Made by a program: the position numbers and the translations under genes. The notes under the pieces are model-generated. The model was not told where the DNA came from, searched no databases, and worked only from the letters and a program-made list of their open reading frames with translations. 40,301 nucleotides of DNA from a virus. The stretch lies in the UHGV virus genome UHGV-0127505; one strand, 5' to 3'. Positions 1 through 40,301 of the stretch are shown here, in pieces (within the stretch, counting starts at the first letter, position 1; every line of letters begins with the position of its first letter).

Positions 1-9596: not shown

Positions 9597-9647
9597 GAGA
9601 TATAGTTTATTTAAATAGCTTAATAAGCTAGAGATATAAACTATATC
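9597..9647. promoter_or_regulatory. Nested palindrome in the cI-SIR2 intergenic region (candidate operator/promoter element)
   Basis: GAGATATAGTTTAT (9597-9610) and ATAAACTATATC (9636-9647) are inverted repeats flanking the near-palindrome TAGCTTAATAAGCTA. Confidence 0.4.
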
Positions 9648-9741
9648 GCTAAATAGTATTTTATTACGTACTACATTAAGCGTCTATTTGAAAAGGCATT
9701 GAGCCTAAGTTATATAATGTAACAACAGGAATCATATTGCA

Positions 9742-10431
9742 CTATCCATGCTTCCTGTATGTTTGCGGCATGCTCCCAATAACCTTACCGAAGATGAACA
9801 CCCGGTTCATCTCGTCTTTCTCGATCGGGTCCCACGGTGAGTAGCTCTTGTTATCAGAAATAACCAGCAGCTTATCCTTCATCATTTGCAGGCGCTTTAC
9901 ATGGGCGGTGTCGTCATACAGAAACGCATAGATACCATCACCGTCGAAAGATTTAACCGTGATATCAACGAACAGCAGATCACCTGGTTCGATCGTTCCT
10001 GACATGCTGTCACCACGCACGTTAATGATGCGGATATTTTCTGCCTTCCTACCATCGAACATGTGACGAGCATCGTCAAACGAGTACTCAACCGAGCGTA
10101 GAACTTCTACAAACTCACGGTTGATGACTCCCGGCCCGGCACTCACTTCTATATCAAGAACGTCAATCTTAAAGTATTTGGAATGGCTGACAGTTGATTG
10201 TATTGGTTGCACTGTACTGTCTGACATATTTCCAACGCCAGAAGATAACCATTCTGCGCGCACACCCAAAGCGTTCGCGATCTCCACGATTTTAGTTGTT
10301 TGGTTAGCTTTCCCTGTTTCGATTTTCTGAATAGCAGCTTGGCTAACCCCGACCAAATCCCCAAGCGCCTTTTGTGTAAGGCCTCGCGCTAATCTGGCTT
10401 CTTTAAGTCTTTCTGAGAGTGTTGTTTTCAT
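9742..10431 (-). CDS. cI: CI-type prophage repressor (HTH_XRE N-terminal domain plus S24/LexA-like autoprotease domain)
   Basis: 229 aa from ATG at 10431 (MKTTLSERLKEARLARGLTQKALGDLVGVSQAAIQKIETG...); C-terminal domain with S24 peptidase character; divergent from cro. Confidence 0.85.
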   Translation of the reverse strand: MKTTLSERLKEARLARGLTQKALGDLVGVSQAAIQKIETGKANQTTKIVEIANALGVRAEWLSSGVGNMSDSTVQPIQSTVSHSKYFKIDVLDIEVSAGPGVINREFVEVLRSVEYSFDDARHMFDGRKAENIRIINVRGDSMSGTIEPGDLLFVDITVKSFDGDGIYAFLYDDTAHVKRLQMMKDKLLVISDNKSYSPWDPIEKDEMNRVFIFGKVIGSMPQTYRKHG

Positions 10432-10535
10432 AGACCAAATGTACAACCAAGGTTTTATTACATCAAACGAAAATGGTTGTTGACTAAAAACAACCATAGT
10501 TTTAATCTTGATTCAGATTAACCACGGAGGTTGTT
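10432..10535. promoter_or_regulatory. OR operator / divergent pRM-pR region
   Basis: 25-bp palindrome ATGGTTGTT-gactaaa-AACAACCAT; TTGACT, 17-bp spacer, TAATCT promoter facing cro; GGAGG ribosome-binding site before cro. Confidence 0.65.
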
Positions 10536-10766
10536 ATGAACCCAGCAATCAAAACAGCGATCAATATCGTTGGTTCACAAAAGAAACTGGGCGATGCCTG
10601 CGAAGTTTCACAGCAGGCCGTCTATAAGTGGCTTCACAACAAAGCAAAGGTATCCCCTGAACATGTCGGCAGCATTGTTACGGCTACTGGTGGAGTTGTG
10701 AAGGCATACCAGATTCGCCCGGACCTTCCGAAGTTGTTTCCACACACCGAAAAGAACGCAGCTTAA
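10536..10766 (+). CDS. cro: Cro-like HTH repressor
   Basis: 76 aa with HTH (LGDACEVSQQAVYKW); divergent from cI. Confidence 0.8.
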   Translation: MNPAIKTAINIVGSQKKLGDACEVSQQAVYKWLHNKAKVSPEHVGSIVTATGGVVKAYQIRPDLPKLFPHTEKNAA

Positions 10767-10778
10767 ATTTCCATTTCA

Positions 10779-10824
10779 CGCTCTTTAACAATAAGCAATC
10801 AACTTAACAGACTGATTAACAGTC
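10779..10824 (+). promoter_or_regulatory. nutR-like site: boxA (CGCTCTTTAACAA) plus candidate boxB hairpin
   Basis: CGCTCTTTAACAA at 10779-10791 matches the boxA consensus; GACTG-attaa-CAGTC hairpin at 10810-10824. Confidence 0.5.
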
Positions 10825-10847
10825 AATTCAAACTAAAGGAATTAATT

Positions 10848-11387
10848 ATGCAACCAATTACATACCAACAGACTAGCGGATTTAGCCCGACTGCGGTGAT
10901 AAATCGTTCTCAAACAAAACAGGCGCCAGGCCACGAAAAAATCCGTGATGCCGTTCGCGCCTGGTCGGCTGCAGATAATCAGGATGTTGTTGCCGCACTC
11001 ATTGTGAATGAGTATCGGGAGCAGGGCGGCGGCACCATCGATTTCCCTGATGATGTCAGCCGTGCACGCCAGAAGCTGTTCCGCTTCCTCGATAACAAAT
11101 TCGATTCTGAAAAATACCGAAATAACGTGCGTGAACTGACCCCGGCAATTCTGGCGGTACTACCGCTGGAATATCGCGGCCACCTGGTTGAGCAGGATAG
11201 CTTCATGGCTCGGCTGGCTGAAATGGAAAAGGAACTCAGTGAGGCAAAACAGGCTGTCATTCTCAACGCACCACGCCACCAGAAACTGAAGGAAATTAGT
11301 GAAGGTATTGTGTCGATGTTTCGTGTGGACCCAGATCTGGCTGGTCCATTGATGGCGATGGTTACTACCATGCTGGGGGCGATATGA
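10848..11387 (+). CDS. Regulatory protein in the cII position (YdaT-like family, tentative)
   Basis: 179 aa, AAAGGA ribosome-binding site; position between cro and O; family assignment from recall only. Confidence 0.45.
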   Translation: MQPITYQQTSGFSPTAVINRSQTKQAPGHEKIRDAVRAWSAADNQDVVAALIVNEYREQGGGTIDFPDDVSRARQKLFRFLDNKFDSEKYRNNVRELTPAILAVLPLEYRGHLVEQDSFMARLAEMEKELSEAKQAVILNAPRHQKLKEISEGIVSMFRVDPDLAGPLMAMVTTMLGAI

Positions 11388-11473
11388 CAGGTTCAGAAAT
11401 GGCGAAAGCCGGTCTGCTGGAACAGAACCGACTTTCAGGTGCAAATCGTAACACACTCATTGCGGGAGGAATT

Positions 11474-12403
11474 ATGGCAAACACTGCTGAGATATTCAAT
11501 TTTCCAGTGCCGGATGCGGCACAAAAGGAGCCGCGCGTGGCAGATCTCGATGATGGTTATACGCGCATTGCAAATGAGTTGCTGGAAGCTGTGATGCTGG
11601 CCGGATTAACACAGCACCAGCTTCTGGTCTTCCTAGCTGTCATGCGCAAAACATATGGCTTTAATAAAAAACTGGATTGGGTGAGCAACGAGCAACTGTC
11701 CGAATTGACCGGGATATTGCCGCACAAGTGTTCTGCTGCAAAAAGTGTTCTGGTAAAGCGTGGGATTTTGATTCAGAGCGGGCGGAATATCGGTATTAAT
11801 AATGTGGTCAGTGAATGGTCAACATTACCCGAATCAGGTAAGAAAAATAAAGTTTACCTGAAAGAGGTAAATTTACCTGAATCAGGTAAGAAAAGTTTAC
11901 CCAAATCAGGTAAAGGCGTTTACCCGAATCAGGTAAACACAAAAGACAAACTAACAAAAGACAATATAAAACCTTTTTCGTCCGAGAATTCTGGCGAATC
12001 CTCTGACCAACCAGAAAACGATCTTCCTGTGGTGAAACCGGATGCTGCAATTCAGAGCGGCAGCAAGTGGGGGACAGCAGAAGACCTGACCGCCGCAGAG
12101 TGGATGTTTGACATGGTGAAGACCATCGCGCCATCAGCCAGGAAACCGAATTTTGCAGGGTGGGCTAACGATATCCGCCTGATGCGTGAACGTGACGGAC
12201 GTAACCACCGCGACATGTGCGTGCTGTTCCGCTGGGCATGCCAGGACAACTTCTGGTCCGGTAACGTGCTAAGTCCGGCCAAACTCCGCGACAAGTGGAC
12301 CCAACTCGAAATCAACCGTAACAAGCAACAGGCAGGCGTGACAGCTAGCAAACCAAAACTCGACCTGACAAACACAGACTGGATTTACGGGGTGGATCTA
12401 TGA
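11474..12403 (+). CDS. O: Replication initiator O (lambda O-like)
   Basis: N-terminal region RVADLDDGYTRIANELLEA...LAVMRKTYGFNK matches lambda O; GGGAGG ribosome-binding site; internal iterons; alternative upstream ATG at 11384. Confidence 0.85.
   Translation: MANTAEIFNFPVPDAAQKEPRVADLDDGYTRIANELLEAVMLAGLTQHQLLVFLAVMRKTYGFNKKLDWVSNEQLSELTGILPHKCSAAKSVLVKRGILIQSGRNIGINNVVSEWSTLPESGKKNKVYLKEVNLPESGKKSLPKSGKGVYPNQVNTKDKLTKDNIKPFSSENSGESSDQPENDLPVVKPDAAIQSGSKWGTAEDLTAAEWMFDMVKTIAPSARKPNFAGWANDIRLMRERDGRNHRDMCVLFRWACQDNFWSGNVLSPAKLRDKWTQLEINRNKQQAGVTASKPKLDLTNTDWIYGVDL
11843..11945. repeat. ori: Replication origin iterons (four direct repeats of about 18 bp, TACC(C/T)(G/A)AATCAGGTAA) within O, followed by an AT-rich stretch
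   Basis: Four iterons read directly in the sequence (each shows as ESGK/KSGK/NQVN in the translated O frame); same architecture as ori-lambda. Confidence 0.85.
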
Positions 12404-13101
12404 AAAACATCGCCGCACAGATGATTAACTTTGACCGTGAGCAGATGCGTCGGATCGCCAACAACATGCCGGAACAGTACGACGAAAAGCCTCAGGTACA
12501 GCAGGTAGCGCAGATCATCAATGGTGTGTTCAGCCAGTTACTGGCAACTTTCCCGGCGAGCCTGGCTAACCGTGACCAGAATGAACTGAACGAAATCCGC
12601 CGCCAGTGGGTTCTGGCTTTCCGGGAAAACGGGATCACCACAATGGAACAGGTTAACGCTGGAATGCGCGTAGCCCGTCGGCAGAATCGACCATTTCTGC
12701 CATCACCCGGGCAGTTTGTTGCATGGTGCCGGGAAGAAGCATCCGTTATCGCCGGACTGCCAAACGTCAGCGAGCTGGTTGATATGGTTTACGAGTATTG
12801 CCGGAAGCGAGGCCTGTATCCGGATGCGGAGTCTTATCCGTGGAAATCAAACGCGCACTACTGGCTGGTTACCAACCTGTATCAGAACATGCGGGCCAAT
12901 GCGCTTACTGATGCGGAATTACGCCGTAAGGCCGCAGATGAGCTTGTCCATATGACTGCGAGAATTAACCGTGGTGAGGCGATCCCTGAACCAGTAAAAC
13001 AACTTCCTGTTATGGGCGGTAGACCTCTAAATCGTGCACAGGCTCTGGCGAAGATCGCAGAAATTAAAGCTAAGTTCGGACTGAAAGGAGCAAGTGTATG
13101 A
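12400..13101 (+). CDS. P: Replication protein P (DnaB helicase loader)
   Basis: 233 aa, same size as lambda P and overlapping the O stop. Confidence 0.9.
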   Translation: MKNIAAQMINFDREQMRRIANNMPEQYDEKPQVQQVAQIINGVFSQLLATFPASLANRDQNELNEIRRQWVLAFRENGITTMEQVNAGMRVARRQNRPFLPSPGQFVAWCREEASVIAGLPNVSELVDMVYEYCRKRGLYPDAESYPWKSNAHYWLVTNLYQNMRANALTDAELRRKAADELVHMTARINRGEAIPEPVKQLPVMGGRPLNRAQALAKIAEIKAKFGLKGASV

Positions 13102-13271
13102 CGGGCAAAGAGGCAATTATTCATTACCTGGGGACTCATAAGAACTTCTGTGCGCAGGACGTTGCCGCGGTAACAGGTGTGACAGTAACCAGCATAAATC
13201 AGGCTGCGGCTAAAATGGCGCGGGCAGGAATCTTAGTCATTGATGGTAAGGTCTGGCGAACGTTTGTTTAA
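13098..13271 (+). CDS. ren: Ren N-terminal fragment (57 aa, truncated relative to the 96-aa lambda Ren)
   Basis: MTGKEAIIHYLGTHKNFCAQDVAAVTGVTVTSINQAAAKMARAGILVIDGKVWRTFV matches the lambda Ren N-terminus, then an early stop. Confidence 0.7.
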   Translation: MTGKEAIIHYLGTHKNFCAQDVAAVTGVTVTSINQAAAKMARAGILVIDGKVWRTFV

Positions 13272-13417
13272 CGGTTAGCTACTCAGGATGATAGGGCGGG
13301 GCAAGTGAGTATGAACCGAATTTTCAGGAATGCCGTCAGAGTTTGGTAGTAAAGTGGGTTTTCTAGTGGCAAGAGACTTGATAATATTTAGTTCTTTGAA
13401 TCCAAGGAGATAGGGTT

Positions 13418-13912
13418 ATGAGAAAATTTATTTTAGCCTTTGTCATAAGTGCCTCGTTTACAGCAAATGCTGGTGTAGAGAAGTTAGGGCCGTGGATAAC
13501 AAAGTCTGAGATAAATAAAATGACTGACCAGACTGACTTTGTGGCTCTTAACTTGTCACCAGATTCATATAACAAAGCAGGTACTGATCGTGCAACTTCA
13601 CTGGTGTTGCGTTGTAGTGATAACAAAACAGATGCCTATTTATCATTCAATGATTATATGGGGTCGGACAACCCAAGAATTACAGTGCGGTTAGATGGCG
13701 GAAAGCCGGTCAAGAGTGTTTGGGGAGGTGGGGAAGGCGGTGATTCTGCATTTGCTCCACAACCAATACAATTTATAAAGACCTTGGCTAAGCATAAAAA
13801 AGCTATTTTTGGGTTTGAACCTTATGGATCAACTATGCAAGTAGTTGAGTTTGACTTGTCTGAGATTGATAAGGTTGTGGAAAAAATTTCACAGTCTTGC
13901 AATTGGAAATAA
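13418..13912 (+). CDS. Exported hypothetical protein (signal peptide), AT-rich moron
   Basis: 164 aa; AAGGAG ribosome-binding site; signal peptide MRKFILAFVISASFTANA; low GC. Confidence 0.7.
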   Translation: MRKFILAFVISASFTANAGVEKLGPWITKSEINKMTDQTDFVALNLSPDSYNKAGTDRATSLVLRCSDNKTDAYLSFNDYMGSDNPRITVRLDGGKPVKSVWGGGEGGDSAFAPQPIQFIKTLAKHKKAIFGFEPYGSTMQVVEFDLSEIDKVVEKISQSCNWK

Positions 13913-13929
13913 CAAAAAAATCTCATATG

Positions 13930-13956
13930 AACCCAGTTGGCTCTGGGTTTTTTATT
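13930..13956 (+). terminator. Rho-independent terminator after the exported-protein gene
   Basis: Hairpin CCCAG-ttggct-CTGGG followed by TTTTTTATTT. Confidence 0.65.
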
Positions 13957-14308
13957 TCTGTTGTCTATAATGTATTCATAATTTTTACTGGGATACAGTG
14001 CACATAAAATCCCAATTGCGGTAGGACGATAACTGGATCAGGTGGAGGCACTTACGCAAGAATTGATTGTATTAATTTGCATAGAGCAACGCGAAGTTAT
14101 TTATAAATTAACTGATATAGAGTACTAGATGTAATCCGAACCGGTTATGATTCGTCACCAATTTTGCAAGAGGCTGGGTAGGTAAGCTATTGGATACCGT
14201 AGGTAGCAAAAATATAGAAGGAGGGGAAGAATTGCTAAACTCGAGCATTCACTTAAATCTGAGTTATTTATTGTTAAGATATAATACACTTTGAATAATA
14301 GAGGCTAT

Positions 14309-14713
14309 ATGACAACGAAAATAAGCAAAGATGATAAACATCTGCTTGATCCTTATTTAAAATGGCTTGCAAACAAGAAGCTAATGGTTGCCTTCTGGTT
14401 GGTGCTAATGATATGTGGTTGCATATATGCATATATAGAAAATGATTGGTCACTTCTTCCCCGATTCGGATGTTTAGGCATAATGATTGGCACATTGCTT
14501 ACTCTTTCTCCGCTTTTTGCAGAAGGTATCTACCTATCAAGGCGAGAAGCATTTAGTTTTGGTTCGGTACAACAAGATGGGAGCGTCACCTCAACCTCTG
14601 AAAAAGGTCGTGCAGTATCAAGGAATATTCTATGGGGTGTTATCATTATAATCATATCATCGATAATAAATGCATTTGGTGACTTAATAATGGTCACGAT
14701 TATGAATGGTTAA
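14309..14713 (+). CDS. Small integral membrane protein (about 3 predicted TM helices), AT-rich moron
   Basis: Hydrophobic segments (LMVAFWLVLMICGCIYAYI, LGIMIGTLLTLSPLF, ILWGVIIIIISSIINAF); AGAGG ribosome-binding site before ATG 14309; ORF-track start 14291. Confidence 0.55.
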   Translation: MTTKISKDDKHLLDPYLKWLANKKLMVAFWLVLMICGCIYAYIENDWSLLPRFGCLGIMIGTLLTLSPLFAEGIYLSRREAFSFGSVQQDGSVTSTSEKGRAVSRNILWGVIIIIISSIINAFGDLIMVTIMNG

Positions 14714-14792
14714 AATAATTAACATTTATGATATTAGTATTATATAACTTAGTATGCTGTTTAATTAAGTCACCGCAGACTTGACACTTGGC

Positions 14793-14891
14793 GGTAACTT
14801 CTGCGCTAAACGGTGACGTTTATACGCACATACAATCTAAATCCTCTTCTCCCTCCACAGATGCAGAAATATACCTGCGATTTTTTGCATT
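14793..14891 (+). repeat. Copy A of a roughly 100-bp direct repeat / candidate structured RNA element
   Basis: Shares GGT(A/G)ACTTCTGCGCT and CACAGATGCAGAAAT..ACCTGCGAT..TTGCAT(T/C)C with 17203-17303; adjacent hairpins differ in sequence but both pair. Confidence 0.6.
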
Positions 14892-15308
14892 CGGTGTTTT
14901 TGGCAGCCAAGAACAGGGAGTCTCTGTTTGTCTGGCGGCTAAAGGTGATATGGAAATCGTGATGTCTTGGCCTAAAGTAGTTGCAACAGTTGGAGCGATT
15001 ATGGTGGTAGTAGTGATCATCGCACCACCCATTTGCAAGGGTTGACGACATTATTTATCCGGCGCTATATTCTGTGCGTTGCCGCAAAATCGGCACACGG
15101 GATTGGCGTCCCGGAATACTACTCAACGCATACCGCGTTAAGCGGTTTTTTTATGCGCTAAGCACGGCTACGCCCAAATTATGGTGGGCTGTGTGAGGGC
15201 TTCTTCGGGAGCGCCGGGTTTGAGTAGCCGGTTACGCCAACCTTGCACAGTTCACCACCAGTCGATTGGCGTCGTTGGTGGTGATGGTTAACCTGATGAG
15301 GTGATACT

Positions 15309-15917
15309 ATGACTACTCAATTAGCATTCCACAAAACGACGTTTACCCCAATTTGCCACAATAACAGAATTTGGCTTACTGCCACTGAAGTTGGTTTAGC
15401 TCTGGAATATGCGGACGATAAAGCAGTTCAGCGCATTTACTCTCGTCACTCAGATGAATTTACAGATATGATGACAAGGGTGGTCAAAGTGACCACCCCT
15501 CGTGGAATGCAGGAGTCTCGAGTATTTAGCCTTCGCGGAGCCCATTTGATCGCCATGTTTGCACGAACTCCTGTAGCCAAAGAGTTCCGCCGCTGGGTTC
15601 TGGATATTCTCGATCGAGAAGTTCAACAATCCCCGATCACAAAACAATTCACTGATAACGAACTTTGCACACTCGCCTGGTTATGGCGAGCAAGTGATAC
15701 GATGTTAATCGCCTGCCAGAACGTTACTCCACTTCTTCAGGTTGCGGAGCACCGCGAAGCCGGTCGCTTTACTTCTATCAGTCAGGAATATCCCCTGATA
15801 CTCAGCAAGGCGCGAGCAATCCTTGCCAGAGAAACGGCGCATGTAAAATTCCAACCGTGGCAGGATGATAAGTGGAGCAGGGTATTGCCACATTTGCGTC
15901 AGGCTAGATTGCAATAG
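15309..15917 (+). CDS. Bro-N domain protein (phage antirepressor-like)
   Basis: 202 aa; N-terminus (ICHNNRIWLTATEVGLALEYADDKAVQRIYSRHSDEF) typical of Bro-N / antirepressor proteins. Confidence 0.65.
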   Translation: MTTQLAFHKTTFTPICHNNRIWLTATEVGLALEYADDKAVQRIYSRHSDEFTDMMTRVVKVTTPRGMQESRVFSLRGAHLIAMFARTPVAKEFRRWVLDILDREVQQSPITKQFTDNELCTLAWLWRASDTMLIACQNVTPLLQVAEHREAGRFTSISQEYPLILSKARAILARETAHVKFQPWQDDKWSRVLPHLRQARLQ

Positions 15918-16079
15918 TTTTACATATTAGGCGCTGAATGGATGCAAGCAGGTAGCGCACTGGGCGGCAATGATTAAGGCTTCAGATAAGCCAAGTAAGC
16001 ACTGAAGAAGTTCAATGTAATCAAATTCTCTTTATGGTATTTTCGTTAGACCCCTCATGCACTTAGATGGAAATTTGAA

Positions 16080-16280
16080 ATGATGTATTCAGTGACTTTC
16101 GATGATACTGGACGAGTAGAAGATATTGAACTAGATCGTGAGGTTAGAGCCGGAGATAGACTCTCGCTTAATATTGATGGTCTTGATGGTATTTATATAG
16201 TCATGACTGTTAGCGGCCCTATCTATGAAAATGTTTGTATGCCAATGAATATCCGGGTTCAAAAGTATTGGAAGCAATGA
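16080..16280 (+). CDS. Hypothetical protein (66 aa)
   Basis: ORF only; AT-rich. Confidence 0.35.
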   Translation: MMYSVTFDDTGRVEDIELDREVRAGDRLSLNIDGLDGIYIVMTVSGPIYENVCMPMNIRVQKYWKQ

Positions 16281-16296
16281 TGTATAATCCCCTCAG

Positions 16297-16542
16297 ATGC
16301 TCGAGGGGATTTTTATGTCAGACTGGAACATTGCAGCAAAACCGCAAAAGGAACGTGACAAGGTAAGCGTTGGCCTTGCGCTTTCAGGTGTAGCGTATAA
16401 AGAACGCCCGAACATGCCGGTTATAGCTAAACAGGTAGCTAGAGAACAACTTGGGCATCTCCGCGAGTACTTAATGGATCGCGTCCGTTATTACCGTAAG
16501 CAGAGCATCACCTTCCAAAAGCATCCGAACCACGCTACATAG
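16297..16542 (+). CDS. Hypothetical protein (81 aa; start possibly ATG at 16315)
   Basis: ORF only. Confidence 0.4.
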   Translation: MLEGIFMSDWNIAAKPQKERDKVSVGLALSGVAYKERPNMPVIAKQVAREQLGHLREYLMDRVRYYRKQSITFQKHPNHAT

Positions 16543-16557
16543 AAATGGCAGACTTAA

Positions 16558-17145
16558 ATGCAAGAAAATGAAAAGCAAGAGCAGCATGAAACTGAACCTC
16601 AGGATTTAGATTTTCCAGCAGAATTTGACTCTCTGATTAATGCAAATGGAAAGATAACACCTGCATTGCTAACGGTAGTTAACCGGTATTTTTTATATTT
16701 TTCATTCTTTGAATCACTTCTTTTGGGGTGTTCTGGAAGTCAGGGGAAGAGTTCGAAATACGCAGCGAAATTGTTGGAATTCAAATTAGTTGATCTTGAC
16801 GTTCTTAAGCGAACATACTTCTTTTTTGCAGACCGTTATCTGGCAGATGTAGTGAAGTTTGAAAACCTATGTGGTGATTTAGAGCATACATCGCAGAAGG
16901 CTAGGGATGAAAAAATTAAGGCCATGCAATTAAAGACAAACGACCCTGAAATTCAGTTAGGTGTTTGTATTTTTGTTTGTTTCAGGTTGCGAAACAACCT
17001 TTTTCATGGACCAAAATGGCGTTATTTGCTTGATGGGCAAGAGGATTTGCTCTTAATTGCCGGAAATTTTATACATTCTATTCTATTACAGGTGCCTAGT
17101 AGAGATGGCTGGGAATTCAAGAATATTTTAACTTCTACTGATTAG
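16558..17145 (+). CDS. Hypothetical protein with an Rx4HG (HEPN-like) motif; candidate abortive-infection RNase (tentative)
   Basis: 195 aa; AT-rich; motif RLRNNLFHG near the C-terminus matches the HEPN R-x4-6-H signature. Confidence 0.5.
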   Translation: MQENEKQEQHETEPQDLDFPAEFDSLINANGKITPALLTVVNRYFLYFSFFESLLLGCSGSQGKSSKYAAKLLEFKLVDLDVLKRTYFFFADRYLADVVKFENLCGDLEHTSQKARDEKIKAMQLKTNDPEIQLGVCIFVCFRLRNNLFHGPKWRYLLDGQEDLLLIAGNFIHSILLQVPSRDGWEFKNILTSTD

Positions 17146-17202
17146 CTTTGATTTTCCATAATCAACCCGCCATAATCATGTCATCGGAGCCTGAACAACT
17201 CC

Positions 17203-17303
17203 GGTGACTTCTGCGCTTTGAGGGGACTCAAAGTGCAAACGACAATCAGAACACCTTTCAACCAGTCACAGATGCAGAAATGCACCTGCGATATCTTGCA
17301 TCC
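17203..17303 (+). repeat. Copy B of the roughly 100-bp direct repeat / candidate structured RNA element
   Basis: See copy A; hairpins CGGAG-cctgaacaa-CTCCG and TTGAG-ggga-CTCAA occupy the same positions as ACCGC...GCGGT and AAACG-gtga-CGTTT in copy A. Confidence 0.6.
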
Positions 17304-17330
17304 AACGTTTGACCTCTGCGGAGGTGAAGC

Positions 17331-17786
17331 GTGAACCTCCCACAAGATGGCATCAAATTACATCGCGGTAACTTCACCGCTATCGGTCGGCAGATCCAGC
17401 CTTATCTGGAGGAGGGCAAATGCTTTCGCATGGTGCTTAAACCGTGGCGTGAGAAACGCAGTCTTTCCCAGAATGCACTCAGCCACATGTGGTACAGCGA
17501 AATCAGTGAATACCTCATCAGCAGGGGTAAAACGTTCGCTACTCCAGCTTGGGTAAAAGATGCTCTCAAACACACATATCTCGGTTATGAAACCAAAGAC
17601 CTGGTTGATGTCGTAACCGGTGATATCACCACTATCCAGTCGTTACGCCATACCTCCGATCTTGATACCGGAGAGATGTATGTCTTCCTGTGTAAGGTTG
17701 AAGCCTGGGCGGTGAATATTGGCTGCCACCTGACTATTCCGCAGAGCTGCGAGTTCCAGCTGCTCCGCGACAAGCAGGAGGCGTAA
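17331..17786 (+). CDS. ybcN: NinB/Orf-family recombination mediator (DLP12 YbcN-like)
   Basis: 151 aa; GTG start with GGAGGTG ribosome-binding site; recognised as the DLP12 YbcN type. Confidence 0.7.
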
Positions 17787-17956
17787 TGGCTACACCGCTT
17801 ATTCGTGTCATGAACGGACACATCTACAGAGTACCAGATCGTCGTAAGCGTAAACCGGAGCTGAAGCCTTCCGAAATACCAACACTGCTCGGATATACCG
17901 CCAGCCTGGTTGATAAAAAATGGTTGCGACTGGCAGCAAGGAGGAATCATGGCTGA
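17786..17956 (+). CDS. ninE: NinE-family protein (56 aa)
   Basis: Hand-translated [56 protein letters not shown]; start overlaps the ybcN stop (TAATG). Confidence 0.55.
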   Translation: MATPLIRVMNGHIYRVPDRRKRKPELKPSEIPTLLGYTASLVDKKWLRLAARRNHG

Positions 17957-18239
17957 TTTGAGAAAAGCAGCGCGTAGTCGGGAATGCCAGGTAAGAATCC
18001 CTGGCGTATGTAATGGCAACCCTGAAACGTCTGTACTGGCACATATCCGGCTGACTGGATTGTGCGGCACCGGTACCAAACCGCCAGACCTGATTGCCAC
18101 CATTGCATGTTCTGCCTGCCACGACGAAATCGACCGCCGCACACATTTTGTCGATGCTGCATATGCAAAAGAATGCGCGCTGGAAGGTATGGCGAGAACA
18201 CAGGTTATCTGGCTGAAAGAGGGGGTTATTAAGGCGTGA
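17949..18239 (+). CDS. ybcO: YbcO-like protein (DUF1364, putative nuclease; Cys-rich)
   Basis: 96 aa from [37 protein letters not shown]...; nin-region position. Confidence 0.75.
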
Positions 18240-18598
18240 ATACCTACAGCATCACATTACCCTGGCCTCCGAGCAATAATCGCTATTACCGCCATAATCG
18301 CGGGCGCACGCACGTCAGCGCAGAGGGGCAGGCATACCGCGATAACGTCGCCCGAATCATTAAAAACGCAATGCTGGATATCGGCCTGGCTATGCCTGTG
18401 AAAATCCGCATTGAGTGCCACATGCCGGATCGCCGTCGCCGTGACCTGGATAATCTGCAAAAAGCCGCTTTTGACGCACTCACTAAAGCAGGTTTCTGGC
18501 TGGATGATGCTCAGGTCGTTGATTACCGCGTTGTGAAGATGCCTGTTACCAAAGGTGGGAGGCTGGAACTGACCATCACCGAAATGGGGAATGAATGA
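18236..18598 (+). CDS. rusA: RusA Holliday-junction resolvase
   Basis: 120 aa [37 protein letters not shown]... reads as RusA. Confidence 0.9.
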
Positions 18599-18738
18599 TG
18601 TTTGAGTTTAATATGGCAGAACTTCTTCGCCACCGCTGGGGGCGTCTGCGCTTATATCGTTTCCCCGGTTCTGTTTTGACCGATTACCGAATACTGAAGA
18701 ATTACGCCAAAACCCTGACAGGAGCAGGAGTATGAAGT
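18598..18738 (+). CDS. ylcG: YlcG-like small protein (46 aa)
   Basis: [45 protein letters not shown]; start overlaps the rusA stop. Confidence 0.6.
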
Positions 18739-18820
18739 CAGAGATAACAATCAACTAATACTGTTTTATTGATTTTTGCTTGTAATTGGCGTTCTGGTCT
18801 GATTTTTGTGGAGTAAGTTG

Positions 18821-19204
18821 ATGCGTGATATTCAGATGGTTCTTGAGCGTTGGGGAGCGTGGGCGGCTAATAATCATGAAGATGTGACCTGGTCGTCCAT
18901 TGCCGCCGGTTTTAAGGGATTAATTACTTCAAAAGTAAAATCTCGCCCGCAATGTTGTGACGATGACGCGATGATCATTTGCGGGTGCATGGCCCGTCTG
19001 AAAAAGAACAACAGCGATTTGCACGATTTATTAGTAGATTATTATGTAGTCGGTATGACATTCATGTCACTGGCAGGTAAGCATTGCTGCTCTGATGGTT
19101 ATATCGGGAAAAGGTTACAGAAGGCTGAGGGCATAATTGAAGGGATGTTAATGGCATTAGATATCCGGTTAGAGATGGATATCGTTGTTAATAACTCTAA
19201 TTAA
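18821..19204 (+). CDS. Q: Late-gene antiterminator Q (DLP12 QuuD / phage 21-82 type)
   Basis: 127 aa from [22 protein letters not shown]...; Cys-rich zinc-binding region; last nin-region gene before the lysis cassette. Confidence 0.8.
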
Positions 19205-19236
19205 TACGCCAATTATTTACTAAAAGTTATTAAAAA

Positions 19237-19382
19237 TGGGGCGTTGAAACGCCCCCAAAAATAAAGGGTAATATATAACAGAAGGTTTGTATAGTTAGAA
19301 GCAAGGTTGTGCTTCTAAAGGAAGTGGCTTGAGGGAGCCACTTATATGTTGGGGAGGCAAAGCCTCCCACAACATATCTTTT
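19237..19382. terminator. Hairpin cluster between Q and the porin gene (candidate tR'/6S-region and convergent terminators)
   Basis: GGGGCG-ttgaaa-CGCCCC (19238-19255); TAGAAGCA...TGCTTCTA; AAGTGGCT...AGCCACTT; ATATGTTGGGGAGGC-aaa-GCCTCCCACAACATAT followed by CTTTT. Confidence 0.55.
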
Positions 19383-19392
19383 AGTAATCAAA

Positions 19393-20475
19393 TTAGAACT
19401 GGTAAACCATACCTACAGCAACGATATCATCGGTAGCAACGCCAGATGCTTTCGTGAAATCGCTCTTATCAATCAGGTTGATTTTGTAGTCAACAAAAGT
19501 GGACATATTTTTGTTGAAGTAATAGGTTGCACCTACATCAACATATTCAACCAGGTCCTGATCACCCCAAACACCCAAGTCTTTTCCTTTAGAATGCAGG
19601 TAAGCAACGGATGGACGCAGGCCGAAGTCGAACTGATATTGTGCAACAGCTTCGAAGTTTTGTGCTTTGTTGGCAATATGGTTATTACCAAAAACAGTCA
19701 TGTTCTGGGTTTCAGAATAGGTGGTGGCCAGATAGATGTTGTTCGCATCATATTTCAGACCAGCTGCCCATACTTCAGCATTTTGACCAGATGCATTCAG
19801 GCTGTTGTTACCGTAGATAACCTGATTATTAGTGCGGTCAGATTTAGCATAGGTTGCACCTACACCGAATCCTTCATACTCATAAGTAGTGGAGAAACCG
19901 AAACCATCACCATTAGCTTCAGTTACGTCAGTGCGGTCATTTTTACCCTGATACTGAGCAGCAACGTTCAGACCATCAACCAGACCAAAGAAGTCATTGT
20001 TACGATAAGTTGCAACACCTGTGGTGCGACCAGTCATGAATACATCTGTTTGGGTCCAGGTATCGCCACCGAATTCTGGCAGAACGTCAGTCCACGCACC
20101 GATGTCGTATGCTACACCGTAGTTACGGCCGTAATCGATTGAGCCGTAGTCACCGAATTTCAGGCCTGCAAATGCAAGACGGGTTTTGTCTTTGGAGGAA
20201 CCTTGAGATTCAGCGCGGTTGCCTTTGAATTCATATTCCCACTGACCGAAACCAGTCAGTTGATCGTTGATTTGGGTTTCACCTTTGAAGCCAAGACGGG
20301 CATAAGTAGTATCACCATCATCTGCATCATTAGAGGAGAAGTAGTGCTTAGCATTAACTTTCCCGTACAGATCCAGCTTGTTACTGTCTTTATTATAAAT
20401 TTCAGCTGCCTGAGCAGACATCGCCATCAGTACTGATGCAGCTACAGCAGAAATTGCCACTGTTAATTTTTTCAT
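19393..20475 (-). CDS. nmpC: Phage-encoded outer-membrane porin (NmpC/Lc/OmpC family), lysogenic-conversion gene
   Basis: 360 aa with signal peptide, C-terminal VGMVYQF beta-barrel signature; located between Q and S as in DLP12. Confidence 0.9.
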
Positions 20476-20902
20476 CGTGAGCCCTTTTTTTTGAACTATT
20501 ATTAAAAAATGATGTCACTGCGCGATAAATATTCATCTAATCAATGTGATTATTTCAAGATGTAAGTTTTAGTTTCTCATTTAATTTGTGAAGTAGATCT
20601 CTATTTTTATCTGAACTTTTTCTATCGAAACCTATTTATGGCTCTTGGCTGAATAAAAATAAATCTATTAGCCAATTTATATTAACGGCTGTTATTTATA
20701 AGTGCTCTATAATTTGAAGGTTCAATTTAAACCGGCTAAAAATAACACTGGAAATTATTTTTTGGTTATTTGTTGAGATTTGCTTATGTATTTGTAGTGG
20801 TGTTTTCAATACTCGGTAGCATTCTCGCAAATATCATTTAGTGGTTTACGTACGTAAAAAATTGGTTATGCTGTTAAGAGTGGTTACTTCGTCACACAGC
20901 TT

Positions 20903-20936
20903 AAACCCGCCGTCGAGCGGGTTTTTCCATTTTTTG
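20903..20936 (+). terminator. Rho-independent terminator upstream of the lysis cassette (candidate tR')
   Basis: ACCCGC-cgtcga-GCGGGT followed by TTTTCCATTTTTT. Confidence 0.6.
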
Positions 20937-21047
20937 AGTCTCGATATTAGCTGATAACCCAATACCTGAGTTATTCACTGACTCCGAGTCTGTTACGTTT
21001 CGTAGTATTCCCTCAATTTACACCCGCTTTGTCTGCGAGGTGGGGTT

Positions 21048-21263
21048 ATGAAATCCATGGATAAGTTAACAACGGGTGTCGCCTATGGCACCTCAGCAGG
21101 TAGTGCCGGGTACTGGTTTTTACAGCTGCTCGATAAAGTCACGCCCTCACAGTGGGCGGCAATTGGAGTGCTGGGTAGCCTGGTATTTGGCCTGCTGACG
21201 TACCTGACAAACCTTTATTTCAAGATTAAAGAAGATAAGCGCAAGGCTGCGAGAGGTGAATAA
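21048..21263 (+). CDS. S: Pinholin (phage 21 S21-type class II holin)
   Basis: 71 aa with two TM segments; [29 protein letters not shown]... Confidence 0.85.
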
Positions 21264-21760
21264 TGCCTCCATCATTACGAAAAGTCGTTGCTGCTGCTAT
21301 TGGTGGCGGAGCAATTGCTATAGCATCAGTGTTAATCACTGGCCCAAGTGGTAACGATGGTCTGGAAGGTGTCAGCTACATACCATACAAAGATATTGTT
21401 GGTGTATGGACTGTATGTCACGGGCATACAGGAAAAGACATCATGCTCGGTAAAACGTATACCAAAGCAGAATGCAAAGCCCTCCTGAATAAAGACCTTG
21501 CCACGGTCGCCAGACAAATTAACCCGTACATCAAAGTCGATATACCGGAAACAACGCGCGGCGCTCTTTACTCATTCGTTTACAACGTGGGTGCTGGCAA
21601 TTTCAGAACATCGACGCTTCTTCGCAAAATAAACCACGGTGATATCAAAGGCGCATGTGATCAGCTACGGCGCTGGACATACGCTGGCGGTAATCAATGG
21701 AAAGGACTGATGACTCGCCGTGAGATTGAGCGTGAAGTCTGTTTGTGGGGGAAACAATGA
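21263..21760 (+). CDS. R: SAR endolysin (phage 21 R21-type lysozyme)
   Basis: 165 aa; N-terminal signal-anchor-release segment ([18 protein letters not shown]) followed by a lysozyme domain. Confidence 0.85.
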
Positions 21761-22224
21761 GCAGAGTAACCGCGATTATCTCCGCTCTGGTTATCTGCAT
21801 CATCGTCTGCCTGTCATGGGCTGTTAATCATTACCGTGATAACGCCATTACCTACAAAGCCCAGCGCGACAAAAATGTCAGAGAACTGAAGCTGGCGAAC
21901 GCGGCAATTACTGACATGCAGATGCGTCAGCGTGATGTTGCTGCGCTCGATGCAAAATACACGAAGGAGTTAGCTGATGCGAAAGCTGAAAATGATGCTC
22001 TTCTGCGGAAGCTTGATAATGGTGGCAGGGTGCTCGTCAAAGGAAAATGCCCTGTGCCATCCTCTGCCGAAACCTCCAGCGCCTCCGGCATGGGCAATGA
22101 TGCCACCGTCGAACTCTCTCCAGTTGCTGGACGAAACGTTCTCGATATCCGGGACGGAATTATCCGCGACCAAACAGCACTGAGAACGCTTCAGGAATAC
22201 ATTAGGACGCAATGCCTTCGATGA
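21757..22224 (+). CDS. Rz: Rz i-spanin
   Basis: N-terminal TM segment then coiled coil; follows the endolysin. Confidence 0.8.
21977..22183 (+). CDS. Rz1: Rz1 o-spanin lipoprotein, embedded in Rz in the +1 frame
   Basis: AAGGAG ribosome-binding site; lipobox MVAGC; proline-rich ([11 protein letters not shown]); entirely inside Rz. Confidence 0.8.
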
Positions 22225-22566
22225 TAGCGATAATTTTACTCATCATCCTTCACATCTGGCTCTGTAGACAGGGTGGTGATCACTTCTGGAGTAAATCCAG
22301 ATTAAACATCTCATTGCTGATGCTTGATATTGAGCATCTGGCGCGCAGTAAGGGGCTGCGTTGAGATAAGAGCCAGTTCATTACAAATACCAGGATTTAG
22401 CCTCGCATTCGCGGGGCTTTTTATATCTGAATTTCACAGCGCATCTCACGCGCATATTAACGAGAGCCTTTCAGTAAGCGAGCCTGAGAAATGCCGTTAT
22501 AGGTGGCGACCTCTCTCGGGCGGCTTTTCTGTGAGACAGGCTCACTTTCTAAAAGGTAAAGACGCT

Positions 22567-23091
22567 ATGAATAATCATTCAGTTATTCCAGCCTTCGACT
22601 TCCGAGAAATGGTGCAAGCCAAAAACGGAGAGGTCGTTACCACATCCAGAAAAATTGCCAAGTACTTCGGCAAGCGACACGGTGATGTTCTCAGGAAAAT
22701 CGAGCAGGTTAAGGCTGATTGCTCGCGTGAGTTTAGCCAACGCAATTTTGCGTCGGCTGATTATATCGATGAGCAGGGCAAGGTTCGCCCGATGTACAGC
22801 CTGACGAAAGATGGCTGGATCATGGTTGTGATGGGGTTCACCGGGAAAGCTGCTGCGGCAATCAAGGAGAGCTATATCGCAGCATTCAACTGGATGGCAG
22901 AACAACTGAGCCGCCGCATGGCAATTGGCGAAGAAATGCAGCACCGCTACGCCATCAAAGAAACACGCTCAAAGCTGAAAGGTACGATCGGCAGTCGGTT
23001 AATGAACGAACGGAAGAAAGAGAAGCGTGTCCTGGCTGTCGAGCATGAATACATCTTGCAGGTGACACAGCCTGAACTGCTGATTAATTGA
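22567..23091 (+). CDS. rha: Rha-family phage regulatory protein
   Basis: 174 aa from MNNHSVIPAFDFREMVQAKNGEVVTTSRKIAKYFGKRHGDVLRKIEQV (Rha N-terminal domain). Confidence 0.7.
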   Translation: MNNHSVIPAFDFREMVQAKNGEVVTTSRKIAKYFGKRHGDVLRKIEQVKADCSREFSQRNFASADYIDEQGKVRPMYSLTKDGWIMVVMGFTGKAAAAIKESYIAAFNWMAEQLSRRMAIGEEMQHRYAIKETRSKLKGTIGSRLMNERKKEKRVLAVEHEYILQVTQPELLIN

Positions 23092-23394
23092 AGATGTCAT
23101 TACAAAGCCTATCTACGGGGGGGCTTGATAATGGCTTATACCCTGCACGGGATAACTTAACTGATATCCCTTTTAACGGATAAAGGTATTCAAGCCTGAC
23201 ACATCATGCGCTGTATCGTCGCCGTATTCCCGCATTAACCATGACCGTAGCCCGACGGGGAATTCCTTCTGCGTGAGTGTGCGGGAATAATCAAAAACGA
23301 TGCACACCGGGTTATTAACGCGTCAACTGAACGCGGGGTTGCTCTTCATGTCAGCCAGTCCGGTGCAGGGGTAGAAGAAACCGGACGTTATGGT

Positions 23395-23805
23395 TTAGTG
23401 TGGAAACATTTGTGATGTGCTCTGTATGTTTTCAGTAAAGAGTAATGAATTATCAAAGGTATAGTAATATCTTTTTTGTTCGTGGATATTTGTAACCCAC
23501 CGAAAAACTCCTGCTTTAGCAAGGTTTCTTCTGTATTCCTGAAATGTGATCTCTCTGGATTTCAGCTTATTAGAGGTCGTTTCTATAAGATGCCTATCCT
23601 TTGAAAATTTGACAGACACAATGTTTTTTAGGCCCTTTAATAACACTGTATTATCATTTTTTAATACAATATGAACATTCTCTGTGGCTAAATAGTAAAT
23701 GTAATGTGAGACATTGTGACGTTTTAGCTCAGAATAAAACCATTGATAGTTTAAATCGTTTCGAACTTTATCAAATATTTGTTTAAAAATGACTACCTGA
23801 TCCAT
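23395..23805 (-). CDS. DUF1398-family protein (YbcV/YdfO-like), AT-rich
   Basis: 136 aa from ATG 23805 with GGAAGG ribosome-binding site; family from recall. Confidence 0.6.
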
Positions 23806-23863
23806 AGATAAACCTTCCATGTGATATGAGGGGGGCGTAGTCTGCACGATTATCTAAATTGCT

Positions 23864-24097
23864 TCAATCTGGTCTGATCTGTTTTCTGAGCAATTCAGTA
23901 ATGTCACTCTTTTCTTTGTTTGCTTCAGGAGAAACTCTTTTTTCTGAGCACAGTCTCCGGCGGCAGGCTTCAATGACCCAGGCTGAGAAATTCCCGGACC
24001 CTTTTTGATCAAGAGCGATGTTAATTTGTTCAATCATTTGGTTAGGAAAGCGGATGTTGCGGGTTGTTGTTCTGCGGGTTCTGTTCTTCGTTGACAT
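23864..24097 (-). CDS. Small ribbon-helix-helix-like DNA-binding protein (YlcI/DUF3950-like)
   Basis: 77 aa; basic N-terminus then RNIRFPNQMIEQINIAL...NFSAWVIEACRRRL consistent with an RHH fold; directly upstream of the DUF1398 gene. Confidence 0.5.
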   Translation of the reverse strand: MSTKNRTRRTTTRNIRFPNQMIEQINIALDQKGSGNFSAWVIEACRRRLCSEKRVSPEANKEKSDITELLRKQIRPD

Positions 24098-24179
24098 GAG
24101 GTTGTCCCGTATTCAGTGTCGCTGATTTGTATTGTCTGAAGTTGTTTTTACGTTAAGTTGATGCAGATCAATTAATACG

Positions 24180-24480
24180 ATATCTGCGTCATAATTGATT
24201 ATTTGACGTGGTTTGATTGCGTAGATGCACGTTGTGACATGCAGATGATAATTATTATCATTTTACGGGTCCTTTCCGGCGATCCGGGCTGTTACGGGGC
24301 GGCGACCTCGCGGGTTTTCGCTATTTATGAAAATTTTCCGGTTTAAGGCATTTCCGTTCTTCTTCGTCGTAACTTAATGTTTTTATTTAAAATACCCCCT
24401 GAAAAGAAAGGAAACGACAGGTGCTGAAAACGAGCTTTTGGGCCTCTGTCGTTTCCTTTCTCTGTTTTTGGCCGTGGAAT
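24180..24480. other. cos: cos site (cosQ-cosN-cosB); 12-nt cohesive end GGGCGGCGACCT at 24297..24308
   Basis: Sequence GGGCGGCGACCTCGCGGGTTTTCGCTATTTATGAAAATTTTCCGGTTTAAGG reads as the lambda left end; nu1 follows. Confidence 0.95.
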
Positions 24481-24485
24481 GAACA

Positions 24486-25005
24486 ATGGAAGTCAACAAA
24501 AAGCAGCTGGCTGACATTTTCGGTGCGAGTATCCGTACCATTCAGAACTGGCAGGAACAGGGAATGCCCGTTCTGCGAGGCGGTGGCAAGGGTAATGAGG
24601 TGCTTTATGACTCTGCCGCCGTTATAAAATGGTATGCCGAAAGGGATGCTGAAATTGAGAACGAAAAGCTGCGCCGGGAGGTTGAAGAACTGCGGCAGGC
24701 CAGCGAGGCAGATCTCCAGCCAGGGACTATTGAGTACGAACGCCATCGACTTACGCGTGCGCAGGCCGACGCACAGGAACTGAAGAATGCCAGAGACTCC
24801 GCTGAAGTGGTGGAAACCGCATTCTGTACTTTCGTGCTGTCGCGGATCGCAGGTGAAATTGCCAGTATTCTCGACGGGATCCCCCTGTCGGTGCAGCGGC
24901 GTTTTCCGGAACTGGAAAACCGACATGTTGATTTCCTGAAACGGGATATCATCAAAGCCATGAACAAAGCAGCCGCGCTGGATGAACTGATACCGGGGTT
25001 GCTGA

Positions 25006-25031
<26 letters not shown>
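24486..25031 (+). CDS. nu1: Terminase small subunit Nu1
   Basis: 181 aa; reads as lambda Nu1. Confidence 0.97.
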
Positions 25032-28712
<3,681 letters not shown>

Positions 28713-28732
<20 letters not shown>

Positions 28733-30032
28733 TCTCCCGCATATTGCCAGCATGGCTTTTAATGAGCCGCTGATGCTTGAACCCGCCTATGCGCGGGTTT
28801 TCTTTTGTGCGCTTGCAGGCCAGCTTGGGATCAGCCGCCTGACGGATGCGGTGTCCGGCGACAGCCTGACTGCCCAGGAGGCACTCGCGACGCTGGCATT
28901 ATCCGGTGATGATGACGGACCACGACAGGCCCGCAGTTATCAGGTCATGAACGGCATCGCCGTGCTGCCGGTGTCCGGCACGCTGGTCAGCCGGACGCGG
29001 GCGCTGCAGCCGTACTCGGGGATGACCGGTTACAACGGCATTATCGCCCGTCTGCAACAGGCTGCCAGCGATCCGATGGTGGACGGCATTCTGCTCGATA
29101 TGGACACGCCCGGCGGGATGGTGGCGGGGGCATTTGACTGCGCTGACATCATCGCCCGTGTGCGTGACATAAAGCCGGTATGGGCGCTGGCCAATGACAT
29201 GAACTGCAGCGCAGGTCAGCTGCTTGCCAGTGCCGCCTCCCGGCGTCTGGTCACGCAGACCGCCCGGACAGGCTCCATCGGCGTCATGATGGCTCACAGT
29301 AATTACGGCGCTGCACTGGAGAAACAGGGCGTGGAAATCACGCTGATTTACAGCGGCAGCCATAAGGTGGATGGCAACCCCTACAGCCATCTACCGGATG
29401 ATGTCCGGGAAACATTGCAGTCCCGGATGGATGCAACCCGCCGGATGTTTGCACAGAAGGTGTCGGCATATACCGGCCTGTCCGTGCAGGCTGTGCTGGA
29501 TACCGAGGCTGCAGTGTACAGCGGTCAGGAGGCCATTGATGCCGGACTGGCTGATGAACTTGTCAACAGCACCGATGCGATCACCGTTATGCGTGATGCA
29601 CTGGATGCACGTAAATCCCGTCTCTCAGGAGGGCGAATGACCAAAGAGACTCAATCAACAACTGTTTCAGCCACTGCTTCGCAGGCTGACGTTACTGACG
29701 TGGTGCCAGCGACGGAGGGCGAAAACGCCAGCGCGGCGCAGCCGGACGTGAACGCGCAGATCACCGCTGCGGTTGCGGCAGAAAACAGCCGCATTATGGG
29801 GATCCTCAACTGTGAGGAGGCTCACGGACGCGAAGAACAGGCCCGCGTGCTGGCAGAAACCCCCGGTATGACCGTGGAAACGGCCCGCCGCATTCTGGCT
29901 GCAGCACCACAGAGTGCACAGGCGCGCAGTGACACTGCGCTGGATCGTCTGATGCAGGGGGCACCGGCACCGCTGGCTGCAGGTAACCCGGCATCTGATG
30001 CCGTTAACGATTTGCTGAACACACCAGTGTAA
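28713..30032 (+). CDS. C: Head maturation protease C (S49 family), GTG start
   Basis: 439 aa from GTG 28713 preceded by AGGAGGAG; reads as lambda C. Confidence 0.9.
29427..30032 (+). CDS. nu3: Scaffolding protein Nu3 (in-frame internal start within C)
   Basis: Internal ATG (MDATRRMFAQKV...) in the same frame as C, as in lambda. Confidence 0.8.
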   Translation: MDATRRMFAQKVSAYTGLSVQAVLDTEAAVYSGQEAIDAGLADELVNSTDAITVMRDALDARKSRLSGGRMTKETQSTTVSATASQADVTDVVPATEGENASAAQPDVNAQITAAVAAENSRIMGILNCEEAHGREEQARVLAETPGMTVETARRILAAAPQSAQARSDTALDRLMQGAPAPLAAGNPASDAVNDLLNTPV

Positions 30033-30041
30033 GGGATGTTT

Positions 30042-30374
30042 ATGACGAGCAAAGAAACCTTTACCCATTACCAGCCGCTGGGCAACAGTGACCCGGCTCA
30101 TACCGCAACCGCGCCCGGCGGATTGAGCAAGAAAACGCCAGCAATGACCCCGCTGATGCTGAACACCTCCACCCGTAAGCTGGTTGCGTGGGATGGCACC
30201 ACCGACGGTGCTGCCGTTGGCATTCTTGCGGTTGCTGCTGACCAGACCAGCACCACACTGACGTTCTACAAGTCCGGCACGTTCCGTTATGAGGATGTGC
30301 TCTGGCCGGAGGCTGCCAGCGACGAGACGAAAAAACGGACCGCGTTTGCCGGAACGGCAATCAGCATCGTTTAA
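30042..30374 (+). CDS. D: Head decoration protein D
   Basis: 110 aa from [27 protein letters not shown]... Confidence 0.95.
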
Positions 30375-30429
30375 CCTGACCCTTCATCACTAAAGGCCGC
30401 CTGTGCGGCTTTTTTTATGGGATTTTTTT

Positions 30430-31455
30430 ATGTCGATGTACACAACCGCCCAACTGCTGGCGGCAAATGAGCAGAAATTTAAGTTTGATCCGCTGTTTCT
30501 GCGTCTCTTTTTCCGTGAGAGCTATCCCTTCACTACGGAGAAAGTCTATCTCTCACAAATTCCGGGACTGGTAAACATGGCGCTGTACGTTTCGCCGATT
30601 GTTTCCGGTGAGGTTATCCGCTCCCGTGGCGGCTCCACCTCTGAATTTACACCGGGATATGTCAAGCCGAAGCATGAGGTGAATCCGCAGATGACCCTGC
30701 GTCGCCTGCCGGATGAAGATCCGCAGAATCTGGCGGACCCGGCTTACCGCCGCCGTCGCATCATCATGCAGAACATGCGCGACGAAGAGCTGGCCATTGC
30801 TCAGGTCGAAGAGATGCAGGCAGTTTCTGCCGTGCTCAAGGGCAAATACACCATGACCGGTGAAGCCTTCGATCCGGTTGAGGTGGATATGGGCCGCAGT
30901 GCGGCGAACAACATCACGCAGTCCGGCGTCACGGAGTGGAGCAAGCGTGACAAGTCCACGTATGACCCGACCGATGATATTGAAGCCTACGCGCTGAACG
31001 CCAGCGGTGTGGTGAATATCATCGTGTTTGACCCGAAAGGCTGGGCGCTGTTCCGTTCCTTCAAAGCCGTCAGGGAGAAGCTGGATACCCGTCGCGGCTC
31101 TCATTCCGAACTGGAGACAGCGGTAAAAGACCTGGGCAAAGCGGTGTCTTATAAGGGAATGTATGGCGATGTGGCCATCGTCGTGTATTCCGGACAGTAC
31201 GTGGAAAACGGCGTCAAAAAGAACTTCCTGCCGGACAACACGATGGTGCTGGGTAACACTCATGCACGCGGTCTGCGCACCTATGGCTGTATTCAGGATG
31301 CGGATGCATTGAGTGAGGGTATTAATGCGTCTCCCCGTTATCCGAAAAACTGGAAGACATCCGGCGATCCGGCGCGAGAGTTCACCATGATTCAGTCAGC
31401 ACCGCTGATGCTGCTGGCTGATCCTGATGAGTTCGTGTCCGTTCAACTGGCGTAA
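30430..31455 (+). CDS. E: Major capsid protein E
   Basis: 341 aa from MSMYTTAQLLAANEQKFKFDPLFLRLF... Confidence 0.97.
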   Translation: MSMYTTAQLLAANEQKFKFDPLFLRLFFRESYPFTTEKVYLSQIPGLVNMALYVSPIVSGEVIRSRGGSTSEFTPGYVKPKHEVNPQMTLRRLPDEDPQNLADPAYRRRRIIMQNMRDEELAIAQVEEMQAVSAVLKGKYTMTGEAFDPVEVDMGRSAANNITQSGVTEWSKRDKSTYDPTDDIEAYALNASGVVNIIVFDPKGWALFRSFKAVREKLDTRRGSHSELETAVKDLGKAVSYKGMYGDVAIVVYSGQYVENGVKKNFLPDNTMVLGNTHARGLRTYGCIQDADALSEGINASPRYPKNWKTSGDPAREFTMIQSAPLMLLADPDEFVSVQLA

Positions 31456-31496
31456 TCATGGCCCTTCGGGGCCATTGTTTCTCTGTGGAGGAGTCC

Positions 31497-31892
31497 ATGA
31501 CGAAAGATGAACTGATTGCCCGTCTCCGCTCGCTGGGTGAACAACTGAACCGTGATATCAGCCTGACGGGGACGAAGGAAGAACTGGCGCTCCGTGTGGC
31601 AGAGCTGGAAGAAGAGCTTGATGACACGGGCGACACTGCCGATCAGGATACCCCTCTCAGCCCGGAAAATGTGCTGACCGGACATGAAAATGAGGTTGTA
31701 TCAGCGCAGCCGGATACCGTGACTGATACGGCTGATCTGGTCACGGTTGTGGCACTGGTGACGCTGCATACTGATGCACTTCACGCCACGCGGGATGAGG
31801 CTGTGGCATTTGTGCTGCCGGGAACGGCGTTCCGTGTCTCTGCCGGTGTGGCAGCTGAAATGACAGAGCGCGGCCTGGCCAGAATGCAATAA
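31497..31892 (+). CDS. FI: DNA-packaging protein FI
   Basis: 132 aa from MTKDELIARLRSLGEQL... Confidence 0.9.
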   Translation: MTKDELIARLRSLGEQLNRDISLTGTKEELALRVAELEEELDDTGDTADQDTPLSPENVLTGHENEVVSAQPDTVTDTADLVTVVALVTLHTDALHATRDEAVAFVLPGTAFRVSAGVAAEMTERGLARMQ

Positions 31893-31903
31893 CGGGAGGC
31901 GCT

Positions 31904-32257
31904 GTGGCTGATTTCGATAACCTGTTCGATGCTGCCATTGCCTGCGCCGATGAAACGATACGCGGGTACATGGGAACGTCAGCCACCATGACATCCGGTG
32001 AGCAGTCCGGTGCTGTGATACGTGGTGTTTTTGATGACCCTGAAAATATCAGCTATGCCGGACAGGGCGTGCGCGTTGAAGGCTCCAGCCCGTCCCTGTT
32101 TGTCCGGACTGATGATGTGCGGCAGCTGCGGCGCGGCGACACGCTGACCATCGGTGAGGAAAACTTCTGGATAGACCGGATTTCGCCGGATGATGGCGGA
32201 AGCTGTCATCTCTGGCTTGGGCGGGGCGTACCGCCTGCCGTTAACCGTCGCCGCTGA
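31904..32257 (+). CDS. FII: Head-tail joining protein FII (GTG start)
   Basis: 117 aa, lambda FII size and position. Confidence 0.9.
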   Translation: MADFDNLFDAAIACADETIRGYMGTSATMTSGEQSGAVIRGVFDDPENISYAGQGVRVEGSSPSLFVRTDDVRQLRRGDTLTIGEENFWIDRISPDDGGSCHLWLGRGVPPAVNRRR

Positions 32258-32268
32258 AAGGGGGATGT

Positions 32269-32847
32269 ATGGCCATAAAAGGTCTTGAGCAGGCCGTTGA
32301 AAACCTCAGCCGTATCAGCAGAACGGCGGTGCCTGGTGCCGCCGCAATGGCCATTAACCGCGTTGCGTCATCCGCGATATCGCAGTCTGCGTCACAGGTT
32401 GCCCGTGAGACAAAGGTACGCCGGAAACTGGTAAAGGAAAGGGCCAGGCTGAAAAGGGCCACGGTCAAAAATCCGCAGGCCAGAATCAGGGTTAACCGGG
32501 GGGATTTGCCCGTAATCAAGCTGGGTAATGCGCGGGTTGTCCTTTCGCGCCGCAGGCGTCGTAAAAAGGGGCAGCGTTCATCCCTGAAAGGTGGCGGCAG
32601 CGTGCTTGTGGTGGGTAACCGTCGTATTCCCGGCGCGTTTATTCAGCAACTGAAAAATGGCCGCTGGCATGTCATGCAGCGTGTGGCCGGGAAAAACCGT
32701 TACCCCATTGATGTGGTGAAAATCCCGATGGCGGTGCCGCTGACCACGGCGTTTAAACAAAATATTGAGCGGATACGGCGTGAACGTCTTCCGAAAGAGC
32801 TGGGCTATGCGCTGCAGCATCAACTGAGGATGGTAATAAAGCGATGA
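32269..32847 (+). CDS. Z: Tail completion protein Z
   Basis: 192 aa, lambda Z size and position. Confidence 0.92.
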   Translation: MAIKGLEQAVENLSRISRTAVPGAAAMAINRVASSAISQSASQVARETKVRRKLVKERARLKRATVKNPQARIRVNRGDLPVIKLGNARVVLSRRRRRKKGQRSSLKGGGSVLVVGNRRIPGAFIQQLKNGRWHVMQRVAGKNRYPIDVVKIPMAVPLTTAFKQNIERIRRERLPKELGYALQHQLRMVIKR

Positions 32848-33239
32848 AACATACTGAACTCCGTGCAGCCGTACTGGATGCACTGGAGAAGCATGACACC
32901 GGGGCGACGCTTTTTGATGGTCGCCCCGCTGTTTTTGATGAGGAAGATTTTCCGGCAATTGCCGTTTATCTCACCGGCGCTGAATACACGGGCGAAGAGC
33001 TGGACAGCGATACCTGGCAGGCGGAGCTGCATATTGAAGTTTTCCTGCCTGCTCAGGTGCCGGATTCAGAGCTGGATTCGTGGATGGAGTCCCGGATTTA
33101 TCCGGTGATGAGCGATATCCCGGCACTGTCAGATTTGATCACCAGTATGGTGGCCAGTGGCTATGACTACCGGCGCGACGATGATGCGGGCCTGTGGAGT
33201 TCAGCCGATCTGACTTATGTCATTACCTATGAAATGTGA
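32844..33239 (+). CDS. U: Tail terminator protein U
   Basis: 131 aa, lambda U size and position. Confidence 0.92.
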
Positions 33240-33246
33240 GGACGAT

Positions 33247-40301: not shown

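What the first reader, a model, noticed from the sequence alone, without database searches (positions are those of the whole stretch)
13098..14713. Truncated ren followed by AT-rich exported and membrane protein genes
ren matches lambda Ren for 57 residues and then stops. In lambda, Ren protects against Rex exclusion, and this prophage has replaced rexAB, so its decay is coherent. Downstream, where lambda carries the nin genes, are two AT-rich morons: a signal-peptide protein (164 aa) with its own terminator and a small multi-pass membrane protein. Either could be a surface-acting exclusion or envelope factor.
Basis: partly seen in the sequence, partly recalled or inferred. Interest (0 to 1): 0.45.

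Follow-up and report, generated by a model that had tools for sequence, protein, structure and literature searches.

The report
Dead ren gene, two envelope morons
A lambda-like phage carries a broken copy of the ren gene followed by two imported genes, one for a periplasmic protein and one for a small inner-membrane protein. The arrangement is real, but it is already present and annotated in public E. coli genomes, and its function is still unknown.

Summary
The ORF at 13098-13271 is the first 57 codons of ren. It ends at a TAC-to-TAA change and is followed by a 1-base deletion; RefSeq annotates the same lesions as a pseudogene.

The causal reading is weak. Intact ren is kept by most phages that have it, including ones without rexAB. 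This broken allele is found only together with the downstream insert. There is a sharp mosaic joint at codon 55/56: 94% nucleotide identity before it, 62% after.

The 164-aa gene (13418-13912) is a self-contained moron:
- conserved extended -10 promoter, Shine-Dalgarno site, Sec signal peptide and intrinsic terminator;
- a minimal VasI/TagO-IalB-fold periplasmic domain with an invariant cysteine pair;
- 55-81% relatives that almost always sit between the tail-chaperone-position gene and the tape-measure gene, the slot of the HK97 gene 15 exclusion moron.

I infer a prophage-expressed periplasmic exclusion or envelope factor. The exclusion mechanism itself is about 0.3 likely.

The 134-aa gene (14309-14713) encodes a three-helix inner-membrane protein. 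It matches no known family and is rare in E. coli (3 of 5426 genomes). It recurs in early regions of lambdoid prophages, often overlapping a theta-like gene.

The nin genes are still present downstream. All three products are identical in the isolated phage IdasGreatGrand. Ordinary mosaicism; modest interest.

The parts
13098..13271 (+). 57-codon ren ORF (winged-helix N-terminal part of Ren). Its ATG overlaps the stop of P, and it ends at TAA 13269-13271, where intact ren has TAC.
   Evidence: PHROG 7054 is a 57-aa family (1-57 of 57, 142 bits), and phrog_142 'Ren-like exclusion protein' also matches. In codons 1-55 dN/dS against intact alleles is 0.12-0.25.
13272..13366 (+). Decayed or foreign 3' remnant of ren, with a 1-base deletion after 13325. 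The lambda tR2 hairpin is absent.
   Evidence: It is 62% identical in nucleotides to lambda and PhiR34_1 ren, which are 95% identical to each other over the same stretch. dN is 0.31-0.35, against 0.024-0.059 in the 5' part. Residues L60 and A67 resemble Klebsiella/Enterobacter Ren. In E. coli it is found only with the moron.
13379..13387 (+). Candidate extended -10 promoter of the moron (TG at 13379-13380, TAATAT at 13382-13387), 30 nt upstream of the ATG. The AAGGAG Shine-Dalgarno site is at 13404-13409.
   Evidence: TGnTA(A/G)(T/G)AT lies 39-42 nt upstream of the ATG in all 16 loci examined. These include copies whose flanks are otherwise unrelated. This is a sequence inference only.
13418..13912 (+). 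Gene for a 164-aa secreted periplasmic protein: an 18-residue signal peptide followed by a minimal VasI/TagO-IalB-like beta-sandwich domain with invariant C66 and C161.
13929..13960 (+). Intrinsic terminator of the moron (GAACCCAG-TTGGCT-CTGGGTTT followed by a T-run).
   Evidence: It is homologous to the hairpin AAACCCAGC..GCTGGGTTTTTTATT found after the tail-slot copies.
14280..14285 (+). Candidate -10 hexamer TATAAT upstream of the membrane-protein gene. The AGAGG Shine-Dalgarno site is at 14300-14304.
   Evidence: It is conserved at the same place upstream of the 77%-identical orthologue in L027. No good -35 was found. Weak evidence.
14309..14713 (+). Gene for a 134-aa three-helix inner-membrane protein of an uncharacterised family.

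Best explanation
The stretch 13098-14713 is the start of a roughly 4-kb accessory island. The island lies between the replication module (O, P) and the DLP12-type nin genes of a viable lambdoid phage.

(1) ren is a pseudogene made by recombination. Codons 1-55 are a normal E. coli ren allele. From codon 56 on, the sequence is a distant and decayed ren tail with a stop and a frameshift. That tail arrived as the left flank of the inserted cassette.

(2) The cassette (about 13370-13960) is a classic moron with its own extended -10 promoter, Shine-Dalgarno site, ORF and intrinsic terminator. It can therefore be transcribed from the repressed prophage. Its product is exported by Sec, loses an 18-residue signal peptide, and folds in the periplasm as a disulfide-bonded beta-sandwich of the VasI/TagO-IalB type, with no enzyme-like features. 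Its relatives live in the tail-chaperone/tape-measure slot of Klebsiella, Salmonella and Enterobacter siphophage prophages. That is the slot of the HK97 gene 15 exclusion moron. The most likely role is a binding protein that protects the lysogen's envelope. My preferred mechanism is superinfection exclusion, by interfering with the periplasmic stage of genome delivery by incoming tailed phages.

(3) The 134-aa gene is a separate, rarer add-on. It encodes an N-in/C-out three-helix inner-membrane protein. Its family is carried in early (nin or pL) regions of lambdoid prophages, often translationally coupled to a theta-like gene. Its role is unknown.

Shown: the anatomy, homology, fold, distribution and context. 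Inferred: expression in the lysogen, the disulfide, the localisation, and any exclusion activity.
For: ren lesions and mosaic joint:
- Lesions seen, and annotated.
- Identity drops from 94% to 62% at codon 55/56, while intact alleles stay 95% identical over the same stretch.
- The 3' remnant is found only in the 84 genomes that match the remnant-plus-moron query.

Moron criteria:
- The insert is absent from lambda and from PhiR34_1, which share the flanking replication genes.
- GC is 0.39 against 0.48-0.53.
- The TGnTAnnAT motif and the terminator are conserved in 16 loci of at least 6 sequence types.

Protein:
- Signal peptide conserved in 24 homologues.
- The A2 profile finds 3817 representatives. 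They include ~200-aa proteins that match Pfam VasI full-length at about 65 bits.
- An invariant Cys pair is shared with those proteins.

Context in 80 IMG/VR loci:
- 41 of 41 copies at 98% identity or more have P and ren upstream.
- 35 of 39 copies at 55-81% identity have a tape-measure gene within 1.4 kb downstream, 21 of them within 64-110 bp. Three of the other four have DUF6246 upstream.
- Example L088: tail terminator, Ig-domain tail protein, DUF6246, VasI-like gene, TMP_3, minor tail protein.
- The same is seen in NCBI and Logan contigs.

Other points:
- HK97 gene 15 lies between the tail assembly chaperone and tape-measure genes. It is expressed from the prophage and blocks genome injection (PMC3594210).
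- All three products are 100% identical in the isolated phage IdasGreatGrand, PP925829.
- Membrane protein.
Against: - There is no expression or phenotype data.
- The promoter is a consensus match supported only by conservation.
- The window's copy is not next to a tape-measure gene, so the positional analogy applies to its relatives.
- Slot sharing with HK97 gene 15 is not homology. gp15 is a small YebO-like inner-membrane protein.
- Moron slots hold genes of many functions, so position alone is weak evidence for exclusion.
- PADLOC has no model matching either protein.
- A 2026 review lists TagO/VasI function as 'Unknown' (PMC13584744), so homology gives no mechanism.
- The Cys-Cys distance in the model could not be measured with these tools.
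Confidence: 0.6

Rival explanations
1. The 164-aa protein is what its RefSeq name says, a type VI secretion accessory protein (TagO/VasI). It would modulate the host's T6SS or protect the lysogen's periplasm against incoming T6SS attack.
For: It is homologous to VasI-type proteins. The Pfam match is at threshold. The profile reaches full-length VasI matches. Core residues are shared. RefSeq names it TagO.
Against: - TIGR03360 equivalog scores 14.4 bits against a cut-off of 124.2.
- The N-terminal C-x(n)-RLxC[FY]D module of the ~200-aa proteins is missing.
- All 80 IMG/VR loci and all NCBI and Logan loci examined are prophage contexts, not T6SS clusters.
- The domain is also fused to cytochrome c, zinc-ribbon and DUF2939 modules, so it is a general periplasmic module.
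- TagO function is itself unknown.
Confidence: 0.12
2. ren decayed because the phage lost rexAB, so Ren was no longer needed.
For: The rexAB slot holds a SIR2_2 protein instead. ren is broken.
Against: - Intact ren is retained in 163 of 172 phage records with a match. By my own knowledge many of these lack rexAB.
- PhiR34_1 has the same cI/cro/O/P module and no rexAB, and it keeps Ren.
- The lesion is tied to the moron and to a recombination joint.
- By established knowledge (Toothman and Herskowitz 1980, from memory), Ren protects against Rex of any resident lambda prophage. Loss of the phage's own rex therefore does not remove the selective need for Ren.
Confidence: 0.12
3. The 57-aa Ren fragment is not dead. 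It is a maintained, functional winged-helix protein.
For: - The ORF keeps the HTH-like part (MarR_2 residues 7-47; phrog_1687).
- Many 57-aa variants (84-96% identical) all end at WRTFV. Two of them are seen on 69 and 261 contigs.
- dN/dS is 0.25 between two truncated copies.
- The translational coupling to P is intact.
Against: - The polymorphisms in the 5' part are the same ones seen among intact alleles. Recombination with intact ren explains the low dN/dS.
- The conserved C-terminal 40 residues of Ren are lost.
- RefSeq calls it a pseudogene.
Confidence: 0.15
4. The 164-aa protein is an IalB-like lysogenic-conversion factor acting on a eukaryotic host (adhesion or invasion) rather than on phages.
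Against: - Sequence identity is only 9%.
- The carriers come from soil, wastewater, animals and humans alike.
- It is also present in a swamp-mud phage.
- There is no secretion signal beyond Sec.
Confidence: 0.08
5. The two downstream genes form one two-component envelope system.
For: They are adjacent in the window, in strains S21 and H14, and in IdasGreatGrand.
Against: - They co-occur in only 3 of the 84 E. coli genomes that have the moron, and in 1 of 41 IMG/VR loci.
- Each family has its own separate, recurrent context.
- A terminator and 350 bp lie between them.
Confidence: 0.04

Closest known systems
HK97 gene 15 moron (superinfection exclusion; Juhala 2000, Cumby 2012; PMC3594210)
   Same: Both are self-contained promoter-gene-terminator cassettes with deviant GC. 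The product of each goes to the envelope. Relatives of the 164-aa gene occupy the same slot, between the tail-chaperone-position gene and the tape-measure gene.
   Different: There is no sequence or fold relation. gp15 is a small YebO-like inner-membrane protein, while this is a soluble periplasmic beta-sandwich. The window's copy sits after ren, not in the tail operon. No exclusion has been shown.
T6SS accessory protein VasI/TagO (PF11319, TIGR03360; VC_A0118)
   Same: The core domains are homologous, with the same invariant W, C, D, W, F, C residues and a signal peptide.
   Different: It lacks the N-terminal Cys-RLxC[FY]D module. It fails the equivalog cut-off and is never in a T6SS cluster here. 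The function of the reference family is unknown.
IalB (PF06776; PDB 3dtd, Bartonella henselae)
   Different: Identity is 9%, and there is no Pfam IalB hit for the query.
Lambda Ren (NP_040633, 96 aa)
   Same: The first 57 residues are 84% identical. The position is the same, overlapping the end of P.
   Different: It is truncated at codon 58, frameshifted, and its last ~33 codons are replaced by a 62%-identical remnant. tR2 is missing.
DLP12 / PhiR34_1 ren-to-nin accessory island (emrE, ybcK, ybcL, ybcM)
   Same: Same insertion hotspot, between ren and ybcN-ninE-ybcO-rusA-ylcG-Q, and the same flanking modules.
   Different: The cargo differs, and ren is intact there.

Membership tests
Lambda Ren | Homology to Ren, immediately downstream of and overlapping P | tested here: met
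   48 of 57 residues are identical to lambda Ren. phrog_142 matches at 2.4e-20. The ATG overlaps the P stop.
Lambda Ren | Full-length ORF of about 96-100 aa with the conserved C-terminus YYRFATREEREGK..KECRQSAAMKRVL | tested here: not met
   There is a stop at codon 58 and a -1 frameshift, and the C-terminal remnant is heavily substituted. RefSeq annotates a pseudogene.
Moron (Juhala/Hendrix definition, PMC3594210) | Extra DNA compared with otherwise similar phages | tested here: met
   Lambda lacks it, and so does PhiR34_1, which shares cI-cro-cII-O-P and the nin genes.
Moron (Juhala/Hendrix definition, PMC3594210) | Base composition different from neighbours | tested here: met
   GC is 0.387 (cassette) and 0.373 (membrane gene), against 0.484 (O) and 0.526 (P).
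Moron (Juhala/Hendrix definition, PMC3594210) | Own terminator | tested here: met
   For the 164-aa gene: a hairpin plus U-run that is conserved across contexts. For the 134-aa gene no convincing terminator was found.
Moron (Juhala/Hendrix definition, PMC3594210) | Own promoter, expressed from the repressed prophage | tested here: inconclusive
   A conserved extended -10 lies 39-42 nt upstream of the ATG in 16 of 16 loci. A conserved TATAAT lies upstream of the 134-aa gene. Expression cannot be tested with these tools.
T6SS VasI/TagO | Pfam PF11319 at or above the gathering score, over the whole model | tested here: inconclusive
   The score is 26.7 bits against a cut-off of 26.5, but only model positions 78-184 of 184 are matched. 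A close relative, L088, scores 24.4, below the cut-off.
T6SS VasI/TagO | NCBIfam TIGR03360 equivalog cut-off | tested here: not met
   14.4 bits against a cut-off of 124.2.
T6SS VasI/TagO | N-terminal C-x(n)-RLxC[FY]D module seen in ~200-aa family members | tested here: not met
   It is absent from the window protein and from its phage relative P0027. It is present in 10 of the 13 more distant representatives aligned with them.
T6SS VasI/TagO | Encoded within a T6SS gene cluster | tested here: not met
   Every locus examined is a prophage or phage.
IalB (PF06776) | Sequence match to the family model | tested here: not met
HK97 gp15 / YebO-type exclusion protein | Homology to gp15/YebO | tested here: not met
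   The Pfam scan at E<=1 returns only VasI. The protein is a soluble beta-sandwich, not a small membrane helix.
HK97 gp15 / YebO-type exclusion protein | Blocks genome injection when expressed from the prophage | not testable with these tools
   This needs plaque, adsorption and DNA-entry assays.
Known anti-phage defence systems (PADLOC) | Match to any PADLOC model | tested here: not met
   There are no hits for Ren57, the 164-aa protein or the 134-aa protein at E<=1.

The most novel reading that the evidence does not exclude
Phage-borne minimal VasI/IalB-fold periplasmic proteins (PHROG 1848) would be a widespread, uncharacterised class of superinfection-exclusion factors. They would bind the tape-measure or tail-tip conduit as it crosses the periplasm. 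By extension, the unknown job of T6SS TagO/VasI would be to bind the homologous phage-tail-like T6SS structure in the periplasm.
Probability: 0.12. Interest if true: 0.65.

Novelty: new member of a known kind. Interest (0 to 1): 0.3.

Why it matters
Prophage morons are a main source of lysogen traits such as phage resistance, serum resistance and virulence. This cassette is common: the exact protein is seen on at least 1000 public contigs, and it is in 84 of 5426 complete E. coli genomes. Its relatives almost always sit just upstream of the tape-measure gene. If it proves to be an exclusion factor, it would add a periplasmic, soluble type to a class that is so far mostly membrane proteins and lipoproteins. 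It would also give the first functional handle on the VasI/TagO domain. As it stands, the finding mainly documents ordinary lambdoid mosaicism. It also corrects two annotations: 'T6SS-associated TagO' over-reaches, and the ORF named 'MarR family regulator' is a ren fragment.

Tried and rejected
- PADLOC and NCBIfam gave nothing usable for either protein.
- A PDB sequence search with the family profile gave 0 hits.
- Foldseek against viral models found only uncharacterised proteins.
- Literature searches for the accessions, PHROG 1848, PF11319, or VasI together with prophage found no functional study. A search for papers on ren and Rex gave none with usable text on ren, so the Ren function is cited from memory.
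- A search for an intact Ren carrying the window's reconstructed C-terminus found none. The best full-length hits have the ordinary C-terminus.
- The Rfam permissive scan of 13250-15350 found no RNA element inside the finding's coordinates.
- The promoter the scanner flagged at 14271-14299 was rejected, because its -10 ends only 10 nt before the ATG and would exclude the Shine-Dalgarno site. The conserved TATAAT at 14280-14285 is preferred.
- The apparent 'P2-like phage' copy in Escherichia phage 500465-2 is a 297-aa VasI-domain gene next to flk, an MFS transporter and a beta-ketoacyl-ACP synthase I gene. These look like host chromosomal genes included in the phage record, so I did not count it as a phage context.
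Full report
WHAT IS THERE

The window is a lambdoid phage genome segment. Around the finding the gene order is as follows:

| Feature | Coordinates |
|---|---|
| exo, bet, gam | upstream |
| 644-aa SIR2_2 protein | 7642-9576 (-) |
| cI-like S24 repressor | 9742-10497 (-) |
| cro-like gene | 10536-10766 |
| YdaT/cII-position gene | 10848-11387 |
| O | 11384-12403 |
| P | 12400-13101 |
| the finding | 13098-14713 |

Downstream come isrK (15080-15152) and C4 antisense RNA (15177-15262), then a Bro-N/P22AR-C antirepressor (15309-15917) and a theta-like ORF (16297-16542). The DLP12-type nin genes follow: ybcN/NinB-like, ninE, ybcO, rusA, ylcG and Q, at 17331-19204. Last is a porin gene on the minus strand. 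The inserts therefore sit between ren and the nin genes and do not replace the nin genes.

The isolated phage Escherichia phage IdasGreatGrand (PP925829, from swamp mud) encodes 100%-identical 164-aa and 134-aa proteins and the same 57-codon ren ORF. A phage with this arrangement is therefore viable. E. coli S21 and H14 carry the whole 2.3 kb at 99.3% identity.

REN

The ORF 13098-13271 encodes 57 residues, 84% identical to lambda Ren. Aligned with lambda ren and with the intact 100-aa ren of PhiR34_1, the window has TAA where they have TAC at codon 58. It also has a 1-base deletion after 13325, and homology fades near 13362. The lambda tR2 hairpin is absent. RefSeq annotates the same thing in S21 and MSI001 as a pseudogene, 'frameshifted; internal stop'.

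The interesting detail is a discontinuity:
- Codons 1-55 are 94% identical in nucleotides to PhiR34_1 ren, with dN/dS 0.12.
- Codons 56-88 are only 62% identical to either intact allele, with dN 0.31-0.35 and saturated dS.
- The two intact alleles are 95% identical to each other over that same 3' stretch.

The remnant shares a few residues with Klebsiella and Enterobacter Ren, namely YRLAT and AG. It also has replacements at positions that every intact Ren keeps. No intact Ren with this C-terminus turned up.

Among 5426 complete E. coli genomes, a query covering the remnant and the moron (13272-13960) matched only 84. Of these, 82 covered at least 80% of the query. In IMG/VR, 41 of 41 near-identical copies of the cassette have P and ren upstream.

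My reading is that a recombination inside ren joined an E. coli replication module to a foreign segment. That segment consisted of an already broken, distant ren tail plus the cassette. Many 57-aa variants all end in WRTFV, while their N-terminal polymorphisms match those of intact alleles. This fits repeated recombination in the 5' part.

It is not supported:
- 163 of 172 phage records with a Ren match keep at least 80% of it. By my own knowledge these include 933W and other Stx phages and phage 21, which lack rexAB.
- PhiR34_1 has the same immunity and replication module and no rexAB, and it has an intact Ren.
- Ren counters Rex of any resident lambda (Toothman and Herskowitz 1980, from memory). 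Losing one's own rex does not make Ren useless.

THE 164-AA GENE

*Cassette anatomy*
- TG-n-TAATAT at 13379-13387.
- AAGGAG at 13404-13409.
- ATG at 13418 and stop at 13912.
- Hairpin at 13929-13950 plus a T-run (-11.4 kcal/mol, z -2.4).

In 16 loci covering at least six sequence types and two quite different genomic contexts, TGnTA(A/G)(T/G)AT lies 39-42 nt upstream of the ATG, and a hairpin with a T-run follows the stop. The closer relatives have a hairpin that is visibly homologous. GC is 0.39 against 0.48-0.53 in O and P. This meets the sequence criteria for a moron as defined for HK97 (PMC3594210). Expression itself is untested.

*The protein*
- It has a canonical Sec signal, MRK followed by a hydrophobic core and ANA|G, conserved in all 24 aligned homologues. 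There is no consistent lipobox.
- The AF2 model (pLDDT 79) is a beta-sandwich with two helices.
- Pfam VasI is hit at threshold, but only over the C-terminal 107 model positions. The TIGR03360 equivalog cut-off is missed by far.
- A profile of the family finds 3817 cluster representatives, 1222 of them at E<=1e-10.
- These include ~200-aa proteins that match VasI end to end. They also include fusions to cytochrome c, zinc-ribbon and DUF2939 modules.
- W26, C66, D93, W102, F145 and C161 are invariant across both the phage-type and the VasI-type proteins. Most of the VasI-type proteins carry an extra N-terminal C-x(n)-RLxC[FY]D module that the phage type lacks.

It is therefore a minimal member of the VasI/IalB-like periplasmic domain superfamily, not an equivalog of T6SS TagO. 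A 2026 review lists TagO/VasI function as unknown (PMC13584744).

*Context*

Context is the most informative result. In E. coli the cassette is always in the ren-nin position and is nearly invariant (97.7-100%), so this looks like one recent acquisition.

Its relatives at 55-81% identity are in Klebsiella, Salmonella, Enterobacter, Citrobacter and metagenomic siphophage prophages. They sit between the DUF6246 gene, which is in the tail-chaperone position, and the tape-measure gene.
- 35 of 39 IMG/VR loci have a tape-measure homologue within 1.4 kb downstream, 21 of them within 64-110 bp.
- In several loci the cassette is the only insert. In L088 the order is tail terminator, Ig-domain tail protein, DUF6246, VasI-like gene, TMP_3, minor tail protein.
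- The pattern also holds in NCBI and Logan contigs and in Klebsiella phage ST11-VIM1phi8.1.

That is the position of the first described moron, HK97 gene 15. It is expressed from the prophage and blocks genome injection in a way that depends on the incoming phage's tail region (PMC3594210).

*Inference*

I infer a periplasmic binding protein made by the lysogen. Superinfection exclusion at the periplasmic stage of DNA delivery is the single most likely role, at about 0.3. The rivals are a T6SS-related role, IalB-like host interaction, or some other envelope function. Position in a moron slot is weak evidence, and no defence model matches.

THE 134-AA GENE

The likely start is ATG 14309, with AGAGG 5 nt upstream. 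This matches RefSeq's CDS and the family N-termini. The model has helices at 23-43, 47-71 and 98-133 and a disordered loop at 76-95 (pLDDT 72). The N-terminus is basic, the first loop is acidic, and the long loop is mixed, which fits N-in/C-out. Invariant motifs are GTLLTLSP in helix 2 and SSxxNxF in helix 3. Nothing above threshold turned up in Pfam, NCBIfam, PHROGs or PADLOC, and there is no specific fold match.

It is rare in E. coli: 3 of 5426 complete genomes, one of them cut by an IS3 element. It is present in only 1 of 41 IMG/VR loci that have the cassette.

Homologues at 42-77% identity lie in early regions of Enterobacter, Klebsiella, Citrobacter, Pantoea and E. coli lambdoid prophages, and in a Psu-encoding island next to an integrase gene. 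In Enterobacter and Pantoea the gene overlaps the start of a theta (HolE-like) gene. The window also has a theta-like ORF, 1.6 kb further on, with the isrK/C4/antirepressor module in between. A TATAAT at 14280-14285 is conserved upstream of the 77% orthologue. No clear terminator follows.

Function is unknown. I would not call it part of a system with the 164-aa protein.

VERDICT

Everything here is already in public databases, though partly mis-named: 'T6SS-associated protein TagO' for the 164-aa protein and 'MarR family regulator' for the ren fragment. The one lead worth an experiment is the strict association of the VasI-like cassette family with the HK97 gene 15 slot upstream of the tape-measure gene.

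Noticed in passing
window 7642-9576 (-): A 644-aa SIR2_2-domain protein (Pfam 1.3e-13; PADLOC Aga_SIR2-PNTD models up to 1e-67) sits immediately left of the cI-like repressor, where lambda has rexAB. It is a candidate prophage defence gene. The related phage IdasGreatGrand has different genes in this slot.
   Followed up: partly
window 15042-15917: This is a P1 immI / Gifsy-1-like module inside the nin region. It has a promoter-like site at 15042-15071, a c4 a1b1 target at 15065-15117 (below the gathering score), isrK at 15080-15152, C4 antisense RNA at 15177-15262, and then a Bro-N/P22AR-C antirepressor at 15309-15917.
   Followed up: partly
window 14950-15045 (+): A 31-aa strongly hydrophobic ORF (MEIVMSWPKVVATVGAIMVVVVIIAPPICKG) ends just before the isrK promoter. 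It is called as a CDS in IdasGreatGrand but not in RefSeq. It could be a small membrane peptide or a toxin-like ORF.
   Followed up: no
window 16297-16542 (+); L005-L009, L030-L032: There is a theta (HolE/HOT-like, PF06440 7e-25) ORF in the nin region. In Enterobacter and Pantoea prophages the homologue of the 134-aa membrane protein overlaps the start of such a theta gene. This suggests an ancestral two-gene module that the isrK/antirepressor insert split in this window.
   Followed up: partly
L011-L015, L018, L020-L025 (upstream and downstream of the VasI-like gene): In the tail-chaperone/tape-measure moron slot, successive cassettes are separated by a repeated boundary. It consists of a terminator hairpin, then GTCGTT, then CCCTGCTA(GG/AT). 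It may serve both as a promoter and as a recombination joint for cassette exchange.
   Followed up: no
L016 3235-4465 (Escherichia phage 500465-2 record, apparently host flank next to flk): A 297-aa protein annotated TagO is preceded by a zinc-ribbon protein. Its neighbours (flk, an MFS transporter, a beta-ketoacyl-ACP synthase I gene) look like E. coli chromosomal genes. VasI domains therefore seem to occur outside both T6SS clusters and prophages, and the phage record appears to include host DNA.
   Followed up: no
L003 4914-5850 (E. coli MSI001) and most IMG/VR loci L036-L075: In the common E. coli arrangement, the ~1-1.6 kb between the cassette and ybcN has no annotated gene. It contains a 41-aa remnant similar to the C-terminus of the window's antirepressor. 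The island has been reshuffled and has decayed several times.
   Followed up: partly
window 19393-20475 (-): A porin gene (Porin_1, 1.8e-151) lies just downstream of Q on the opposite strand, as nmpC/ompD does in DLP12-type prophages. It is a lysogenic-conversion candidate that could itself change phage receptors.
   Followed up: no

Follow-up and report, generated by a model that had tools for sequence, protein, structure and literature searches.

A pair of direct repeats stands on either side of a small gene cassette just upstream of ninB in a 40,301-nt phage sequence (UHGV virus genome UHGV-0127505; we call the whole of this stretch the window), and the question it raises is whether the repeats are scars of the inserted cassette or are kept for what they do as DNA, as RNA or as coding sequence. 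Here we find that the repeat pattern is a conserved RNA structure of the rightward strand, rather than a chance likeness, and we suggest how it might act as an mRNA leader at the entrance to the nin operon. All positions are those of the window, and all features described lie on its plus (rightward) strand.

Extent and relatives of the repeated element

An earlier note, made from the letters alone, had described two direct repeats of ~100 bp, and both conserved blocks were found at the places it gave. Block 1 (14792-14807 in copy A, 17202-17217 in copy B) is 16 nt long and 94% identical between the copies; block 2 (14856-14899 and 17267-17310) is 44 nt long and 82% identical; the offset from copy A to copy B is 2410/2411 nt for both. 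The repeat is real and its size had been set too low: the element measures ~190 nt, not ~100 bp, with copy A at ~14760-14962 and copy B at ~17148-17334. Copy B consists, in order, of a predicted sigma-70-type promoter, two hairpins (HP1 and HP2), a 33-codon leader ORF containing a third hairpin (HP3), and a fourth (HP4).

A three-hairpin covariance model, R1, whose source was unrelated phage contigs outside the window, matches copy B at 17178-17296 (102 bits, E 6e-20) and copy A at 14767-14885 (48 bits, E 1e-8), in each case over the full model length; with filters off, it has no match in the whole window beyond these two. R1 collects ~100 distinct relatives from phages of Escherichia, Enterobacter, Citrobacter and Klebsiella, and copy B is matched in 2974 of 5426 complete E. 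coli genomes. Two pattern searches needed pruning: about three quarters of the matches to a gapped genome-wide pattern were chance hits in unrelated taxa and were removed, and a 14-base Klebsiella pattern gave mostly noise, from which 11 true matches were retained. Rfam 15 cmscan of the whole window at gathering thresholds matched neither copy, and over 14500-17600, with E up to 10, it placed nothing overlapping 14760-14962 or 17148-17334. The Infernal/Rfam search and folding that the earlier note had suggested as a check thus yielded a structure shared by both copies and no Rfam family; the fold z-score is -6.9 for copy B, compared with -1.7 for copy A.

Covariation of the hairpins

The differing hairpin sequences at like positions had been read as covariation, and across 93 distinct homologues both hairpins prove real and do covary. 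Pairing is seen in 97.3% of paired cells, against 84.7% in shuffles (none of 500 shuffles reaches the observed value) and 26-36% in a control in which the partner was slid (26-37% over all slid controls); compensatory double changes were found at 8 of the 10 pairs of HP1 and at all 10 of HP2. Plain MAFFT with RNAalifold missed HP1 and HP2 because of register shifts, so that model-guided realignment was needed; on the realigned set RNAalifold finds both hairpins independently. The paired columns hold 195 G.U cells and 26 A.C cells, and this excess of G.U indicates that plus-strand RNA is the folding molecule. Covariation, the G.U excess and compensatory changes in HP3 (below) together support conservation of RNA structure in the rightward transcript.

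Organisation of copy B

The element is predicted to have its own sigma-70-type promoter, which a promoter scan places in copy B at 17148-17176, with a -35 of TTGATT (17148-17153), a 17-nt spacer and a -10 of CATAAT (17171-17176). Among 133 distinct homologues, both hexamers match at 4 or more of their 6 positions in 122, TTGATT itself is present in 106, the 17-nt spacer in 125 and CATAAT in 98, with variable flanks; an intrinsic terminator lies immediately upstream in 14 of the distinct elements. The Cappable-seq and SMRT-Cappable-seq supplements hold no start entry near the K-12 locus of the element. The -35 of copy B is one half of a dyad, TTGAT-N8-ATCAA (17148-17165), which we considered as a cI/cro operator and rejected, as it is absent from the immunity region.

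HP1 (17180-17208; GUCAUCGGAG / CUCCGGUGAC) begins 3-6 nt past the -10 and has a 10-bp stem and a 9-nt loop, CCUGAACAA, which carries a YUNR motif and is conserved across many distinct stem variants. YUNR loop motifs are typical of fast RNA-RNA kissing; the sole perfect complement of the loop in the window outside the element lies at 39046, without supporting context. Term-seq 3' ends of K-12 at 572349/572350, seen in two growth conditions (Adams et al. 2021, PMC7815308), fall 5-6 nt past HP1 of the DLP12 homologue, which is not the window itself. The end mapped in K-12 is a low-abundance one and may derive from processing. HP1 has a GC-rich stem with the tail UUCUGCGC, lacks a canonical U-tract and is not called by the terminator scan, so that the idea of a processing or termination element is supported in part, by the mapped K-12 end and not by the hairpin's own sequence. 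By eye, we rejected a lambda-type nut site, since no boxB hairpin with a GNRA-like pentaloop is preceded by a boxA (CGCUCUUA); a single boxA-like string, UGCGCUUU, is present, 3' of HP1, where it is paired within HP2, and it is missing from Klebsiella-type elements. The element is present also in the N-less phage HK639, which counts against nut-site identity.

HP2 (17212-17237; UGCGCUUUGAG-GGGA-CUCAAAGUGCA) holds the leader start codon, GUG (17233-17235), within its 3' arm, and the leader SD sequence (GGGGA) lies in and beside the GGGA tetraloop. It had been given as a 5-bp hairpin; its stem is in fact 10-11 bp, running from TGCGC to the start codon plus GC. In the 93 distinct homologues 99.7% of its cells are paired, and all of a set of 132 distinct elements have a paired start codon, 130 of them with the GGGA loop, at predicted stabilities from -10.9 to -17.4 kcal/mol (median -13.3). 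Copy B has every part of the full element definition (TTGATT-N17-CATAAT, the GGGA loop and a start codon in the 3' arm of HP2) and, to judge from its sequence, is an intact example of the element before ninB.

The leader ORF (17233-17334; 33 codons) is a homologue of phage 82 orf33 and K-12 ylcH. It is open and in frame throughout, at 31-33 codons, in at least six sequence classes, and matched no family in Pfam, PHROG or NCBIfam. Outside the hairpins its non-synonymous variants equal or outnumber the synonymous ones, with no synonymous excess; one Leu codon varies mostly synonymously, and the N- and C-terminal thirds of the peptide are wholly different between classes. Between HP2 and HP3 there is an unstructured, C/A-rich and G-poor spacer (17238-17264; C 39%, A 35%, U 18% and G 8% over 44 distinct spacers). 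Rho-dependent polarity is poorly backed, since this C-rich stretch is only ~27 nt, short for a Rho loading site; of the Rho regions listed for K-12, none is near the locus of the element.

Block 2 is conserved, as had been noticed, and it lies within this ORF and itself forms HP3 (17265-17292; GUC-A-CAG-A-UGCA-GAAA-UGCA-C-CUG-C-GAU), a hairpin with a GNRA loop and two conserved A.C mismatches that is predicted in every sequence class. In the Klebsiella type the fold is kept by compensatory changes (UGGC-GAAR-GCCA, CCG/YGG) that convert the peptide segment QMQKCTC to PMAKATG, altering four of seven residues; the fold is thus kept while the peptide alters, which argues that RNA structure is the conserved feature. 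The MFE fold of the E. coli type pairs the 5' arm of HP3 with block 1 or with UUCUGCA after HP3, an alternative we did not adopt because it is not conserved in the Klebsiella type.

HP4 (17306-17331; CGUUUGACCUC-UGCG-GAGGUGAAGCG), as given by the MFE fold, has its 5' arm inside the leader ORF and buries the SD sequence of ninB (GGAGG); equivalent SD-burying hairpins of -13 to -21 kcal/mol, built from differing sequences, are predicted in all 3'-end classes. The leader stop TGA (17332-17334) overlaps the ninB start GTG (17331-17333), in keeping with the observation that copy B ends immediately before the GTG of the NinB-like gene, and such an overlap holds for whichever gene comes next. The ninB/ybcN-type gene (17331-17786) is the first in a chain of overlapping ORFs that continues with ninE (17786-17956), a ybcO-like gene (ending at 18239), rusA (18236-18598) and ylcG (18595-18735); Q (18806-19204) follows the chain.

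Copy A and the cassette between the copies

Copy A retains a -10-like TTTAAT (14760-14765) without the TTGATT -35; a weakened HP1 (14769-14798; GUCACCGC / GCGGUAAC) with an altered 14-nt loop; HP2 (14802-14828; UGCGCUAAACG-GUGA-CGUUUAUACGCA) with GUGA in place of GGGA and ATA (14822-14824) for ATG; and HP3 (14854-14881) with its inner stem weakened (UGCA / UAUA). Lacking the -35, the GGGA loop and the ATG, it falls outside the full element definition. The terminator scan flags the inner HP3 stem plus AUUUUUUG in this copy only. The leader-ORF remnant (14813-14962) has a differing 3' end, ...DFLHSVFLAAKNRESLFVWRLKVIWKS, and its stop codon shares nucleotides with the ATG at 14961 that opens a small hydrophobic ORF (14961-15045); contig L114 has a copy-A-type leader with intact promoter and ATG. 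On these sequence features copy A is a decayed paralogue at the head of the isrK/C4-antirepressor cassette, and the best explanation is that it once drove the small hydrophobic ORF.

Behind it come a promoter found by the promoter and terminator scan (15042-15071), Rfam matches to c4-a1b1 (15065-15117), isrK (15080-15152) and C4 antisense RNA (15177-15262), and an antirepressor gene (15309-15917) whose Bro-N and P22_AR_C assignments in Pfam and PHROGs bear out the proposed Bro-N protein. The two small ORFs noticed earlier are present, and one can be further identified: after the phrog_38858 ORF (16080-16280; PHROGs), with a terminator directly behind it, there follows by domain match a DNA polymerase III theta homologue (16297-16542). 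The last ORF (16558-17145; 195 aa) had been called HEPN-like; it found no HEPN, other Pfam, NCBIfam or PADLOC match. The cassette (isrK, c4-a1b1, C4 and an Ant-type antirepressor) resembles P1 immI (c4-icd-ant) and Gifsy-1 isrK-orf45-anrP, a likeness that concerns the cargo between the repeats and not the repeats.

That the copies might mark the junctions of an inserted cassette holds only in an indirect sense, each copy standing at the head of a gene set of its own. A copy-A-type leader with the c4/isrK-Ant module and then a second leader is found also in contigs L114, L099 and L029, L088 has a different cassette between two leaders, and at least five contigs carry a cassette between two element copies; the HP1 type, HP2 type, ORF 3' end and downstream gene are segments that are reassorted from contig to contig. 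Since the two-copy layout recurs in other contigs, we put the bracketing down to duplication of operon heads and to recombination rather than to insertion-site scars. We found no empty-site allele of the cassette; only three E. coli genomes have the left flank, of which the differing one has an IS3-associated deletion.

A proposed leader function

We propose, and give it slightly better than an even chance, that a transcription unit begins with each copy, which would work in cis as an mRNA leader and, in a large group of lambdoid phages, both attenuate the nin (NinB-to-Q) operon and gate its translation. The default would be a locked leader, in which HP1 would serve as a weak terminator or 3'-end-forming hairpin on rightward transcription and HP2 would block initiation at the leader ORF. 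The first nin gene would then be translated solely by coupling, a ribosome on the leader ORF melting HP4, so that with the leader locked this gene would stay off and the overlapping chain downstream may be dampened too. Expression would be set by the opening or bypass of HP1 and HP2, whether by antiterminated pR transcription or by another factor or condition. In DLP12 an intact element is followed by an operon that is reported not to be adequately expressed without a promoter supplied by an insertion (PMC4118853, citing Mahdi et al. 1996). Against the locked leader, neither HP3 nor the conserved loop of HP1 has a role in it, and a -13 kcal/mol HP2 may merely fix a low constitutive level of translation rather than act as a switch.

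Alternative explanations

A bolder form of regulation, which we regard as doubtful, is that the three hairpins (with YUNR, GGGA and GAAR loops in HP1, HP2 and HP3, respectively) constitute a new class of phage riboregulator gating access to Q, and so are more than a passive leader of low expression. If so, it would respond to some signal from host or phage, or else target RNA polymerase or the ribosome, and would decide whether transcription and translation get as far as Q; N-less phages such as HK639 might use it as their chief path to Q. More than half of complete E. coli genomes would then carry a checkpoint of lytic development that has not been described.

It is unlikely, by our estimate, that the product is a short stable trans-acting RNA, either HP1 alone (~31-36 nt, to the mapped 3' end) or HP1-HP3, with the YUNR loop or the C/A-rich spacer as its interaction surface and the downstream mRNA features secondary. 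The K-12 3' end right past HP1 in two growth conditions, the conserved loop on a variable stem, the YUNR motif within that loop and a DLP12 operon silent despite a good-looking promoter would all fit such an RNA. It has a predicted promoter; copy B, however, is without a canonical terminator, no Hfq-type terminator with a U-tail is present, there is only a weak U-rich stretch after HP3 (where the E. coli-type hairpin competes with another fold), and the window offers no conserved complementary target. The fixed SD sequence, start codon, open frame, HP4 and stop/start overlap would be left unexplained. A free-standing small ncRNA, which the earlier note had entertained, is improbable because promoter, SD, start codon, open leader ORF and next-gene start are interwoven, as befits an mRNA leader. 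Among known prophage RNAs, the EHEC Hfq peak EcOnc11 (the only EcOnc peak compared) was rejected as the element, since it sits after the Rz gene, as were AgvB/AsxR-type anti-sRNAs, which are located downstream of pR'.

We think it very unlikely that the element works like put, as a promoter-proximal RNA that binds RNA polymerase and confers terminator resistance, so that nin-Q is transcribed without N, a route that would be relevant to N-less phages such as HK639. Stem-loops do stand immediately past the promoter, as in HK022 putL, and HK639 has an annotated putL-like RNA only in its left operon and none in its right, where there is a terminator upstream of the element and Q downstream. Yet R1 with filters off does not match the HK639 putL-like RNA, the one put RNA compared, the helices are near-perfect and have none of the bulged or non-canonical pairing that put is described as having, HP2 and HP4 are arranged around translation signals, the element spans several immunity types (phage 82, phi80 and HK639), and the DLP12 operon is silent.

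There is hardly more than a slight chance that conservation acts at the DNA level, through a homology boundary for module exchange or through an operator or palindromes bound by a protein, the hairpins being incidental. The reassorted segments, the cassettes between two copies in at least five contigs, the dyad overlapping the -35 and the annotation of HP1 as a 'possible regulator-binding site' by Mahdi et al. (X92588) are what this would lead one to expect; the ratio of 195 G.U to 26 A.C cells is unexpected for DNA palindromes, the stems turn over wholly with pairing retained while the loops are conserved, and recombination accounts for the spread of the element and not for compensatory changes. 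Least probable of all is that block 2 is kept for the orf33/YlcH product, with promoter and ribosome-binding site as the upstream blocks: K-12 and phage 82 both have the ORF annotated, and it is always open and mostly synonymous at one Leu codon, but the QMQKCTC to PMAKATG change arises by exactly HP3-preserving substitutions, non-synonymous variation at least equals synonymous elsewhere, the terminal thirds differ wholly between classes and no protein family matches.

Relation to known systems

The same locus is the orf33 region of phage 82 (Mahdi et al. 1996, GenBank X92588), to positions 62-241 of which copy B aligns; its depositors marked a putative -35/-10, an inverted repeat (our HP1), an RBS and an orf33 overlapping orf151 (ninB). 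In the K-12 DLP12 prophage the element is located upstream of ylcH-ybcN, and IR4 of phi80 is HP2. These annotations are of putative DNA features and a hypothetical ORF, not of a multi-hairpin RNA, and they are without covariation, sequestration of SD and start, HP3, HP4 or coupling. In the literature on ylcH, ybcN, orf33, the nin region and tR2 we found no description of the element as an RNA structure.

Structure-gated, coupled starts are familiar from the RNA phage MS2, as is control of translation by alternative structures from lambda cIII. The element shares with them a hairpin-held SD and start, a buried downstream SD and a stop/start overlap; it differs in its promoter-proximal conserved-loop hairpin and the conserved GNRA hairpin inside the ORF, and regulation is here predicted. 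Lambda tR2 is a terminator between ren and ninB. Like it, the element lies just upstream of ninB, with a GC-rich hairpin and an in vivo 3' end a few nt downstream (in the K-12 homologue); unlike it, HP1 has no U-tract and abuts a promoter, and some relatives have a separate canonical terminator farther upstream; the likeness is drawn from map position, hairpin and 3' end. With HK022/HK639 put, the element shares stem-loops right past a phage promoter, including in N-less HK639; to the HK639 putL-like RNA it shows no similarity of sequence or structure, its own helices being regular and having translation signals embedded in them.

Implications for lambdoid phages

Q, which activates the late (lysis and virion) genes, is reached through the nin region, and control at the entrance to that region bears on the timing of lysis and on the silence of prophage genes in lambdoid phages. 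The element offers an explanation for silent rusA and ybcN in DLP12, and RNA structure accounts better than a peptide for the annotated small protein gene ylcH. As a shared homology block, it helps to explain how antirepressor modules and other cargo come to be exchanged ahead of ninB and, if the locked leader is the right reading, it would be a compact natural module of translation lock and coupling.

The repeat and its homologues

The two plus-strand copies of the repeat, copy A (14760-14962) and copy B (17148-17334), are similar far beyond chance. Both sequence blocks described in the earlier note were found where it had placed them; the first pair (14792-14807 and 17202-17217, 16 nt) is 94% identical, the second (14856-14899 and 17267-17310, 44 nt) is 82% identical, and the pairs are equally spaced, by 2410 and 2411 nt. 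A three-hairpin covariance model, R1, trained only on other phage contigs, matched copy B at 17178-17296 (102 bits, E 6e-20) and copy A at 14767-14885 (48 bits, E 1e-8), and even with filters off gave no further match in the 40-kb window. Neither copy was matched in Rfam 15.

Copy B is the stretch immediately 5′ of ninB in many lambdoid phages, a locus whose annotation, decades old, comprises orf33/ylcH, an inverted repeat and a putative promoter. In the 1996 record of phage 82 (X92588) the depositors annotated a putative -35/-10 and RBS at the counterpart of copy B, labelled an inverted repeat there a “possible regulator-binding site”, and marked the 33-codon orf33, which overlaps orf151 (ninB); the phi80 record annotates the equivalent of the second hairpin as inverted repeat IR4. 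In the DLP12 prophage of E. coli K-12 the same sequence lies 5′ of ybcN and of ylcH, which encodes 33 aa. Of 5426 complete E. coli genomes, 2974 have a match to copy B. When IMG/VR and a set of genomes, one for each species, were scanned with sequence patterns, 133 distinct elements of the E. coli type came up, spread over Escherichia, Enterobacter, Citrobacter, Lelliottia, Trabulsiella and Huaxiibacter; diverged versions from Klebsiella phages (n=11) share the same overall plan. Neither Rfam nor the searchable literature was found to describe the four-hairpin architecture, its covariation or its lock-and-coupling logic, and literature searches turned up no paper on the RNA of the element.

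Anatomy of the element

The element is a structured leader containing a leader ORF. It opens with a predicted promoter, TTGATT-N17-CATAAT in the E. coli type and TTGC(A/T)T-N17-GATAAT in the Klebsiella type; across the 133 elements both hexamers have at least four of six matches in 122 and the spacer is 17 nt in 125, while the sequence around the hexamers varies. A canonical intrinsic terminator lies directly 5′ of the promoter in 14 elements. Over the E. coli-type promoter (window 17148-17165) there is a dyad, TTGAT-N8-ATCAA, with a Klebsiella-type counterpart, TATCCCC-N5-GGGCGATA (about 1395-1420 in contigs L226-L228). This dyad is conserved beyond the requirement of the -35, was not found at the cI/cro operators, and may be a binding site for a regulator.

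Four hairpins, HP1 to HP4, follow. HP1 begins 3-6 nt past the -10 and has a stem of 8-11 bp, seen in many compensatory versions, under a conserved loop of 9 nt: YCUGAACAN for E. coli-type elements and, for those of the Klebsiella type, CUGGACA or CCUGAGCAA. After a linker, of 3 nt in the E. coli type, comes HP2, a hairpin of 10-11 bp (dG -10.9 to -17.4 kcal/mol) with the loop GGGA in 130 of 132 elements and the leader start codon in its 3′ arm in all 132. The first repeat block thus comprises the HP1 3′ arm, the linker and the HP2 5′ arm, and the 5-bp second hairpin proposed in the earlier note does exist, but as only the top of the HP2 stem. A spacer of about 27 nt (C 39%, A 35%, U 18%, G 8%) leads to HP3, the second repeat block: GUC-A-CAG-A-UGCA-GAAA-UGCA-C-CUG-C-GAU, with a GNRA loop and two A.C mismatches. 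HP4, which differs in sequence between classes, hides the SD of the following gene (-13 to -21 kcal/mol). The leader ORF runs for 31-33 codons from the start codon in HP2 to a TGA overlapping the ATG or GTG of the following gene. In many contigs this gene is NinB; others have a different gene there. In the E. coli type (window 17270-17302), the HP3 5′ arm contains AUGCAGAA, a perfect complement of UUCUGCAU just 3′ of it; the two give an alternative hairpin, which is the MFE fold (-13.4 kcal/mol) and is absent from Klebsiella-type elements.

Selection on RNA structure

That the hairpins form a conserved RNA structure, as had been proposed, is borne out by their covariation. When 93 distinct sequences were aligned under the guidance of the model, paired cells made up 97.3%, against 84.7% after column shuffling (0/500) and 26-36% in a slid-partner control; two-sided changes were seen at 8 of 10 pairs in HP1 and at all 10 in HP2, and RNAalifold recovered both hairpins. 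Being fitted to the model, this alignment is biased toward structure, but alignment-free lists of raw stem variants show the same compensation. The near-invariance of HP3 in the first set is partly owing to a search pattern that fixed it, a doubt which the Klebsiella-type elements resolve because they carry compensatory changes there: UGGC-GAAR-GCCA and CCG/YGG replace UGCA-GAAA-UGCA and CAG/CUG, so that three pairs are changed on both sides (by one lineage split, and so in one or few events) while neither the GNRA loop nor the A.C mismatches are lost.

The structured ncRNA suggested in the earlier note is a conserved RNA structure, as it proposed, which we read as an mRNA leader rather than as a free RNA; a small RNA acting in trans is an alternative that we think improbable. 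Less probable still is a put-like antiterminator, and R1 sees no similarity to the putL-like RNA of HK639. We give slightly less credence again to boundary or operator sequences acting at the DNA level: G.U outnumbers A.C in paired columns by 195 to 26 (counts of cells, not of independent events), and this excess points to folding of the plus-strand RNA rather than of a minus-strand RNA or of palindromes in the DNA.

The leader ORF is open and in frame in every case, across at least six sequence classes. Outside the hairpins its non-synonymous variants equal or exceed the synonymous ones, the N- and C-terminal thirds of the peptide are entirely different between classes, and the peptide has no family match in Pfam, PHROG or NCBIfam. 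The substitutions that preserve HP3 convert QMQKCTC to PMAKATG in the Klebsiella type. With the ORF always open, the peptide unconserved and HP3 kept, comparison of the sequences suggests that the act of translation and the internal RNA fold are what matter, and that the peptide does not appear to. A functional YlcH peptide is accordingly very unlikely, the HP3 compensation being against it.

Copy A and the bracketed cassette

Copy A is decayed: it is without a -35, its HP1 loop is altered, it has a GUGA loop and ATA replaces ATG, and its fold z-score is -1.7 versus -6.9 for copy B. Its leader type is intact in contig L114. A small hydrophobic ORF, MSWPKVVATVGAIMVVVVIIAPPICKG (14961-15045), whose ATG overlaps the copy-A leader stop, would be coupled to that leader and is conserved in L114; its product may be a small membrane peptide. 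Behind it lies a module resembling P1 immI and Gifsy-1 isrK (15042-15917), with a promoter (15042-15071), a c4-a1b1 match below gathering score, isrK (15080-15152), C4 antisense RNA (15177-15262) and an antirepressor with Bro-N and P22_AR_C domains (15309-15917). The cassette also holds a phrog_38858 ORF, a DNA polymerase III theta homologue (16297-16542) and a 195-aa ORF which, although previously called HEPN-like, has no HEPN match. The theta homologue lies just 5′ of the leader in the window, in HK639 (L229, 11768-12010) and in a Klebsiella phage (L228, 1072-1368).

The two-copy layout recurs in L114, L099 and L029, where the first module is the same and the distal cargo differs, and in L088, where the cargo is unrelated and the ninB behind the first copy is truncated. 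Because the layout recurs with differing cargo, we regard the repeats as duplicated operon heads, not target-site duplications. The proposal that they mark the junctions of an inserted cassette is right only indirectly; the repeats additionally supply homology through which modules can be exchanged, and an empty-site allele of the cassette was searched for and not found.

In L088 (6848-11069) the two leader copies surround a 4.1-kb cassette with ORFs of 380 and 620 aa, and of the ninB-like gene behind the first copy there is just the N-terminal part. This suggests that the cassette was inserted by recombination inside the leader/ninB 5′ region. In L099 (1721-2517) ORFs of 138 and 133 aa lie between the copies; the first has an N-terminus that is HEPN-like by eye, and the two may be a toxin-antitoxin or defence pair in the same slot. 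In a related E. coli prophage (L352, NZ_AP027877.1; 1426-2573 of L352) the region that starts with the membrane-protein gene and reaches the 195-aa ORF is replaced by an IS3-family element, so that copy A is gone together with the antirepressor cassette, and copy B and ybcN remain.

Elsewhere in the window, a 644-aa SIR2-domain protein is encoded beside cI on the minus strand (7642-9576), in the position of lambda rexAB; its strong PADLOC matches to Argonaute-associated SIR2-type models (1e-67), and its match to Pfam SIR2_2, make it a likely prophage-borne defence gene. A YdaT_toxin-domain protein (10848-11387) directly follows cro (10536-10766), in the slot of lambda cII.

A possible checkpoint at the head of the nin operon

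Sequence and comparison show a predicted promoter, followed by a hairpin that covaries and lies over the predicted start site; a second hairpin, in which the leader SD and the leader start codon are locked; a leader ORF that is always open; and a downstream SD that is buried, with stop and start codons overlapping. On the whole we somewhat favour the reading that the nin transcription unit begins with this element, which would act in cis by attenuation and translation gating. HP1 would stop or trim rightward transcripts; since its outermost pairs covary, the full hairpin should matter in RNAs begun 5′ of the local promoter. HP2 would hold leader translation low, and the first nin gene would be translated only via coupling, the ribosome melting HP4.

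Published data bear on this at two points. Curated Term-seq 3′ ends of E. coli K-12 at 572349 and 572350 (+), in the supplementary sheets for LB OD 2.0 and, apparently by sheet order, M63, lie 19 nt 5′ of ylcH, with low read counts (Adams et al. 2021, PMC7815308). On the K-12 sequence these positions map 5-6 nt past the last base pair of HP1, and the listing in that study has no Rho region near them. We found no transcription-start data for the element in published data. According to Curtis et al. 2014 (PMC4118853), who cite Mahdi et al. 1996, DLP12 rusA is adequately expressed only with insertions that supply a promoter; rusA is located 3′ of ybcN in DLP12, and because such insertions are needed, the DLP12 operon behind its intact element is effectively off.

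In the window a chain of overlaps runs from the leader through ninB, ninE, a ybcO-like gene and rusA to ylcG, ending about 70 nt before Q. That the element is a true riboregulatory checkpoint on the route to Q is a tentative idea, which we hold to be rather unlikely.

What the first reader, a model, noticed from the sequence alone, without database searches (positions are those of the whole stretch)
16558..17145. AT-rich ORF with HEPN-like Rx4HG motif in the nin-region cassette
The 195-aa protein has no homologue I recognise but contains RLRNNLFHG, which matches the R-x4-6-H signature of HEPN RNases, a fold common in abortive-infection and toxin proteins. It is in the same cassette as a Bro-N antirepressor-like gene (15309..15917) and two small ORFs, within a strongly AT-rich segment.
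Basis: inference. Interest (0 to 1): 0.55.

Follow-up and report, generated by a model that had tools for sequence, protein, structure and literature searches.

The report
Uncurated solo HEPN-like prophage gene
The 195-codon gene is real and belongs to a large, completely unannotated protein family that looks like a stand-alone HEPN-type RNA-cutting enzyme carried in a swap-prone slot of lambda-like prophages, so it is a good but unproven candidate for a new phage-defence (abortive-infection) gene.

The parts
16558..17145 (+). 195-aa ORF: a member of an unannotated, predicted HEPN-superfamily family
16558..16599 (+). N-terminal acidic, Q/E-rich segment (residues 1-14) predicted to be disordered; absent from distant family members
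   Evidence: pLDDT below 50 for residues 1-14. Distant members start at about residue 20-35 of the query.
16711..16713 (+). Codon of E52, an invariant acidic residue at the end of the first long helix
   Evidence: Invariant in A1, A2 and A6. Helix 35-56.
16834..16839 (+). Codons of R93-Y94, an invariant or nearly invariant pair at the end of helix 80-96
16984..17016 (+). Codons of R143-L-R145-N-N-L-F-H150-G-P-K153: the Rx4H core motif, with N after the R and an invariant K
   Evidence: Read directly from the sequence. Invariance. Synonymous variation without a conserved RNA hairpin. Position at the end of helix 130-149, or 113-132 in model 2.
16315..16542 (+). DNA pol III theta (Hot-like) homologue, 75 aa. 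It is the upstream operon neighbour and the conserved left flank of the slot. In relatives its stop codon abuts the ATG of the 195-aa gene (TAAATG).
   Evidence: PF06440 E=7e-25. Intact or decayed theta lies upstream in 36 loci. Junction alignment.
17147..17310 (+). Conserved pre-ybcN linker (phage 82 'orf33' region with a putative promoter and hairpin). It is the right boundary of the slot and starts at the stop codon of the ORF.
   Evidence: The same junction occurs in K. oxytoca.
14765..14903 (+). Diverged second copy of the same linker: the left boundary of the four-gene cassette
   Evidence: (repeat D1, 82%).
15065..15262 (+). C4 antisense RNA / isrK element with a1/b1 targets, heading the cassette just upstream of the antirepressor gene
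   Evidence: Rfam: RF01695 72.7 bits (gathering threshold 45), RF01394 60.7 bits (gathering threshold 50), RF03163 40.6 bits (below threshold).
15309..15917 (+). Bro-N + P22_AR_C antirepressor-like gene, the first protein gene of the cassette
   Evidence: Pfam and PHROG matches.
16080..16280 (+). 66-aa ORF (phrog_38858, unknown function), followed by a terminator-like hairpin at 16286-16311

Best explanation
The gene encodes a stand-alone ('solo') protein of the HEPN superfamily, from a sequence family that no curated database describes. It is carried as an exchangeable accessory gene of a lambdoid prophage.

Proposed mechanism:
- The helical domain oligomerises so that R145/N146/H150 form a metal-independent RNase site. 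E52, R93/Y94, K153 and Q161 lie at the same end of the bundle and assist.
- The enzyme is kept latent and is switched on by a component of an infecting or competing phage.
- It then cuts tRNA or other RNA, halts translation, and aborts or excludes that phage. This protects the lysogen population and the resident prophage.

Shown here: it is a real gene under selection; the family-wide invariant residues; the all-alpha fold with the motif at the canonical HEPN position; HEPN domains as the best structural matches; no obligatory partner gene; residence in a prophage hot spot and in defence islands.

Inferred: RNase activity, oligomerisation, latency and trigger, the RNA target, and the defence phenotype.
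For: Gene and family:
- The motif is invariant and is conserved at the protein level rather than the RNA level.
- Purifying selection, dN/dS 0.22-0.33.

Structure:
- Two confident models: pLDDT 82.6 / pTM 0.79 and pLDDT 91.1 / pTM 0.88.
- The motif position and the N after the R match the criteria of PMC3710099.

Context:
- No conserved neighbour in 80 chromosomal loci; the largest neighbour cluster covers 7 of 80.
- Neighbours are enriched in conflict genes: T5orf172, AAA_21/AbiEii-like, OLD-TOPRIM, Cap4, TIR, GmrSD_C, PLD, DUF3800.
- Close and distant alleles sit in the same lambdoid slot.
- Near-identical backbones carry alleles only 28-30% identical: ybcN is 95% and 82% identical where the occupant is 30% and 28%. 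This pattern is typical of arms-race genes.

Against: - Foldseek against the PDB found nothing (best E = 3).
- No Pfam HEPN family matches any of 60 members, even at E <= 1.
- No PADLOC or NCBIfam hit.
- hhalign against a shallow DUF4145-type HEPN profile gave probability below 1%.
- The invariant E52 is not in an Ex3[KR] context.
- No promoter above chance lies upstream (3 promoter-like sites against 4.0 +/- 2.3 expected). The gene lies inside the pR delayed-early operon, downstream of a c4-controlled antirepressor. Expression in the lysogen, which a defence role needs, is therefore not shown.
- No toxicity, RNase or phage-challenge data exist.
Confidence: 0.5

Rival explanations
1. It is a HEPN-type RNase, but it works for the phage during lytic growth rather than for the lysogen. 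It would be expressed from pR as a delayed-early gene and would cut host or competitor RNA, for host takeover, counter-defence, or exclusion of co-infecting phages during induction.
For: The gene lies in the early-right operon between the replication genes and ybcN...Q. No promoter above chance lies upstream. It appears translationally coupled to the upstream theta gene. Fifty-one viral contigs carry family members in the same operon position.
Against: Most family members are in bacterial chromosomes and plasmids, next to defence-type genes and without phage genes. None of 50,697 deposited phage genomes has a homologue. Allelic replacement on identical backbones fits defence hot spots better than a core lytic function.
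Confidence: 0.2
2. It is a conserved helical protein whose R...H block is structural or binding, not catalytic. It might be an adaptor, regulator or inhibitor that binds a host or phage factor, and the resemblance to HEPN would be a generic four-helix-bundle similarity.
For: Weak fold scores, with non-HEPN helical hits at similar Z. Foldseek negative. No profile link to any HEPN family. The bare motif is common by chance.
Confidence: 0.15
3. It is the toxin of a two-gene toxin-antitoxin-like module in which the upstream theta (Hot-like) protein is the antitoxin or regulator.
For: A small gene lies upstream and a larger one downstream, with stop and start abutting (TAAATG) and no Shine-Dalgarno. 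Theta or its remnant lies directly upstream in 36 loci, including the 26-33% identity clade.
Against: Theta is frameshifted or reduced to a remnant in K. oxytoca, K. pneumoniae and several viral contigs, and is absent in Salmonella and Citrobacter, while the 195-aa gene stays intact. None of the 80 non-enterobacterial loci has theta. Accessory theta occurs in about 140 of 5,426 E. coli genomes, mostly followed by other genes. Theta is therefore better explained as the conserved left flank or operon leader.
Confidence: 0.07

Closest known systems
HepS (STM14_3211) of Salmonella prophage Gifsy-1: 'HEPN solo' abortive-infection anticodon nuclease (Nature 2026, PMC13043305; PDB 9OIJ/9OIK)
HepT / DUF86-type HEPN toxins of HEPN-MNT toxin-antitoxin systems (1wwp TTHA0636, 1jog HI0074, 7ae2, 8xdj, 5yep)
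   Different: No adjacent MNT nucleotidyltransferase antitoxin. No DUF86 Pfam match. This protein is 30-60 residues larger, with extra helices between the core hairpins.
Other stand-alone or prophage-borne HEPN defence effectors (ApeA, AbiD/AbiF, and Tha of S. aureus prophages, PMC11087260)
   Same: A single effector gene with an Rx4-6H motif, on mobile elements or defence islands. These act by abortive-infection logic.
   Different: No PADLOC or Pfam model of these systems matches. The domain sizes and architectures differ.
PHROG phrog_27260 (unknown function)
   Same: It is the only library profile that matches (E=7e-9 over residues 36-174). It is presumably the phage-derived subset of the same family.
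   Different: It carries no annotation and so adds no functional information.

Membership tests
HEPN superfamily (Anantharaman et al. 2013, PMC3710099) | Conserved Rx4-6H motif | tested here: met
   R145-x4-H150 is invariant in A1 (23 sequences), A2 (60 sequences, 17-31% identity) and A6 (74 sequences).
HEPN superfamily (Anantharaman et al. 2013, PMC3710099) | Polar residue (N, D or H) immediately after the conserved R | tested here: met
   N146 is invariant in the close family and nearly invariant (N or H) in the wide family. Criterion quoted.
HEPN superfamily (Anantharaman et al. 2013, PMC3710099) | [quoted passage not shown] | tested here: met
   Model 1: helix 130-149, then H150, a loop or short helix, and the last helix 161-178. 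Model 2: helix 113-132, H133, a loop, and the last helix 145-161. Criterion quoted. This rests on predicted structures only.
HEPN superfamily (Anantharaman et al. 2013, PMC3710099) | All-alpha four-helix up-down core resembling solved HEPN domains | tested here: met
HEPN superfamily (Anantharaman et al. 2013, PMC3710099) | Second conserved acidic residue upstream, typically Ex3[KR] in helix 2 | tested here: inconclusive
   E52 is invariant. However, it is not followed by K/R at +4, and it lies at the end of the first long helix of the models. The mapping of helices onto the HEPN core is uncertain.
HEPN superfamily (Anantharaman et al. 2013, PMC3710099) | Sequence or profile match to a recognised HEPN family | tested here: not met
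   No Pfam hit for the protein or for 59 relatives at E <= 1. hhalign against a DUF4145-type HEPN alignment gave probability below 1% (the reference was shallow). HHpred against the full clan was not available.
HEPN superfamily (Anantharaman et al. 2013, PMC3710099) | Metal-independent endoRNase activity from a composite dimer site | not testable with these tools
   This needs biochemistry, or at least multimer structure prediction.
HepS family (solo HEPN Abi, Gifsy-1) | Sequence or structural homology to HepS (9OIJ) | tested here: not met
HepS family (solo HEPN Abi, Gifsy-1) | Single gene without a conserved partner, in a lambdoid prophage accessory region | tested here: met
   Theta is frequent upstream but dispensable.
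HepS family (solo HEPN Abi, Gifsy-1) | Constitutive expression in the lysogen, activation by the tail-tip protein J, and anticodon-loop cleavage | not testable with these tools
   Only consensus promoter scans were possible, and they showed nothing above chance.
HEPN-MNT (HepT-MntA) type II/VII toxin-antitoxin | Adjacent minimal nucleotidyltransferase antitoxin, and a DUF86 toxin | tested here: not met
   No nucleotidyltransferase among the neighbours in the window or in related loci. No DUF86 match.
Type III toxin-antitoxin / RNA antitoxin | Tandem RNA repeats next to the toxin gene | tested here: not met
   No tandem repeats in 14500-17500. The only Rfam hits are C4/isrK, about 1.3 kb upstream, which belong to the antirepressor gene.

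The most novel reading that the evidence does not exclude
The theta (Hot-like) gene and the HEPN-like gene form a functional two-gene unit. A mimic of the replisome's epsilon-binding theta subunit would gate or sense for a latent RNase. For example, it could release or activate the RNase when phage replication perturbs Pol III. Translational coupling (TAAATG) would set the stoichiometry of the two proteins. This would be a new sensor-effector or toxin-antitoxin pairing that links replisome status to HEPN activation.
Probability: 0.07. Interest if true: 0.8.

Novelty: new member of a known kind. Interest (0 to 1): 0.45.

Why it matters
If the prediction holds, this is a second solo-HEPN family that is not detectably related in sequence to HepS. 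It occupies the same kind of accessory slot of lambdoid prophages, and it also occurs on plasmids and in defence islands across Proteobacteria. The family has at least 538 clusters at 50% identity. It is invisible to Pfam, NCBIfam and PADLOC, so current defence-system annotation misses it.

The slot shows a striking pattern. Near-identical phage backbones carry alleles only 28-30% identical, between fixed flanks (theta on the left, the ybcN linker on the right). This gives a natural set of variants for asking what solo HEPN nucleases sense and how prophages avoid triggering their own nuclease.

The gene is small, has clear catalytic-residue candidates (R145, H150, E52, R93, K153), and is easy to test in E. 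coli K-12.

Tried and rejected
- Curated libraries. Pfam, NCBIfam and PADLOC gave nothing for the protein. Pfam gave nothing coherent for 60 family members. PHROGs matched only an unknown-function family.
- PDB sequence searches with two family profiles gave no relevant hit at E <= 10.
- Foldseek against the PDB gave nothing. The afdb50 library was unavailable.
- tblastn against 50,697 phage genomes gave no hit.
- Conserved partner. All-vs-all clustering of neighbours in 80 loci found none. The apparent recurrent downstream ORF of about 250-290 aa turned out not to be one family.
- Own promoter or terminator (moron architecture). Consensus scans around the gene and two homologues were at or below chance.
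- The terminator-like hairpin inside the gene (16984-17000) coincides with the motif codons. It was rejected as incidental, because homologues vary at synonymous sites and do not keep the hairpin.
- Type III antitoxin-like repeats: none.
- Theta as antitoxin was considered and largely rejected, because theta decays or is absent while the gene persists.
- Profile-profile link to a curated HEPN family. I seeded a DUF4145-type HEPN alignment from a neighbour in L063. hhalign was negative in default, local and global modes. The reference was shallow (Neff about 2), so this is only a weak negative.
- The HepS sequence could not be obtained, because no supplements are held. No direct pairwise comparison was therefore possible.

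Full report
**1. Observation**

RLRNNLFHG is residues 143-151 (nt 16984-17010).

A bare R-x4-6-H is not evidence by itself. It appears in 39% of shuffles of this protein and in 18 of 36 long ORFs of the window. The stricter R[NDH]x3-5H appears in 6.7% of shuffles.

The ORF is AT-rich (36.9% GC against 49.8% for the window), but the Bro-N and theta genes of the same cassette are about 48% GC.

**2. It is a real gene in a real, large and unannotated family**

- The word-index search found 40 clusters in Escherichia, Klebsiella, Citrobacter, Enterobacter and Salmonella at 55-72% identity. All are labelled 'hypothetical'.
- In their alignment the block C-x-FVCFRLRNNLFHGPKW is invariant.
- An exhaustive HMM search found 538 representatives (49 at E <= 1e-10), mostly single-domain proteins of 160-180 aa.
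- At 17-31% identity, E52, R93, R145, H150 and K153 remain invariant. F44, Y94, L104, R143, N147, F149, G151 and Q161 are nearly invariant.
- The 13-residue peptide is encoded by 17 different nucleotide versions that differ at synonymous sites. The small hairpin that a terminator scan reported there is not conserved, so selection acts on the protein.
- dN/dS is 0.22 (K. oxytoca against Enterobacter) and 0.33 (Salmonella against Citrobacter).
- No Pfam, NCBIfam or PADLOC model matches the protein. No Pfam model matches any of 60 relatives. A profile search of the annotated database returned 111 proteins, all without names or domains. No PDB chain is related by sequence. Only phrog_27260, of unknown function, matches.

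**3. Fold**

Model 1 (the window protein with 23 sequences) has pLDDT 82.6 and pTM 0.79. It is all-alpha, with helices at 35-56, 62-74, 80-96, 98-105, 113-125, 130-149, 152-157 and 161-178. Model 2 is a 167-aa Alcaligenes member about 28% identical, modelled with 74 diverse sequences. It has pLDDT 91.1 and pTM 0.88 and the same helix order.

[quoted passage not shown] Both models place R145...H150 (R128...H133 in model 2) at exactly that position, followed by one final helix, and N follows the R.

Evidence against:
- Foldseek found nothing.
- E52 is not in an Ex3[KR] context.
- A profile-profile comparison with a DUF4145-type HEPN alignment that I built from a neighbouring gene was negative, although that reference was shallow.

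I estimate about a 70% probability of HEPN-superfamily membership. That estimate is my inference, not a tool result.

**4. Genomic setting in the window**

The prophage lies beside ybhC, the lambda attachment region. The gene order is:
- replication genes O and P, then ren;
- a TagO/VasI-like gene;
- a 140-aa membrane protein;
- [linker copy, 14765-14903];
- C4/isrK RNA (15065-15262);
- Bro-N/P22_AR_C antirepressor (15309-15917);
- a 66-aa ORF, then a hairpin;
- theta homologue (16315-16542);
- the 195-aa gene;
- [linker, 17147-17310];
- ybcN, ninE, ybcO, rusA, ylcG, Q.

The two linker copies are about 80% identical. Both correspond to the 'orf33 / putative promoter / regulator-binding hairpin' region of phage 82. 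Strain EC77 has the same backbone with two different hypothetical genes in the slot. Homology to other lambdoids resumes at the stop codon of the 195-aa gene. The gene is rare: 2 of 5,426 complete E. coli genomes carry it, and no deposited phage genome does.

**5. Context of relatives**

Close homologues always lie in lambdoid prophages, between the replication genes and NinB/YbcN/DUF1367...Q. Their upstream genes differ: ImmA/HTH, a colicin-like gene, methylase fragments, or theta.

Fifty-one IMG/VR viral contigs carry family members. About 30 of these are only 25-39% identical. Typing the neighbours of 16 of these distant copies showed the same early-right operon (Rep_O, P, NinB, DUF1367, YbcO, RusA, Q).

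Theta is intact, frameshifted or reduced to a 3' remnant directly upstream in 36 loci, including the distant clade. It is absent from all 80 non-enterobacterial loci.

Flanks and occupant are decoupled:
- In L134, ybcN is 95% identical to the window's but the occupant is 30% identical.
- In L129, ybcN is 82%, theta 52% and the occupant 28%.

In intact arrangements theta's TAA abuts the ATG (TAAATG) with no Shine-Dalgarno, which suggests translational coupling. The window has a CAG-to-TAG change 15 nt earlier. Accessory theta genes are far more common (about 140 of 5,426 genomes) and are usually followed by other genes. I therefore read theta as the conserved left flank or operon leader, not as an antitoxin.

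Outside Enterobacteriaceae the family is chromosomal or plasmid-borne. It has no conserved neighbour. Its neighbourhood is rich in conflict and mobile-element genes: T5orf172/MUG113, AAA_21, SMC_N, OLD-TOPRIM, Cap4, CAP12/Pycsar TIR, TIR_2, ArdC, GmrSD_C, PLD, DUF3800 and a resolvase.

**6. Comparison with what is known**

The window protein is not a detectable HepS relative. It is also not a member of any curated HEPN family. Its best structural neighbours are DUF86/HepT toxins, but there is no MNT partner.

I therefore file it as a new family of a known kind: a solo HEPN effector on a prophage.

**7. Mechanism and rivals**

| Reading | Confidence |
|---|---|
| Latent oligomeric HEPN RNase, triggered by a phage component, cutting tRNA or mRNA to abort or exclude infection | 0.5 |
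| The same enzyme serving the phage's own lytic programme (no promoter above chance was found; it sits in the pR operon behind a c4-controlled antirepressor) | 0.2 |
| A non-catalytic helical binder | 0.15 |
| A theta-HEPN toxin-antitoxin pair | 0.07 |

Expression timing, activity, target and trigger are all untested.

**8. Verdict**

The novelty is moderate. The gene is a well-defined, easily testable candidate rather than a surprise.

Noticed in passing
window 15065-15262 (+): A C4 antisense RNA (RF01695, 72.7 bits), an isrK sRNA match (RF01394, 60.7 bits) and a1/b1 target sites (RF03163, just below threshold) lie immediately upstream of the Bro-N/P22_AR_C gene. Together they form a P1 immI-like or Gifsy-1 isrK-anrP-like antirepressor control module at the head of the cassette.
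   Followed up: partly
window 7642-9576 (-): A 644-aa, very AT-rich ORF lies directly after the cI-like S24 repressor, in the rexAB position. It has a SIR2_2 domain and strong PADLOC matches to the SIR2 modules of Argonaute-associated proteins, and also to PDC-S65. It is a separate candidate NADase-type defence gene. The related prophage in strain EC77 has DUF6932 plus a hypothetical gene there instead.
   Followed up: partly
window 14765-14903 and 17147-17310: Two diverged direct copies (about 80% identical) of the conserved pre-ybcN linker bracket the four-gene cassette. The linker is the phage 82 orf33 region, with a putative promoter and the hairpin GTCACCGGAG...CTCCGGTGAC. This looks like a mosaic boundary sequence used for module exchange.
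   Followed up: yes
window 16315-16542 (+); loci L101, L112, L129 and others: A phage-borne DNA pol III theta (Hot-like) gene is the fixed left neighbour of the slot in many lambdoid prophages. It is often frameshifted or reduced to its 3' part. In the window a CAG-to-TAG change shortens it by 5 codons relative to its relatives. About 140 of 5,426 E. coli genomes carry such an accessory theta.
   Followed up: yes
L129, L134, L137, L152 (IMG/VR); E. coli strain C4, L155 2501-3019: A second clade of the same family, only 26-33% identical to the window protein, occupies the identical slot on closely related lambdoid backbones. In L134 ybcN is 95% identical. This clade is present in 1 of 5,426 E. 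coli genomes.
   Followed up: partly
window 13418-13912 (+) and 14291-14713 (+): Two further accessory genes lie after ren. One is a TagO/VasI-like protein with a signal peptide (PF11319, phrog_1848). The other is a 140-aa predicted membrane protein with no family match.
   Followed up: no
window 19393-20475 (-): An OmpC/NmpC-like porin gene lies on the opposite strand between Q and the lysis genes, as in DLP12-type prophages.
   Followed up: no
L007-L009 3781-5478 (K. oxytoca prophages): Upstream of the homologue lies a 377-aa protein with a weak colicin-domain hit, and a convergent 178-aa gene. This may be a toxin/immunity pair in the same variable region.
   Followed up: no
L063 3297-3944 (Kiloniella antarctica): A DUF4145-type HEPN-clan protein with an N-terminal membrane segment lies about 1 kb upstream of the family member in this genome. 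Two different HEPN-like genes therefore share one island.
   Followed up: partly
window 16286-16311 (+): A terminator-like hairpin (9-bp stem followed by a T-run) lies between the 66-aa ORF and the theta gene, overlapping the alternative ATG at 16297. It may separate the antirepressor unit from theta and the 195-aa gene.
   Followed up: no

Follow-up and report, generated by a model that had tools for sequence, protein, structure and literature searches.

The two small genes beside the cos site of UHGV-0127505, a viral genome of 40,301 nucleotides that is called the window here in its whole length, correspond by sequence and arrangement to the ynfO–ydfO pair of the Qin prophage of Escherichia coli K-12. 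Both are well-known lambdoid-prophage genes, uncharacterised and found in most E. coli genomes; together they form one of the commonest prophage gene pairs of the species, annotated since the K-12 genome and with one structure solved. With a confidence slightly better than even, we read them as accessory genes that can be separated from each other and that run antisense to the late operon, YnfO being a ribbon-helix-helix (RHH) regulator and ydfO an optional cargo gene, and not as a toxin-antitoxin (TA) module. Lists of candidate TA or defence modules should leave the pair out. The locus itself is already known and ordinary, and the useful results are mainly negative. Two modest leads could make these y-ome genes testable, namely the RHH annotation of DUF3950, with an operator hypothesis for the satellites, and a difference in layout that involves lambdap79.

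Genomic organization and gene identity

The pair is located between rha, on the lysis side, and the cos site, and the ORF map shows that both genes run opposite to the lysis and terminase genes (Table 1). A preliminary description of the window had placed two co-oriented genes between the Rha gene and cos, and both were recovered there as minus-strand ORFs. It had called them AT-rich, which is true of ydfO, with a GC content of 0.31, and not of ynfO, with 0.44; the whole window has 0.50 and the neighbouring genes 0.50–0.53. A composition unlike that of the flanks and an orientation against the surrounding operon, which are moron traits, were both found in ydfO/ynfO. The position had also been described as the one where lambda has bor. 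The comparison of layouts showed that rha does occupy the bor position, but lambda also carries homologues of both genes.

The cohesive-end 12-mer gggcggcgacct is the one known from the left end of lambda. In the DE3 record, the stretch homologous to the gggcggcgacct region of the window has a cos site annotated.

Of 5426 complete E. coli genomes, 3907 have a match to the 703-bp region of the pair, 2359 of them with a coverage of at least 80%, and the annotation of the matching region reads "YlcI/YnfO family protein" and "DUF1398 domain-containing protein". With such matches and annotation, ynfO and ydfO are therefore real genes and not chance ORFs.

Table 1. Features of the ynfO–ydfO locus and its surroundings (positions in the window)
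Feature	Position	Strand	Basis
rha, phage regulatory protein Rha, lysis side	22567..23091	plus	Pfam Phage_pRha, E = 2.2e-28
ydfO-like gene, 136 aa, DUF1398	23805..23395	minus	ORF, Pfam and match to 2HH8
ynfO–ydfO spacer, 58 nt	23806..23863	minus	sequence
PdhR-box-like AACAGATCAGACCAGAT, 3' end of ynfO	23867..23883	minus	sequence
ynfO-like gene, 77 aa, DUF3950 (YlcI/YnfO family)	24097..23864	minus	ORF, Pfam and NCBIfam
Upstream (promoter) region of ynfO, up to cos	24098..24296	minus	sequence
cosN cohesive-end 12-mer gggcggcgacct, followed by cosB and nu1	24297..24308	plus	sequence
nu1, terminase small subunit, divergent from ynfO across cos	24486..25031	plus	ORF; annotated as Nu1 in PhiR70_1
A (terminase)	25006..26931		ORF

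The YnfO protein

YnfO belongs to the Pfam family DUF3950 (PF13132; 74.8 bits, cut-off 25) and to the NCBIfam family YlcI_YnfO_N (NF041551; 35.7 bits, cut-off 30). It matches phrog_949 of PHROGs with E = 7.9e-34, and it is 95–96% identical to annotated YlcI/YnfO proteins. In the protein, a basic arm at the N-terminus, MSTKNRTRRTTTRN, precedes a predicted beta-strand, IRF, and two helices, after which comes a variable tail of 23–27 aa at the C-terminus. Residues I15, R16, I25, F37, W40, V41 and C45 are invariant in an alignment of 16 cores, which were chosen to be clean and diverse. DUF3950 is a small family, with 112 representatives at 50% identity in 1.84 billion clusters, and many of these 112 are frameshifted reads of lambda control DNA.

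The 77-aa protein had been described as RHH-like, and its predicted structure agrees with this. In the AlphaFold model (monomer, pLDDT 73.6), an extended segment around NIRFP is followed by two helices, and the N-terminal strand and both helices superpose on solved RHH domains. The structural neighbours of the model include the RHH antitoxins VapB12, MazE9 and CopA_SO. As modelled, then, YnfO adopts the RHH fold, and this assignment of DUF3950 to RHH at the level of the predicted fold is mildly new.

The profiles hold no RHH link. No RHH family of Pfam matched any of 28 DUF3950 family members at E ≤ 5, the DUF3950 profile found nothing among the PDB sequences, and the lone RHH trace in the YnfO sequence was a weak HicB-like match in PHROGs (E = 0.007). 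There is likewise no sequence-profile link from YnfO to the members of the MetJ/Arc RHH superfamily Arc and Mnt (phage P22 immI), AmrZ and CopG, and the lambdoid DUF3950 proteins further differ from these in that our operator search found none for them.

YnfO would dimerise through the IRF beta-strand and read DNA with the resulting beta-ribbon and the basic, Arg/Thr-rich N-terminal arm. It would regulate transcription from specific sequences, most likely by repressing it.

The YdfO protein

The second gene had been described as DUF1398-like, encoding 136 aa, and this is confirmed by the match to Pfam DUF1398 (PF07166; 157.8 bits, cut-off 22, E = 1.5e-46) and by the similarity to the E. coli YdfO structure PDB 2HH8 (E = 5.1e-85), from which it differs at 4 of 135 aligned positions (97% identity). 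The remark that the protein has no established function also holds, both genes being still classed as uncharacterised. The longest ydfO ORF starts at GTG 23847 and would encode 150 aa, and ATG 23820 is the other upstream start. The start for 136 aa was preferred because a Shine-Dalgarno-like (SD-like) GGAAGG (23818..23813) lies 7 nt before ATG 23805.

The structure 2HH8 was determined by NMR, and YdfO was produced on its own for it, so the protein is probably not strongly toxic. The K-12 gene is strongly induced by an ionic liquid (PMC4077768). The statement that overexpression of YdfO protects against oxidative stress (PMC4077768) was set aside as a mix-up of gene names with YfdO: the work cited for it, Wang et al. 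2010 (PMC3105296), reports YfdK/YfdO/YfdS of CPS-53 and never mentions ydfO. A confusion of this kind can propagate.

No toxin or defence family of Pfam, NCBIfam, PHROGs or PADLOC matched YnfO or YdfO. A similarity of YdfO to the parafibromin N-domain (phmmer, E = 0.005) vanished in the profile search and is therefore taken as chance, and a PADLOC match to Csx23 was below the threshold (E = 0.013) and was rejected. The profile search of genome contigs for DUF1398 was swamped by contaminating lambda DNA and gave no distant relatives; the distant paralogues considered below were taken from the plasmid collection.

Comparison with Qin, lambda and DLP12

In the Qin prophage, ynfO and ydfO are of the same two families as in the window, with the same order, orientation and spacing and 97% identity in YdfO, and the differences between the two pairs are allelic only. 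The surroundings differ: the Qin pair lies by a cos/terminase remnant, whereas that of the window, flanked by rha and by an intact cos-nu1-A, is part of a lambdoid prophage that appears complete.

Phage lambda and the DLP12 prophage carry a DUF1398 gene, lambdap78/ybcV (78% amino acid identity), whose location next to cos and whose strand are those of the window gene. Lambda, together with lambda-like phages, has in addition a 64-aa YlcI-like ORF (DUF3950, 95% identical over the core), with place and strand again the same. Between the two genes, lambda and DLP12 hold a gene on the opposite strand, lambdap79/ybcW, which is absent from the window, and lambda has bor where the window has rha. The lambda name "orf-64" was considered for the YlcI-like ORF and discarded, as it denotes lambdap73, near the 6S RNA.

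The homology with lambda falls into two blocks. The first (23374–23880, 83%) covers the DUF1398 gene, the 75 nt upstream of it and the final 17 nt of ynfO, and the second (23935–24400, 94%) covers ynfO codons 1–54, the upstream region and cos. Between the blocks (23881–23934), the window has 54 nt and lambda has 613 nt, which comprise ybcW/lambdap79 and a different YlcI tail. Since the homology breaks at 23881–23934, the YnfO tail is encoded by a 54-nt rearrangement junction and by DNA that in lambda lies upstream of p78. The 77-aa form of YnfO is thus a junction variant of the 64-aa form of lambda, a mildly new observation drawn from the alignment.

Mutants of lambda-vir that escape the defence system Vulcan are reported to lose lambdap79 through recombination with Qin and to stay viable (bioRxiv 10.64898/2026.09.04.749371), so that they most likely gain the layout found in the window. 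A defence system senses the lambdap79 cassette, the very difference between the layouts of Qin type and of lambda type, and this may explain why both circulate.

Contigs with lambda p78 and ylcI, of 3.5 kb or 48.5 kb, were also found in "genomes" and "plasmids" of unrelated taxa (L008–L038, H109–H119 and many P-numbered matches), among them Kitasatospora, Flavobacterium, Cohnella, Staphylococcus, Synechocystis, a Nanosynbacter MAG and a Campylobacter "phage". These stray contigs are lambda spike-in or control DNA that contaminates public assemblies.

Spacer, promoters and upstream region

The ynfO–ydfO spacer includes a C6 run (about 23834..23829) and a -10-like GATAAT (23854..23849), both located by eye, as well as the SD-like sequence of ydfO. 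The terminator scan gave no terminator-like hairpin in this spacer. Co-transcription of the two genes is therefore possible, with no terminator between them, and it is not needed. The consensus promoter and terminator scan of the minus strand gave nothing usable, with no consensus sigma-70 site upstream of ynfO, and the candidate promoter of ydfO has a poor -35 region.

The PdhR-box-like AACAGATCAGACCAGAT at the 3' end of ynfO, recognised by eye, is one base off AAcaGGTcagACCAgaT, the SELEX site of the ynfO–ydfO interval in K-12 (PMC7660256). In that strain, PdhR SELEX sites were mapped at ynfO/ydfO and at ybcV/ybcW, and the ybcV mRNA was down 10-fold in a pdhR mutant (PMC7660256). The gene ydfO keeps the upstream region of lambda p78, where read-through from ylcI is impossible, and for this reason it probably has its own promoter, besides a possible read-through from ynfO. 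With its putative PdhR box, this promoter is possibly PdhR-dependent.

The region upstream of ynfO is 94% identical to the right end of lambda and contains interleaved inverted repeats (24159–24199) and a palindrome (24244–24261).

A fusion of YnfO and YdfO of 233 aa (P0121) is present in some assemblies. For it to be encoded, the ynfO stop codon TGA must become TGG and the C6 run of the spacer must be one C shorter (23828–23866), and it was treated as a variant or as a homopolymer sequencing artefact.

Distribution of the two families

Within the phage collection, 155 records have DUF3950 and 43 have DUF1398. Of the 80 viral contigs closest to the window YnfO, 78 have Nu1 upstream of the DUF3950 gene and 79 have DUF1398 directly downstream. 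A second set of 80 loci was selected for more distant DUF3950 proteins, and 63 of these have no DUF1398 within 5 kb. In the lambdoid phages of the distant set, DUF3950 is the lone antisense gene between the lysis genes and terS/terL, either beside a lambda-type Nu1/A, a 169-aa TerS variant or the HNH-TerS-TerL of Stx phages; of all neighbours of DUF3950 in lambdoid phages, nu1 is the one that varies least. In P4/PICI-like satellites, DUF3950 again stands alone and antisense, with bro/ant-alpA-int on one side and the primase operon on the other. Stand-alone DUF1398 paralogues, in turn, are located by bluR (ycgX), by yedEF in Klebsiella and by sopE2 in Salmonella.

The two genes are not obligate partners, and their alleles are also mixed. 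YnfO proteins of 99–100% identity occur with DUF1398 alleles of either 76 or 100%, and a YnfO allele of 96% identity occurs with the DUF1398 allele of 96%. There is, therefore, no co-variation between them.

As two separable accessory genes, then, YnfO would be the constant element of the locus, placed by the terminase genes in lambdoid phages and by the primase operon in P4/PICI-like satellites, and ydfO would be an optional AT-rich cargo gene, probably with a promoter of its own that is possibly PdhR-dependent.

Candidate operators in satellites

In the satellites, the region upstream of DUF3950 is a divergent promoter region common with the primase operon. About 30 distinct satellite promoters have 12-bp GTG-N6-CAC sites upstream of DUF3950, at about -105, -80 and -35. 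Over the full upstream regions, each locus has up to 6 matches, usually 2–5, against about 0.5 expected from shuffles; one of them, near -150, is no operator but the conserved sequence of a terminator loop. The central hexamers present 2.19 mismatches within a locus versus 3.42 between loci. They also track the tripeptide before the IRF strand, with 0.92 mismatches when the tripeptide is common versus 2.81. Arm/site pairs of this kind include YKG with TTTAAA, KKN with TGCGCA and TTKG with YAYAAA.

Such co-varying candidate operators beside satellite DUF3950 genes are what a repressor would be expected to have, and they suggest this function for the latter; the palindromic sites also lend indirect support to DNA binding by a dimer. 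The covariation of arm and site is confounded by common ancestry, and another protein could bind the sites. This operator hypothesis for satellite DUF3950 is mildly new.

GTG-N6-CAC sites are absent upstream of the lambdoid DUF3950 genes, that of the window included. A search for an operator common to the ynfO upstream regions of lambda type, L181 type and Stx type gave no shared 8-mers except one chance match. The lambda-type and Stx-type proteins have identical DNA-reading segments, yet their upstream regions have no common motif.

More tentatively, and at a level clearly below an even chance, DUF3950 may be a divergent branch of RHH repressors with exchangeable operators. It would act in satellites as the repressor of the primase operon through three GTG-N6-CAC sites, and in lambdoid phages as a regulator expressed from the prophage beside cos, with a regulon that includes the DUF1398 cargo.

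About 150 nt upstream of DUF3950, the contigs L120–L152 and L205 present a conserved terminator-like hairpin, GCCCGG...CCGGGC, followed by a T-rich run. Its loop keeps GTGTTAGCGCAC across the differing operator types. The hairpin implies that a further transcript of the plus strand, possibly a small RNA, ends just upstream of the DUF3950 promoter.

In Pasteurella phage Pmp7 (L200, a 10.7-kb satellite-like element with int, primase and terS/terL), a weak DUF3950-like match is located at 4853–5011 (E = 1e-4). It was too weak to be used, and it is antisense to a CDS annotated as "transcriptional repressor".

Alternative interpretations

The preliminary description had compared the arrangement to a small regulator-effector or TA-like module. 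The first comparison stands as far as the RHH fold of YnfO goes, and a looser relation, that of a regulator with co-transcribed cargo, may hold. In its strict form, as a dedicated operon with autorepression by YnfO and with the co-transcribed ydfO as a regulated, non-toxic effector, this interpretation seems to us rather unlikely. The genes are co-oriented across a short gap of 58 nt without a terminator, YnfO has the predicted fold of a DNA-binding protein, and the 77-aa tail variant adjoins DUF1398 in 96 of 97 loci (79/80 close and 17/17 further ones), an adjacency that simple linkage could explain as well as a dedicated partnership. However, most carriers of the same RHH core have no DUF1398, and in lambda and DLP12 the pair is separated by the opposite-strand gene. 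Moreover, ydfO keeps a p78-type upstream region, with the -10-like GATAAT and the PdhR-like box, and no operator-like motif upstream of ynfO is common to the lambdoid classes.

It is improbable, in our view, that YnfO acts at the genome end, by binding near cos or the terminase promoter and modulating packaging or late read-through, with ydfO as an unrelated passenger. The position divergent from terS, at the junction of lysis and packaging genes, is kept with three terminase types, and at the C-terminus of two family members, P0305 and P0331, there is a domain with a match to the N-terminal part of Terminase_2 (TerS; best E = 1.6e-11). No P0331-like fusion was found in the viral contigs. The gene of P0305 (L205, 4714–5103) is located between int-alpA and the primase operon of a satellite-like contig, and the satellite genes in general, this fusion included, adjoin the primase operon and not a terminase, which speaks against such a role. 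The cos elements of lambda, besides, were defined without a gene of the ynfO type, and cosmids are packaged with cos alone. Position by itself is weak evidence, because this junction is a hot-spot of accessory genes (bor, rha, kilA-N).

We regard as equally improbable that ydfO is a fitness, exclusion or anti-defence factor expressed from the prophage, a moron like bor, with ynfO unrelated to its action. Like lambda bor and other morons of the lysis/cos junction, the pair is antisense to the late operon, optional, mosaic and dispensable for lytic growth, and ydfO is AT-rich. Plating was unaffected by a CRISPRi knock-down of the homologous lambdap78 (PMC10695390), which is thus dispensable for lytic growth. 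The stress induction of ydfO and the sensing of the neighbouring cassette gene, lambdap79, by a defence system also fit such a factor. On the other hand, ydfO matches no defence or anti-defence family and has no phenotype on record, the quoted oxidative-stress effect belonging to YfdO, and the pair, in contrast to bor and other morons, has no signal peptide or lipobox function on record.

The TA-like comparison did not survive, and a type II system, with YdfO as a toxin neutralised by the C-terminal tail of YnfO and YnfO also autoregulating the operon, is very improbable. The order and sizes are the classic ones, with a small, predicted DNA-binding RHH gene upstream of a larger co-oriented gene, as in VapBC, MazEF9, ParDE and CopA_SO/ParE_SO; RHH antitoxins are among the structural neighbours of YnfO, which also has the HicB-like match, and its tail is variable and probably disordered. 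Unlike in those systems, the partner is no known toxin, and it matches no toxin family in any of the four collections searched. The association is facultative both ways, with chromosomal DUF1398 genes that have no adjacent RHH gene, the split by ybcW in lambda and DLP12, and DUF3950 genes that are mostly orphans. The tail is a junction product that is neither conserved nor co-varying with the DUF1398 alleles, as a toxin-binding region would be, and YdfO was produced alone for 2HH8. With the loose distribution, the junction tail and no toxin match, the features that define a TA system are therefore gone, the gene order aside.

Other features of the window

The gap between rha and ydfO (23092–23394, about 300 nt) contains a 44-aa minus-strand ORF (23173–23307), to which the phage PhiR70_1 record gives the annotation hypothetical protein. 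The region 20500–20950, immediately upstream of the lysis genes, is very AT-rich (GC content 0.27–0.32), and a minus-strand ORF of 360 aa beside it (19393..20475) corresponds to the OmpD/NmpC-type porin gene annotated in PhiR70_1. Rfam identified the Hfq-binding RNA isrK at 15080–15152 on the plus strand (60.7 bits), directly followed by a C4 antisense RNA at 15177–15262 (72.7 bits), an antisense immunity RNA of the P1/P7 type inside a lambdoid prophage.
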